DNA of 61,612 bases from Verrucomicrobiales bacterium (GCA_017853785.1 JAFMIX010000001.1:1-61612), one strand, 5' to 3'; numbered from the stretch's first letter, positions 1-61,612 are shown. Program-made: numbers and translations. The notes: generated from the letters alone by a model not told the origin.

Positions 1-1
1 C

Positions 2-205
2 AACAAAGCCCGGCTCGCGCAGACCAAACCCGACGCGCTCATCATGCACCCCGGCCCCATCAACCGCGGCGTGGAAATCGACAGCGAGATCGCCGACTCC
101 GCGCGCTCCGTGATTCTGGAGCAAGTGACCAACGGCCTCGCCGTGCGTATGGCCGTGCTCTTCCTTGTCAACGGCGGCCAAGGCCCGCAGGAAATCGCGG
201 TCTGA
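2..205 (+). CDS. pyrB: aspartate carbamoyltransferase catalytic subunit, 3' fragment (5' end outside window)
   Basis: Frame-2 translation ...[45 protein letters not shown]... matches the conserved ATCase C-terminal block (HPGP-x-NRG-x-EI, QV-NG-x-AVRMAVL). TGA at 203-205. Confidence 0.8.
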
Positions 206-363
206 TTTTACAGCAGGAGGTGCGGGCCTCTGACGTCCTAAATGATTTCAAAGCCGCCAGCTGGGTTGCGCAAGGAGAATTCCGCTTGAATCGTGACTTG
301 GTCGCGCTTTCCGGCGATTGCAGGCTTGAAACTTGGAACCTGACCCGGGAAACTCCGTTCCGC

Positions 364-1155
364 ATGAACCGCATCGTTGAAAAATTTGCCGCGCTGAAAC
401 AGGCCGGCCGCAAGGGCCTGGTTGTCTACATCGGCGCGGGCGACCCGCATCTGGACGCGACGTTGCAACTGGCGCTGGCGTTCGACCGGGCCGGCGTGTC
501 CGTGCTGGAGCTCGGCGTGCCGTTCAGCGACCCATTGGCGGATGGGCTGGTGAACCAGCTCGCCGCGCAGCGCGGCTTGGAATCCGGCACGACGCCGCCG
601 AAGTTGCTGGCCACCGTGGCTGCGTTGCGCCAGAAGTCGCAGATTCCCGTGGTGCTCTACATCTATTTCAATCTCATCCACAAGATCGGGGTGGAAAAAT
701 TCATCCGCGATGCCGCCGCGGCGGGCGTGGATGGATTGCTCGTGCTCGATCTGCCGCCGGAGGAATCGGAGAACTATGAGGCGCTGATGCGGGCGGCGGG
801 GTTGTGCAACATCTACCTCATCGCGCCGACCACGCCCGAGGCGCGGATGGAACTGATCGCCAAGCGTGCGAGCGGGTTTATCTACTACGTCTCGCGCGAA
901 GGCGTGACCGGGATGCAGGCAAAAGTCGCGGACACCATCGCGGCGATGACGGCCAAGATTCGCGCGCATACGCCGCTGCCCATCGCCATCGGATTCGGCG
1001 TCTCTTCGCCGGAACAGGCGCGGCTTGTGGCGAGCCATGGCGAGGCCGTGGTGGTCGGCAGCGCCATCGTGAACCAGATCGCGGAACACGGCAAATCGTC
1101 GGACCTGGTGCCCCGGGTCGCCGGCTTCGTGAAGTCGCTGGCGACAGCGATCTAG
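364..1155 (+). CDS. trpA: tryptophan synthase alpha chain
   Basis: From ATG 364: MNRIVEKFAALKQAGRKGLVVYIGAGDPHLD...LELGVPFSDPLADG...YYVSREGVTG...IGFGVSSPEQA, typical TrpA motifs. The ORF track starts at 220, but the 48 upstream codons have no TrpA counterpart. Confidence 0.9.
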   Translation: MNRIVEKFAALKQAGRKGLVVYIGAGDPHLDATLQLALAFDRAGVSVLELGVPFSDPLADGLVNQLAAQRGLESGTTPPKLLATVAALRQKSQIPVVLYIYFNLIHKIGVEKFIRDAAAAGVDGLLVLDLPPEESENYEALMRAAGLCNIYLIAPTTPEARMELIAKRASGFIYYVSREGVTGMQAKVADTIAAMTAKIRAHTPLPIAIGFGVSSPEQARLVASHGEAVVVGSAIVNQIAEHGKSSDLVPRVAGFVKSLATAI

Positions 1156-1168
1156 CCTAATTGGATTT

Positions 1169-2647
1169 ATGAGGGCAAAGAAAGTCATCGTCATCGGCGC
1201 GGGCCTGGGCGGATTGTCCGCCGCCATCTCGCTGCGGCAATCCGGCTACGACGTCGAGATCTTCGAGAAGAACGACAAGATTGGCGGCAAGCTCAACGTG
1301 CTCAAGCAGCAGGGTTACACGTTCGACCTCGGGCCGTCCATCCTCACGTTGCCGCACATTTTTGAGCGGCTGTTCGAGCGCAGCGGGAAGAAGATGAGCG
1401 ATTATTTTTCCATCCGCCCGCTGCGGCCGCACTGGCGGAATTTCTTTGAGGACGGCGTGACGCTCGACCTGTATCCCGAGCCGGACAAGATGGCTGCCGA
1501 GGCGCGCAAGGTCGGCGAACCGCCGGAGAACATCGAGCGCTTCCTGAAATACTCCGCCGACCTCTACGACCTGACAAATGATGGTTACTTCGAGCAGGGC
1601 CTGGACAACTGGCAGGGCTTCGCCAAGCACTACGGGCTGTTCAAGTTTTTTCAGTTCGACCTGTTCCGCTCGATGCACCAAGGTGTGGCTTCGCATCTGC
1701 AAACGGAATATTTCCGCAACATTTTCGACTTCTTCATCAAATACGTCGGCTCCTCGGCCTATCGCGCGCCCGCGTTCATGAACTCGATGCCCACGATCCA
1801 GTTCCGCTACGACCTCTGGTATGTGGACGGCGGGCTTTACCACATCGCGCTCGGTTTGAAGCGGCTCATGGAGGAGTTGGGCATCAAGGTGAACCTCAAC
1901 GCCGAAGTCAGCGAAGTCCGGCGCGAAGGCGGCCGGGTAACGGGCCTTGTGGCCAAAGGAAAATTCCATGCCGCCGATATCATCGTGTCGAACATGGAAG
2001 TCATTCCCGCCTACGAGAAATTGCTCAACGAGGACCCGGCCTTCATCGCCTCACTGGAAACGAAACTTGAGCCCACCTGTTCGGGGCTCGTCATCGAACT
2101 TGCTTTGGATTGCCAATACCCGCAGCTCGCGCACCACAACTTCTTTTTCAGCGGCCATCAGCAGGAGCATTTCGCCAAAGTCTTTGAGCGTTACGAATTG
2201 CCCGACGACCCGACCATCTACCTAGTCGCCGCGTCCAAGACCGACCCAACCGTCGCGCCCGCCGGCTGCGATTGTCTCAAGATTCTCCCGCACATCCCGC
2301 ACATCCGCGACGACCAACCGCTCACGCGCGAGGACTATGCGAAGCTCAAGGAGCGCATCCTCGTGAAGCTGGAGCGGATGGGCCTACGCGATTTGCGGAA
2401 GCACGTCGTCTTCGAGCATTTCTGGACGCCGCTGGACATCCGCGCGCAATACAACTCCAATCGTGGCTCGATCTACGGCGTGGTGAGCGACCGCTGGAAA
2501 AATCTCGCGTTCAAAGCTCCCAAGCAAAGCACGCTCTACCCGAACCTGTTCTTCGTGGGCGGCTCGGTGAACCCTGGCGGCGGCATGCCGATGGTCGTGC
2601 TCTGCGGTCAGAACGTCGCCAAGAAAGTCGTCGCTTGGGACCGTTGA
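1169..2647 (+). CDS. phytoene/diapophytoene desaturase family FAD-dependent oxidoreductase (CrtI/CrtN-like)
   Basis: N-terminal dinucleotide-binding fold VIVIGAGLGGLSAAISL...EIFEKNDKIGGK...GYTFDLGPSILTLP, and C-terminal FFVGGSVNPGGGMPMV, typical of CrtI/CrtN desaturases. No crtB/crtM neighbour. Confidence 0.8.
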   Translation: MRAKKVIVIGAGLGGLSAAISLRQSGYDVEIFEKNDKIGGKLNVLKQQGYTFDLGPSILTLPHIFERLFERSGKKMSDYFSIRPLRPHWRNFFEDGVTLDLYPEPDKMAAEARKVGEPPENIERFLKYSADLYDLTNDGYFEQGLDNWQGFAKHYGLFKFFQFDLFRSMHQGVASHLQTEYFRNIFDFFIKYVGSSAYRAPAFMNSMPTIQFRYDLWYVDGGLYHIALGLKRLMEELGIKVNLNAEVSEVRREGGRVTGLVAKGKFHAADIIVSNMEVIPAYEKLLNEDPAFIASLETKLEPTCSGLVIELALDCQYPQLAHHNFFFSGHQQEHFAKVFERYELPDDPTIYLVAASKTDPTVAPAGCDCLKILPHIPHIRDDQPLTREDYAKLKERILVKLERMGLRDLRKHVVFEHFWTPLDIRAQYNSNRGSIYGVVSDRWKNLAFKAPKQSTLYPNLFFVGGSVNPGGGMPMVVLCGQNVAKKVVAWDR

Positions 2648-2653
2648 TCAATC

Positions 2654-3547
2654 TTACATCTTCCCGCGCGCCTGGCTGGTGATCAGCGCCACGGCGGGAT
2701 GGGCGATGCGCCGCTCGGCGGTGATGGCGTGGAACTGCACGCGGCATTTCTCGGCGCGGCCGACGGTTTGAAAGCCGTAGTGGCTCACGGCGTCATTGAC
2801 CGCCACGCTGGGCATGGCGATGAACCCGCGGCCCTCAGCGGCCATCACCTTCATCAGCGCCAGGTCTTCAAATTCCGCCACGATGCGCGGTTGGATCTTC
2901 TGCTCCCGAAACCAGGTTTCCAAAGCGCGGCGCAGGCTGGTGTTCTCCGTGGGCAGCAAGGCGGGGGCTCCGTGTAATGATTTGGGAAAATTGCGTTTTA
3001 GTTTCGCGGCTAGCTTTTTCTCGGCACAGAACGACGTGCCGGTTTCGCCGAGGGAGTGGTTGTAGGTCTTGAAGTTGGTGCTGCTGGAAGCCGGTTCATC
3101 GGCAAGGACGATGTCGAGCCGGTGGGCGGCGAGTTGGGCGAGCAGGTCCTCCATCTTGCCCTCGCGGCAGATGATGTGTGCGGTCTGCGGCATGGCGAAA
3201 ACGGGCTTGAGGATCTCATTGGTCACGAGCTTGGGGAAGGAATCCGCCACACCCACGTAAAGGCGCAATTCCTTCACGCCGGGGCGCTGCTTGACGGCGT
3301 TGAGCAGCTCCCGCCCCAGCGTGAAAATCTCCTCGGCGTAGCCGAACACGACCTGGCCGGCGTCGGTGAGTTTGTTGTTGCGGCCCTCGCGGCGAAAAAG
3401 TTTTTCCCCAAAGGCGGATTCCAGTTCGCGGATCTGCTCCGAGATGGAGGGTTGGGAGACGTGCAGCTTGGCGGCGGCGCGGGCGAGGCTGCCCTCCTTC
3501 GCCACCGTCCAGAAGTATCGCAAGTGATGATAATTGAGCCATTCCAT
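2654..3547 (-). CDS. LysR-family transcriptional regulator (NhaR-like)
   Basis: MEWLNYHHLRYFWTVAKEGSLARAAAKLHVSQPSISEQIRELESAFGEKLFRREGR: a wHTH of LysR type whose N-terminus resembles NhaR (NYNHLYYFW...). 297 aa. Confidence 0.85.
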   Translation of the reverse strand: MEWLNYHHLRYFWTVAKEGSLARAAAKLHVSQPSISEQIRELESAFGEKLFRREGRNNKLTDAGQVVFGYAEEIFTLGRELLNAVKQRPGVKELRLYVGVADSFPKLVTNEILKPVFAMPQTAHIICREGKMEDLLAQLAAHRLDIVLADEPASSSTNFKTYNHSLGETGTSFCAEKKLAAKLKRNFPKSLHGAPALLPTENTSLRRALETWFREQKIQPRIVAEFEDLALMKVMAAEGRGFIAMPSVAVNDAVSHYGFQTVGRAEKCRVQFHAITAERRIAHPAVALITSQARGKM

Positions 3548-3703
3548 GGGGGGCTCATCGTGCTTCGGATTAACCTAAGAGTCCATTCGGAAACGCGTAT
3601 TGGTTCAACGCAGACGGATCGGCTATTCTCCAACCGTCAAAGCTGCCAAAACCGGTTCAGGAGAACCAGTGGGGCGGCGGAACTGAAAAACGAAAAGCAT
3701 TTT

Positions 3704-4393
3704 ATGATCTGGATACTCTTTATCGGTACCATGGCGCTCTCGCTCTGGGCGATGTGGCGCGTGAAATCGGTCTATAACCGTTACAATCAGGGCGTTGTTC
3801 GCTCCGGCTTGACCGGCGGCGAAGTGGCCGCGCAAATCCTCCGGCGCACCGGCATTCGCGATGTGGAAATCACGGTGGGCGAGGGGATGCTCGGCGACCA
3901 CTATGACCCGATTCACAAGCGGCTGGTGCTGTCCCCGGACAATTATCACGGCCGCACTCCTGCCGCGCTCGGCGTGGCGGCGCATGAATGTGGTCACGCC
4001 ATGCAGCACGCAAGGGCTTACGGGCCGCTCCACTGGCGCATGGCGGCGGTGGGCATCACCACCTACGCGAACTACGTCGTCATGTTTCTGCCGCTGCTGG
4101 GGGTGTTCACCAATATCATCCAGCCGCTTACCGGCGCGCTCATCATGGCGGTGGCGTGGGGTGTGATCATGCTGTTCAACCTCGTCACGCTGCCAGTGGA
4201 GTTCGATGCCTCGCGCCGCGCCAAGGCGGTGCTGGCCGACTTTAACTTCATCGCGCCCGGCGACGAAGCGACGGGGGTGAAGCGTGTGCTTGATGCCGCC
4301 GCATGGACTTATGTGGCCGCCTTCATCACCTCGCTGGCGTATTTCCTCTGGCATCTGTTGCCGCTCCTGTCGGGCGGCCGCTCCCGCGAATAA
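3704..4393 (+). CDS. membrane zinc metallopeptidase, YugP-like (Zn_peptidase_2 family)
   Basis: From ATG 3704: MIWILFIGTMALSLWAMWRVKSVYNRYNQ..., HExxH motif in AAHECGHAMQH, and C-terminal TM helices. About 229 aa, as in YugP-type proteins. The upstream 216 codons of the tracked ORF run antisense to the LysR gene. Confidence 0.75.
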   Translation: MIWILFIGTMALSLWAMWRVKSVYNRYNQGVVRSGLTGGEVAAQILRRTGIRDVEITVGEGMLGDHYDPIHKRLVLSPDNYHGRTPAALGVAAHECGHAMQHARAYGPLHWRMAAVGITTYANYVVMFLPLLGVFTNIIQPLTGALIMAVAWGVIMLFNLVTLPVEFDASRRAKAVLADFNFIAPGDEATGVKRVLDAAAWTYVAAFITSLAYFLWHLLPLLSGGRSRE

Positions 4394-4422
4394 CCGTCAA
4401 CCGACCGTGAAACATTAACACT

Positions 4423-4761
4423 ATGGCCACGGCCATGAGACTGAACCTCCAACATCTCAACATTCGTTCCCTGGACAAACTGGATTCTTGGGTGGAAAAG
4501 CAGATCTTCGCTCTCGGCCAGGCGCGCCAGATCGACGAAGCCAACGTCCGCCTCGTGCGGTTGCAAAATGCCAGCCCTGCCTATCAGGTGAACGTCCACC
4601 TCGTCACGCCCGGTCCGGATGTCTTCGCCGAGAGCCGCGATCACACGCTGCGCGCCGCATTCGCCAAGGCCATGGCTCAACTGCGCGAACAGATTACCCA
4701 CCGCACCACAAAGCGGCTCCAACGCATCAGGAGCAACCTCAAAGCCCGCCGCGGCGGTTGA
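4423..4761 (+). CDS. HPF/RaiA-family ribosome-associated (hibernation) protein
   Basis: 112 aa. LNLQHLNIRSLDKLDSWVEKQIFALGQ...VNVHLVTPGPDVFAESRDHTLRAAFAKAMAQLREQI follows the beta-alpha-beta-beta-beta-alpha pattern and spacing of short HPF/RaiA proteins. Confidence 0.65.
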   Translation: MATAMRLNLQHLNIRSLDKLDSWVEKQIFALGQARQIDEANVRLVRLQNASPAYQVNVHLVTPGPDVFAESRDHTLRAAFAKAMAQLREQITHRTTKRLQRIRSNLKARRGG

Positions 4762-4897
4762 TGCGAACTAAAAACCATAATCCTCAGCAAACATGAAACC
4801 GCAATCCCCCATTCAATCCTTGGCCAATATGCCGGTCAACATGTTGTTGCTTGCCGCGGCGATGCCGGGGCGGGTGGTGGCGGGGCGGCCTCAATGA

Positions 4898-6145
4898 ATG
4901 AGTGCCCGCTGGGCCAGCCGATCCGCCAACCTCATGCACGAAACCTACAACAGCGACCGCCTCAAGCTCAGCGAGCCAAACCGCGCTTCTGCCGCCATTA
5001 ATCCCCGCCTTGGCATCGTCGGCGGCGGGCAGCTCGCCAAGATGACCGCCTTGGCCGGACTCCAGCTCGGCTGCGTTGTGGTGGTCCTCGAACGCAACCA
5101 CCACAGTCCGGCGGCCAATCTCGCCTCCCATTCCCTCGTCGGCGACTGGGATGAGCCGGAGGATTTGTTGCGGCTCGCCGGGCAGGCCGATGTCGTCACG
5201 CTGGAAAACGAGTTTGTGGATGCCGCCAGCCTCGGCGCGTTGGAAGCCGGCGGCCACGCGCTATTTCCCACGGCCCGCAGCATCGCCCTCGTGCAGGACA
5301 AGCTGGTGCAAAAACAAACGCTCGCCACCGCAGGCTTGCCCGTGCCCCGATTTTGCGCGGTGGAAAATCCCGAAGCCGTCGCCCGCGCTGCCCGCCAGTT
5401 TGGGCTGCCGTTGTTGCTCAAGGCGCGGCGTAATGCCTACGACGGCAAGGGCAATGTCACCTTGCGCTCCTTGGAAGACATCGCCGGGGCATGGCAGAAA
5501 CTCGGCGGCAACGCCGGCAACGAATTGTTCGCCGAAGCCTTCTGCCCTTTTGTGAAGGAACTCGCAGTCATTATCACGCGCGGTCGCGATGGCGCGACGG
5601 CCACCTATCCGCTCGTCGAGACGGTGCAACGCGATCATGTCTGCCACCTCGTCCTCGCGCCCGCGCCGGTGGATGAAAATGTTGCGCAACGAGCCTTGGA
5701 TCTTGCCCGCCGCGCCGCGACCGCCGTGGGCGCGGTTGGCAGCTACGGCGTGGAGATGTTCCTGACCGCGGGCGGCGAGATCTTCCTCAACGAACTTGCG
5801 CCGCGGGTGCATAACTCCGGGCATTACACCATCGAGGCGTGCGTGTGCTCCCAATTTGAGAACCACGTCCGGGCCGTGCTCGGCTGGCCGCTGGGCGAAA
5901 CCCGCATGGTCGCGCCCGCCGCCGTGATGGTGAACTTGCTGGGCGACCAAAAGGCGGTCGGACGACCGGTCGGGATCGAGCAGGCGTTGGCCGTTCCCGG
6001 CGCGCACGTCCATATCTACGGCAAGGCCATGAGCGGCGCAGGGCGCAAGATGGGGCACGTGACTGCGCTCGGCACCACGCTGGCCGAAGCCCAGGCCACC
6101 GCCCAACGGGCGGCGGCATGGATCCGTTTTGGAGAAAAAATATGA
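4898..6145 (+). CDS. purK: N5-carboxyaminoimidazole ribonucleotide synthase
   Basis: [17 protein letters not shown]..., ATP-grasp core ([28 protein letters not shown]), and C-terminal [20 protein letters not shown]. The start is uncertain (ATG 4898 or 4934). The stop overlaps the purE ATG. Confidence 0.9.
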
Positions 6146-6672
6146 AATCCACCCGCAAGAAATCCGCGCCGCTCGTCGGCATCATCATGGGCAGCGACTC
6201 CGATTGGCCCACGCTCAAACCCGCCGCCGAGGCCTGCGCTGAGTTCGGCGTAGCCTGCGAAGTGCAAGTCGTTTCCGCTCACCGCACGCCGGACGACATG
6301 GCAACCTACGCCAAAACCGCGCACGAGCGCGGCCTGCGCGTCATTGTTGCGGGCGCGGGCGGCGCGGCGCATCTGCCCGGTATGGTGGCCAGCCACACGC
6401 CGCTGCCCGTCATCGGCGTGCCCGTCGAAAGCAAGTCGCTCAAAGGTCTGGATTCGCTGCTCTCCATCGTGCAGATGCCCGGCGGCGTGCCGGTGGCGAC
6501 CGTGGCCATCGGCGGCGGCCGCAATGCCGGATTGCTCGCCGTGCAGGTGCTGGCGGCCGGCGATGCCCGGCTGCGGGCGGAGGTGTTGAAGTTCAAGGGG
6601 CAGATTGCCGCCGATTCGCGCGCGAAAAACAAGCGGCTTGCCGCCGAGACCGCGAAGTTCGCCCAAGCCTGA
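6142..6672 (+). CDS. purE: N5-carboxyaminoimidazole ribonucleotide mutase
   Basis: From ATG 6142: [25 protein letters not shown]...[11 protein letters not shown]...[24 protein letters not shown], the canonical PurE. ATGA overlap with the purK stop (6142-6145). Confidence 0.95.
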
Positions 6673-6674
6673 CG

Positions 6675-7655
6675 ATGGAAATCCTTGATGCCATCCAGGC
6701 CAACCTGCTTTCGCCCGCTGTGTTGTTCTTCGCGCTCGGCCTCATCGCCGCACTCACGAAGAGCGACCTGAAATTTCCCGAGCCGCTTTACCTCGGGCTG
6801 ACGATCTACCTGCTTATCGCCATCGGGTTCAAGGGCGGCGTGGCCATCGCCGAGGTGGGCCTCGGCAAGGTCTGGTTGCCCGCGCTGGCCGCGATGGTGT
6901 TGGGCGCGCTGATTCCGCTGTGGACGTATCCGGTGCTGCGGTTCGGCGGCAAACTTTCCGCCGTGGACGCCGCCGCCATCGCCGCGCATTACGGCTCGGT
7001 GAGTGCGGTGACGTTCATCGCCGCGACGAATTATCTCAAAGCCATCAACCAACCGTTCGAGAGTTACGCCACCGCCTTTCTCGCCGTGATGGAATCGCCC
7101 GCCATCCTCGTCGGCGTGGTGTTGGGCAAGCTGGCCACGAAGAAATCCGGCGAGGCCTCCGGTGCTTCGCTCAAGCAGGCCATGCACGAGGCGCTGTTTG
7201 GCCGGAGCATCTTCCTGCTCGTCGGCGCGCTCGTGGTCGGCGCGTTGTGCGGCGAGGCTGGCATGAAGAAAGTTGAACCGTTCTTCGTCACGCCATTCCA
7301 AGGCGTGCTTGCGCTGTTCCTGCTGGAAATGGGCATCGTCGCGGGCCGGCGGCTGGGCGATTTGAGAAAGGTCGGCCCGTTCCTGCTCGCGTTCGGCATC
7401 ATCTTGCCGCTGGTCAACGGCGCGCTCGGCGTTTGGTTCGGCAAACTCACCGGTCTCGAACTCGGCGGGGCGACGTTGCTGGGCGTGTTGTCCGCCAGCG
7501 CGTCCTACATCGCCGCGCCAGCGGCCATCCGGATGTCCTTGCCGGACGCGAACCCGACGCTTTACCTCACGTCCTCGCTCGCCATAACCTTTCCGTTCAA
7601 CATCACGCTGGGCATTCCCCTCTATCTGGAGATCGCCCGCAAACTCTATTCCTAG
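6675..7655 (+). CDS. sbtA: sodium-dependent bicarbonate transporter family permease (SbtA/DUF897-like)
   Basis: 326-aa polytopic membrane protein. [26 protein letters not shown]...GFKGGVAI...[12 protein letters not shown] resembles the cyanobacterial SbtA layout. Starts 2 nt after the purE stop and is followed by a PII-like gene. Confidence 0.75.
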
Positions 7656-7657
7656 CC

Positions 7658-7960
7658 ATGACCACGCACGCCATGAAACTCGTGACCATCGTCTGCGAAG
7701 CTTACGCGAAGGCGGTGGTCACCAAACTCCTGCGCGATATCGGCGCGCACGGCTACACCCTTTTCGCCGTCGAAGGCGACGGCTCGCGCGGTCGCCGCGA
7801 GGCGGATATTCCGGAATTCACCAATATCCAAGTCGAAGTCATCGTGCCGCCGGAAGTCGCAACCGCGCTGCTCACGCGGCTGGAGAAGGAATTTTTTCCG
7901 TGTTACGGGATGATCGCCTTTGAATCCGATGTGCGCGTGCTGCGCCCGAACAAGTTTTGA
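7658..7960 (+). CDS. sbtB: PII-like signalling protein (SbtB-like)
   Basis: 100 aa: [47 protein letters not shown]...[24 protein letters not shown]. This is a beta-alpha-beta PII fold pattern with a T-loop-like [11 protein letters not shown]. Starts 2 nt after the sbtA stop. Confidence 0.75.
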
Positions 7961-8068
7961 AACCCAGTCGGGGGAGCTTTTCGCCGCGCTTTCGGCGCAA
8001 CGAAGCCCGGCCGGCGACCACATTCTGGCTTGCTAGCAGCGCAGCAATCGGCGAACACTCGCGGTTGT

Positions 8069-9082
8069 ATGGCAAATAAAGCATTGATCACCGGCATCAC
8101 GGGACAGGACGGCTCTTATCTCGCGGAACTCCTGTTGTCCAAGGGTTATGAAGTCCATGGCATCATCCGCCGCGCCAGCACCTTCAACACGGGGCGGTTG
8201 GATGCGATTTATAACGACCCCCACTCCAAGCAGAGCCGGTTGTTTCTGCATTACGGCGATTTGAGTGATGCCAGCGCGCTGGCACGATTAATCGGGAAAA
8301 TCCAGCCGGAGGAGGTCTACAATCTCGCGGCGCAAAGCCACGTGCGCGTGAGTTTTGACAGCCCGGAATACACCACCGACATCACCGCCACCGGCACGGT
8401 GCGGCTCTTGGAGGCCATCCGTGAGACGGGCCTCAAGCCGCGGTTTTACCAGGCCTCGTCGAGCGAGATGTATGGGCTGGTGCGCGAGGTGCCGCAGACG
8501 GAAACGACGCCGTTTTACCCGCGCAGTCCCTACGGCTGCGCCAAGGTTTATTCGTATTGGATCACGGTCAACTACCGCGAGTCCTACGGCCTGCACGCGA
8601 GCAACGGCATCCTGTTCAACCATGAATCGCCCCGGCGCGGCGAGACGTTCGTGACCCGCAAAATCACCCGGGCCGTCGCCCAGATCCAGGCCGGCCTGCA
8701 GGACAAGCTCTATCTCGGCAACCTCGACGCCAAGCGCGACTGGGGCTACGCCAAGGAATACGTCGAGGCCATGTGGTTGATGGTGCAGCAGGACAAGCCG
8801 GATGACTACGTCATCGCCACCGGCGAGACTCATTCCGTGCGGGAATTTCTGGAGGTCGCTTTCTCCCACGTCGGGCTGGACTGGAAAAAGTATGTGGAAA
8901 TCGATCCCCGCTACCATCGCCCGGCGGAAGTGGATTTGCTCATCGGTGATTACTCCAAGGCCAAGCGCCAGCTTGGTTGGGAGCCGAAGACAAAATTTGT
9001 CGAGCTCGCGAAGTTGATGGTGGACGCCGACGTGCAACGCCTGCGCGACCATCTGGCTGGCAAGGGCCGCGTCGCCGGCTGA
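8069..9082 (+). CDS. gmd: GDP-mannose 4,6-dehydratase
   Basis: From ATG 8069: [45 protein letters not shown]..., [28 protein letters not shown]; the canonical Gmd. Confidence 0.95.
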
Positions 9083-9095
9083 CGCGGCGGAACCA

Positions 9096-10040
9096 TCATT
9101 TTCCACCCGGCTGCCGCGCCAGAAAATCCGCGTAGACCCGTCGCAGGCCGGTTTCCAGATCCACCTGCGGCCGCCAGCCCAGCGCGAATAATCGCGAGCT
9201 ATCCATCAATTTCCGCGGCATTCCGTCGGGCTTGGAGGTGTCCCACACGATTTCTCCGGCGAAGCCGACGACGCGCCGGACTGTTTCGGCCAGCTCACGG
9301 ATGGAGAGTTCGCTGCCGCAGCCGACGTTGATGAACTGTTCCTCGCTGTAATGCCGCATCAGAAACACGCACGCCCGGCCGAGATCGTCGGCGTAAAGGA
9401 ATTCCCGCAGCGGCGCGCCGGAGCCCCAGCAGGTGACCGTCGCCGCCCCGGCCTGTTTCGCCTCGTGAAACTTGCGGATCAGGGCGGGCAGGACATGCGA
9501 GTTCTGGAGATCGTAGTTGTCGTTCGGGCCATACATGTTCGTCGGCATGGCGCTGATGAAATCGCAGCCGTATTGCCGGCGGTAGGCCTGGCAGAGCTTG
9601 ATGCCCGCAATCTTCGCGACCGCATACCACTCGTTCGTCGGTTCGAGCGGGCCGGTGAGCAGATATTCCTCCTTGAGCGGCATCGATGCGAGCCGGGGAT
9701 AAATGCAGGAGCTGCCGAGGAACAGCAGTTTGCGGACTCCGGCCTGATACGCACCATGGATGAGATTGCTCTGGATCTGCAAGTTCTCGTGGAGAAACGT
9801 CGCGGGATGATTGCTGTTCGCCAGAATACCGCCGACCTTGGCGGCGGCGATGAACACAAACTCCGGCCGCGTCGCCGCGTAGAAATTCCGCACCGCTGTG
9901 GCATCCAGCAAATCCACCTCCTGGCGGGTGCGCCCGATGAGGTTCGTGAACCCCTCCCGCTGGAGTTCGCGCCAGATGGCGCTCCCCACCAACCCGCGAT
10001 GGCCCGCGACGTAAATCCGGGAATCTTGATTTAATGACAT
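9096..10040 (-). CDS. fcl: GDP-L-fucose synthase (GDP-4-keto-6-deoxymannose epimerase/reductase)
   Basis: From ATG at 10040: MSLNQDSRIYVAGHRGLVGSAI...VFIAAAKVGGILAN...GSSCIYP...YAVAKIAG. Typical Fcl/WcaG, about 314 aa (an alternative ATG lies at 10049). Convergent with gmd. The longer tracked ORF (to 10568) runs antisense to sufD. Confidence 0.92.
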   Translation of the reverse strand: MSLNQDSRIYVAGHRGLVGSAIWRELQREGFTNLIGRTRQEVDLLDATAVRNFYAATRPEFVFIAAAKVGGILANSNHPATFLHENLQIQSNLIHGAYQAGVRKLLFLGSSCIYPRLASMPLKEEYLLTGPLEPTNEWYAVAKIAGIKLCQAYRRQYGCDFISAMPTNMYGPNDNYDLQNSHVLPALIRKFHEAKQAGAATVTCWGSGAPLREFLYADDLGRACVFLMRHYSEEQFINVGCGSELSIRELAETVRRVVGFAGEIVWDTSKPDGMPRKLMDSSRLFALGWRPQVDLETGLRRVYADFLARQPGGK

Positions 10041-10188
10041 GATGGTCATTCTAGCAGAATCCGGCCCGGGCTGCGACCCGAAATCGCCGCCCACCCCATC
10101 CCGCCACCACCAGACTTGCGTTGCCCCAGCTCTCATGGAAGAATACCCCCCGCTTTTCGCCTGCAAATCAGGCCGCGTAACATTTACC

Positions 10189-11532
10189 ATGACTCCAACC
10201 GTCTCCATCCAGAAATCGCCGGCTGCCGCCGTGCTGGCCGCTTTTGCTCCGACCGCCGCCGCCCAACCCCCCTGGCTCGCCGCCCGCCGCCAGACCGCCG
10301 CCGCCGACTTCGCCGCGCTGGGTTTCCCCACATTGCAGCACGAGGACTGGCGTTTCACCAACATCGCGCCGATCGCCCAACTGCCTTTCAAGCCCGCCGC
10401 CCCCGCGCCCGCTGGCAGCGTGACGGCTGATGCCATCAAAGAATCCATCTTTGGTCGCATTGACGCCACCCGGCTCGTCTTTATCAACGGCCATTTCACG
10501 CCCGAGCTTTCGTCCGTCGCCAAACTTCCCGCCGGGGTCAAAATCTCGCCGCTCGCCACCGCGCTCAAGTCCGACGCGGCGTTGCTGGAGAAACATCTCG
10601 CGCGCTATGCGAACACCGACGCCAACACCTTCACCGCGTTGAACACCGCTGGTTTTCAGGATGGCGCCTTCATCTTCGTGCCCGCCGGGGTCGTCGTTGA
10701 CCGGCCCGTGCACTTGCTTCACATCGCTGCCGCGCGTGCGGCCGGCGCGACCACCCAACCGCGCCATCTCATCATCGCCGAGGCGAACGCGCAGCTCACC
10801 GTGCTGGAAAGTTACGTCGCCACCACGGACGCCGCCTATTTTACCAACGCCGTCACCGAACTCGTCGCCGGCGACAACGCCGTGGTCGAGCACCTCAAGT
10901 TTCAGGACGAAGCGGCCAGCGCGTTCCACATCGCCGCGTTCCACGCGCATCTCGGCAAGACCAGCAACGTCATCCACCACTCGATCGCTGCCGGCGCAAA
11001 ACTTTCCCGCAACAACATCCGCACCAACCTCGCGGGCGAAGGTCTGGAATGCATCCTCAACGGCCTTTACCTGACGCGCGGTGAGCAATTGGCCGACCAT
11101 CACATGGTCGTGGAGCACGCGCAGCCGCATTGCGCCAGCCACGAATATTTCAACGGTATCCTCGACGACAAATCCAAAGGCGTTTTTCATGGGCGCATCT
11201 ACGTCCACCCCATCGCGCAGAAAACCGACGCCAAGCAGACGAACAAAAATCTCCTGCTTTCCGACGACGCCACGGCCGACACGAAGCCGCAGCTGGAGAT
11301 TTACGCCGACGACGTGAAATGCACCCACGGCGCGACCATCGGCCAGCTCAACGCCGAGTCCATCTACTACCTGCGCTCCCGCGGCATCGGCAAGGACACC
11401 GCCCGCCAGATGCTCATCCACGCGTTCGCCGGTGAGATTATCGAGCGTGTCCGCCACACTGCCGCGCGCGAGGAACTCGACAAGTTGATATGGGATCGCC
11501 TCGAAACTACGCATCATCTGGCGGAGAAATGA
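10189..11532 (+). CDS. sufD: Fe-S cluster assembly protein SufD
   Basis: From ATG 10189: MTPTVSIQKS...HEDWRFTNI...; C-terminal GRIYVHPIAQKTDAKQTNKNLLLSDDATADTKPQLEIYADDVKCTHGATIGQL...YYLRSRGI, the SufB/D family signature. Confidence 0.9.
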   Translation: MTPTVSIQKSPAAAVLAAFAPTAAAQPPWLAARRQTAAADFAALGFPTLQHEDWRFTNIAPIAQLPFKPAAPAPAGSVTADAIKESIFGRIDATRLVFINGHFTPELSSVAKLPAGVKISPLATALKSDAALLEKHLARYANTDANTFTALNTAGFQDGAFIFVPAGVVVDRPVHLLHIAAARAAGATTQPRHLIIAEANAQLTVLESYVATTDAAYFTNAVTELVAGDNAVVEHLKFQDEAASAFHIAAFHAHLGKTSNVIHHSIAAGAKLSRNNIRTNLAGEGLECILNGLYLTRGEQLADHHMVVEHAQPHCASHEYFNGILDDKSKGVFHGRIYVHPIAQKTDAKQTNKNLLLSDDATADTKPQLEIYADDVKCTHGATIGQLNAESIYYLRSRGIGKDTARQMLIHAFAGEIIERVRHTAAREELDKLIWDRLETTHHLAEK

Positions 11533-11568
11533 TTTGTAGCCGCGTTTGTGAAGACGTGGGTGCTGAAT

Positions 11569-12024
11569 ATGTTCGATAACATCAACGATCTCTATCAGCA
11601 GGTCATTCTCGACCACTGCAAGCAGCCGCGGAATTTCCGCGAGTTGCCGGCCTGCACCTGCTCTGCCCAAGGTTTCAACCCGCTCTGCGGTGACAACCTC
11701 AAGCTCTTCCTCACGCTGGACGGCGATGTCATCCGCGAAGCCGCCTTCACCGGTTCCGGCTGCTGCATCTCCAAGGCCTCGGCGTCGTTGCTCACTGACT
11801 TTGTCAAGGGCAAGACCAAGGCTGACGTGGAGAAGATGTTCGCCCAGGTCCACGACATGGTCACCACCGGCAAAGTCGCCGGCGATGTCGGCAAGCTCGC
11901 CGTGTTCGCCGGCGTTTACAAATATCCCGCCCGCGTGAAGTGCGCCATCCTCGCTTGGCACGCCGTCATGGGCGCGCTCAAAGGTGAGCAAAAGCCCGTG
12001 AGCACCGAAAACGAGCAGGCGTGA
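11569..12024 (+). CDS. sufU: SUF-system Fe-S cluster scaffold/sulfur acceptor SufU
   Basis: MFDNINDLYQQVILDHCKQPRNF...NPLCGDNLKL...GSGCCISKASASL...PARVKCAILAW, the three conserved Cys of SufU/IscU type. The ATG at 11569 is preferred to the tracked GTG at 11548. Confidence 0.9.
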   Translation: MFDNINDLYQQVILDHCKQPRNFRELPACTCSAQGFNPLCGDNLKLFLTLDGDVIREAAFTGSGCCISKASASLLTDFVKGKTKADVEKMFAQVHDMVTTGKVAGDVGKLAVFAGVYKYPARVKCAILAWHAVMGALKGEQKPVSTENEQA

Positions 12025-12067
12025 TTTCGCCCGCGACACTGGCCCCCACTTCAACTATCTTTAACTT

Positions 12068-12616
12068 ATGAATGGCAAAGAAAGCGCAATCCTGACCCGC
12101 GACGTCGAGGCGTCCGTGATCCCCGCCGGCATGAAGGTCGCTCTCCAGAAGGGCGAAACCGCGCACATCACCCAGTCGCTCGGCGGCAGTTACACCGTCA
12201 TCGTCAACGGCAACATGTTCCGCATCGAGGGCAAGGACGCCGATGCGCTCGGGCTAGAAGTCGCCGCCAAACCCGCCCCCACCGGCGCGCCCATCGCCGC
12301 CGAGGCGCTCGAGAAGGAGATCTGGAATCAGCTCCGCTCGTGCTATGATCCGGAAATCCCCGTCAACATCGTGGACCTCGGGCTGATCTACGACTGCCAC
12401 ATCACGCCACTCGGCGCGAATAACTACAAGGCCGATGTGAAGATGACTTTGACCGCGCCCGGCTGCGGCATGGGTCCGGTGCTCGCGCAGGACGTGCAGA
12501 CCAAGCTGCTTTCGCTGGAAGGCGTGGACGACGTGAGTGTGGAGCTGGTCTGGGATCCGCCGTGGAATCAAAGCATGATGACCGAGGCGGCCAAATTGCA
12601 ACTGGGACTGCTCTGA
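12068..12616 (+). CDS. sufT: putative Fe-S assembly protein SufT (DUF59-containing)
   Basis: 182 aa. The C-terminal half, IWNQLRSCYDPEIPVNIVDLGLIY...MTLTAPGCGMG...VELVWDPPW, is the DUF59/MIP18 signature. Lies between sufU and sufS. Confidence 0.8.
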   Translation: MNGKESAILTRDVEASVIPAGMKVALQKGETAHITQSLGGSYTVIVNGNMFRIEGKDADALGLEVAAKPAPTGAPIAAEALEKEIWNQLRSCYDPEIPVNIVDLGLIYDCHITPLGANNYKADVKMTLTAPGCGMGPVLAQDVQTKLLSLEGVDDVSVELVWDPPWNQSMMTEAAKLQLGLL

Positions 12617-12620
12617 TTTA

Positions 12621-12662
12621 CCGCCGAGGCGCGGAGTGAAATACATCTCTGCGCCTCAGCGG
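12621..12662. repeat. GC-rich hairpin repeat (family A), between sufT and sufS
   Basis: ccgccgaggcgcggag (12621-12636), a 10-nt loop, then ctctgcgcctcagcgg (12647-12662). The arms are complementary at 14/16 positions. Same core (CCGCnGAGnCGCGGAG / CTCTGCGCCTC) as the hairpin at 40048-40111. Confidence 0.7.
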
Positions 12663-12684
12663 CTCTGCGGTTTAGATTTTTCTG

Positions 12685-13923
12685 ATGAAGGATAAGATAA
12701 CAATCGATTGGTCGGCATTGCGAAAGGACTTCCCTATCCTCGACCAGAAAGTCCACGGCAAGCCGCTGATCTACCTCGACAACGCCGCCACCTCGCAGAA
12801 GCCCCGCGCCGTCATCGACGCGCTCATCCGCTACTACGAGCGCGACAACGCAAACGTCCACCGCGGTATCCACGAGTTGAGCATGCGTTCCACGACCGCG
12901 TTCGAGGCCGCGCGGACGCGCACCGCCAAGTTCCTCAACGCCCGCAGCGCCGATGAAATCATCTGGACGCGCGGCACCACCGAAGCCATCAACCTCGTCG
13001 CCAGCACCTGGGGCGCAAAAAACCTGAAGGCCGGCGACGTCATCCTGCTCACCGAAGCCGAGCACCACAGCAACATCGTCCCATGGCAACTGCTCGCGCA
13101 GCAGACTGGCGCGAAGGTTGCCTACATCCCCGTCACCGGCGACGAAGGCACGCTGGACCTTTCCAAACTCGACTCGCTGCTCACCAAACAGGTGAAGCTG
13201 CTCTCGCTCGTCCATATCTCGAATTCGATGGGCGTAGTCAATCCCGTCGCGGAACTTTGCGCTCGCGCGCGCAAGCTCGGCATCGTCACGCTCGTGGATG
13301 GCGCCCAAAGTGCCGGGCACATGACCGTGGACGTGCAGGCCATCGGCTGCGATTTCTTTGCGTTCAGCGGCCACAAGATTTGCGGCCCCACCGGCATCGG
13401 CGCGCTGTATGGCCGGCAGGAAATCTTGGAGACACTCCCGCCGTATCAAGGTGGTGGCGAAATGATTTTGACCGTGGGCTACGACAAGACGGAGTTCAAG
13501 CACGCCCCGCATCGCTTCGAGGCCGGCACCCCGGACATCTCCGGTCCCATCGGCCTGCATGCCGCGATGGATTATCTCGACGCCATCGGGCGCGACAACA
13601 TCTGGAAGCACGATCAGGAACTCGCCAACTACGCGCACGACCAGCTCGCCGCACTGAAAAACATCCGCCTCTTCGGCCCGAAGACTGGCCGTGCCGGCCT
13701 CGTGAGCTTCTTGTTGAAAGACGTTCACGCGCACGATGTCGTCACGCTGGCGGATCAAGGCGGCGTGGCGTTGCGCGGCGGACATCACTGCACGCAACCG
13801 CTCATGCACAAGCTCGGCGTGGAATCCACCGCCCGCGCGAGTTTCTATTTCTACAACACCAAGGCCGAAGTGGATCGCTTCGTGGAAGTGGTGCGGGAGA
13901 TCCAGAAGTTTTTTGCTTCCTGA
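12685..13923 (+). CDS. sufS: cysteine desulfurase SufS (class II aminotransferase V)
   Basis: RKDFPILDQKVHGKPLIYLDNAATSQKP...NANVHRGIHELS...FSGHKICGPTGIG...RGGHHCTQP; the canonical SufS/CsdA. Confidence 0.95.
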   Translation: MKDKITIDWSALRKDFPILDQKVHGKPLIYLDNAATSQKPRAVIDALIRYYERDNANVHRGIHELSMRSTTAFEAARTRTAKFLNARSADEIIWTRGTTEAINLVASTWGAKNLKAGDVILLTEAEHHSNIVPWQLLAQQTGAKVAYIPVTGDEGTLDLSKLDSLLTKQVKLLSLVHISNSMGVVNPVAELCARARKLGIVTLVDGAQSAGHMTVDVQAIGCDFFAFSGHKICGPTGIGALYGRQEILETLPPYQGGGEMILTVGYDKTEFKHAPHRFEAGTPDISGPIGLHAAMDYLDAIGRDNIWKHDQELANYAHDQLAALKNIRLFGPKTGRAGLVSFLLKDVHAHDVVTLADQGGVALRGGHHCTQPLMHKLGVESTARASFYFYNTKAEVDRFVEVVREIQKFFAS

Positions 13924-13936
13924 CCGAATTTCGTGG

Positions 13937-14956
13937 TCACTCCCTCACAGTCTTCAATCCCGTGCGGATGATGCGCTCGATGAGTTGCGGGTAGGCGAGG
14001 CCAGCCTTGAGCGCGGATTGCGCGAAGTCTTCGTCGGCGGCGAGGATGGGATTGGGGTTGGCTTCGATGAAATAGATTTCGTTGGCGGGCGTGACGCGCA
14101 GGTCCACGCGCGCGTAGCCGTCGATGGTCAGCAGCCGGTAGATGCGTTTGCAGGTCTGCGCGATGTCCCGGGCGAGCGCGGGATCGAGCGCCTCGGCGAA
14201 CTGGTTTTGCAGCCCCCACTTCTTGCGATATTCCTCGTCCCACTTCGCGCGGTAGGTCGCGATCTTCGGTTCGTCGGGCGGGACTTCCTTGAACACCAGC
14301 TCGCGGATGGGCAGGACGTCGAGGCGGTGGTTGCCGAGGACGCTGACATAAAGTTCGCGCCCGGCGATGTATTCCTCGGCGATGGCGTCGTTGTCGGTCT
14401 TCTCGTGGATGAACAGGACGCGCTCCTTGAATTGTTCGTCCGTCTCGATGAATGACGCCTGCGAGATGCCCAAAGAGGCTTCTTCCTTCAGCGGTTTGAC
14501 GAGGATGGGAAAGCGCAGGCGCTTGGGGCGCACGGGCCGTTTGCCGCGGGGGATGACGGTGAACTCCGGTGTGCGGATGCGGTGGTAGCCCAGAATTTTT
14601 TTGGAGATGGCTTTGTGTTTGCAAAGTAGCAGCCCGCTGGCGCCGCAGCCGGTGAATGGGATGCCGTGCATTTCCAGGAACGAAGCGATGTTCTGATCGA
14701 AGGCGCGGTTGTTCTTGAACTGGTCGGCGAGATTGAAGATGAGGTCGGGCGCGAAGCTATCGAGTTTCTGGCGCAGCAGGTTGAGGTCATCGAAGATGGC
14801 GAGGGGCGCGACGTTGTGGCCGAGTTCAGCGAGCGCGGCGAGGACGTTGGCCTCAGTTTTCCAGTCGTTGGTCTTCAACTCGGCAGTCAAGTCCTGGTCG
14901 AGCGTGGTGGGCGCGATGGCGTCGAATAGGGCGAGGATTTTGAGTTTCTTCTTCAC
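13937..14956 (-). CDS. D-alanine--D-alanine ligase-like ATP-grasp ligase (substrate unknown)
   Basis: 339 aa. A pre-ATP-grasp N-domain (KILALFD...EANVLAALAELGH), then KHKAISKKIL...FPILVKPLKEEASLGI...EEYIAGRELYVSVLG...YARVDLRV...IYFIEANPNP, the Ddl-type ATP-grasp motifs. The start lies 2 nt after the stop of the upstream peptidase gene. Confidence 0.8.
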   Translation of the reverse strand: MKKKLKILALFDAIAPTTLDQDLTAELKTNDWKTEANVLAALAELGHNVAPLAIFDDLNLLRQKLDSFAPDLIFNLADQFKNNRAFDQNIASFLEMHGIPFTGCGASGLLLCKHKAISKKILGYHRIRTPEFTVIPRGKRPVRPKRLRFPILVKPLKEEASLGISQASFIETDEQFKERVLFIHEKTDNDAIAEEYIAGRELYVSVLGNHRLDVLPIRELVFKEVPPDEPKIATYRAKWDEEYRKKWGLQNQFAEALDPALARDIAQTCKRIYRLLTIDGYARVDLRVTPANEIYFIEANPNPILAADEDFAQSALKAGLAYPQLIERIIRTGLKTVRE

Positions 14957-14958
14957 GG

Positions 14959-15978
14959 CTATTTGGTGCGCTTGAACTTTCCGGTGAACAGGTGGTTCAT
15001 CACCAGCGTGGTGATGTAGGCGGAGACTTGGAGGTTTTGTCTCGGGTCGTAAGCGGTGAGGTGCAGGCCGAGTTGGTCGCAGCGCTCAATCAATCGGGCG
15101 AGCAGCTTGTTGACGCGGTATTTGTTTTCATTCGTCCACTGGCAGACGGCGGCTTCCAGTTCGCGGCGATGGCGGCGCAGATAGACCGAGGCTTTGACGC
15201 GACCGGCGTCGCCTGCGCCGGCGGCGAAGAGTTGGCGTAGATCGTTGTCGTAAAAATCCGGGAAGGAATGTTCATACTCCTTCCGCTTGCGGGCGTAGTA
15301 GGTCTTGAGCTTGACGTTGAGGCAGTCGTAATCGGCGACCTGATACTCTGGGGCGGGCAATGGTGGCTGTCCGGCGAGCGAACGCATCAGTTCATCCACG
15401 TATTCGAGTTTCTGGAGGGCTTTCCAGCCTTTGTGGCGCGCCCGCCAATCGAGTCCGGGCGTGAGCCACACGGCGAAGGTCTCGGCGAAATCCTCATCCG
15501 GGTGACTCTGCGCATACCAGTCATCGAGATGGGAGACGAAGCTGCGGCTGTAGGGATGCGGCCGATAAAACGAGGGCGTTTCATCGGTGGAAGATTTGCC
15601 GAAGGTCTGCTGCCATTTGCGTTTGCGGACGAATGGATAGGCGTAGGCATAGGCGTGCGCTGCTTCGTGGCGGATGAGTTTCATGAACCACTCGTCGGTT
15701 TCGCCTTCGACTTCGAGAATGATTTTCCTTTCGAGCTGCCGCAGCCGGTCATGCGTGAGAAAGAACGGGACAAAAATCGCCGGGATGCCGACGGGCACGA
15801 ACCATTCGTCGCCGATGTGGCAGGGGGGGTGAAAGACCAAACCCTTTTGCGAAAGCTCACCGTAGAGTTGCTGGATGAGCGATTGGAGTTTCGTGCCGGC
15901 GAGTGAGAGCCCAAGTCGGGAGATTTTTTTCTCCAGCAACTCGGCGTCGCTGAGGCTGCTCCAGTCCGGGGATTCCAT
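14959..15978 (-). CDS. putative zinc-binding metallopeptidase (HExxH; Peptidase_Mx-like)
   Basis: 339 aa. HExxH in LIRHEAAHAYAYAY plus a downstream acidic motif HPDEDFAETFAVW. No signal peptide. I recognise this layout as the uncharacterised putative zinc-binding metallopeptidase family that co-occurs with ATP-grasp ligases. Confidence 0.65.
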   Translation of the reverse strand: MESPDWSSLSDAELLEKKISRLGLSLAGTKLQSLIQQLYGELSQKGLVFHPPCHIGDEWFVPVGIPAIFVPFFLTHDRLRQLERKIILEVEGETDEWFMKLIRHEAAHAYAYAYPFVRKRKWQQTFGKSSTDETPSFYRPHPYSRSFVSHLDDWYAQSHPDEDFAETFAVWLTPGLDWRARHKGWKALQKLEYVDELMRSLAGQPPLPAPEYQVADYDCLNVKLKTYYARKRKEYEHSFPDFYDNDLRQLFAAGAGDAGRVKASVYLRRHRRELEAAVCQWTNENKYRVNKLLARLIERCDQLGLHLTAYDPRQNLQVSAYITTLVMNHLFTGKFKRTK

Positions 15979-16035
15979 GCGCGGAGACTAAACCCATGGC
16001 GGCCGCGTCACAAGCCCGGCAGTGGCCTGACGCCA

Positions 16036-16611
16036 TCAACCCAGATAGAGCCCCGCCCCGCGAATCGCCGCCGCCACGGCTTCCGGCACGAGTGGGTCGA
16101 TCGGTAAACCGCTCCGCACCCGCGCGCGGATCTGTGAAGACGACACGCCTAGCGGAAAGCCTTTCAAATATTTGCCGCGAAACGGTGCGGGGAACGGCAG
16201 CTCCGAAAGACCCGGCCGCGGCACGACGATAAACTGCGCCAGCCGCGCCAGTTCCGTGGGCTCGCGCCACTCCGGCAGCTTCGCCACGTTGTCCGCGCCG
16301 ATGAGGTAGAACAGTTCCGCGCCCGGAAAGCGCCCCGCGTAATCCCGCAGGGTATCCACCGTGTAAGAGATGCCGCCCCGCCGGATTTCCTGGTCGTCCA
16401 CCTCGCAGTTCGTTTTGCCCGCCAGCGCTAGCCGCAGCAGCCGCAGGCGCATCGCTGCAGGCGCGGCGTGGCTGTCCGACTTGAACGGCGATTGCGCCGC
16501 CGGGACGAAGTATAGCCGGTCCAGCCCGAGCTCCTCCACCGCCGCCTGCGCGACGAGCAGATGCCCGAGATGAACCGGGTCAAATGAGCCGCCAAAGATG
16601 CCGAGTTTCAT
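16036..16611 (-). CDS. nadD: nicotinate-nucleotide adenylyltransferase
   Basis: MKLGIFGGSFDPVHLGHLLVAQAAVEELGLDRLYFVPAAQSPFK..., ending in ISSSQIR-like VSSSQIRARV. The canonical NadD. Confidence 0.92.
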   Translation of the reverse strand: MKLGIFGGSFDPVHLGHLLVAQAAVEELGLDRLYFVPAAQSPFKSDSHAAPAAMRLRLLRLALAGKTNCEVDDQEIRRGGISYTVDTLRDYAGRFPGAELFYLIGADNVAKLPEWREPTELARLAQFIVVPRPGLSELPFPAPFRGKYLKGFPLGVSSSQIRARVRSGLPIDPLVPEAVAAAIRGAGLYLG

Positions 16612-16664
16612 CGTTTTCAGTTTGCCGTTTTTAATCTTTCAAGCAAGCGCCATGAGCCACGAAG

Positions 16665-16740
16665 GCGGCGTGGCGCTCCGCTTTCCGCCGCACTCCATGT
16701 TGCACCTTGGACTGCGGTGGCAAAGCGCCGCAGCGGCATC
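16665..16740. repeat. GC-rich imperfect hairpin element (REP-like) in the nadD/MFS intergenic region
   Basis: ccgctttccgccgcac (16678-16693) pairs imperfectly with tgcggtggcaaagcg (16713-16727). A spurious 63-aa ORF (...GGVALRFPPHS...) reads through it. I recall similar translations from repeat elements in related genomes, but this is unverified. Confidence 0.45.
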
Positions 16741-16760
16741 GCCTTCGCCACAACTCGCAG

Positions 16761-16792
16761 GGTTCAACACCGCTGGCGCACACCGTTGAACC
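16761..16792. promoter_or_regulatory. perfect 8-bp inverted repeat upstream of the MFS transporter gene (possible operator or stem-loop)
   Basis: ggttcaac (16761-16768), a 16-nt spacer, then gttgaacc (16785-16792). About 137 nt upstream of ATG 16929. Confidence 0.35.
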
Positions 16793-16928
16793 ATTGCTCC
16801 GTGGTCGCCTTTTAAAATCTGCTTAGGTGATTTCGTGGCGTGGGTGGTGCAGGAGCAAGCCTGCTGCCGCAGCGCGCTTCAGCGTACATAGTGCTTGCTT
16901 GGCTCGGCAAAAGCATTTGAATAGGGTA

Positions 16929-18347
16929 ATGTCTTCTATCCCCAGCACTTCCGCCCCTTCGCGGGTTATGCCTCATGTGCCGCAACGGCGAATATTTGTG
17001 GCGAGCATGGTTGGAACAACCATTGAGTTTTATGATTTTTATATTTATGCCACAGCGGCGGTTTCGGTGTTTCCGCTCCTTTTCTTTCCAAAAGGTGATG
17101 CCGGGGTGGCGCTGCTGGCTTCCATGGCCACCTTTGGTGTGGCGTTTGTGGCACGCCCCATCGGCTCGGTGGTTTTTGGCCATTTTGGCGACCGTATTGG
17201 GCGCAAGGCTACGTTGGTCGGTTCTTTGCTCACCATGGGCATTGCTACATTTTTGATCGGGTTGCTGCCCACCTTCTTGCAGGTTGGCCTTCTGGCGCCC
17301 GTTTTGCTCTCCATTCTGCGTTTCTGCCAAGGGTTGGGATTGGGGGGCGAGTGGTCGGGGGCGGCCTTGTTGGTTACTGAAACCGCCAGGGATGGAGAAC
17401 GTGCCTGGGCGGCGATGTGGCCGCAATTGGGCGCCCCGTTTGGCTTCATTCTGGCCAATGGATTTTTCCTGATCCTTACGCTCCTGTTCCAATACAACTC
17501 CGCCCAAGCCCAGCTTCAAGGTCACTTCTTGACCTGGGGTTGGCGTATCCCTTTCCTTGTTTCCGCCGTTTTGGTGATAGTGGGGCTTTATGTGCGGCTC
17601 AAGATTCAGGAAACCCCCGTGTTCGTCCGCTCCGTCGCCCGCGGAGAGAAACTCAAGTCGCCGCTCGCCACGGTCCTTAGGAATCATTACCGGCCGCTGA
17701 TTCAGGGCACGTTTATCATGGTGGCCACCTATGCGCTCTTCTATCTGATGACCACCTGGATTCTCTCCTACGCCATCGGCAGGCAGGAGCTCGGTTACCT
17801 CGGCATCGAATACCGCAGCTTCTTGGTGCTGCAGCTCATCTCTGTTTTGTTTTTTGCGGCCATGATTCCGGTCGCCGGCTGGCTGGCGGACAAATACGGT
17901 CGCCGCCTCATCCTGTTGCTGGCCACCGCCGCCATTATACTGTTCGGGTTGACGTTTCATCTTTTTCTCAACCCGCAAAATATGGGCGCTGGCGAAAATG
18001 CAAATCTGGGCCTCCTTTTGCTTTTTCTCTCCATCGGCATGGCTTTGATCGGGCTGACCTTCGGGCCCATGGCGGCCTTCCTTCCCGAATTGTTCCCCAC
18101 CAACGTACGCTACACCGGTTCTGGCCTCGCTTACAACATCGCCGGGGTACTGGGCGCGGCGTTGACCCCTTTTGTGGCCGTCTGGCTGGCCAAAAATCAC
18201 GGGGTCTTATCCGTCGGGCTTTATTTGGCGATTCTCTCGGCCGTGACTTTTGTTGCCATCTGGTTATCCCAAGAAACTAAAGATTCAAGCTTGGACGCCC
18301 GCGCCGACCAGGCTGCCACCATCGGCATAGAATCCACTTCGCCTTAG
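16929..18347 (+). CDS. MFS transporter, metabolite:H+ symporter (MHS) family (ProP/KgtP-like)
   Basis: From ATG 16929: ...RRIFVASMVGTTIEFYDFYIYATAAVSVFPLLFFP...FVARPIGSVVFGHFGDRIGRKATL...; the MHS signature, 12-TM pattern. Confidence 0.88.
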   Translation: MSSIPSTSAPSRVMPHVPQRRIFVASMVGTTIEFYDFYIYATAAVSVFPLLFFPKGDAGVALLASMATFGVAFVARPIGSVVFGHFGDRIGRKATLVGSLLTMGIATFLIGLLPTFLQVGLLAPVLLSILRFCQGLGLGGEWSGAALLVTETARDGERAWAAMWPQLGAPFGFILANGFFLILTLLFQYNSAQAQLQGHFLTWGWRIPFLVSAVLVIVGLYVRLKIQETPVFVRSVARGEKLKSPLATVLRNHYRPLIQGTFIMVATYALFYLMTTWILSYAIGRQELGYLGIEYRSFLVLQLISVLFFAAMIPVAGWLADKYGRRLILLLATAAIILFGLTFHLFLNPQNMGAGENANLGLLLLFLSIGMALIGLTFGPMAAFLPELFPTNVRYTGSGLAYNIAGVLGAALTPFVAVWLAKNHGVLSVGLYLAILSAVTFVAIWLSQETKDSSLDARADQAATIGIESTSP

Positions 18348-18540
18348 CCCGCCCGCGCGAGCTGCAGCCACCGCCATCGGTCGGCCGCCTCCGCAGTGTC
18401 GGTTTTGCGCGGGGATTGCGCTGCTGGCATGAAGAGCAGCCAGGCTCGAAGGCCAGATTTCATCGTATCGGGAGGGAGGTGTGCCGCTATCCCAAATCAA
18501 GTTGGGCCGGCGCATGCCAGCCCTGCCGCATCCCTGCCGA

Positions 18541-20895
<2,355 letters not shown>

Positions 20896-20954
20896 GATTG
20901 AAAGGCGCGTTTCTTTTACTCCACAAACCGGCGGCTGGAAACTAAAATGGCCGC

Positions 20955-21251
20955 GTGACCCGACATTGCCATAATTGCGGTGAACCCTGGACATTACCCG
21001 GCTTGCCCGGGCGCGGCGAAGTCTGCATGAAATGCCGTGCCGACCTGCGCGTCTGCATCAACTGCGTCAGCTACGATCCGCATGTGGCCCAGCAATGCCG
21101 GGAGCGCCGCGCCGAGCCGGTGTTGGAGAAACACGTCGGCAACTTCTGCGAGTTATTTGATTTTGTGAAGCGGCGGTGGATCCCCAAGGCGGAAGTCAAC
21201 CAGCGCGAGGCCGCGGCGCGGGATCAATTGAAGCGGCTGCTGGGAGATTGA
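20955..21251 (+). CDS. small Cys-rich (zinc-ribbon-like) hypothetical protein
   Basis: 98 aa from GTG 20955: CHNC..(14)..CMKC, then CINC..(10)..C. Two CxxC pairs suggest a zinc ribbon. Divergent from cstA (59-nt gap). No family recognised. Confidence 0.45.
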   Translation: MTRHCHNCGEPWTLPGLPGRGEVCMKCRADLRVCINCVSYDPHVAQQCRERRAEPVLEKHVGNFCELFDFVKRRWIPKAEVNQREAAARDQLKRLLGD

Positions 21252-21490
21252 CGCGCGGCGGAAATGGTGGGTTCTGTTTTGTGAGAAATTCTGCTTGAAA
21301 CCAACGCAGGCTGGCGTCAATGTCTCGCCAATCCAAGCAGTCGCAGTATTTTTATCAAGCCGACCATTGCCAATCAGATTTCCCCGCCCTCGAAGTAACT
21401 CAAGAGCTTTTTCAGCCAGCGTTCACCCCATCGACCGAAGTTGTTTCAAGTTCTCTCCACGCAACCACCACCAGCTGTGAACCTCATCGC

Positions 21491-21859
21491 ATGAAAACCG
21501 TCGCCGTCATCGGAGCCTCGAACGACCCCAGCAAGTTTGGCAACAAAGCCGTCCGCGCCTACCAACAGGAGGGCTACACCGTGTATCCCGTCAATCACAA
21601 GGAGACGCAGATCGAGGGTTTGCCGTGTTACCCGACCATCCGGGCCGTGCCGACGCGGCCGGATGTCGTAAGTGTCTATCTGCCGCCCATCGCGGTCTAC
21701 AAGGCGCTGCACGACATTGCCGCCAAAGGTTGTGACGAACTGTGGCTGAATCCCGGAACAGAATCCGACGAAGTGTTGGAGGAAGCCGAGCGGCTCGGCT
21801 TGAACGTGATCCAAGCGTGCAGCATCGTTGGTCTGGGCATATCGCCCAGCGAACTTTGA
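21491..21859 (+). CDS. CoA-binding domain protein (YccU/YneT-like)
   Basis: From ATG 21491: MKTVAVIGASNDPSKFGNKAVRAYQQEGYTVYPVNHKETQIEGLPCYPTI...DVVSVYLPP...LWLNPGTES, the CoA_binding_2 pattern. 122 aa. Confidence 0.85.
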   Translation: MKTVAVIGASNDPSKFGNKAVRAYQQEGYTVYPVNHKETQIEGLPCYPTIRAVPTRPDVVSVYLPPIAVYKALHDIAAKGCDELWLNPGTESDEVLEEAERLGLNVIQACSIVGLGISPSEL

Positions 21860-21873
21860 CCAATCGTAAAACC

Positions 21874-21908
21874 AAAAAGCCGGGGCGATTTGCCCCGGCT
21901 TTTTGTTT
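21874..21908. terminator. bidirectional rho-independent terminator between convergent genes
   Basis: aaaaAGCCGGGGcgatttGCCCCGGCTttttgttt. An 8-9 bp GC stem flanked by an A-tract and a T-tract, between the CoA-binding gene stop (21859) and the sdhB stop (21921). Confidence 0.85.
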
Positions 21909-21920
21909 CTTCAAATCAGC

Positions 21921-22697
<777 letters not shown>

Positions 22698-22716
22698 GCT
22701 TTGAAAAGGGTTGGCG

Positions 22717-24678
22717 TTACTTGTAGGAGCGGGTGCTCATGTGGACCTCTTCATAAATGAGCGGCTCCTTGTTCAAGACCGGCGCTTTATCCGGCGCGCC
22801 GGCGTATTCCCAGCCGGCGACATACGCGAACGCATCGTCGCGGCGTTTCACGTCGCCGGGGTTCACGAGGCCCTGCTTGGTTTCGGGATCGTCGGGCGTG
22901 TATTGGTATTCCTCGCGGAAATGGCCGCCGCAGCTTTCCTCGCGGTGCAACGCGTCACGGCACATGAGTTCGCCGAGTTCGATGAAGTCGGCCACGCGTC
23001 CGGCGTTTTCGAGCTGCTGATTCCATTCGCCTGCTTCGCCAAGGACGTTGACGTTCTTCCAGTATTCCTCGCGCAATTCGCTGATGAGCTTGATACCTTT
23101 TTCCAGGCCGGCCTTGTTGCGCGCCATGCCGCAATAATCCCACATGAGCTTGCCCAGTTCCTTGTGGAAGCTCGCGGGCGTGCGCTTGCCTTTGTTGCCG
23201 AGAAGTTTCTTCGTGAGTGTCTGAACATTTTCTTCCGCCTGCTTGAACGCGGGGTTGTCGATGTTCGGACGCTTGTCCGGCTTCTGCGTCGCGAGATAAC
23301 CGCTGATGGTCGCGGGCAGAACGAAATAGCCGTCGCTCAAGCCCTGCATCAGCGCGCTCGCACCGAGACGGTTCGCGCCGTGATCGGAGAAATTTGCCTC
23401 GCCGAGCACGAACAGGCCCGGCACGTTGCTCATCAGGTTGTAATCCACCCACAGACCGCCCATCGTGTAGTGGACGGCGGGATAGATGCGCATCGGCGTC
23501 TTGTAGGCGTCCTCGTTCGTGATCTCGTGATACATCGCGAACAGGTTGCCGTAACGCTCGCGGACTTTGTTTTCGCCCAGGCGCTTAATGGCGTCGGAAA
23601 AATCCAGATAGACACCGAGGCCGGTCTCGCCGATTCCGCGGCCTTCGTCGCAAACGGTCTTCGCCGCGCGGCTCGCGATGTCCCGGGGCGCGAGGTTGCC
23701 GAACGCGGAATACATCCGTTCCAGATAATAATCACGGTCGGCTTCGGGGATGTCGGCGGGATTCTTTTTGCAATCTTCCTTCTTTTTCGGCGTCCACACG
23801 CGGCCGTCGTTGCGGAGCGACTCACTCATCAACGTCAGCTTCGACTGGTAATCGCCGCTGACCGGGATGCACGTCGGATGGATCTGCGTATAACAAGGAT
23901 TGCCGAAGCACGCGCCGCGCTTGTAGGCGCGCCAGCTTGCGGTGACATTCGAGCCGCGCGCGTAGGTGGAGAGGTTGTAAACGTTCCCGTAGCCGCCGGT
24001 CGCGAGCACCACGGCATCAGCGTTGTGTTTGGTAATGTCGCCGGTCTGGAGGTTGCGGACGATGATGCCCTTGGCGTGGCCGTCCACGACGACGAGGTCG
24101 AGCATCTCGGAGTGCGTGTAAGATTTCACCGCGCCTTGGCCGATCATCTTGTTCAGCGCCGAATACGCGCCGAGCAACAGCTGTTGTCCTGTCTGGCCGC
24201 GCGCGTAGAACGTGCGCGAAACCTGCGCGCCGCCGAAGGAGCGGTTGTCGAGCAGGCCGCCGTATTCGCGGGCGAACGGCACACCCTGCGCCGCGCATTG
24301 GTCAATGATGTTGACCGACACTTCCGCGAGGCGATGGACGTTGGCTTCACGAGCGCGGAAGTCACCGCCCTTGATCGTGTCGTAGAACAGGCGGCGCACG
24401 GAGTCGCCGTCGTTCTGGTAGTTCTTCGCGGCGTTGATGCCGCCCTGCGCGGCGACCGAGTGCGCGCGGCGCGGCGAATCGTGGAACACGAAGTTGTGCA
24501 CTTCGTAGCCGAGTTCCGCGAGCGTGGCGCTCGCGCTTGCGCCTGCCAGACCCGCGCCCACGACGATAATCTTGTATTTCCGCTTGTTCGCCGGGTTGAT
24601 GAGCTTGGTGTTGAACTTGTAGCTCTCCCACTTTTGCGAAAGCGGGCCGGACGGGATGTTGGAATTCAGCGTGGTCAT
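22717..24678 (-). CDS. sdhA: succinate dehydrogenase/fumarate reductase flavoprotein subunit
   Basis: From ATG at 24678: [11 protein letters not shown]...[23 protein letters not shown]...[15 protein letters not shown]...; FAD-binding and capping-domain motifs, HPTCIP. The ATG overlaps the sdhC stop (ATGA). Confidence 0.95.
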
Positions 24679-25382
24679 GGGCAGCAGCCTCCGCATTTGG
24701 TGAGCAGCACCGCGACGGGAATCGCGATGTAACCCAGGAATAGCACGATGGCGATGAGCTTCGCGGCGCGGTCGAGATACGGGCCGTAGTTATGGTTCTT
24801 CAGGCCGAGCGACTGAAACATCGCGCTCACGCCGTGGCTCAAGTGCAGGCACAGCAGCCCGACGGCCAGAATGTAAAACCCTGAAACCAGCGGCTGGCTG
24901 AAACCTAAAACCATCATCTCGTAGATGTCGTGCCGCGTCGAATCGCCCGTCAGCGTTTCGGTCATCGTATTGAAATCTTTGCCCGTCAGATTCACCGCCG
25001 GGACTTTCACCGTGTAGTGCAGCAGGTGAAAAATGATGAAGGCCATGATAATCAACCCGCTCATGACCATGGTGCGCGAGGCGTAGCTGGCGGAGTTGGG
25101 TTTCCAGTTGGCGTATTGAACCGGTCGCGCCGCCCGGTTCGCCCGCGCGAGCGCGCTGGCGCTCCAGACGTGCAGCGCGACCATCACGAGCAGGCCGATG
25201 CGCGCGGTCCACAGCAGTTCCACGTTGGACTGGAGGAAGTGGCCGTAACGGTTGAGGGCTTCCGCGCCCAGGAAAAATTGCAAATTGCCGACCATGTGCC
25301 CGACGACGAAGAGGAACAACGCCGCGCCCGTGACGGCCATCACGAATTTTTTGCCGACTGTGGAGGTGAACAAACGTGTCAT
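24675..25382 (-). CDS. sdhC: succinate dehydrogenase cytochrome b558 subunit (single 5-TM anchor, Bacillus type)
   Basis: [39 protein letters not shown]...; 235 aa with conserved His in the TM helices. First gene of sdhCAB. Confidence 0.88.
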
Positions 25383-25508
25383 TGGTTTCAGCAGGTCGGC
25401 AACCGGCCAGACCTTGTCAGATTAGGCGGGGAAACTAATGATTGCCCGGCTGCAAGGCAACCCTGCGGGACAACTAGCAGGAATGATGATTTGCTGTTTG
25501 TCCCGCGC

Positions 25509-26798
25509 TTATCGCGCACCGCCCGCCGCGCCGCCGCGCCACTCGTTCAATCGGCGTTCATCGCCCGCGCCGGCATACGCCGGGTCGAGCCGCGCCAGCG
25601 CCTCGCCGATCAGATACAGTGAGCCGGCGATGACCACAAACTCGTCCCGCGCCGACTGCGCCAGTGCGGCTGACAGCGAGGTGCAGCAACCGACTTCAGC
25701 CCGCGGATTCGCGGTGCGACATGCGGTTGCGAGTTGCTCCGGGTTGGCGGTCCGCTCGCTGCCGACCGGCACGACCAATACCCGTGATGTCAGCGGTGCG
25801 AGAATTTCGCACATCGCCCGCCAATCTTTGTCGGCCAACATCCCGAGGACGAGCGTCGGCGCACTGGGCAAACTGGAGCTTGAGCGCCACCGCGCCAGTT
25901 CCGCGCCCAGCACCGCGGCGCCCGCAATGTTGTGCGCTCCATCGAGCAGGAACTTTTGCGCGCCGCGTTCAAGAAGTTGCAGGCGTCCGGGCCAACGGAC
26001 CGTCGCGAGGGCTTCGCGGATTTGCGCGGCCGTTACGGGAATCTGCGGTTGCAAGACTTCCACGGTGGCGAGGGCGAGGGCGGCGTTGGCGATTTGGTGT
26101 TCGCCCCGCAGCGACAACTCGGAATTTTGGGTTATAGATTTTGGATTTTGGATTTGGGTCAGCGGCGACTGGTTCTCTCGCGCCACCCGCTCGATCACTG
26201 CTAGCACCTCCGGCTGCGCCGCCGCCGTGATCGTGGGCACACCGGGTTTGATGATGCCGGCCTTTTCGGCAGAGATTTTCGCGAGCGTGTCGCCTAGCCA
26301 TTGTTGGTGGTCGAAGGCGATGTTGGTGATGACGCTGGCGAGGGGTGTCACGATGTTGGTGGCGTCGAGCTGTCCGCCGAGGCCGGTTTCCCAGATGACG
26401 AGGTCGCACTGCTGCTCCGCAAAATGTTTCAACGCCAGCACAGTGACGAACTCAAAGAATGTCGGCTGCAAGCCCGCATCGGGAGATGGCCGTATTTCCG
26501 CCACCAACCGGGCGACTTCGGTTTCCGAAATCAGTTGGCGGTTGACCTGGATGCGTTCGCGGAATGAGACCAGATGTGGCGAGGTGAAGAGGCCCACGCG
26601 CAGCCCGGCCGCGCGGTAGATGCTTTCCAGCATGGCGCAGGTCGAGCCTTTGCCGTTCGTGCCGGCGACGTGGATGAAGCGCAGTCGGTTCTGCGGGTTG
26701 CCCGCCAGTGCCGCCAGCCGGCGCGGGGTCTCCAGGCTGAAGTTCGCGCCAAAGATTTGCAGGCCGTTTAGGAACTGGATGGCTTCGGCGTAGGTCAC
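25509..26798 (-). CDS. folC: bifunctional folylpolyglutamate synthase/dihydrofolate synthase
   Basis: MTYAEAIQFLNGL...FIHVAGTNGKGSTCAMLESIY...GLFTSPHLVSFRERI...; the Mur-ligase family P-loop and FolC layout. Confidence 0.92.
   Translation of the reverse strand: MTYAEAIQFLNGLQIFGANFSLETPRRLAALAGNPQNRLRFIHVAGTNGKGSTCAMLESIYRAAGLRVGLFTSPHLVSFRERIQVNRQLISETEVARLVAEIRPSPDAGLQPTFFEFVTVLALKHFAEQQCDLVIWETGLGGQLDATNIVTPLASVITNIAFDHQQWLGDTLAKISAEKAGIIKPGVPTITAAAQPEVLAVIERVARENQSPLTQIQNPKSITQNSELSLRGEHQIANAALALATVEVLQPQIPVTAAQIREALATVRWPGRLQLLERGAQKFLLDGAHNIAGAAVLGAELARWRSSSSLPSAPTLVLGMLADKDWRAMCEILAPLTSRVLVVPVGSERTANPEQLATACRTANPRAEVGCCTSLSAALAQSARDEFVVIAGSLYLIGEALARLDPAYAGAGDERRLNEWRGGAAGGAR
26131..26170. 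repeat. A/T-rich patch with a 3 x 7-bp tandem repeat inside the folC coding sequence
   Basis: ggaattttgggttatagattttggattttggatttgggtc. Units are gattttg (26147-26153), gattttg (26154-26160) and gatttgg (26161-26167). Encodes ...TQIQNPKSITQNSE... in FolC. Confidence 0.8.
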
Positions 26799-26811
26799 GG
26801 CTTGCGCCGCA

Positions 26812-28425
26812 TCACAGCGGCTTGTGATGCGTGTGGATGTGCGCGGCGGCGATGAAGCCTTTGAAGAGCGGATGCGGCTGGTGCGGTTTGCCCAGGAATT
26901 CCGGGTGGAACTGACTGGCGATGTAGAACGGATGGTGCTTCAGCTCGATGATCTCCACAAGCTTGCCATCGGGCGAAGTGCCGCTGAAGACGAAGCCGGA
27001 CTTCTCGAATTTATCGCGGTAGGCGTTGTTGAATTCGTAGCGGTGGCGGTGGCGTTCGTTGATGACGAACGAGCCATAAAGTTCCGCCGCCTTCGTGCCG
27101 AGCGTGAGCTGGCAGGGCTGCGCGCCGAGGCGCATGGTGCCGCCTTTTTTGGTGACCTTACGCTGCGCGTCGAGGAGCGCGATGACGGGATGGGGTGTGT
27201 CCGGGTTGAATTCGGTGGAATGCGCCTTGTCGAGCTTGAGCACATTGCGGGCGTATTCGATGGTGGCAATCTGCATGCCCAGGCAGAGGCCGAGGTAGGG
27301 CAGATTGTTTTCGCGGGCGTATTTTGCGGCCAGGATTTTACCTTCAATGCCGCGTTCGCCAAAGCCGCCGGGGACGCAGATGCCGCCGAGGCCGTGCAGC
27401 ATCTTCTCCGCGCCGAACTTTTCGATCTCTTCGGCATCCACCTGGACCAGTTCCACGCCGCAATCGTTGCCGATGCCTCCGTGGATGAGCGATTCGTAGA
27501 CGGACTTGTAGGCGTCCTGCAGGCCGATGTATTTGCCGACGACGCCCACGCGCACGCGGTGTTGCGGCGCGATGAGCTTGCGGATGATTTCCTGCCAGTG
27601 CGTCATGTTCGGCGCGGGCGTGGTGAGGTGCAGGATGCGGCAAACCAAGTCATCCATGCGCTCGCGCTGGAGCATGAGCGGCATCTCGTAGATGCTGTGG
27701 TCAACGTCCTTCGCCTCGATGACGGCCTCGACGGGCACGTTGCAGAACATGGAAATCTTCTGGCGCAACTCCTTGTCCAGCGGCTTCTCGCAGCGGCACG
27801 CGATGATGTTGGGCGCGAGGCCGATTTCGCGCAGCTTGGCGACGCTCTGCTGCGTGGGCTTGGTCTTGAGTTCGCCCGCCGCCTTGATGAACGGCACGTA
27901 GGTGACGTGGATGAAACAGGTGTTGCCCACGCCGGCCTCCAGCGCAAATTCGCGGATGGCCTCGACGAACGGCAAGCCTTCGATGTCGCCGGTCGTGCCG
28001 CCGATTTCGGTGATGATGATGTCGGCCTTGCTGGTCTCGGCGAGCAGTTGGATGCGGCGCTTGATCTCGTCGGTGACGTGCGGGATGACCTGCACGGTCT
28101 TGCCGAGATATTTGCCCTCGCGCTCGTTGTTCAGTACGGTCTGATAAACCTGGCCGCTGGTCAGGTTGTTCATGCGCGAGAGCTTCACGTTCGTGAACCG
28201 CTCATAATGGCCGAGGTCGAGGTCGGTCTCCGCGCCGTCATCGAGCACGTAGACTTCGCCGTGCTGGTAGGGCGACATCGTGCCGGGATCGACGTTGAGG
28301 TAGGGGTCGAACTTCTGCAGCGTGACCTTGAGGCCGCGGTTCTCGAGCAGCGTGCCGAGCGCGGCGGCGGTCAGGCCCTTGCCGAGTGAGCTCACCACAC
28401 CGCCTGTGACAAATATGTATTTCAT
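26812..28425 (-). CDS. pyrG: CTP synthase
   Basis: [24 protein letters not shown]...[21 protein letters not shown]..., with a GATase domain GLCLGMQ...HRHRYE; the canonical PyrG. Confidence 0.97.
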
Positions 28426-28433
28426 TTTATTTC

Positions 28434-28520
28434 AACCACGAATTAACACGAATAGACACGAATCAATTTCCACGAACTACGCCGCTGGTAATTCGTGTGC
28501 ATTAGTGTCCACTCGTGGTT
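28434..28520. repeat. long imperfect inverted repeat (family B hairpin) spanning the kdsB stop codon and the kdsB-pyrG spacer
   Basis: Left arm aaccacgaattaacacgaatagacacgaat (28434-28463). Right arm attcgtgtgcattagtgtccactcgtggtt (28491-28520). About 24/30 positions are complementary. The right arm encodes the last 5 codons (TTSGH) and the TAA stop of kdsB. Confidence 0.7.
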
Positions 28521-29260
28521 TTCAAAATTGCTTCCACTCGCCGTACATCCTCCGGCACGTCCACGCCGATGCTGTCGTAATTCACTTTCACGACGGCGAT
28601 GTGGATGCTGTTTTCCAGTGCGCGCAACTGCTCCAGCTTCTCCGCGTTTTCCAGTGGCGACACCGGGAACTTCACCAGCCGCAGCAGCGTTTCGCGGCGG
28701 TAACCGTAGATGCCGAGGTGTTTCAAAAAAGGAAACGCCGCCAACTGCTCGTTTCCCGGACGGCTGGCGGCCTCACGCAGATACGGAATCGTGCGCCGGG
28801 AAAAATATAAGGCGCGACCGGCGGCGTTGACAACGACTTTTACGACGTTCGGGTTGTCCAGCTCGGAAAGGTGCGTGATCGGCGTGGCGGCGGTGGACAT
28901 TTCACAGCCTGCGAGTGCGGCGGCGACGGCGTCAATCACCGCCGGGTCGATCAGCGGCTCGTCGCCCTGGATGTTCACAATGGCATCGCCGGCGCACCGG
29001 GCGGCGACCTCGGCGATGCGGTCGCTGCCGCTGGGGTGGTCGGGGAGGGTCATCTCCGCGCGGCAAAAATTCTGCGCCAATTCCCAGATGCGCGTGTCGT
29101 CAGTGGCGACGATGACTTCGCTCAAGGATTTGGCTTTCTGACATTGTTCGACGACGTGTTGGAGAAGCGGCTTGCCGGCGATGCGGGCGAGCGGTTTGCC
29201 GGGGAAGCGGGTGGAGGCGTAGCGCGCCGGGATGACGCCGATGATTTTCACGGCGGACAT
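28502..29260 (-). CDS. kdsB: 3-deoxy-manno-octulosonate cytidylyltransferase (CMP-Kdo synthetase)
   Basis: IIGVIPARYASTRFPGKPLARIAGKPLLQHV...VATDD...NIQGDEPLI; the canonical KdsB. Confidence 0.93.
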   Translation of the reverse strand: MSAVKIIGVIPARYASTRFPGKPLARIAGKPLLQHVVEQCQKAKSLSEVIVATDDTRIWELAQNFCRAEMTLPDHPSGSDRIAEVAARCAGDAIVNIQGDEPLIDPAVIDAVAAALAGCEMSTAATPITHLSELDNPNVVKVVVNAAGRALYFSRRTIPYLREAASRPGNEQLAAFPFLKHLGIYGYRRETLLRLVKFPVSPLENAEKLEQLRALENSIHIAVVKVNYDSIGVDVPEDVRRVEAILKTTSGH

Positions 29261-29352
29261 TTAGCCACAGCCGGCGGCGCGGAAGCAAGCCGCGAAGGAC
29301 TGGCCGCGGCTCGCCGATTGCCAAGCGTGGAGGTTGCCGATAGTTTCAGGGC

Positions 29353-30492
29353 ATGGTTGCCTCCCGGCCCACCGCATTTGAATGGCTCTGCACCGGCCAG
29401 GAAATTTTTCCCGCGATGCTCGCCGCGATCGGCGCGGCGCGGGAATCCGTGCGGCTGGAAACCTACATCTACACCGACGGCGAACTGGGGCGGCAATTCC
29501 GGGACGCCTTGCGGGCGGCGCAACAGCGCGGAGTGCGGGTGCGCGTGCTGGTGGATGCGTTCGGTTCCTGGCTGCTGCCGGATGATTTTTTTGCGCCGTT
29601 GGCGGCGGCGGGAGCGGAAGTGAAGTTTTTCAATCCGCTCCGCCTCTGGCGCTTTGGCGTGCGGGACCATCGCAAACTGCTGGTGTGCGACGACCAGGAG
29701 GCGTTCGTGGGCGGCTTCAATCTCGCGGATGAATACGTCGGCGACGGCGTCGCGCGTGGTTGGTGCGACATCGGCGGGCGGGTGACGGGCGCGGCGGTGG
29801 CGCGGCTCACGGCGTCGTTCGAAGAGCTCTTCGCGCTGGCGGATTTTGAGCGGCAGCCGCTGCGGCGGTTGCGGGCGTTCAAGGCGCGCCGACCGCCGAC
29901 TGACGCCCCGGGCGATGAATTGTTATCGAGCCGGCCGGGGCGGGGGCCGAGTCCGATCCAGGCGGCGTTGCACCGCGATCTGGCGCCGGCGCGGGACGTG
30001 TTGATCGTTTCGGCGTATTTCCTGCCCCCGCGTCGGCTGCGGCGGGAATTGGGGCGCGTGGTGAAACGCGGCGGGCGCGTGCGGCTGATCCTGGCGGGGC
30101 ATTCTGACGTGCGGGTTTCGCAACTGGCCGGGCGTAATCTCTACCGCCGTCTGCTGCGCGCGGGGGTGGAGATCTACGAGTATCAGCCGCAGGTGTTGCA
30201 CGCGAAACTGTTCATCTGCGACGATGCTGTATACGTCGGCTCGGCCAACTTGGATGTGCGCAGCCTCCGGTTGAACTACGAGTTCATGCTCCGGTTCGAC
30301 GTGGTGGGCGTGGCGACCACTGCGCGGTTGGTCGGGGAGCGACTGTTGACCCATTCCCGGCGGATCGAGCCGGTGGCGTGGCGGGAATCCCAAACTCCCT
30401 GGCAGCGCTGGCAGCAACGTTGGGCGCATTTTCTCGTGGCGCGGGTGGATCCGTGGGTGGCGCTGCGGCAGTTTCGCGGTGGAATGACGTGA
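29353..30492 (+). CDS. phospholipase D-family protein (cardiolipin synthase ClsB-like)
   Basis: Two HKD motifs: HRKLLVCDDQEAFVGGFNLADEY and HAKLFICDDAVYVGSANLDVRS. 379 aa with no N-terminal TM helices, as in ClsB-type enzymes. Confidence 0.85.
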   Translation: MVASRPTAFEWLCTGQEIFPAMLAAIGAARESVRLETYIYTDGELGRQFRDALRAAQQRGVRVRVLVDAFGSWLLPDDFFAPLAAAGAEVKFFNPLRLWRFGVRDHRKLLVCDDQEAFVGGFNLADEYVGDGVARGWCDIGGRVTGAAVARLTASFEELFALADFERQPLRRLRAFKARRPPTDAPGDELLSSRPGRGPSPIQAALHRDLAPARDVLIVSAYFLPPRRLRRELGRVVKRGGRVRLILAGHSDVRVSQLAGRNLYRRLLRAGVEIYEYQPQVLHAKLFICDDAVYVGSANLDVRSLRLNYEFMLRFDVVGVATTARLVGERLLTHSRRIEPVAWRESQTPWQRWQQRWAHFLVARVDPWVALRQFRGGMT

Positions 30493-30527
30493 ACCGTCCG
30501 CCGCCAAAATTCCCTCGCCCTGGCGCC

Positions 30528-30561
30528 GGGGAATTGCTGCACTTTTCCTCTGGCAATTCCC
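30528..30561. repeat. 9-10 bp perfect inverted repeat between the cls-like gene and the OPA-family transporter gene
   Basis: ggggaattgc (30528-30537), a 15-nt spacer, then gcaattccc (30553-30561), followed by tttg. A further aattccc copy lies at about 30508. Could be a weak terminator or an operator. Confidence 0.4.
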
Positions 30562-30629
30562 TTTGACCGCCGGGCGGCAGTCTGTTTAGCTCACGCGCAA
30601 ATCCTTGATGCTGAAAAACTAACCCGACC

Positions 30630-32072
30630 ATGAACCCCACCGCCGCCACTGATGCCGCCAGCCGTCACTATCCCCCGGGCTTCCGGGCACGGCGTGGATT
30701 GAACTGGGGTTCCTTGGGGCTCATGTATGCCTCCTATTACATGTGCCGCTACAACTTCCGGTTCGCCACCCCGGGGATGCAGGCGGAATTCGGTTTCTCC
30801 ACGACGCAAATCAGCGACATGTTGGCGATCTGGTCGCTGACCTACGGCACCGGCCAGCTCTTCAACGGCCTCCTTTCCGACCGCATCGGCGGCAAACGCT
30901 CGATGCAGATCGGCGCGCTCGGCACCATCGGCGTCAACCTGCTGATGGGCGTGGTGCCGTTGCTCGCGCTTGGCGGAGCTTTGGCCGCCGCGGGGAAATT
31001 TGTTTTCGGCACGGACAAGATGGACCCGGCGTTTCTCGCCATCTCGCTGGTCTGGCTGGTCAACGGGTGGTGCCAATCGTTTGGCGCGCCGGGCATGGTC
31101 AAGGTCAATGCCGCGTGGTTCCGGCGGCAGGAACGCGGCACGTTTGCCGGCATCTTCGGCTTCATGATCCAGCTCGGGCAGGTCGTCAGCTCGAAACTCT
31201 CGCCGCTGATCCTGAACGGCATCTCTATCGGCATCCTCGTCATCGCGCCGGGCCAATGGCGCTGGTTGTTCATCATCCCGCCGCTGATCACGCTGGGGGC
31301 GCTCATGTTCATGTCGTTCGCCGCCAAAGCCACGCCGGACGAGGCGGGTTTTCCCGGCGTCATCGAGGATGAATTGGACAATTCCGCCGGCGTCACCGTA
31401 TCGCTCAAAGAATCCTTCGTCACCATCTTCACCCATCCGTTGGTGTGGTTCTACGCGGCAGCCTACGCCTGCACCGGCGCAGTGCGGACGAGCTCGGACC
31501 AATTGGCGATCCTGTATTTTCAGGAACAGTTGGGCATGAACATGAAGACGAACATCCCCCCGACCGTCGCGTGGACGCTGGCCGCGATGCCCATGGCCGC
31601 CGTCGCCGGCTCGTTGGCCTCGGGTTGGATCTCGGACAAGTTTTTCAAGGGCCATCGCTCACCCGTCGCCATGACGCTCTATTTTTTTGAGGCTTGCGTC
31701 ATCAGCACCGCCGCGCTTCTCATCCTGCGCGGGCTGGTCAGCCCGACCGCCAGCGGCATCCTTGTCGGGTGCGGCATCCTCATCATGATTTCGCTGACGG
31801 CAAATTCTACGCACTCCATTGTCGGAGCCGCCGCGCCGATGGACATCGGCGGCAAAAAGATGGCGGGTTTCGCCGCCGGGGTGATTGATTCCTTCCAATA
31901 CTGTGGCGGCGCGATCTCACTCATCGTCACCGGGCGCGTGCTGGACGCCACCAAGGCCCAGCACGGCTGGCTCTTCTGGTATGTGATCATGGCCGGCTTC
32001 GGTGTCCTTGGCGGCTGCGCCATGCTGCTGGTGATGCGCAAGCAGAAGCGGCTGGCGCAAGAAAAATCTTAA
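30630..32072 (+). CDS. MFS transporter, organophosphate:Pi antiporter (OPA; GlpT/UhpC-like) family
   Basis: MYASYYMCRYNFRFATPGMQAEFGFSTTQISDMLAIWSLTYGTGQLFNGLLSDRIGGKRSM resembles the GlpT/UhpC N-terminal signature. 12-TM pattern, 480 aa. Confidence 0.8.
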   Translation: MNPTAATDAASRHYPPGFRARRGLNWGSLGLMYASYYMCRYNFRFATPGMQAEFGFSTTQISDMLAIWSLTYGTGQLFNGLLSDRIGGKRSMQIGALGTIGVNLLMGVVPLLALGGALAAAGKFVFGTDKMDPAFLAISLVWLVNGWCQSFGAPGMVKVNAAWFRRQERGTFAGIFGFMIQLGQVVSSKLSPLILNGISIGILVIAPGQWRWLFIIPPLITLGALMFMSFAAKATPDEAGFPGVIEDELDNSAGVTVSLKESFVTIFTHPLVWFYAAAYACTGAVRTSSDQLAILYFQEQLGMNMKTNIPPTVAWTLAAMPMAAVAGSLASGWISDKFFKGHRSPVAMTLYFFEACVISTAALLILRGLVSPTASGILVGCGILIMISLTANSTHSIVGAAAPMDIGGKKMAGFAAGVIDSFQYCGGAISLIVTGRVLDATKAQHGWLFWYVIMAGFGVLGGCAMLLVMRKQKRLAQEKS

Positions 32073-32099
32073 GTGCCTGGCGCGCCGTCCGCGCTCCGG

Positions 32100-32621
32100 C
32101 TAGCCCTGCCACAAGTCCCGCGATTCCTCGCGCCAGAGCAGTTTTTTTTTCCAGTCCAGCCCGCCGGAATAACCCCCGATCTTGTGCCGCGCCGCAAGCA
32201 CGCGATGGCACGGCACGAGCACGGGAATGGGGTTCGCTCCGCACGCGCTGCCCACGGCCCGGGCGGCCCGGGGATTTTTCAAGAGCTTTGCGAGTTCGCC
32301 GTAGCTGCGCGTCTCGCCGCGCGGGATTTTGAGCAGTTGCTGCCACACGGTCTGCTGGAATGCCGTGCCCGCGCCCAAATCCAATGGCGGCAGCACGCGC
32401 GGGGCGCGCCCGGCGAGGGCGCGTTTGAGCGCGGCGCGGGTGGCGCGATGCCACCGGGCGATGGGCGCGGGGGCGATGTTCAGTTCCAACTGGCCGCTGC
32501 GGCGTGAGGGGAAACGCAACGCCGCCAAGCCTGTGGCGGAATAGCGGGCGCGGAATATTCCGTCCGGCGTGACCACGGCCAGTTCCACCAACGGATCTGC
32601 GGGAGCAGGTTTCGGCTTCAT
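32100..32621 (-). CDS. ogt: methylated-DNA--protein-cysteine methyltransferase
   Basis: From ATG at 32621. C-terminal IPRGETRSYGELAKLL..PRAARAVGSACGANPIPVLVPCHRVL carries the PCHRV active site. Starts 1 nt after the upstream gene's stop codon (32623-32625). Confidence 0.9.
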   Translation of the reverse strand: MKPKPAPADPLVELAVVTPDGIFRARYSATGLAALRFPSRRSGQLELNIAPAPIARWHRATRAALKRALAGRAPRVLPPLDLGAGTAFQQTVWQQLLKIPRGETRSYGELAKLLKNPRAARAVGSACGANPIPVLVPCHRVLAARHKIGGYSGGLDWKKKLLWREESRDLWQG

Positions 32622-32622
32622 C

Positions 32623-33144
32623 TCAATGACTGCGCAGGAACGCCCACAGGATGCCGATGAGCAGCAGGAACAGTCCGAGGGCAAAGGCGATGAAGCGATT
32701 CCGCGCCACGCGTTTCTCGTAGCGCATGGGGCGCAACCCCTGCACGCCGCCGGCGGCGAGGTAGTTCACCAGGCGCGGATTGCTGGCGGCGGGGCCGCGA
32801 AAATTGTTTTTGAGCCGGGCGATGAGGCCGGCGAGATCGTATTTGCGCACGCCGAGCTCGTTGAAATGTTCCGGCGGTGCGACGCTCTCCGCCTTGGCCT
32901 TCAGCCGGTTCTGGTTCACGTCCTCGAAGATCGGCTCGGTTGCCGGCGGGGCCGGGGCGGCGGGCGCGGTGTGGCCGATGTTCGCGCCGTGCGGCAAAGT
33001 GGCGGGGCGCAGCCGCGGACCGGCGCCAGCGCGGCCGACCTGCACATCCAGTTTTTTGATCTGCTGCTGGAGCGCGGCGATCTGGGCGTTGAGCGCGCGG
33101 GTGCGCGCGGTGACGGGATCGGGTTTTTTAGGCAGCCACCCCAT
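32623..33144 (-). CDS. hypothetical tail-anchored membrane protein with an N-terminal coiled coil
   Basis: 173 aa: ARTRALNAQIAALQQQIKKLDVQV, then a Pro/Ala-rich linker, then a C-terminal TM helix FIAFALGLFLLLIGILWAFL. GC3-rich codon usage like its neighbours. No family recognised. Confidence 0.55.
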   Translation of the reverse strand: MGWLPKKPDPVTARTRALNAQIAALQQQIKKLDVQVGRAGAGPRLRPATLPHGANIGHTAPAAPAPPATEPIFEDVNQNRLKAKAESVAPPEHFNELGVRKYDLAGLIARLKNNFRGPAASNPRLVNYLAAGGVQGLRPMRYEKRVARNRFIAFALGLFLLLIGILWAFLRSH

Positions 33145-33156
33145 GGCATCAATGGG

Positions 33157-33828
33157 TCAGCGCCGGGAGTGGAGCGCGAGGTAAATGATCAGCCCGAGAA
33201 TTGGCACGAGCAATGGCCACGTAAGCGCAAGGCCGACCTTGCAGAGTTGGAAGAAGCCCAACTCGCTGAACGGCGTCACCACCGCCGCGTTCTTGCCCGG
33301 ACTCTTGCCGGGAACCGCTTCGACCGTTTCACTGCCGAGGACGGCGAGCTTCAGCCGGGCGGAATTCCATTCCATCCGCGCGTTCTCGACGATGGTGAGG
33401 GCGCGGGTGAGTTCGATGGAAAAATTTTCTTTCGTCCAGCTCTCTTCCTTGATGGCCTGCAGTTTGACGAGCGCCTCCTTGAAGGCGACGAGCGACCGCG
33501 CCATCTGCTCGGCGTCGCGGCGGGCGGTGACCTCGGATTCTTCCAGCAGGCCGACCCCGCGGGTGAGGTGGTGGAGCAGTTCCTCGCGGCCGGTCTGGAA
33601 TTCCATCTGGCGGCGGCGGGTTTCCTCCAGGGCGGCGCGTTCGCGTTCGAGTTCTTCCTGGGCGCGCTTGAGTTCGGCGAGTTTCTGCTGTTTTTCGGCG
33701 ACGGCGGCATCCACCTCGCTCAACGTCGGCGCGGGCGTGGCAGTAGGCCAATAGCTGGCGGCCGGGGCGGGCGCGCTGGGCTGAAAATCGTCGTCCACAA
33801 ACTCGGTGGCGTCGCGTTCCGATGACAT
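33157..33828 (-). CDS. hypothetical coiled-coil protein with a C-terminal TM anchor
   Basis: 223 aa. An acidic, Pro-rich N-terminus, a long heptad-like segment (EKQQKLAELKRAQEELERERAALEETRRRQ...), and a C-terminal TM helix LALTWPLLVPILGLIIYLAL. Lies 12 nt upstream of the next gene. Confidence 0.55.
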   Translation of the reverse strand: MSSERDATEFVDDDFQPSAPAPAASYWPTATPAPTLSEVDAAVAEKQQKLAELKRAQEELERERAALEETRRRQMEFQTGREELLHHLTRGVGLLEESEVTARRDAEQMARSLVAFKEALVKLQAIKEESWTKENFSIELTRALTIVENARMEWNSARLKLAVLGSETVEAVPGKSPGKNAAVVTPFSELGFFQLCKVGLALTWPLLVPILGLIIYLALHSRR

Positions 33829-34035
33829 GAACCGAGCTTAGTCCGCGTTGAAAACTCTGTAAAGCGGCGTGTTGGGTGAAATTGGTTTCCTGCGCGGGCG
33901 CTGGCGGAGCCGGGGTTTTTGGCGGGTTTGCAAGTGGAGCTCGTGGAATCGGCCTCCGCCGCCGACCGCTTTTGCGTTTGACCCGCCCCCTGGGGCTGGC
34001 TAGTTTGGCCGCTCCAATACTGGAAATCACACGCT

Positions 34036-35691
34036 ATGTTTTTAACGATTCGCCGCCACCAGAAATGGCTGTTCCTGGTCATCAGCACGGTCACCATCAT
34101 CAGTTTTGTCATCTATTTCCGCCCGGGTAGTGGAAATACCGACGCCGGTACGGGTCGGGCCAGCCTCGGCAGCATCTACGGCGAGCCGATTGATGCGGAT
34201 GTCTTCCGCGCCACCGCCGCGCAGGTGCGGCTTTCCTATTTCCTCGGTCACGGCGACTGGCCGGATAACGACCCGGCGGCCAAACAGCAGGGGTTCGATC
34301 TGGAACGCGAAACCTACCAGCGCCTGTTTCTGCTGAATAAGTTGCAAGCCCTGAACATCCGCACCAGCCGCGAAGCCGTCGGGCTTACCGCCGGGCAGAT
34401 CCTCCGCTCACTGGGCCGTGGGAACGGCGCTCTGCCGCTCGCAGACTTTGAAGCCAAAGTGCTCAAACCCCAGGGCATGACGGTTAAAGATTTCAACGAC
34501 CTTATGGAATACGAGCTTGGCGTCCGCCAGATGGTCACCGCGCTCGGCATCAGCGGCAAGCTCACCACCGCGCCGGAAGCGGAACTGCTCTTCCGCCATG
34601 AGCACGAGGAGATCACCACCGAGATCGCCGCCTTTGCCGCCACGAACTTCATGGCCGCCGTCACTGTCACGCCGGAAAAGGTGGACGAATTCTTCAAGGC
34701 ACAGATGGCACGCTATCGCGTGGGCGACCGCCGTCAGGTCAGCTACGTCAGATTTGCCTCCGCCGATTATTTCGACATCGCCGACCGCCAGATTGCCACG
34801 CTCACCAATTTCGCCGCGCAGGTGGACGCGATCTATGCGCAACGCGGCGGCACGAACTACTACAAAGGGGTCACCGCCGAAGCCGCCAAGCAGGAAATCC
34901 GCGCCGATGCCCGCCGCGAATTCGCCCTCCGCTCGGCCCGCACCAACGCCGTGGCGTTCACCGACAAATTACTGGAACTCACGCCGGTTTCCCCCGAGAA
35001 CTTGCAAAAGCTCGCCGCCGATTCCAAGCTCACCGCCGCCATCACCGCGCCCTTTGAACAGCGGACCGGCCCCGTGGAATTGAACGTCCCGGCCAGCTTT
35101 GCCCAGGCCGCGTTCGCGCGCACTGCCGAAGAACCCTTCGTCGGCCCCATCATCGCCGAGGACGCCGTCTACGTCATCGCGCTCAAGAAAGTCATCCCCA
35201 GCGAAATCCCCCCGCTCGACAGCATCCGTCAGGAAGTCACCACGGATTTCAGGAATTACCAAGCCGCGCTGCTCGCCCGCGCCGCCGCCACGAACTTCGC
35301 CGCCGGCCTCCAGCCCGGGGTGGACTTCGCCGCGCATTGCAAAGCCGCGAAAGTCACGCCCATCAAGCTCCCCGCTTTCTCGCTGGCCACCCGCTCCCTG
35401 CCCGAAGCCGAGGAATACCTCAGCCTCGGCCGGTTGCAGGAGGTCGCCTACGGCCTGCCTATTGGCGGCAACAGCGGCTTTGTCCCCACCGGTGACGGCG
35501 GATTGGTGGTCCATGTCCTCACGCGCACGCCTGTGGCCGAAGCCAAGGTGCAGGCCGAACTCCCCGCCTTCCTCGCGCAAGTGCGCCAGACGCGTCAGGG
35601 TGAGGCGTTCAACGCCTGGTTCTCCCGCGAAGCTTCCGTCGGTCTGCGCGACACCCCGCTGGCCCGGCGTCAGGAAGCCGGGCCGCAGTGA
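34036..35691 (+). CDS. PpiD/SurA-like periplasmic chaperone (membrane-anchored; parvulin-like region degenerate)
   Basis: MFLTIRRHQKWLFLVISTVTIISFVIYF (the N-terminal anchor typical of PpiD), a SurA_N-like region, and a later ...FVGPIIAEDAVYVIALKKVIPSE... rotamase-like segment. Confidence 0.65.
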   Translation: MFLTIRRHQKWLFLVISTVTIISFVIYFRPGSGNTDAGTGRASLGSIYGEPIDADVFRATAAQVRLSYFLGHGDWPDNDPAAKQQGFDLERETYQRLFLLNKLQALNIRTSREAVGLTAGQILRSLGRGNGALPLADFEAKVLKPQGMTVKDFNDLMEYELGVRQMVTALGISGKLTTAPEAELLFRHEHEEITTEIAAFAATNFMAAVTVTPEKVDEFFKAQMARYRVGDRRQVSYVRFASADYFDIADRQIATLTNFAAQVDAIYAQRGGTNYYKGVTAEAAKQEIRADARREFALRSARTNAVAFTDKLLELTPVSPENLQKLAADSKLTAAITAPFEQRTGPVELNVPASFAQAAFARTAEEPFVGPIIAEDAVYVIALKKVIPSEIPPLDSIRQEVTTDFRNYQAALLARAAATNFAAGLQPGVDFAAHCKAAKVTPIKLPAFSLATRSLPEAEEYLSLGRLQEVAYGLPIGGNSGFVPTGDGGLVVHVLTRTPVAEAKVQAELPAFLAQVRQTRQGEAFNAWFSREASVGLRDTPLARRQEAGPQ

Positions 35692-35761
35692 CCCGCCGCG
35701 CCCGATGGTAATTTGAAATGCAGCAACCTGCGGGCCACCGCCACCACGCTTGATTCCGCCG

Positions 35762-36559
35762 ATGAGCGCCGCCATCAAACTGTCTGCGCCCGCGACCAAG
35801 GAATTCTGGGAAATTCCCGTCCTGTTTGAAGACGAGCATCTGCTTGCCCTCGACAAGCCCGCCGGCCTGCTGGTCTCGCCCGACCGCAACAATCCCGACC
35901 GCCCGAGCCTGATGCAGTTGCTGCACGCCGGCATCGCCGCCGGCAAACCCTGGGCACAGTCGCGGAATCTGACTTATCTGGCGAACGCACACCGCCTCGA
36001 TTGCGAGACCAGCGGCGTGCTGCTGCTGGCGAAGAACAAGCCCGCCCTCATCGCGCTCGCCAACCTGTTCGGCTCGGAAAAACCGTTGCAGAAATATGTC
36101 GTCCTCGCGCACGGCACGCCGCTGGAGGACCGCTTTGAGATCGGGGCCAAGGTCGCGCCGCATCCCGTCAGGCCCGGCAAGCATCACGTGGATGCCCGGC
36201 GCGGGAAGAAATCGAAGACCGTTTTCACCGCGCTGGAGCGGTTCGCCCACTGCACCCTGCTGCGATGCGAACCCGCCACCGCCCGCCCGCATCAGATCCG
36301 CGTGCACCTGCAAAACGCCGGCTGGCCCGTCGTCGGCGATGAACTCTACGGCGGTCAGCCGCTGCTGCTCTCGCGGTTGAAACCGCATTTCCGCCTGAAG
36401 CCGGGAAAATTTGAACGTCCACTGCTCGCCTCCGCGATGGTTCATGCCGAGGAATTGAATCTGCCGCATCCCGTCACCGGCGAATTGCTCACCGTTGCCG
36501 CGCCATGGCCGAAGGATTTGACCGTGGCGGTAAAGTATCTGCGGCTTTACGGGAAATAA
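35762..36559 (+). CDS. RluA-family pseudouridine synthase
   Basis: LLALDKPAGLLVSPD...LANAHRLDCETSGVLLLAKNK...KYVVLAHG...ARPHQIRVHL; the catalytic Asp lies in the HRLD motif. ATG 35762 is preferred to the tracked TTG at 35750. Confidence 0.88.
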   Translation: MSAAIKLSAPATKEFWEIPVLFEDEHLLALDKPAGLLVSPDRNNPDRPSLMQLLHAGIAAGKPWAQSRNLTYLANAHRLDCETSGVLLLAKNKPALIALANLFGSEKPLQKYVVLAHGTPLEDRFEIGAKVAPHPVRPGKHHVDARRGKKSKTVFTALERFAHCTLLRCEPATARPHQIRVHLQNAGWPVVGDELYGGQPLLLSRLKPHFRLKPGKFERPLLASAMVHAEELNLPHPVTGELLTVAAPWPKDLTVAVKYLRLYGK

Positions 36560-36592
36560 GTCGCGGTTGACCGGCCGCGCCGCCGGGTTTTG

Positions 36593-37489
36593 TCACGCTA
36601 CCGCCCAGTTCAGAATCGCCTTTTGCACGTGCAGCCGGTTTTCCGCCTGCGTGAAGATGGTGGCCGCATTGGCCTCGAAGGTTTCCTCATCGATCTCCTT
36701 GCCGCGATACGCCGGCAGGCAGTGCATCACCAAGGCGCCGGGCCGCGCCCGCCGCACCAGCGCCTGGTTGACCTGATAGCCGGCCAACTGCTCCAGCCGC
36801 GCCGCCGCCTCGGCCTCCTTGCCCATCGAGACCCACACGTCGGTGTAAATCAAATCCGCGCCGCTCACAGCAGCATTCACGTCTTCGGTGCAACTGATCT
36901 TGCCGCCGGCCCGCTCCAATAATTCCGCCGTCGGCTGAAACGCTTTCGGCGCGGCGATGCGCAGCTCGAAGCCGAGCTTGGCCGCCGCAAAAATCCACGA
37001 GTTCGCCACGTTGCACGCGCCGTCGCCGATGAACGTGACGGTCTTGCCGGCGATCGGTCCTCGTTTTTCCTCAAACGTGAAAATATCCGTGAGGATCTGG
37101 CACGGATGCTCGTCGTCCGTGAGCGCGTTGATGGTCGGGATGCCGGAAAATTGTGCGAAGTCCTCCACATCGCGCTGTGCGAAGGTGCGGATGACTGCGC
37201 CGTGCACCATCCGCCCCAGCACCCGCGCCGTGTCCTTGATGGGTTCGCCGCGTCCGAGCTGGATGTCCGCTGCGCTCAGAAACATCGGCCGCCCGCCGAG
37301 TTCGCTGATGCCGACCTCGAACGAGACCCGTGTGCGCGTGGACGACTTGGAAAAGATCAGCGGCCACGTCTGGCCGGCGAGCGGCTGGGTCAGTTCATGC
37401 CCGCGCTGCTGCTTCACCGCGCCGGCGGCGGCAAGGATATATTCCATATCCGCCCGGGCCAGCTTCTCAATGCTCAACAAATGTTTCAT
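36593..37489 (-). CDS. argF: ornithine carbamoyltransferase
   Basis: SKSSTRTRVSFE, HPCQILTD, TDVWVSMG and HCLPAYRGKE motifs. 298 aa. Confidence 0.92.
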   Translation of the reverse strand: MKHLLSIEKLARADMEYILAAAGAVKQQRGHELTQPLAGQTWPLIFSKSSTRTRVSFEVGISELGGRPMFLSAADIQLGRGEPIKDTARVLGRMVHGAVIRTFAQRDVEDFAQFSGIPTINALTDDEHPCQILTDIFTFEEKRGPIAGKTVTFIGDGACNVANSWIFAAAKLGFELRIAAPKAFQPTAELLERAGGKISCTEDVNAAVSGADLIYTDVWVSMGKEAEAAARLEQLAGYQVNQALVRRARPGALVMHCLPAYRGKEIDEETFEANAATIFTQAENRLHVQKAILNWAVA

Positions 37490-37535
37490 GCCTCAAAAAG
37501 GGAGTTTAATAACCAAGCCCCGGCCCGGAGTCACT

Positions 37536-38153
37536 CTATTTTTTCGCCAAATCCGCCGCGCGCCACAGATACCATGCCGCCGTGGTACGGTGCGGTTTCC
37601 ACTTTTCGCCGAACGCTGCCAAGGTCTTCGGCTTGGGCATCTCGCGCTTTTTGTGGGCGAGGCGAAAGCCGTTGCGCACGCCGAAATCGTCCACTGGTAA
37701 TACGTCTTCGCGTCCGAGCTGGAAAACCAACAACATCTCCACCGTCCAGCGCCCGACGCCACGAGCCTCGGTCAAGCGCGTGACGATTTCCTCGTCACTA
37801 AGCTTGGCGATGGCGCGCGAACTGGGAATCGTGCCGTCCAGCGTCTTCGCCGCGATGTCGCGGATGGCCGCGATCTTGGCGAAGGAAAAGCCGCACGCGC
37901 GAATCTGTTTGTCCGTGACCTTCGCCAAGTCTTCCGGGCGCGGAAATTTTTTGCCGGGGAACAATTTCTTGAACCGCGTGAGGATCGTATCCGCCGCCGT
38001 GCCGTTGAGCTGCTGGTGCGCGACGGCCTGCACGAGCGACTGGAACGGCGAGCGTTTTGTTTCCGGCTTCAGCGCACACGGGCCGATGGCGCGGATGAGC
38101 TTCCGCATCACGGGGTCGACGGCGGCAAGGTGTTTGAGCGCGGCCGGGTTCAT
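37536..38153 (-). CDS. DNA-3-methyladenine glycosylase II family (HhH-GPD; AlkA-like, short form)
   Basis: From ATG at 38153: MNPAALKHLAAVDPVMRKLI...SLVQAVAHQQL...LTEARGVGRWTVEMLLVFQLGREDVLPVDDFGVRNG; the HhH-GPD motif with its catalytic Asp. The ATG overlaps the upstream stop (ATGA). Confidence 0.85.
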   Translation of the reverse strand: MNPAALKHLAAVDPVMRKLIRAIGPCALKPETKRSPFQSLVQAVAHQQLNGTAADTILTRFKKLFPGKKFPRPEDLAKVTDKQIRACGFSFAKIAAIRDIAAKTLDGTIPSSRAIAKLSDEEIVTRLTEARGVGRWTVEMLLVFQLGREDVLPVDDFGVRNGFRLAHKKREMPKPKTLAAFGEKWKPHRTTAAWYLWRAADLAKK

Positions 38154-38749
38154 TTGAGTTTCTCCAACGACCGATCGTGCCAGCGGGCGACGAACAGCAT
38201 TGCGCCCGTTGCGCCAATGAGCGCCATGAACATGTCCATCTGCGTATCCCACACGTCGCCTTGCGTGCCGAGGAAGTCCGTCGCTGCGTCGCCGGTCGCG
38301 AGCGCCGTCCACCACTCGATGAATTCGTAGCACGCGCTGAAGGCCAGGCACACGCTCACGACGAGGAATGCCAACCATTTGCCGCGTTGCAACGGCGAGG
38401 TGCGCAACAGCAGCTCGCGCCCGAACACCGCCGGAATGAAACCCTGCGCGAAATGCCCGATGCGGTCGTAATGATTGCGCGTGAAGCCGAACCAATCCTT
38501 CATCCACTCGCCGAATGGAACTTTGGCGTATGTGTAATGTCCGCCGACCGCCAGGATGATGGAGTGCAGCACAAACAGATGCAGGCAGAACCGCGACAGC
38601 GGAAATCGCTTGTGCGTGAACCCCAAAATCACGAGGCCGATCCACGTCGGCGCGTTCTCCATCGCCCACGTCATGCGGTCGGCTTTCGGCGCGATGCCCA
38701 ACGCCACTTGTATAACCAGGATGATGGCGATGAGCGCGGGCAGCGGCAT
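38150..38749 (-). CDS. DUF2238-family inner membrane protein (YjdF-like)
   Basis: 199 aa, multi-TM: ...GGHYTYAKVPFGEWMKDWFGFTRNHYDRIGHFAQGFIPA...EFIEWW.... I recognise this as the YjdF/DUF2238 pattern. Confidence 0.7.
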   Translation of the reverse strand: MPLPALIAIILVIQVALGIAPKADRMTWAMENAPTWIGLVILGFTHKRFPLSRFCLHLFVLHSIILAVGGHYTYAKVPFGEWMKDWFGFTRNHYDRIGHFAQGFIPAVFGRELLLRTSPLQRGKWLAFLVVSVCLAFSACYEFIEWWTALATGDAATDFLGTQGDVWDTQMDMFMALIGATGAMLFVARWHDRSLEKLK

Positions 38750-38753
38750 GATT

Positions 38754-40034
38754 TTAAGCCAGCTTTTTGACCACAGCCTCGATGAAGCCGATGCCTTCCG
38801 CCGCGTCCGCGCGTGTGAGGTTCAGCGCGGGCAGCAGCCGTGCGATCTGGTTACCGCTCGGAATCGTCAGCACGCCCGCATCGTGCAAGCGGTTGACGAA
38901 CTGTATGGCGTGCGGCTTCTCGCTGCCGGCGAACGCCGGGATGTTCTCCGCGAGTTCGATGCCGAGGATGAAGCCCATGCCCCGCGCGCCTTTGATGACG
39001 CCGGGATAAGTCTTTGCCAGCCGGTTGATTTCATTCTTCAAAAATTCCCCGGTTGTCCGCACGTTGTCCGCGAGCTGCTCGCGCTCGATGACTTCAAGGA
39101 CTTTCAACGCTACGGCACACGCGAGCGGCGTGCCGCCGTAGGTCGTGCCGTGAGTGCCCGCGCCGAGCAGGTCGGCGTAAGGCGACCGCACCCAGAATGC
39201 GCCCATCGGAAAACCGCCGCCGAGCGCCTTCGCCATCGAGATGCCGTCCGGCACAAATTTTTCCGCGCCCGCAACGCCTTCGAGGATGCGCTGGAAGCTC
39301 TGGAACTTGCCCGTCCGGAAATGACCGCACTGCACGCCATCCATGAGCAGCAGCAGCTTCTTCTCGTCGCACAACGCGCGCAAGCCGAGCAGATATTCCA
39401 CCGCCGCAGGCGTGATGCCGCCTTCGCCTTGCACCCCCTCAATCATGATGGCAGCGGTGGCGGGCGAGATGGCGGCGCGCATCGCGGCGAGGTCGTTGAA
39501 GGGGACGTGCCGGAAGCCGGGTGTCATCGGCTCGAAACCTTTCTTCACCTTGTCCTGTCCGGTGGCGGCAATGCCCGCGAGCGTGCGGCCGTGAAAGGAA
39601 TTCACGGTGGTGATGACCTCGAACCGGCCTTCGTCGTGGCCGAATTTGCGCGCGAGCTTGAACAAACCTTCGTTCGCCTCCGCGCCGCTGTTGCAGAAAA
39701 AGACTTTGCCCGGCGCGATGCGGCTCACGAGTTCCGCCGCGAGCCGGCCCTGCTGCTCCGTGTAATACAGATTCGAGACGTGGACGAGTTTCTTGGACTG
39801 CTCGACGAGCGCTTCGGTAATGGCCGGGTGGCAATGCCCGAGCGCGCAGACGGCGATGCCGCCACCGAGATCGAGATAGCGCTTGCCGTTCACGTCGAAC
39901 AGCTCGCTGCCGCGCCCGTGGCTGAACGCGATGTCGAAGCGCCCGTAGCTGGGCACGACGTTCTTGGTGAACTGCTCGCGGATGGTCTCAAATTGATTCC
40001 GCAGAATCGGCGGCGGCGGTGCAATATCTTTCAT
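38754..40034 (-). CDS. argD: acetylornithine aminotransferase
   Basis: GSELFDVNGKRYLDLGGGIAVCALGHCHP...FFCNSGAEANE...LLLMDGVQCGHFRTGK...GTTYGGTPLACA; the class III aminotransferase (ArgD) pattern, in arg-gene context. Confidence 0.9.
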   Translation of the reverse strand: MKDIAPPPPILRNQFETIREQFTKNVVPSYGRFDIAFSHGRGSELFDVNGKRYLDLGGGIAVCALGHCHPAITEALVEQSKKLVHVSNLYYTEQQGRLAAELVSRIAPGKVFFCNSGAEANEGLFKLARKFGHDEGRFEVITTVNSFHGRTLAGIAATGQDKVKKGFEPMTPGFRHVPFNDLAAMRAAISPATAAIMIEGVQGEGGITPAAVEYLLGLRALCDEKKLLLLMDGVQCGHFRTGKFQSFQRILEGVAGAEKFVPDGISMAKALGGGFPMGAFWVRSPYADLLGAGTHGTTYGGTPLACAVALKVLEVIEREQLADNVRTTGEFLKNEINRLAKTYPGVIKGARGMGFILGIELAENIPAFAGSEKPHAIQFVNRLHDAGVLTIPSGNQIARLLPALNLTRADAAEGIGFIEAVVKKLA

Positions 40035-40047
40035 TGGGGTGATTTAA

Positions 40048-40111
40048 CCGCAGAGACGCGGAGACGCAGAGAAAAAAATTACAGAAACTCTGCGCCTCCG
40101 CGTCTCGGCGG
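40048..40111. repeat. long GC-rich hairpin repeat (family A) between argB and argD
   Basis: ccgcagagacgcggagacgcagag (40048-40071), a 16-nt A-rich loop, then ctctgcgcctccgcgtctcggcgg (40088-40111). 22/24 positions are complementary. Shares its core with the 12621-12662 hairpin. Confidence 0.8.
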
Positions 40112-40123
40112 TGAGTTGGTTTT

Positions 40124-41005
40124 TCACAAGACGATTTCCGTGCCATTCCCTTCGTCGGTGAAGATTTCCAGCAGCACGGAATGTTGCAGGCGGCCGTCCA
40201 CGAACGAAACCTTGTCCACGCCGGACTGGATGGCGGCGACGGCACTGTCCACCTTCGGAATCATCCCCTTGTCCACGATGCCGGCGGTTTTGAGTGCGGA
40301 TACTTCGGAGATTTGCAGGTGCGTGATGATGGTGGCGGGGTCTTTCGGGTCGCGCATGAGGCCGGGTACGTCGCTCATGAACACCAATCGCTTGGCCTTG
40401 AGCGCGATGGCGGCCTGCGCGGCGGCGACGTCGGCGTTGCAGTTGTAGATCTTGCCGTCCTCGCCGAGCGCCACGGGGCTGATGACCGGCGTGACGCCGC
40501 GCCGGATGCACTGGCGCAGCGGGTCGGTGTTTACCTCGATGACTTCGCCGACGTAGCCGACGTCGATTTTCTTGCCGGGATTGTCCTTGTCGTCGAGCAG
40601 CAGCTTGCGGCATTTGAAGATGTCCGCGCCGCAGAATCCGCGCGCCTTGCCGCCGAGCGATTCAACGGTCTTCACGATTTCCGGATTGATTTCCCGGGAA
40701 AGGACTTTGTCCACGACGTTGACGGTGGCTTCGTCGGTGACGCGCATGCCCTGGATGAAATTCGCCTTCAGCCCGGCGGCTTCCATGGCGCGGGTGATGG
40801 CTTTGCCGCCGCCGTGGACGACGACGGGGTTGATGCCCACGGCTTCAAGGAAGACGACGTCGCGCGCCACGCCGTTGCGGACGGCGGGGTCGGGCGAGTC
40901 CATGAACGAACCGCCGTATTTGACGACGAACGTCTGGCTGCGGAATTTCTGGATGTAAGGCAACGCTTCAAGCAGCGTCGTGGCTTTGGCGATGAGGTCT
41001 TGCAC
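40124..41005 (-). CDS. argB: acetylglutamate kinase
   Basis: FVVKYGGSFM...NPVVVHGGGKAI...GYVGEV...NADVAAAQAAIALKAKRLVFMSDVPG; the canonical ArgB. Confidence 0.95.
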   Translation of the reverse strand: MQDLIAKATTLLEALPYIQKFRSQTFVVKYGGSFMDSPDPAVRNGVARDVVFLEAVGINPVVVHGGGKAITRAMEAAGLKANFIQGMRVTDEATVNVVDKVLSREINPEIVKTVESLGGKARGFCGADIFKCRKLLLDDKDNPGKKIDVGYVGEVIEVNTDPLRQCIRRGVTPVISPVALGEDGKIYNCNADVAAAQAAIALKAKRLVFMSDVPGLMRDPKDPATIITHLQISEVSALKTAGIVDKGMIPKVDSAVAAIQSGVDKVSFVDGRLQHSVLLEIFTDEGNGTEIVL

Positions 41006-41148
41006 GGCTGATTCTTAACAGTTGTCCGGTGGCAACGAAAGCCGGTTTTGTTTCAGGAACGCCTCCCCCGATTAGGGGATGATGTGGCGAAGGAAAAACA
41101 TTGTTTCAAAACCCTTGGGCGGGATAATACGTCGAACAACACGCCACC

Positions 41149-42603
41149 ATGAAAACAAATCAACTACTGTCATTGTTCGTCGCCGCCACTCTGCCGCTCC
41201 CGTCGTTGCGGGCCGAGGATGGTTGGATCAACCTGTTCAACGGAAAAAACCTCGATGGCTGGGAGCAGCACGGCGGCGCGGCCAAATACACCGTGGTGGA
41301 CGGTGTCATCGTGGGCGAATCTGTCCCGGACACGGGCAACAGCTTTCTTTGCCCCAAGGACAGTTTCGGCGACTTCGAGCTGGAGCTGGAATATCAGGTG
41401 GACGCCGCGCTCAATTCCGGCGTGATGTTCCGCAGCGAAGTCTTCCCGGACGCCCGCACCATCCGGGTCGACGGCAAGGACATCAAGCTCCCCGCCGACC
41501 GGATGCACGGCTATCAGTGCGAGATTGACATGGACCCCAAGCGCAACCGGATGTGGACCGCCGGCGTCTATGACGAAGCGCGTCGCAACTGGCTTTACCC
41601 CGGACGCTTGGGCGGCAGCGCCGATCAATTCACGGAGCAAGGCCGTAAAATCAGCAAGCCCGGCGAATGGAACAAGCTCCGCCTGCTGTGCGTCGGGCCC
41701 GCCATCAAGATCTGGCTCAACGGCGAACCGCGCGCCGACTTCTCCGACGCGATGACCCTGCGCGGGCGCATCGGGTTGCAGGTGCACGGCGTCGGCAAAG
41801 ACAAATCGAAGACTGGTCTGCACGCCAAGTTCCGCAACATCCGTCTCCGCGAAATCAAGGGAGAAGCCAAGAGCGCGGCCATCACCGATGAAAAACAAAC
41901 CAGCAACATCTTGAGCGAAGCGGAAAAAGCTGCCGGTTGGAAATTGCTTTGGGACGGCAAGACCACCGAAGGCTGGCGCAGCGCCAAGGCGGATGCCTTC
42001 CCCAACCGCGGCTGGAATATTCAGGATGGTGTCCTCGCCGTGAATGACAACAAAGGCGAAGAATCCACCGGTGGTGGCGACATCATCACCCGCGAGCGCT
42101 ACTCCAGCTTCGAGCTCGTGGCGGATTTCTGCATCACGCCCGGCGCGAACAGCGGCATCAAGTATTTCGTCCAGCCGAACCTGTCGCCCATCGACAAGGT
42201 CACGGGCAAACCCACCGGCGTCGGTTCGGCCATCGGCTGCGAGTTCCAGATTCTCGACGACGCCCGCCATCCGGACGCCAAGCTCGGGCGTGACGGCAAC
42301 CGCACCATCGGCTCGCTTTACGACTTGAAGACCGCCGCTGCCACCAAGGCCCCCAACCCCATCGGCGAATGGAACACCGCCCGCATCGTCGTGCGCGGCC
42401 CGCACGTCGAGCATTGGCTCAACGGTGCGAAGATTCTGGAATACGACCGCAACTCCGCCGCCTTCCGCGAGTTGGTCGCCGCCAGCAAATACAAGAACAT
42501 TCCCGGCTTCGGCGAATGGCCGGACGGGCACATCTTGTTGCAGGATCACGGCAACCCCGTCTCGTTCCGCAACCTCAAGATCCGCACTCTCGGCAACCAG
42601 TAA
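41149..42603 (+). CDS. secreted protein with two DUF1080 (3-keto-disaccharide hydrolase-like, PF06439) domains
   Basis: Signal peptide MKTNQLLSLFVAATLPLPSLRAEDGW. Two copies of the pattern GW..LFNGK.L.GW...W.V.DGVI...GDFEL..E.....NSG...R...EYQILD...G.LY...WN...I...G....H.LNG. Each half ends in F.N..IR.L. Confidence 0.8.
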   Translation: MKTNQLLSLFVAATLPLPSLRAEDGWINLFNGKNLDGWEQHGGAAKYTVVDGVIVGESVPDTGNSFLCPKDSFGDFELELEYQVDAALNSGVMFRSEVFPDARTIRVDGKDIKLPADRMHGYQCEIDMDPKRNRMWTAGVYDEARRNWLYPGRLGGSADQFTEQGRKISKPGEWNKLRLLCVGPAIKIWLNGEPRADFSDAMTLRGRIGLQVHGVGKDKSKTGLHAKFRNIRLREIKGEAKSAAITDEKQTSNILSEAEKAAGWKLLWDGKTTEGWRSAKADAFPNRGWNIQDGVLAVNDNKGEESTGGGDIITRERYSSFELVADFCITPGANSGIKYFVQPNLSPIDKVTGKPTGVGSAIGCEFQILDDARHPDAKLGRDGNRTIGSLYDLKTAAATKAPNPIGEWNTARIVVRGPHVEHWLNGAKILEYDRNSAAFRELVAASKYKNIPGFGEWPDGHILLQDHGNPVSFRNLKIRTLGNQ

Positions 42604-42632
42604 ATCTTTACCCGCCCACCACCAGGCCAAAT

Positions 42633-44087
42633 ATGAAATCACCCCGCCAAGCCCAGTTTCTCTCCGCCGCCATCCGCCGCCGCTCCTTCCTCAAGGGCGT
42701 GCTCGCTGCCGGAGCGCTCACCTCGCTGTCTCCGGCCGCCCTGTTCGCCGCCAAACCAAAAAGTGCTGCCGGGCAGCGCGTCAAACTCGCCTGTATCGGC
42801 ATCGGCAATCGCGGCGCGGAAGTGGTGAAGGCGCTCCACGAAACCGGTCTCGCCGAGGTGGTCGCGCTGTGTGACACGGACATGGGCGCGAAGCACACCG
42901 AAGGCGTCCTGAAAATGTTCCCGGCCGTTCCGCGCTTCCAGGATTTCCGGAAGCTGTTCGACAAGATGGGCAAGGACATCGAGGCGGTCAGCGTCGCGAC
43001 GCCGGACTTCTCGCATTTTCCCATCAGCATGCTGGCGATGTCCCTCGGCAAACACGTCTACGTCGAGAAGCCGATGGCGCACAGCTTCCGCCAGATCGAA
43101 CTGATGATGGCCGCCGAAAAGAAATACCACGTCGCCTGCCAGATGGGCAACCAAGGCCATTCGGATGCAAACTACTTCCAGTTCAAAGCCTGGACTGAAG
43201 CCGGCATCATCAAGAACGTCACCAAGATCACGGCGTTCATGAACAACCCCCGCCGTTGGCATGACACGGCAAATTTTGCCTTCAGCAAATTCACCGATTA
43301 CCTCCCCGAAGAACCCGTGCCCGCCACCCTCGACTGGGATTGCTGGCTCGCGTCCGCCGAGGCGCACAAATACAACACCGGCTACATCAACGGCGAATGG
43401 CGTTCCTGGTTCGACTTCGGCAACGGTGCGCTCGGCGACTGGGGCGCGCACATCTTCGATACGGCGCATGAGTTCCTGGATCTGGGGCTGCCGACCGAAG
43501 TGGAAGCCGTGAAGCTCGAAGGACTCAACCGCTTCATCTTCCCGCAGGCCTCCACGCTCGCCTTCCGCTTCCCGGCGCGCGGTGCGCAGCCGCCATGTGA
43601 GCTGACTTGGTATGACGGTGTGAAGAACCTCCCGCCGCTGCCCGGCAACTTTGGCGAGGCGGTGGTGGATCCCAACATCCCGCCGCCGGCCAAAGGCAAG
43701 ATTGACACCAAGAAAGCCCCTCCCGGCAAAGTGATCTACGGCGAAGGCCTGACCTTCAAGGGCGGTTCGCACGGCTCGACGCTCCAGATTCTCCCGGACG
43801 CCGCCGCCGCAGACATCACCAGTAAGCTGCCAAAAGTCCCGAAGAGTCCATCCAACCATTTCGCGAACTTCCTGAAATCCGCCGCCGGCGAGGAGCAGAC
43901 CCGTTCCAACTTCGCTGTGGCCGGGCCGCTCTGCCAGGCGATGGCCATCGGCATCATCGCCCAACGCGTGAACGCCAAACTGATCTTCGACCGCGCCACC
44001 AAGCAGATCACCAACCACAAGCTCGCCAACGAGCTGCTCGCCGGCGTGCCGCCGCGCAAGGAATGGGAGCAGTTCTACAAGCTGTGA
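42633..44087 (+). CDS. Tat-signal Gfo/Idh/MocA-family oxidoreductase (periplasmic)
   Basis: From ATG 42633: MKSPRQAQFLSAAIRRRSFLKGVLAAGA (twin-arginine motif), then the Rossmann segment VKLACIGIGNRGAEV...VALCD...ATPDFSHFPISMLAMSLGKHVYVEKP. Confidence 0.85.
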   Translation: MKSPRQAQFLSAAIRRRSFLKGVLAAGALTSLSPAALFAAKPKSAAGQRVKLACIGIGNRGAEVVKALHETGLAEVVALCDTDMGAKHTEGVLKMFPAVPRFQDFRKLFDKMGKDIEAVSVATPDFSHFPISMLAMSLGKHVYVEKPMAHSFRQIELMMAAEKKYHVACQMGNQGHSDANYFQFKAWTEAGIIKNVTKITAFMNNPRRWHDTANFAFSKFTDYLPEEPVPATLDWDCWLASAEAHKYNTGYINGEWRSWFDFGNGALGDWGAHIFDTAHEFLDLGLPTEVEAVKLEGLNRFIFPQASTLAFRFPARGAQPPCELTWYDGVKNLPPLPGNFGEAVVDPNIPPPAKGKIDTKKAPPGKVIYGEGLTFKGGSHGSTLQILPDAAAADITSKLPKVPKSPSNHFANFLKSAAGEEQTRSNFAVAGPLCQAMAIGIIAQRVNAKLIFDRATKQITNHKLANELLAGVPPRKEWEQFYKL

Positions 44088-44113
44088 GGCCGGGCGGAAG
44101 CATCCAATGCCAG

Positions 44114-44144
44114 AACCCGCGCCGCCTCCGGCGCGGGTTTTTAC
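44114..44144 (+). terminator. putative rho-independent terminator/attenuator between the two oxidoreductase genes
   Basis: ACCCGCGCCGcctcCGGCGCGGGTtttt: a 10-bp perfect GC stem, a 4-nt loop and a short T-run, 27 nt after the stop at 44087 and before ATG 44158. Confidence 0.55.
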
Positions 44145-44157
44145 CAGCCTTGCGCAA

Positions 44158-45495
44158 ATGAATTCCTCCCGGCAATTCACCCGCCGGCGGTTTCTGGCCA
44201 CCGCCGGCCCGGCGCTCGCCGCCCCGTTCATCCTGCCCGGTTGCGCGGTGGGCGGTCGTGATCGCCTGCAACCTTCTGACCGCATCACCCTCGGCTTCAT
44301 CGGCACGGGCACGCAGGGCAAGGCTTTGCTCCGCGCTTTTCTGCCGCGCCCGGATGTGCAGGTGCTTGCGGTCTGTGATGTGGACGCCAACCGCCGCGTC
44401 CACGCCCAAAACCTCGTCGCCCAACTCGCTCCCGCCGCCGCCGCGTCCCGCTGCGCCGCTTACAATGATTTCCGCGACCTGCTCGCGCGGTCTGACATCG
44501 ACGGCGTGGTGATCGCCACGCCAGACCACTGGCACGCGCTCATCGCCATCGCCGCCGCCAAGGCGGGCAAGGATATTTATTGCGAGAAGCCGATGAACCA
44601 CACCATCCGCGAAGGCCGCGCGATGGTGGACGCCGTGCGCGCCCACGACCGGATGTTGCAGGTCGGCAGTATGCAGCGTTCGATGAGCCAGTTCCGCGCC
44701 GCCGCAGAACTGATCCGCAACGGCCTTTTGGGAAAAGTTGACCGGGTGGAAATCGCTCTCACTGGTTCCGCCAAGGGGCTGCCCGCTGTCCCCTGCGACC
44801 TGCCGGCGGAAAAACCGGAGCCCGGACTGGATTGGGATCTCTGGCTTGGCCCGGCGCCACGGCATCCCTACAACTCCATCCTCAGCCCGCGGGGCTTGCA
44901 CAAAGGCTACCCGCAATGGCGGCACTACCGCGAATACGGCGGCGGCGGCATCGCGGACTGGGGCGCGCACCATCTGGACATCGTGCATTGGGCTTTTGAT
45001 TTTGACGCGAGCGGGCCGGTGGAGGTTTTGCCGGCGCCCGAACCCGAGGCGGTCTCCGGCGTGCGCGTGCGCTACGCGACCGGGTTGGAAGTCACCCATA
45101 TCCCGGACGGAAACGGCATCACCTTCCACGGCGCTGCGGGAAAGATTTTTGTCAGCCGCGAAAAATTCCAGGTCTGGCTGGAGGGCAAACTGAAGGCGAA
45201 AGACGTTGACGCCGGCCCGCGCCTCTTGAAGGAAGCGCTGCCCGCGAACGCCGTCCGGCTGTATCGCAGCAGCAATCATCTCACCGATTGGCTCAACAGC
45301 ATGCGCACCCGCCGGTTGCCGTTGTGCGACGTGGAGACCGGCCACCGCTCCGCCACCGCCTGCAACCTGATGAATCTCGCCTACTACCATCACGAGCGCA
45401 TCCAGTGGAATCCGGAGACGGAAGAATTCGCCGGCGGCGCCGGCAACCCCGCGTGGCTCACCCGCGAATACCGCGCCCCGTGGCGCTTGGGGTAG
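44158..45495 (+). CDS. Tat-signal Gfo/Idh/MocA-family oxidoreductase (periplasmic; possible lipoprotein)
   Basis: From ATG 44158: MNSSRQFTRRRFLATAGPALAAPFILPGCAVG (Tat motif, with an LPGC lipobox-like site), then ITLGFIGTGTQGKAL...AVCDVD...ATPDHWHALIAIAAAKAGKDIYCEKP. Confidence 0.85.
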   Translation: MNSSRQFTRRRFLATAGPALAAPFILPGCAVGGRDRLQPSDRITLGFIGTGTQGKALLRAFLPRPDVQVLAVCDVDANRRVHAQNLVAQLAPAAAASRCAAYNDFRDLLARSDIDGVVIATPDHWHALIAIAAAKAGKDIYCEKPMNHTIREGRAMVDAVRAHDRMLQVGSMQRSMSQFRAAAELIRNGLLGKVDRVEIALTGSAKGLPAVPCDLPAEKPEPGLDWDLWLGPAPRHPYNSILSPRGLHKGYPQWRHYREYGGGGIADWGAHHLDIVHWAFDFDASGPVEVLPAPEPEAVSGVRVRYATGLEVTHIPDGNGITFHGAAGKIFVSREKFQVWLEGKLKAKDVDAGPRLLKEALPANAVRLYRSSNHLTDWLNSMRTRRLPLCDVETGHRSATACNLMNLAYYHHERIQWNPETEEFAGGAGNPAWLTREYRAPWRLG

Positions 45496-45661
45496 CCGCA
45501 GACGAGACGCGTATCACTGTTGGAGTTCCAGCCCGTGGTCGCAGTCATTCCGAAACACGCTGAAGCGTGACTTCCAACGGATGCTGCCGCTCCGCTTCAA
45601 TTTCTCCTTTTATCCCACCGCAAGGTTGACCCGACCGCGCCGCCTCGCTAGCGTCAACGGC

Positions 45662-46414
45662 ATGATTCCTCGAATTATTCTCGTAGTCGCCGGATTGCTT
45701 CTCTCCAGCATGACGTTTTTCGTTGCGGCGGCGGATGCCAAGCCGGTGCGGGCGCTGCTGATCACCGGTGGTTGCTGCCACAATTACCCGTTCCAAGCCC
45801 AGCAACTCACCAACGCCCTCGCCAAACTCACGCCGGTCGAGTGGACGATTGTCATGGAGGGCAAAGGCACCCAGGCTGAAATCTCGCTTTATGACCGTCC
45901 CGATTGGGCGAAGGGCTTCGATGTGGTGGTGCACAACGAATGTTTTGCCAACACCACCAACCAAGCCTACATCCGCAAGATCACGAGCGCGCATCGGGCT
46001 GGAACTCCGGCGGTGGTGATCCATTGCGCGATGCACACCTATCGGGCAACGGCCATTGATGACTGGCGCGAGTTTCTCGGGGTGACCAGTCGGCGGCACG
46101 ACCATCAGGGGAAATATCCAGTCAAGCTGGTGGCGGCGGATCACGTCATCCTCAACGGACTCGTTTCCAGTTGGGTGACACCCATGGACGAGCTTTACGT
46201 CATCGAGAAACTCTGGCCGAACGCGACCGCGCTGGCGACCTCCCTGAGCGAGCAGGACGGCAAGACCTATCCCGTGGCGTGGGTCAACCAATATGGCAAA
46301 GCCCGTGTTTTCGGCACGACCTTCGGCCACTCCGACGACGCGTGGCGCGATGAGAATTTCCTCAAGCTCGTCGCGCGCGGCACGCTTTGGGCCGCCGGCC
46401 GGCTGGAAAAATAG
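45662..46414 (+). CDS. secreted ThuA-domain (trehalose-utilisation-like) protein
   Basis: From ATG 45662: signal peptide MIPRIILVVAGLLLSSMTFFVAAADA, then VRALLITGGCCHNYP...FDVVVHNECF...VVIHCAMHTYR...DELYVIEKLWP...VFGTTFGHSDDAW; the ThuA-like pattern. Confidence 0.75.
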   Translation: MIPRIILVVAGLLLSSMTFFVAAADAKPVRALLITGGCCHNYPFQAQQLTNALAKLTPVEWTIVMEGKGTQAEISLYDRPDWAKGFDVVVHNECFANTTNQAYIRKITSAHRAGTPAVVIHCAMHTYRATAIDDWREFLGVTSRRHDHQGKYPVKLVAADHVILNGLVSSWVTPMDELYVIEKLWPNATALATSLSEQDGKTYPVAWVNQYGKARVFGTTFGHSDDAWRDENFLKLVARGTLWAAGRLEK

Positions 46415-46426
46415 CCCGCTGGGGAA

Positions 46427-47761
46427 CTAGCCGCCCAATGTGGTCGGGTCGGTCACGTCGCCTTTGTTGTAGTCCACGTAGGCCTCAGTCAGATCGGCGG
46501 CATACATCACAGCGGCAGCTTTGCCGAGGTTCAGGTTGATATGCAGCTCGAATTCCTTCGGCGCTACGGCGAGGCACAGCTGCTTGAACGTCGCCTTCGT
46601 CGGCTGGCCGCGCTTCAAGCTCCAGAGAATTTGCTTTCCCCCGGGCGCACTGTAGCCGATGTCGATCTTATCCTCCACCACCGTCGCGGGCGAGTAGCCG
46701 ATGGCATCAATGATGCGTCCCCAATTGGGGTCGCCGCCGTGCCAGCTGGTCTTCACCAGCGCGCTGTTCGCCACCGCGCGGGCGGCGGCATCGGCGTCTT
46801 GGATCGTCTTCGCGCCGTTCACGCGCACGGTCACAACGCGGTGCACGCCTTCGCCGTCGCGCACGATCATCTTCGCAAGTTCGAGGCAGACATGCGTCAG
46901 CGCCGCTTGAAATAATCTGAATTCCGCACTCCGCACTCCGCACTCCGCATTTCCCGCGAGTCCGTTGGCTAGCACCAGCACCGTGTCGTTCGTGCTCATG
47001 TCGCCGTCCACAGTGATGCGGTTGAAACTGTGCGCCACGGCTTCGCGCAGCGCGGCCTGCAACGCTTTCGCTTCAATCGCCGCGTCGGTGGTGATGAAGC
47101 CGAGCATCGTCGCGTGGAGTCCGCCGTGCGGCAACGCGGCGGGCCGCGCGCCCGTCGCGCTCATGCCGGGCTGGATCATGCCCGCGCCTTTGCAGATGCC
47201 GCCGATACGGACGGTCTTGCCGCCCAGCTTGAATTCAATGGCGACCTGCTTCTGCTTGGAATCGCTGGTCATGATGGCTTCCGCCGCTTCATCGGCTTGG
47301 GCGGGCGCGTTGCCGAGCAGTTGCGCGGCGGCGAGAATTCCGCGCTTCACGTTCGCCATTGGCATGGTGACGCCGATGCGCCCGGTGCTGCCGACGAGGA
47401 CGTGTTGCTCGGGCATGTGCAATTGCTTGGCGAGCACGGCGGTCATTTCGCGGGCATCCTTCATGCCCTGGCGACCGGTGCAGGCATTGGCGTTGCCGCT
47501 GTTCACGACGACGGCGTGCGCGACGCCATGGTTCACGCGCTCGACGCAGACCTTCACCGGCGCGGCGCAGACCTGGTTCGTGGTGAACATGCCCGCGACG
47601 GCGGCGGGGACTTCGGAGACGATAAGCGCGAGGTCGCGCTTCGGGCCTTTGTTTGAGCCTTTGCCGGTGCCGAGGCGTTTGATGTCACAGAACACGCCGC
47701 TCGCGAGAAAGCCTTGCGGAGCGACGATCGAACCTTTGATGGATTTGAACTTCAGTTTCAT
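46427..47761 (-). CDS. argJ: bifunctional glutamate N-acetyltransferase/amino-acid N-acetyltransferase
   Basis: GFLASGVFCDIK...TTNQVCAAPV...GLHATMLGFITTDA (autoproteolytic T site)...IVRDGEGVHRVVTV...HGGDPNWGRI; the canonical ArgJ. Confidence 0.95.
   Translation of the reverse strand: MKLKFKSIKGSIVAPQGFLASGVFCDIKRLGTGKGSNKGPKRDLALIVSEVPAAVAGMFTTNQVCAAPVKVCVERVNHGVAHAVVVNSGNANACTGRQGMKDAREMTAVLAKQLHMPEQHVLVGSTGRIGVTMPMANVKRGILAAAQLLGNAPAQADEAAEAIMTSDSKQKQVAIEFKLGGKTVRIGGICKGAGMIQPGMSATGARPAALPHGGLHATMLGFITTDAAIEAKALQAALREAVAHSFNRITVDGDMSTNDTVLVLANGLAGNAECGVRSAEFRLFQAALTHVCLELAKMIVRDGEGVHRVVTVRVNGAKTIQDADAAARAVANSALVKTSWHGGDPNWGRIIDAIGYSPATVVEDKIDIGYSAPGGKQILWSLKRGQPTKATFKQLCLAVAPKEFELHINLNLGKAAAVMYAADLTEAYVDYNKGDVTDPTTLGG
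46910..46951. repeat. tandem 7-bp repeat (about 4 copies) plus an A/T-rich flank inside the argJ coding sequence
   Basis: gaaataatctgaatt, then ccgcact (46924-46930), ccgcact (46931-46937), ccgcact (46938-46944) and ccgcatt (46945-46951). Encodes ...GNAECGVRSAEFRLFQ... in a variable ArgJ loop. Confidence 0.85.
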
Positions 47762-47774
47762 TTCTTCGGAAAAT

Positions 47775-47836
47775 TGAACAACAAAGAATCAAAGGAACAA
47801 AGTTTTTTCCCTTCGTGCGTTTGTTTCTTGGTTGTC
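47775..47836. repeat. A/T-rich imperfect hairpin (family C) between the methyltransferase gene and argJ
   Basis: tgaacaacaaagaatcaaaggaacaaag ... cgtttgtttcttggttgtc. The arms are imperfectly complementary with one indel. The right arm overlaps the TGA stop (47835-47837) of the methyltransferase gene. Confidence 0.55.
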
Positions 47837-48632
47837 AGATTCTTTCGGCCTGGATTTCGAGCCGCACCATGCGGACGTGAACCAGCCCCGTGGCGTCCGC
47901 AGGGTGCTTGGCAAGGTAGCGGGCGGTGACCGCGGCGATGAATTCCTCGCGTAGATTTTCCGGCACGCGCTGGGTGTAGGGCAGCCAGGTCGTGCGCAGC
48001 CAGGTGGCAAAAGCTTCCGCGCCGGCGTAGGTGGCGTCCTTGGCTTCCAGCTCGATGTGTCTCGGTTTGAAGCCGCAACGCGGCAGCCATTTTTCGTAAT
48101 CCTCGGGCGCGTAAAAGAAATACGGCAGCGGCATTTTGCGGAAGTATTGCCGCCAGCGTGCCAACCGCATCTCGGGCCGCAGCGCGAGGAAGCCATCGTG
48201 GGCATTGCCCTTGCCGCCGCAGGAGACGATGAGCCGCCCGCCGGGCTTGAGTGCGGCGCCAGCGCAGCGCAGAAATGCTTGGTGGTCGTCCACCCAATGC
48301 AGCGCAGCGTTGGAAAACAACAGGTCGAAGGGCTTGGCGAAGTGGAATGCGCGGGCGTCGGCGGTCTGGAATTTGAGGTTTGGATTCGCTGTGGCCGGAA
48401 ATGTCTTGCGCGCGAAGCGGATCATCTCCGCCGAATCGTCCACGCCCACAACCTGGCCGCGCGGCACGGTTCTGGCGAGTTCTGCCGTCACTTTGCCGTC
48501 GCCGCAGCCGACGTCGAGAACACGCTCGTCTCCATGCAACTTGAGGCGGGCGATGAGTTCGCGCGCCCAAGCAAGCTGAACGGCGGAGTTGGCGGCGTAG
48601 TCCGCCGCGTCCCATTTAGAAGTGCTGGCCAC
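47835..48632 (-). CDS. class I SAM-dependent methyltransferase (trans-aconitate methyltransferase Tam-like)
   Basis: MASTSKWDAADYAANSAVQLAWARELIARL...RVLDVGCGDGKVTAELA...VVGVDDSAEMI...FDLLFSNAALHWV; the Tam-like N-terminus and SAM motif I. Confidence 0.8.
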   Translation of the reverse strand: MASTSKWDAADYAANSAVQLAWARELIARLKLHGDERVLDVGCGDGKVTAELARTVPRGQVVGVDDSAEMIRFARKTFPATANPNLKFQTADARAFHFAKPFDLLFSNAALHWVDDHQAFLRCAGAALKPGGRLIVSCGGKGNAHDGFLALRPEMRLARWRQYFRKMPLPYFFYAPEDYEKWLPRCGFKPRHIELEAKDATYAGAEAFATWLRTTWLPYTQRVPENLREEFIAAVTARYLAKHPADATGLVHVRMVRLEIQAERI

Positions 48633-48634
48633 GG

Positions 48635-49696
48635 TCAGACGAGCCCCGCCGTCTCCGGCCAGCCACAGACGAGGTTCATGCTTTGCACGGCCTGACCGCT
48701 GGCGCCTTTGACGAGGTTGTCTTCGGCGCTCAGGACGATGAGCCGGCCGGTGCGGGGGTCAAGCCGCCACGCGATCTCGCAGACGTTCGTGCCGACGACG
48801 TTCTTGGTGTCGGGCAGCGCCTTGCCTTCGAGCAGCCGCACAAAGGGTTCGTTCGCATAAGCTTTGACGTAGCACGCGGCGATTTTTTCGCCGAGCGCGG
48901 CGGCTTCGGCGGCGGTGGTAAAATTTTTTTCCGGCGCGAGGTAAAGCGTGGTGTGGATGCCGCGGTTGACGGGAATCAGGTGCGGCGTGAACTGGAGCGT
49001 CACCTTCGTGCCGGCGGCGAGCGAAAGTTCCTGCTCGATCTCCGACAAGTGCCGGTGCTTCGGCACGCCGTAGGCGCGGACGCTTTCGTTACACTCGCAA
49101 AACAGGTAATCCACCTCGGCTTTGCGGCCCGCGCCGCTGACGCCGCTGAGGGAGTCGGCGATGATGCCGGCGGGATTGATGAGTCCGGCTTGCAGCAGCG
49201 GAATGAGCGGCAACAATATGCTCGTGGGATAGCAGCCCGGCGCGGCGACGAGCTGGGCGGTTTTGATTTCCTTGCGGTAAACTTCCGGCAGGCCATAGAC
49301 CGCCTTCGCGAGGAGTTCCGGTGCGGGATGGTCATGGGCGTAAAATTCCTTGTAGACCTCGGCGCTCCGCAGGCGGAAATCAGCGCTCAAGTCGATGACC
49401 TGGCAGCCGAGTTGCAACAGCGGCACGGCGAACTCGGCCGCGACGCCGTGGGGCAGCGCGAGGAAGACGATGTCCGCTTGCTTGGCGAGGACTTCAGCGT
49501 TCGGCTCGCTGAACCGGAGCGTCTTGGATTTCGGATGGCTGGCGAACTTGGGAAAGATTTGTGCGAGCGGCTGCCCGGCGTTCTGGCGCGAGGTGACGGC
49601 GACGAGTTCCGCGTGCGGATGGTTCAGGAGCAATTGCACGAGGACTTCTCCGGAGTAACCGGACGCGCCGACGATGGCAGCCTTTTTGGTTTTCAT
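48635..49696 (-). CDS. argC: N-acetyl-gamma-glutamyl-phosphate reductase
   Basis: AAIVGASGYSGEVLVQLLLNHPH...APGCYPTS (active-site Cys)...GVSGAGRK...DNLVKGASGQAVQ; the canonical ArgC. Confidence 0.95.
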   Translation of the reverse strand: MKTKKAAIVGASGYSGEVLVQLLLNHPHAELVAVTSRQNAGQPLAQIFPKFASHPKSKTLRFSEPNAEVLAKQADIVFLALPHGVAAEFAVPLLQLGCQVIDLSADFRLRSAEVYKEFYAHDHPAPELLAKAVYGLPEVYRKEIKTAQLVAAPGCYPTSILLPLIPLLQAGLINPAGIIADSLSGVSGAGRKAEVDYLFCECNESVRAYGVPKHRHLSEIEQELSLAAGTKVTLQFTPHLIPVNRGIHTTLYLAPEKNFTTAAEAAALGEKIAACYVKAYANEPFVRLLEGKALPDTKNVVGTNVCEIAWRLDPRTGRLIVLSAEDNLVKGASGQAVQSMNLVCGWPETAGLV

Positions 49697-49807
49697 GCCG
49701 GCGAATCTAATGAATTTGGCGGGGCTTGACGAAGGATTTCTGTTCCACCGCCCGCGCTAGAAATAATTTCAAAGGGGCGCGGCCGGCCCGTCAAAGCCGG
49801 CGGCGGT

Positions 49808-50803
49808 TTAGCGGGCGGCTTTGGCTTGAACCAGTTGCCGGGCCAGCCGCATGGCGGCGGCCATGCTGGAGGGATTCGCCCGGTTTTGGCCGGCGATATC
49901 GTAGGCGGTGCCGTGGTCGGGCGAGGTGCGGATGAAGGGGAGTCCCAGCGTCCAGTTCACGCCGGTCTCAAAGCCGATCATTTTCAGCGGCCCCAAACCT
50001 TGGTCGTGATACATGGCCACCACGGCGTCACATTCGCCGCGCAGCGCGTGGTAGAACAGGGCGTCGGCAGGCCACGGCCCGGTGACGGCCAATCGCTGCT
50101 GCTGTGCGGCTTGAATGGCGGGCGTGATGACGGTGATTTCTTCGGTGCCGATCTTGCCGCCTTCGCCGGCGTGGGGATTCAGGCCGCAGACGGCGACGCG
50201 GGCGCGGGGGAGGCCGAGGTCGCGGCAGGCTTGGGCGGCGAGTTCGATGGCGCGGGTGATTTTTTCGGCGGTGAGGTTCTGGGCAACGGCGCGGATGGGG
50301 ACGTGGTTGGTGGCGAGGGCGACGCGGAGCCAGCGGCCTTGTTCGTCGTGGCCGAGGAGCATCATGGTGGTGCGTTCGGTGTGTGCGAGGCTGGAGAGGA
50401 GTTCGGTCTGGCCGACAAAATCCCTGTGGCCAGCGCGGATGATGGTTTCCTTGTTGACGGGGGCGGTAACGAGGGCGGCAAGTTCGCCGCGCAGGCAACG
50501 CTGGGCGCCGTCGTGCAGCCAGGCCATGGCGGCGCGGGCGGCGGCGGGAGCTCCGGGGGGAAGGTTCGGCGGCAGGGATTCCGGGAGCGGCTGGACGATG
50601 GTGAATCTGGCGGTGGCGGCCGCGGCGGAAAAATCTTCGAGCGGCAGGTGGAGGCCGAGTTGCTGGTTGAGTTGCCGCAGGTGCGCGGTGTCGCCGATAA
50701 GCAGGTAGCAGGCGGAATCAGCGGGGTCGGTGGCGGCGAGGGCTTTGAGGGTGACTTCAGGGCCAATGCCGGTGATGTCGCCGAGGGCGATGCCGATGCG
50801 CAT
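49808..50803 (-). CDS. pdxA: 4-hydroxythreonine-4-phosphate dehydrogenase
   Basis: MRIGIALGDITGIGPEV...GLNPHAGEGG...MYHDQGL...TSPDHGTAYDIAG; the canonical PdxA. Confidence 0.93.
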   Translation of the reverse strand: MRIGIALGDITGIGPEVTLKALAATDPADSACYLLIGDTAHLRQLNQQLGLHLPLEDFSAAAATARFTIVQPLPESLPPNLPPGAPAAARAAMAWLHDGAQRCLRGELAALVTAPVNKETIIRAGHRDFVGQTELLSSLAHTERTTMMLLGHDEQGRWLRVALATNHVPIRAVAQNLTAEKITRAIELAAQACRDLGLPRARVAVCGLNPHAGEGGKIGTEEITVITPAIQAAQQQRLAVTGPWPADALFYHALRGECDAVVAMYHDQGLGPLKMIGFETGVNWTLGLPFIRTSPDHGTAYDIAGQNRANPSSMAAAMRLARQLVQAKAAR

Positions 50804-50815
50804 GGTAGCGGAGGG

Positions 50816-51775
50816 CTAGAAGTAGCGGACGAAGGTTTTCTTTTTGAGGCGGTTGATCCAGTCCTGCTGGATTTTGGCGCGTTCCTGGGCTTGGATAGTT
50901 TTCTCGATCTCGTCGCGGAGTTCGCTCAAGGGGCGGATCTGGGCGGGGCGGGTTTCCTCGACGAGCATGAGGTAGCAGGCGTCGGGGGTTTCGATGACGT
51001 CGCTGTGTTGACCGGCTTTGAGGGCGAAGGCGACGGTGGCGAGTTCGGCGCGGAGGACGGAGCGTTGGATCCAGCCCCAGTCGCCGCCTTGGGTGCGTTG
51101 GGAGCCGGTGGAGTAGACGGCGGCCATTTCGCTGAAGGAGGCTTCGGTGGCGATCTTGCCGAGGATTTCGGTGGCGAGTCCTTTGCGGCCTTCAGCGGTA
51201 GGGGCGGCGGTGGCGTCGAGGACAATCATGCGGAGTTTGATCTGGTCCTCCATGCGGAATTGTTCCTGGTTGGCATTGTAGTAGGCTTCGATCTTGAGGG
51301 GGGAAATGATGACGTTGGCGGAGACGTGTTTGCCGCGCATGGCGTCGATGATGATCTGGTCTTTGATCTGTTGCCGGAAGGTTTCGTAGGTGAGGTTTTC
51401 GGCCTTGAGGGTTTTGGTGAGGGTGGCGCGGTCACCGAAGCGGGTGCGGATGCGTTCCTGAACGCCTTCTTCGGTGACGTTTTCGGGGAGGCTGTAGCCG
51501 GAGCTTTTGAATTCGTGGAGGATCAACTGACGTTGCACGAGGTCTTCGAGCGAGTCGTTGAGGGTTTCGGTGAGTTTTTTCTGAAAGGTTTCGGGTTGGA
51601 GGGCGTAGCGGCTGCGGAGGAGTTCGATGGCGCGGCTGGCATTGGCTTCGACCTGCTGGTAGGTGATGACGGTGCTGCCGACGATGGCTTTGACGCCGTT
51701 GGCGAGTTCGGCGTTGGCGGGGGTGGCAAGGCGCAGCAGCGCACCGATGAGCAGTATCTGGAAGGCATTTTTCAT
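50816..51775 (-). CDS. surA: SurA-like periplasmic peptidyl-prolyl isomerase/chaperone
   Basis: From ATG at 51775: signal peptide MKNAFQILLIGALLRLATPANA, a SurA_N-like region, and a single parvulin segment (...GGDWGWIQRSVLRAELATVAFALKAGQHSDVIETPDACYLMLV). The surA-pdxA adjacency matches E. coli. Confidence 0.8.
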   Translation of the reverse strand: MKNAFQILLIGALLRLATPANAELANGVKAIVGSTVITYQQVEANASRAIELLRSRYALQPETFQKKLTETLNDSLEDLVQRQLILHEFKSSGYSLPENVTEEGVQERIRTRFGDRATLTKTLKAENLTYETFRQQIKDQIIIDAMRGKHVSANVIISPLKIEAYYNANQEQFRMEDQIKLRMIVLDATAAPTAEGRKGLATEILGKIATEASFSEMAAVYSTGSQRTQGGDWGWIQRSVLRAELATVAFALKAGQHSDVIETPDACYLMLVEETRPAQIRPLSELRDEIEKTIQAQERAKIQQDWINRLKKKTFVRYF

Positions 51776-51857
51776 GCGAGTGGAGGGATGGTAGGTCAGG
51801 GGTTTGGTGCGGTCAAGTGTGGTGGGCAGGAGGGGCAACCCTGCGGCGGGAAAGGTT

Positions 51858-54154
<2,297 letters not shown>

Positions 54155-54158
<4 letters not shown>

Positions 54159-54871
54159 TTTGCGGGGGCGGCCGGATTGGGGGAATTCAGGATGAAGTCC
54201 ACGCGCACCTCGCCTTGTTCGGGCACGGTGATTTCCCGGGTTTGGATGGGCAGACGTTCGTGCCAGACTTTCAGGCGGTAGTTGCCTGCGGGAACTTTCG
54301 GAATCAGATAATTATTCCGGTAGTCGGTGCCGGTGAACCAAGGGTTTTCCAACACGAGCACGGTGCCGCTCATGTTGGCGTAAATGGAGCAGAACACGTC
54401 CGCGCGTCCAGGTTTGGCAAAGGTCCACCTGTGCGGGTCGTCGCCTTCCCGGGAGAGGGGAAATTCAAACATCGCGACCTCGGACAGGGAAAACAATTTG
54501 TGATACACGGTGTCTTCATTCCGCCATTCCACGGTGGTGCCGACGAGCACGGGCAGCACGTGCGGGGAAAAGACGGAGTTGTTGTTCGCGTCGCGCCGGA
54601 CTTGAATGGTGACGGGAGTGCGGGGTGGTGGAAAATTTGTCCCGGTTTCGCTTTCAAGGAAGACGACAAAATCGCGCAGCGGCGGTTGGTTGGTGCGGGT
54701 GATGCCCGTTTCGGCCGGAGCACTGTCTGTGCGGGGGGGATTGCCCGTGATCTGAATCTGACCGCGCACGGTGCCGGCCGCGGCCGCGGCCGCCAGCCCG
54801 AGGCTGGCAGCTGCAGCGAGACAAAGCATTATGGGTGAACCGCGCAGCATATCGTGTTTCGCGTTGAGCAT
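54155..54871 (-). CDS. secreted cupredoxin-like plus carboxypeptidase-regulatory-like domain protein
   Basis: Ala-rich signal peptide. A cupredoxin-like segment (VLVGTTVEWRNEDTVYHKLFS...GRADVFCSIYANMSGTVLVLE), then the PAGNYRLKVWHERL...VRVDF beta-sandwich pattern. The stop overlaps the kinase ATG (ATGA at 54155-54158). Confidence 0.65.
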
Positions 54872-54982
54872 CCGCTTCGGGGCAAAATCATCCGCCGCCG
54901 CCGCGCCACCCGTCCTTTGCCAGCAAAAGGCGTGACAATCTCATCGGAAACGTCGCGAATCTATGGGGCGATTTGCCTTGGG

Positions 54983-55384
54983 TCAAGTCCCGCAGCCAAT
55001 CGAGATTGCGGCGATGGCAGCAAAAAACCGGCGGGTCGCCGGACGCGCCGGTGGTGTCTGGGAATCCGATTGCTTGCCGAGCAGATTGCCGACGGCACTC
55101 TTCGTGGAATCGGCCGTCTTGCCGGCCAAGGCTTTCTGGATTTCAGCCTTGAGGGCAGCCACAAGCTTTTGCTGGGCGGCGGTCAGTTTCAAGCCGATCA
55201 GGTTGTTGAGGGCGGCAAGGGCGTCCTCAAAATCGCCGGCGCCGATGAGGCTCTGGGCTTGCTTGATGATGGCATCCGCCTTGTCGGTGGCCTGCTTGGC
55301 GGCTTCCTGCGCGGCGGTGGCGACGTCTTTCACGGCGTCCAGCGTGCGATTTTGTAGCTGGCAGAACGGCCCACCCGAAGCCAA
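54983..55384 (-). CDS. hypothetical Ala/Lys/Gln-rich helical protein (doubtful)
   Basis: 133-codon ORF with only a TTG start, or an internal GTG, and no in-frame ATG. Sequence ...VKDVATAAQEAAKQATDKADAIIKQAQSLIGAGDFEDALAAL.... A predicted terminator lies inside its 3' end, so the real extent is unclear. Confidence 0.3.
   Translation of the reverse strand: MASGGPFCQLQNRTLDAVKDVATAAQEAAKQATDKADAIIKQAQSLIGAGDFEDALAALNNLIGLKLTAAQQKLVAALKAEIQKALAGKTADSTKSAVGNLLGKQSDSQTPPARPATRRFFAAIAAISIGCGT
55021..55043 (-). terminator. putative rho-independent terminator downstream of the ABC operon
   Basis: Minus-strand reading CCGGCGaccCGCCGGtttttt: a 6-bp GC stem, a 3-nt loop and T6. An extended 7-bp pairing ACCGGCG/CGCCGGT is also possible, out to 55052. 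Confidence 0.5.
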
Positions 55385-55393
55385 GCGCAGCGC

Positions 55394-56206
55394 TCAGATG
55401 TAATTCTGGCGCAGCAGTTCCGCCACGCCGGCATCCAATTGCTCGCGGCGGCGCACCGCGTCGAAGCGGTTCAGCAGATCCTCCGGCCGCACGCGCTCGC
55501 GCTCCGCCCCGCGCAGGTCATGCAAGACCTGCCCGCGATGCATCATGACGATCCGATCCCCGAGATGCACGGCCTGCTGCATGGAATGCGTGACCATCAG
55601 CGTGGTGAGCTTGTCGCGCTGGATGATCTCGTGCGTCAACCGGATGACCTGGTCGGCGCTCTTGGGATCCAGCGCGGCGGTGTGCTCGTCCAGCAGCAGC
55701 AGATCCGGCTTGAGCCAGGAGGCCATGAGCAGCGTCAGCGCCTGCCGCTGCCCGCCCGAGAGGCTGCCGATGGCGTTGTCGATGCGGTCTTCCAGCCCCA
55801 TGTTGAGGGAGCGGATGCGGTCACGGATCTGTTGACGCAGCTTGTGGTTGAGCGCCCAACCGAGGCCGCGCGGCTGGCCGCGCCGGGCGGCCAGGGCAAG
55901 ATTCTCGGCGATGCTCATGCTGGGCGCGGTGCCGCTGAAGGGATTCTGGAACACGCGCCCGATCAATCGCGCGCGCCGGTGCTCGGGCTGGCGGGTGATG
56001 TCCTGATCCGCCAGCCGGATGCGGCCGGAATCGACCAGGAACGTGCCGGCCACCGCGTTGAGCAGGGTGGATTTGCCGCTGCCGTTGGTGCCGATAATGA
56101 TCAAGAACGAGCCCCGTTCCAACGTGAGCGTCACTCCCCGCAAAGCCCGCACCTCGTTGGGCGTGCCGGGATTGAACGTCTTGATGAGATTATGAAGTTC
56201 GAGCAT
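55394..56206 (-). CDS. ABC transporter ATP-binding protein (COG1101-type, partner of PF04392 binding proteins)
   Basis: Walker A GTNGSGKST, Q-loop, signature LSGGQRQ, Walker B LLLLDEHTAALD, H-loop MVTHS. 270 aa. Confidence 0.93.
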   Translation of the reverse strand: MLELHNLIKTFNPGTPNEVRALRGVTLTLERGSFLIIIGTNGSGKSTLLNAVAGTFLVDSGRIRLADQDITRQPEHRRARLIGRVFQNPFSGTAPSMSIAENLALAARRGQPRGLGWALNHKLRQQIRDRIRSLNMGLEDRIDNAIGSLSGGQRQALTLLMASWLKPDLLLLDEHTAALDPKSADQVIRLTHEIIQRDKLTTLMVTHSMQQAVHLGDRIVMMHRGQVLHDLRGAERERVRPEDLLNRFDAVRRREQLDAGVAELLRQNYI

Positions 56207-56210
56207 GGCG

Positions 56211-57149
56211 TCAGGTGGCGGTGGGTTTGGCGGCGGGGCGCAATTTGCGCAGCACGGCGGGCATGACGAGGGCGGCGAAAACGAACACCGCCGTGATCAG
56301 TTTAAGGTCGTTGGGATTGAGTCCCCAGCGGAGCGCGATGGCCACCAGCAGGCGGAACAGCACCGAACCCATCACCGCCCCGGTGATGAGCAGGCCGATT
56401 TTGTTGGTGCCGACCAGCGCCTCCCCGATGATGACGCTCGCCAGCCCCCACACGACCATGCCGATGCCCATCTGCACATCCACAAAGCCCTGATACTGGG
56501 CCAGCAGCGCCCCGGACAGGGCGATCAGCCCGTTGGAAAGCGCCAGCCCGAGGATGATGATGAAATCCACGCTCACCCCCAGCGCGCAGATCATCTGGGA
56601 GTTGTCGCCCGTGGCGCGCATGGCGGTGCCGAGGTTGGTGCGGAAAAACAGGTAGAGCGCGAGCCCCACGGCGAGAACCATCAACGTTGCGCCGACCAGC
56701 ATGGCGGCATCGCGGCTGCCCACCGTCCAGCCGGCGAGCAGGAACTCGGATTTGCCGCCGCCCAGAAAACTGCCGGCGAGGGATTCGGCCTGATTGGCCA
56801 GCGTGGATTCATTGAGCAGCGGGATGTTGCTTTTGCCCATCACGTGCAGGTTCACCGAATAAAGCGCGGTCATCACCAAAATCCCGCTCAAAAGCGCGTT
56901 GATCTTGAATTTGGTATGCAGCAGGCCGGTCAGCATGCCCGCCGCCGCCCCGGCCAGAAAACCGATCAGCGTGGCCGCCATCGGCGACCAGTGGTGTACC
57001 AGCAAAATAGACGCCACCGCCGCGCCCAGCGTGATGGAGCCGTCCGCGGTGATGTCGGGAAAGTTGAAGATGCGATAACTGAGATAGACTCCAAGCGCGA
57101 GCAGCGCGAGGATCAGTCCAATGGTGGTGGCCCCGATTAAAAGTGTCAT
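56211..57149 (-). CDS. ABC transporter permease (COG4120-type)
   Basis: 312 aa, about 8-10 TM helices: MTLLIGATTIGLILALLALGVYLSYRIFNFPDITADGSITLGAAV..., resembling the LivH-like permease that accompanies PF04392 binding proteins. Confidence 0.85.
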   Translation of the reverse strand: MTLLIGATTIGLILALLALGVYLSYRIFNFPDITADGSITLGAAVASILLVHHWSPMAATLIGFLAGAAAGMLTGLLHTKFKINALLSGILVMTALYSVNLHVMGKSNIPLLNESTLANQAESLAGSFLGGGKSEFLLAGWTVGSRDAAMLVGATLMVLAVGLALYLFFRTNLGTAMRATGDNSQMICALGVSVDFIIILGLALSNGLIALSGALLAQYQGFVDVQMGIGMVVWGLASVIIGEALVGTNKIGLLITGAVMGSVLFRLLVAIALRWGLNPNDLKLITAVFVFAALVMPAVLRKLRPAAKPTAT

Positions 57150-57158
57150 GACAGGATT

Positions 57159-58436
57159 TCAGGTTTGAGGTGCATGGCCGAATTGGCGCAGCGGGCTGAC
57201 CCAGCAGGCGCCGCGCATGAGGTCCGTCTCGCCCACGCCTTCGAATTCGCGGCCGTCGGCGAGCAGATGCATCACCGTGCCGGCGGCGGCGGAATTTAGC
57301 AAGGGACTCACCGTCTCCGCCAGATCCAGCCGGCCTTTCGGCAGCGGGCGATAAGGGAAAACCGCGGCGTGGAAATGCCCCGCCGCCGCAGTGCCCGGCC
57401 CGACCGGCCGCAAAAACGGCTGGGTGTCCGGCTGCGGTGCGATTTCAGCAAACCCCACGATCAGGGCCAACTGCCGTTCATTGGCGCGCTCCGTGGTGAA
57501 ATTCATCCAGTCCCGCACCTCCGGAAACGCCAGCGGCGACTGCCCCGCCGATTGATCCGGCGAGCGCAGCAAGGTGCCGCCCACCAGGCCGGCCGTCTCC
57601 GCCACGATCACAAAAGCGGCCGCCGGCACCGGCAAGGCCTCGAACGCCCGCGCCACCAGGCCGGACAGTCCGATCACGCCGCGCGGGCTGCGCCCCGCTT
57701 CAAAGCGGATCAGCCGCGAAAAACCGCCGCGCGCCGACAGCCCGTAAAGCAATTGCACCTCGGGCACCAGCTGCCCTTCGGTGACCTGATAATCCGGCAC
57801 GCTGCTGCCATCGGTGGGCATGGCTACCGCGGCCCCGGCCACGGCGAGCAGCTCGCCGTGGCGTCCCCGACCCTCCTCCGCCGTCCGGCCAAACGCGCCC
57901 AGGCCCACGGCCAACAAATCCGGCTCACAGCGCAGGCGCCGGCTGCCGGCGGCGGCCAGTTCGCCGGCGGCAAACGCCTCCGGCCGGCCGTGGAGATAAC
58001 CGGTAAAACCTCCTCCCGCCAGCGGATGCGATTCAAACTCGCATCCGTCCTGCGTCCATAAAGTCGGAGCGCTCACCACGGGTGCGCCGGGCGCGGCGGC
58101 CGCTGCCGGCGCGGGCGCGGCGCCGGGCTTTTCCGCTTTGGCCACGAGCATCGCGGCGATGCCGGACAACTGAAGCACCTCCAGCACGCTGGCGGTGGGC
58201 CGGACCACCCGCAGCGCGCCGCGGACAGCCTTGAGCTGCTTGTGATATTTCAGCAGCACCCGGATGCCGGCGGAGCTGACGTAATCCACGCGGGTGAATT
58301 CCAAATCCACTTGGTGATGGCCCGCCTGGATGGCCGCCTCGATCGCTTGCGCGACCCGGTCGGCCCAATTCGCATCCAGCCGCCCCTGCAATTGCAGTTC
58401 CTGGCGGCCTTCGTGGTGGTGTGTGGTGATTTCCAT
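57159..58436 (-). CDS. STAS-domain protein fused to an uncharacterised C-terminal region of about 300 aa
   Basis: The N-terminal 100 aa or so, LQLQGRLDANWADRVAQAIEAAI..HHQVDLEFTRVDYVSSAGIRVLLKYHKQLKAVRGALRVVRPTASVLEVLQLSGI, follows the SpoIIAA/anti-sigma-antagonist (STAS) pattern, including the DxxxVxYxSSAG segment. An Ala/Pro linker follows, and the remainder is unrecognised. Confidence 0.75.
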   Translation of the reverse strand: MEITTHHHEGRQELQLQGRLDANWADRVAQAIEAAIQAGHHQVDLEFTRVDYVSSAGIRVLLKYHKQLKAVRGALRVVRPTASVLEVLQLSGIAAMLVAKAEKPGAAPAPAAAAAPGAPVVSAPTLWTQDGCEFESHPLAGGGFTGYLHGRPEAFAAGELAAAGSRRLRCEPDLLAVGLGAFGRTAEEGRGRHGELLAVAGAAVAMPTDGSSVPDYQVTEGQLVPEVQLLYGLSARGGFSRLIRFEAGRSPRGVIGLSGLVARAFEALPVPAAAFVIVAETAGLVGGTLLRSPDQSAGQSPLAFPEVRDWMNFTTERANERQLALIVGFAEIAPQPDTQPFLRPVGPGTAAAGHFHAAVFPYRPLPKGRLDLAETVSPLLNSAAAGTVMHLLADGREFEGVGETDLMRGACWVSPLRQFGHAPQT

Positions 58437-58447
58437 GTGGCGGTGAT

Positions 58448-61384
58448 TTATCGGACGATTTCGCCAAGCTGCAACAGATCCTGCGGGAGGGTGACACCAA
58501 CAGTCCGGGCGAGATCGGGGTTGAAGGTATATTTGATTTTTTGCACCAGTTGAAACGGGATGTTTGCCGGCGACTCACCCCGGAGCACGCGCGCGGCGAG
58601 GCTTGCCGAATCAATGCCGCCATCATAGAAATCACGGGACACGGTCATGAACGCGCCAGCCTTGCACTGGCCGGCGGCGAAGCCCATCAGGGGAAGCCGC
58701 GCGCGGCGGGCCGCTTGGGCGATGCTGGCAAAGCTTGCGCCCGAGAGGTTGTCCGAGATCTGGCACACGGCCTCGATGGGGCGGCTGCACAGCGCCAGGG
58801 CGGCGTCAGCAATTTCCCCGCTGTTGCTCACGCCCACCAATTCCACTTCCAGACCGAGCTCCTTGGCGGCCTTTAGTAGCTCGTCCTTGTAATAAACTGA
58901 ATTCACCTCGCCGGGCACGAACAGCGTGCCCACGCGCTTGAGGTTGGGCAGACACCGCTTCATCGCCTGCAGACCTTCCAGATGGGGGGCATTCACATAC
59001 GACCCGGTCACGTTGGGCAAATGATCCTGCTCCGTGCGCCCGGCGCCGGCCACCATCGGGTTGGCCACCAGCGAAAAAATCACCGGCCGCTTGCCGGCCC
59101 GCTGCAGTGCCGACTGCAGTGCCGGCGTGGTGGAGGTGATCAACATTTCTGAGCCGTCCGCCGCGCTGGCATCCATGATGGTGTTCAGCACCGACATGTC
59201 GCCCTGGGCGTTGCGCAGGCGTAGCTCATAGTCGCGGCCCGCCACCAGGCCGGCTTTCGCCAAGCCATCTTTGATGCCCTCGCGGTTGATCTCCACGTTG
59301 GGCGTCTCGAGATATTCCACCAGATCGATCTTGGCCCGCCGCCCCAGCGGCGCCGCCGCAGTGGCGGCGTTGGTCGTGATCGCGGCTTTCTGCTTCGCGG
59401 CTTCGGCCTCCAGTTCCGGCGGAAACGTCAGCCCGTGCTGGCGCGCCGCGTTTTCATCCAGAAAAACCTGCTTCTCCATGACATTTTCGATCGGGATGGC
59501 GGCCGGGCTTTCGCCGAGCAGCACGCGGGCGACCGGTTTGGCGACCGCGTAGCCGGGCTGGTAATATCCGAGCCCCACGCAGGCCACCGGCCCGCGGCCC
59601 GCCGTGGTGGAGTCGCTCGCGAACAGCGGCACCTTGGCGTCGCGCGCCACGCGGATCACCGCGTCCATCGCCTGCGCCACCGTGTTGTCGTCCAGGATGC
59701 AGAACGCGTCCACCCGGCGCGCCGCCAGCGCCTGCGCCGCCTGCACCACCTCGGCCGGCGTGGAGATCGTGACCTCCTCCAGCTTGATGCCGGCTTCGGC
59801 GAAAAGCTTCCGCGCCACGCTCACCACCTTCACCGAGTTGGCCTCCGAATTGTTGAAGATCACGCCGGCGGATTTGATCCCGGGCATGATCTGCCGGACG
59901 GCCTCCAGCAGCGCGCCCACCGGCGGAAAGGAGCCGATGCCCGTCACATTGGGCAGATGATTGGTAAAGCTTGTGCCCGCGCCGGCCGCGATCGGGTCGC
60001 TGCAATACGTGAACACCACCGGCTTGTGCTTCACAAAACCGATCGCCGCGCTGATCACCGGCGTGCTCATCGGCAGCACCAGATCCACATCCGAGGCATC
60101 AAAGTTCTGCAGCATGCCCGGGATGTTGGCGATCTCCGCCTGCGCGTGCATCCGGCGGATCTCCAGGTTTTTGCCCTCCTCAAAACCCAGCGCCCTCAGG
60201 CCGTCCACGATGCCCTGGCGGCACTGGTCGCCGGCGGATTCGGGCGCGAAGTAGGCCAGGCCGAGCTTGTAAACGCGCCCGGGCTGCGGCTTGAGGGCGC
60301 GCGGTGCGGGGGCGGCCTGAAGCATGGGCAGATTGGTGGCGGTGGCGGTGATGAAGCCGTCGGCGGTCTTTTTCAGGTCCGCGGGAATCTCCCAATGATC
60401 CTTGAGGCCGTTCAGGGCGGTTTCATTGTACAGGAAGACGACCGGCACAAAGTTTTCAACGGGCATGTCGGCCGGTTTTTTGCCATCCAGAACATCCGCG
60501 GCGATGCTGCCGGAATGTTTGCCGATCTCGTAATAATTCGCCCCGAGGTCGAACAGGGCGCCGCGGTTGACCGTGGGCGGCATGACGGTAAAGACCGGGA
60601 TGCGGGCGCGGCGGCAGGCTTCCACCACCTGGTCGCGGGCCGTGTTGACGACCATGTCGCCGCTGATCCACATGCATTCGACGCCCCGGGCGATGACGGA
60701 TTTCACCGATTCGATGAGGCTCATGCTATCCTCGGCGTTTCCTTCCACCAACTCGATGCCGAGTTCGCCGCAGATTTTGCGGGCGAGCTTGGTCTGCACC
60801 ATGGAATTGATCTCACCCGCGTTCCAGACGAGCCCGACCGACTTGACGTCCGGGCGCATGCGTTTGAGCGTGCGGAAAGCCTGCTCCACCGGCTGCATGC
60901 AACCCGAGCCCGCGATGTAAGGCGGATGGTCAAGGTGATTGGTCGGATTGATGCCAACCCCGGCGATATAAGGGTCGGTGACCAGGGCGAAGACGTGCGG
61001 GGTTTTCGCCCCGTTTTTGTTGGCGTTGGCGACCGTCTGCAGGGAGAGCGTGCTCAGGGAGATGATGAGATCGAAGCTGCCGGAGGTGACCTCGCGGGCG
61101 ATGGCGTTGGCGGTGCCGATGTCGCCCTCGGCATTATAGCGCCGGATGGCGATGTTTTTGCCGTCCACATATCCTCGGGCGGCCAGCACCTCGAGCGTGC
61201 CCGCCGCGCCCTGATCGAGGACGAGGAGAGAAGCGTGCTGCACCAAGGCGACCCGGACGGGTGATTTGGCCGCCCCCGCCGACCGGGCGCCCTGGCGCGA
61301 TCCCTTGTCGGTGTAAAGCAACACGGCCGCGGCCAGCGCCAGCAGAACAACGCCAAACGAAAGTCGCTTCAGGATTTCAAACAT
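58448..61384 (-). CDS. membrane-anchored protein with three tandem ABC substrate-binding domains (PF04392/COG2984-like)
   Basis: 978 aa with an N-terminal TM anchor (FGVVLLALAAAVLLY). Three internal repeats lie at about aa 43-340, 371-660 and 684-975 (nt 60365-61258, 59405-60274, 58460-59335). Recurring motifs: TDP/SDP/ANPxxAGxG, HLPNVTG, (R/K)VDA/IEAxxxxxDN, G(E/K)xPAxxP(I/V/F). Confidence 0.85.
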   Translation of the reverse strand: MFEILKRLSFGVVLLALAAAVLLYTDKGSRQGARSAGAAKSPVRVALVQHASLLVLDQGAAGTLEVLAARGYVDGKNIAIRRYNAEGDIGTANAIAREVTSGSFDLIISLSTLSLQTVANANKNGAKTPHVFALVTDPYIAGVGINPTNHLDHPPYIAGSGCMQPVEQAFRTLKRMRPDVKSVGLVWNAGEINSMVQTKLARKICGELGIELVEGNAEDSMSLIESVKSVIARGVECMWISGDMVVNTARDQVVEACRRARIPVFTVMPPTVNRGALFDLGANYYEIGKHSGSIAADVLDGKKPADMPVENFVPVVFLYNETALNGLKDHWEIPADLKKTADGFITATATNLPMLQAAPAPRALKPQPGRVYKLGLAYFAPESAGDQCRQGIVDGLRALGFEEGKNLEIRRMHAQAEIANIPGMLQNFDASDVDLVLPMSTPVISAAIGFVKHKPVVFTYCSDPIAAGAGTSFTNHLPNVTGIGSFPPVGALLEAVRQIMPGIKSAGVIFNNSEANSVKVVSVARKLFAEAGIKLEEVTISTPAEVVQAAQALAARRVDAFCILDDNTVAQAMDAVIRVARDAKVPLFASDSTTAGRGPVACVGLGYYQPGYAVAKPVARVLLGESPAAIPIENVMEKQVFLDENAARQHGLTFPPELEAEAAKQKAAITTNAATAAAPLGRRAKIDLVEYLETPNVEINREGIKDGLAKAGLVAGRDYELRLRNAQGDMSVLNTIMDASAADGSEMLITSTTPALQSALQRAGKRPVIFSLVANPMVAGAGRTEQDHLPNVTGSYVNAPHLEGLQAMKRCLPNLKRVGTLFVPGEVNSVYYKDELLKAAKELGLEVELVGVSNSGEIADAALALCSRPIEAVCQISDNLSGASFASIAQAARRARLPLMGFAAGQCKAGAFMTVSRDFYDGGIDSASLAARVLRGESPANIPFQLVQKIKYTFNPDLARTVGVTLPQDLLQLGEIVR

Positions 61385-61430
61385 GGTCGGATGCCTTTTA
61401 AATATTGTGTTTTCCCGTCACGGAGGAGTC

Positions 61431-61612
61431 TCAGGGTTTGACCGGCTTGATTTGCTGCGTGTAACTGACACCGATCAGCGCCCGGCTGATCCGGCTCTGA
61501 TCCAGCAGATGGCGCATGTCGCAAAAATCTCCCTGCTCCACCACGGCTGCGATTTCAGCGGCGAGGCTAGTGGGCTGCGCGTTCCAAGGCAAGGCGGAGA
61601 AAAACACCGCAT
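61431..61612 (-). CDS. 3' end of an unidentified gene (5' end outside window)
   Basis: Open frame ...AVFFSALPWNAQPTSLAAEIAAVVEQGDFCDMRHLLDQSRISRALIGVSYTQQIKPVKP, then TGA (61431-61433), 46 nt upstream of the triple-SBD gene. GC3-rich like its neighbours. No family recognised. Confidence 0.3.
   Translation of the reverse strand, partial: AVFFSALPWNAQPTSLAAEIAAVVEQGDFCDMRHLLDQSRISRALIGVSYTQQIKPVKP

Follow-up and report, generated by a model that had tools for sequence, protein, structure and literature searches.

A conserved and widespread form of a little-studied bacterial nutrient importer, with as many as three receptor domains and its own extra cytoplasmic protein

The window, the whole 61,612-nucleotide stretch of Verrucomicrobiales DNA that was analysed, carries four closely packed open reading frames on its minus strand, at positions 58448–61384, 57159–58436, 56211–57149 and 55394–56206. 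They encode, respectively, a substrate-binding protein (978 aa), a STAS-fusion accessory protein termed STAS-X (425 aa), a permease (312 aa) and an ABC ATPase (270 aa). Successive genes are separated by 11, 9 and 4 nt, as an earlier note made from the sequence had described; the end of the upstream neighbour does lie at 61431, which leaves 46 nt to the start codon of the binding-protein gene. A terminator-like hairpin followed by a T-run lies at 55028–55042 on the same strand; it was identified by consensus match only and possibly marks the 3′ end of the transcription unit. No T-box, riboswitch or other Rfam element was found for the operon in an Rfam search.

The binding protein (58448–61384) combines a putative N-terminal membrane anchor with three tandem PF04392 domains. 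Pfam detects PF04392 in three stretches of the polypeptide (E = 2.7e-139; 463.9 bits against a cut-off of 25.9), which confirms the three tandem domains claimed earlier and disposes of the concern that the repeats might not be PF04392-like. The N-terminus consists of the basic residues K6 and R7, a 17-residue hydrophobic segment, SFGVVLLALAAAVLLYT, at residues 9–25 (61310–61360, minus strand) and then charged residues; a lipobox cysteine is absent. The motif LGxxLIALAAGVLLYTDRGSR in this region is kept in orthologues. Because of the basic–hydrophobic–charged arrangement, the missing lipobox cysteine and the shared motif, an uncleaved signal anchor is plausible. The hydrophobic segment of the anchor proposed in the earlier note is thus present, and anchoring itself is a plausible reading of it.

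The three binding domains, all encoded on the minus strand, differ at the two published selectivity positions. Domain D1 (residues 40–350; 60335–61267), which is found in all orthologues, has Met268 and Tyr284. Domain D2 (residues 365–668; 59381–60292), the most canonical of the three, has Asp591 and Tyr607, and domain D3 (residues 679–978; 58451–59350) has Ala903 and Phe919. Each of these signatures is kept among orthologues, and the D1–D3 classes are orthologous between loci, although the number of binding domains among close relatives is one, two or three. The earlier suggestion of three differing ligand sites is therefore backed, at the level of sequence, by class-conserved, domain-specific selectivity residues. 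GlnPQ-type importers likewise carry several membrane-held binding domains of differing specificity per polypeptide. In GlnPQ, however, these domains form part of the permease polypeptide and are of a different structural class, whereas here one to three domains of class I/cluster B reside on a separate anchored protein.

The nearest solved structures to the binding domains are 3lkv, 6hni and 3lft, all of which bind aromatic amino acids, as do all solved PF04392-type relatives (PMC6816091; PMC9382623). None of these three solved proteins has exactly the selectivity residues of D1, D2 or D3. By homology, the substrates are probably aromatic or hydrophobic amino-acid-like solutes. Assignment as the TrpX tryptophan importer (the NF041285 equivalog) was considered and rejected, as the position of SP1069 Gln-284 is occupied by Tyr, Tyr and Phe in D1, D2 and D3, and no T-box is present. 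The NF041285 score of 484.6 obtained for the 978-residue protein is a sum over its three domains.

The permease (56211–57149, minus strand) is a PF02653 protein of COG4120 type (E = 4e-27) and shares 57–93% identity with its counterparts in related loci. The ATPase (55394–56206, minus strand) matches PF00005 (E = 1e-28), and its catalytic motifs are intact, with the Walker A, Q-loop, LSGGQ signature, Walker B and H-loop all readable. Over residues 1–258, it is 52% identical to the ATPase from a canonical three-gene operon. Compared with this homologue, whose operon contains no STAS gene, no special docking extension was found, the C-terminal tail included. Because the ATPase resembles that of a canonical STAS-less operon, there is no sequence sign of adaptation for docking.

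The canonical form of the PF04392 operon, described in the earlier note as having a single binding protein of about 320 aa and no STAS component, is seen in a Pseudomonas aeruginosa plasmid, where the binding protein, permease and ATPase are 325, 296 and 264 aa long. Canonical importers such as TrpXYZ of Streptococcus, the CD0873 tyrosine system of C. difficile, VC_1101 and SP1069 share with the present operon the binding-domain family, the PF02653 permease and the ATPase type. They differ from it in that a single lipoprotein of about 320 aa takes the place of the anchored three-domain polypeptide, and in lacking the additional STAS-fusion gene. The four genes are proposed, with a moderate confidence that applies to the whole mechanism set out below, to encode a functional ABC importer of the PF04392/COG2984–COG4120–COG1101 type. 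Full-text literature searches and one review revealed no described system with the architecture binding protein–STAS-X–permease–ATPase, in line with the earlier note, which knew of no described system uniting tandem binding domains and a STAS protein in the PF04392 family.

The order binding protein–STAS-X–permease–ATPase, with short gaps, is found in all of about 40 (42) related loci with enough sequence; many of these come from kindred lineages, so that locus counts are not independent. The loci belong to Verrucomicrobiota, Planctomycetota and Acidobacteriota, and their proteins are 37–80% identical. The STAS gene thus keeps the same position in every sufficiently long locus of the census. 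Separately, the importer family is common in freshwater and soil Verrucomicrobiota.

STAS-X (57159–58436, minus strand), for which more than 400 full-length homologue clusters exist, begins with a SpoIIAA/RsbV-like STAS domain at residues 1–100 (58137–58436). Pfam places the PF01740/PF13466 match at residues 5–97, and the protein scores 58.2 bits against the TIGR00377 cut-off of 53.45. Structural comparison with Foldseek gave TMt values of 0.77–0.87 against RsbV/SpoIIAA, and in sequence the domain matches SpoIIAA/RsbV with E = 1e-9 compared with 0.1 for MlaB. The STAS component proposed in the earlier note is therefore present, but it lies closer to the anti-sigma antagonists SpoIIAA and RsbV than to MlaB, the precedent that the note had offered. 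Residue Ser55 (codon 58272–58274) aligns with the phosphorylated Ser58 of SpoIIAA, and both Ser54 and Ser55 are invariant in 39 diverse STAS-X representatives that are 31–53% identical. The STAS domain is followed by an Ala/Pro-rich, flexible linker at residues 101–121 (58074–58136, minus strand), with pLDDT below 50 at residues 102–120; its length and sequence vary among homologues.

MlaB, of the MlaFEDB lipid transporter, is likewise a STAS protein encoded in an ABC operon, with a Ser/Thr residue at the conserved position of the phospho-site. In MlaB this residue, Thr52, is situated in the interface with MlaF; the mutation T52E weakens binding, and no kinase is known (PMC7367683). MlaB, however, consists of one domain of about 100 aa and serves an MCE-type system, whereas STAS-X joins its STAS domain to a 300-residue domain in a binding-protein-dependent importer. 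The MlaE/MCE context is absent here, as the permease belongs to PF02653 and the binding protein to PF04392.

The C-terminal domain of STAS-X (residues 122–425; 57162–58073, minus strand) is predicted to adopt an acetolactate-decarboxylase/PPC-like fold by Foldseek searches with two independent models. In both, the top match was acetolactate decarboxylase (E = 1.4e-6 and 7.4e-6; probability 1.0), with TMt values of 0.55–0.67; the likeness is one of fold only (TM about 0.5–0.65). The next matches were the zinc proteins PTD012 and AF0104, and PPC domains. At the sequence level, Pfam at E = 10 returned nothing for the approximately 300 residues beyond the STAS domain, a PDB sequence search with the C-terminal domain gave no match, and an hhalign comparison with acetolactate decarboxylase (PF03306) was not significant, at a probability of 2%. 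Membership of PF03306 was accordingly rejected. The domain is also about 70 residues longer than acetolactate decarboxylase-type folds. The 'unknown domain' of the earlier note has no Pfam match and can now be likened in modelled fold to acetolactate decarboxylase, PPC/DUF296 and PTD012.

Residues Asp215, Glu280, His354, His356, His390, Asp394 and Arg396 are invariant in 39 representatives; the three histidine codons lie at 57375–57377, 57369–57371 and 57267–57269 on the minus strand. The zinc sites of the best structural matches also contain three histidines, to which those of STAS-X may correspond. This invariant His/Asp/Glu/Arg set, together with the fold, suggests that the C-terminal domain carries a metal or small-molecule site. 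A profile of the domain matched 908 clusters at 50% identity, of which 422 scored E < 1e-30. Nearly all of the matched clusters are 405–445 aa long, with the domain at about residues 110–415, and a STAS domain was present in 39 of 39 sampled proteins. The C-terminal domain almost never occurs without a STAS domain.

The nature of this domain allows STAS-X to be read as a soluble enzyme that uses a zinc centre to convert the imported compound, for example through decarboxylation or hydrolysis, and does not touch the transporter. The STAS domain would then merely phospho-switch the enzyme, and the gene would lie in the operon because both serve the same pathway. Zinc enzymes supply the nearest folds, namely acetolactate decarboxylase and the ester hydrolase fold of PTD012, and the invariant set of three histidines with Asp/Glu and Arg looks catalytic. 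Furthermore, STAS–enzyme fusions under partner switching have been described, such as the all4160 STAS-glycosyltransferase, which is mentioned in PMC8256260 and is the subject of a bioRxiv title. This reading is nevertheless considered unlikely. Other enzymes of a pathway are not conserved around the operon, and the domain has no sequence-level membership in any enzyme family. Moreover, the STAS-X gene is always flanked by those for the binding protein and the permease, about 10 nt away on either side, an arrangement typical of subunits of a complex.

Among the 31 loci with enough upstream DNA, 20 have genes for a PP2C phosphatase, an RsbW-like kinase and one to four small STAS proteins directly upstream on the same strand. 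The composition of this module, a HisKA–REC–SpoIIE phosphatase, a HATPase_c_2 kinase and small STAS proteins, was confirmed with Pfam in one locus (L018), and the phospho-site context in the small STAS proteins is SAGIR or YVSSAG. Five further loci show another arrangement, with a small STAS gene downstream of the operon. In seven related loci, partner-switching genes are absent within the flanks; the core system must therefore work without adjacent partner-switching genes. In the 61.6-kb window, which stops 228 nt upstream of the operon start, genes for an RsbW-like kinase, a PP2C phosphatase or a small STAS protein are absent. The earlier suggestion that the operon may extend upstream holds for relatives, where the extension consists of partner-switching genes; in the window's own lineage, however, the upstream neighbour is a different, unrelated gene without a Pfam match.

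The RsbU–RsbV–RsbW and SpoIIE–SpoIIAA–SpoIIAB systems share with these 20 loci a SpoIIAA-like STAS domain with a phosphorylatable Ser, a HATPase_c_2 kinase and a REC–PP2C phosphatase. Here, by contrast, a sigma factor is not linked, the module is tied to an ABC importer operon, and one STAS domain carries an acetolactate-decarboxylase-like domain. Partner-switching variants with non-sigma outputs include HsbR–HsbA and SypE–SypA. A cognate kinase and phosphatase encoded alongside, as in the relatives, are not known for Mla. As the operon adjoins a kinase/phosphatase switch in most relatives, nature may here provide an ABC transporter that is controlled through the phosphorylation state of an accessory subunit.

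The same gene neighbourhoods could instead belong to a transporter-like sensor, whose main task would be to report how much solute is available. Transport or ligand occupancy would alter STAS-X, which would compete with the small STAS proteins for the RsbW-like kinase and so free a target, a sigma factor or another effector; the output would be gene regulation and not control of uptake. This would suit a STAS domain nearest to anti-sigma antagonists and the linkage to the operon, in relatives, of complete partner-switching modules that include several paralogous small STAS proteins. Hybrid histidine kinase genes also lie directly downstream of the operon in two loci (L019 and L032) and 1.2 kb downstream of it in the window. 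Against this, no match to a sigma factor (SigF or RpoE) was detected in any flank, in a weak test with two query sequences, and many loci, that of the window included, have no adjacent kinase genes. The full integrity and strong conservation of the ATPase and permease also speak against it, and the gain and loss of domains with distinct specificities suits a wider nutrient range better than sensing. A sensor role is therefore judged improbable. Finally, nothing was found in favour of the notion that an unrelated STAS gene was inserted by chance into an ordinary ABC operon, the triple binding protein being an assembly or annotation artefact. The window by itself would have allowed this, but the notion had only the slimmest of prospects and is refuted by the gene order common to about 40 loci in three phyla at 37–80% identity, by the identical protein with the same neighbours on three further independent contigs, and by the orthology of the D1–D3 classes between loci.

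The preferred reading, an importer of aromatic-amino-acid-like solutes that is regulated through STAS-X by partner switching, is proposed with middling confidence. A receptor tethered to the inner membrane would present three binding domains with different conserved specificities, and STAS-X would be a dedicated cytoplasmic subunit of this transporter sub-family. When unphosphorylated, its STAS domain would dock on the ATPase, as MlaB does on MlaF, and set ATPase activity. Phosphorylation of Ser55 by an RsbW-like kinase would release the STAS domain, and reversal by a PP2C phosphatase would allow it to re-engage; it is in this direction that the signal would presumably flow. The C-terminal domain probably binds a small molecule and uses its three invariant histidines to hold a metal; through it, a metabolite inside the cell would act as a further cue, for example as feedback from the imported compound. 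More tentatively, and with some doubt, this would be the first natural binding-protein-dependent ABC importer switched by partner-switching phosphorylation, with a metal domain as its metabolite sensor.

Among the little-studied bacterial nutrient importers of this type, the form with up to three receptor domains and its own cytoplasmic protein is widely conserved. Within a barely characterised family it shows how receptor domains are gained and lost as modules, and it defines an unannotated protein family that is large when counted in sequence clusters (908 at 50% identity) and probably has a metal site. Post-translational regulation of ABC transporters is poorly understood; for MlaB, control of the STAS subunit by phosphorylation has been proposed, but no kinase is known (PMC7367683). 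Operons encoding STAS-X offer a ready test system, with an invariant Ser at the phospho-site position and, in most relatives, a candidate kinase, phosphatase and competitor STAS proteins encoded in the same operon. If the proposed mechanism is true, a single operon would bring together signalling of the two-component and partner-switching kinds, feedback from a metabolite and the uptake of nutrients through several receptors.

Both ORF calls and Pfam bore out the coordinates, spacing and domain content that the earlier note had assigned to four minus-strand genes. These encode a 978-aa binding protein (58448–61384) with three PF04392 stretches (E 2.7e-139), as its repeats had been described; the 425-aa accessory protein STAS-X (57159–58436), with a STAS domain (PF01740/PF13466) at residues 5–97; a 312-aa permease (56211–57149; PF02653); and a 270-aa ATPase (55394–56206; PF00005) whose Walker A, Q-loop, LSGGQ signature, Walker B and H-loop motifs are all intact. 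The intergenic gaps are 11, 9 and 4 nt, and no riboswitch or T-box leader of the operon was found. The transporter core belongs to the PF04392/COG2984–COG4120–COG1101 family. The canonical form of this family, said to have a single binding protein of about 320 aa and no STAS component, is seen on a Pseudomonas aeruginosa plasmid (binding protein 325 aa, permease 296 aa, ATPase 264 aa, no STAS gene), whereas the present operon does not fit that three-gene description.

STAS-X is a constant component of these operons. Scanning a single genome from each species yielded 44 loci, and tblastn with the four window proteins showed that, in all sufficiently long loci, the genes run binding protein–STAS-X–permease–ATPase. 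This order is kept down to 37% identity, in Pirellula/Pirellulaceae (L035, L036), an acidobacterial MAG (L037) and Chthoniobacteraceae (L039, L041). The STAS gene thus occupies the same position wherever a locus is long enough, and its chance insertion, which the earlier note had considered, is excluded by the conserved gene order and by an identical STAS-X with the same neighbours on three further contigs. STAS-X homologues form more than 400 clusters; among the matches listed, lengths are 397–441 aa save one of 345 aa, and source-named proteins come mainly from Verrucomicrobiota. When 1.84 billion representatives were searched with a profile built from just the C-terminal domain, 908 proteins matched at E<=0.001, 422 of them at E<=1e-30. 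Since the top 150 matches are nearly all 405–445 aa, with the domain at approximately residues 110–415, and STAS is present in 39 of 39 sampled representatives, the fusion is obligate. The STAS-X family is large and unannotated, its source names being just 'anti-anti-sigma factor' and 'hypothetical protein'.

Pfam gave no match to the C-terminal ~300 residues of STAS-X, even at E=10. An AlphaFold2 model of the whole protein (mean pLDDT 83.8) has a disordered Ala/Pro linker at residues 102–120, and Foldseek against the PDB matched its C-terminal domain to the alpha-acetolactate decarboxylases 5yho, 1xv2 and 6inb (E about 1e-6, TMt 0.6–0.67). When the C-terminal domain was modelled separately (pTM 0.86), an acetolactate decarboxylase was again the top match (E 7e-6, TMq 0.47), ahead of the human zinc protein PTD012 and of PPC/DUF296 proteins, among them metal-containing AF0104; a viral structure library gave no relevant match. 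No sequence-level relation to acetolactate decarboxylase was demonstrable by Pfam, PDB profile or hhalign searches: the PDB profile search with STAS-X returned STAS proteins only, and hhalign against a sequence that we take to be AlsD, an identity supported by its Pfam match, gave nothing globally and local probabilities of 0.5% and 2%. Across 39 representatives (31–53% identical), invariant residues of the domain include His354, His356, His390, Asp215, Glu280, Asp394 and Arg396, so that a candidate His3 metal or small-molecule site is likely. One rival explanation holds that STAS-X is an enzyme processing the imported compound.

In sequence, the N-terminal domain of STAS-X is of the SpoIIAA/RsbV antagonist type. 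Foldseek matched it to RsbV/SpoIIAA at TMt 0.77–0.87, with MlaB far weaker, and its STAS score exceeds the TIGR00377 anti-sigma-antagonist cut-off. In a profile alignment, the invariant Ser55 aligns with phosphorylated Ser58 of Bacillus subtilis SpoIIAA, and the domain looks phosphorylatable.

Flanking ORFs were clustered across loci, and the resulting linkage was confirmed by tblastn and HMM searches. Directly upstream on the same strand, an RsbW-like kinase and one to four small single-domain STAS genes are present in 20 of the 31 loci with enough upstream sequence; 14 of these 20 also have a same-strand PP2C phosphatase gene preceding the kinase. For example, by Pfam assignment the related locus L018 encodes, in order, a HisKA–REC–SpoIIE protein (1647–3260), a HATPase_c_2 protein (3272–3691), three STAS proteins, a 981-aa triple binding protein (5023–7968), STAS-X, permease and ATPase. 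At 204–1749, ahead of the PP2C gene, L018 additionally encodes a TCAD9/APH-like kinase-fold protein and a stand-alone receiver domain, an indication that the signalling operon may be longer. In five loci (L022, L025, L026, L037, L040) a small STAS gene instead lies downstream of the ATPase; this different arrangement argues for functional linkage of the partner-switching genes to the operon rather than inherited synteny. Around the serine, the small STAS proteins have a common sequence context ('TSAGIR' upstream in L018, 'YVSSAG' downstream in L040). Sigma-factor genes were not found in the locus flanks, which is a weak test.

Neither kinase, PP2C nor small STAS genes adjoin the operon in seven loci and the window. 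The whole 61.6 kb of the window, whose edge lies 228 nt upstream of the operon, contains none of the three. The upstream gene, ending at 61431, 46 nt from the operon, as had been noted, is cut by the window edge (61431–61612, minus strand). Its C-terminal 145 residues, recovered from L045 (2–439), match no Pfam family and recur only in L001, and the gene is distinct from the partner-switching genes of other loci. The partner-switching linkage is therefore a property of the family, and is not demonstrated for this genome.

The window neighbours, the upstream gene tail included, are not conserved with the operon. A small minus-strand ORF (54983–55384; 133 aa from a TTG start) begins 9 nt past the ATPase stop and is called as a 140-aa gene in L045 (6486–6908); its product is Ala/Lys/Gln-rich and helical-looking, has no Pfam match and was not found in other loci, and a terminator-like hairpin (55042–55028) lies inside its 3′ end. 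Beyond it, a 238-aa protein (54155–54871, minus) has only weak, sub-threshold CarboxypepD_reg-like Pfam matches, and its gene overlaps by 4 nt that of a 766-aa hybrid histidine kinase/response regulator (51858–54158, minus). Similar hybrid kinases directly follow the ATPase, overlapping its end, in L019 and L032, but as a rule such kinases do not accompany the operon. Window positions 50001–54000 show unusually strong skews relative to the rest of the window (GC +0.32, AT −0.21) and long overlapping ORFs on both strands. Elsewhere, glutaminase-like genes, assigned by eye from the motif 'ATYIPELGKANP', adjoin the operon in L013, L025, L026 and L037 (e.g. L037 11764–12789); in three of the four loci they have a small STAS gene as neighbour. 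These genes may hint at the operon's substrate or at a STAS-regulated enzyme.

At its N-terminus the binding protein has Lys6 and Arg7, then a hydrophobic stretch of 17 residues followed by charged ones; cysteine is absent from this segment, and orthologues keep the motif 'LGxxLIALAAGVLLYTDRGSR'; this fits a putative uncleaved signal anchor. Its tandem domains D1, D2 and D3 are just 27–31% identical to one another. Among solved structures, the closest to them are VC_1101 (3lkv), CD0873 (6hni) and SP1069 (3lft), which bind Phe, Tyr and Trp, respectively, and differ at two selectivity positions: Glu-263/Tyr-279 in CD0873, Ala/Tyr in VC_1101 and Ala/Gln in SP1069 (PMC6816091). Mapped via phmmer alignments, these positions are Met268/Tyr284 in D1, Asp591/Tyr607 in D2 and Ala903/Phe919 in D3, with class signatures across loci of Met/Leu/Ile/Thr, Asp/Glu and Ala, respectively. 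The earlier proposal that the three sites could differ is thus supported at the level of sequence, and D2 is predicted to favour an aromatic ligand that is polar or hydroxylated. Domain number is one, two or three even between close relatives; D1 is always present and the second domain is usually D2, L030 and L041 having D1 plus a D3-like domain. Loci L005, L006/L007 and L038 encode STAS-X proteins that are 72–74% identical, yet their binding proteins have one, two or three domains, so domain loss or gain is recent. Together, the class-specific signatures and variable domain number support three putatively distinct, conserved specificities, added modularly. A second rival reading takes the system to be a transporter-like sensor feeding a partner-switching output; modular domain gain is more in keeping with a widening substrate range than with sensing alone.

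The operon has neither the TrpX pocket features nor a T-box, and its tandem binding domains resemble those of GlnPQ in logic only. STAS-X is like MlaB in context, but unlike it in transporter type and size. In full-text searching and a review of STAS-only proteins, covering some but not all journals, neither this architecture nor the attachment of a partner-switching module to an ABC importer was found described. The idea that the ATPase carries a docking extension specific to STAS was rejected, because its C-terminal tail is also present in a canonical ATPase from a STAS-less operon.

The best-supported reading is a working importer with STAS-X as a regulatory extra subunit. In MlaB, Thr52, equivalent to Ser55, lies at the MlaF interface and mutation T52E weakens binding, but no kinase is known (PMC7367683). 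It is tentatively proposed, as a possible rather than a probable mechanism, that the ABC importer is phospho-switched through its STAS subunit. By analogy with MlaB–MlaF, the STAS face bearing Ser55 would dock on the ATPase; the linked kinase would phosphorylate it and the REC–PP2C protein dephosphorylate it, toggling docking. A metabolite cue would come from the acetolactate-decarboxylase-like domain.
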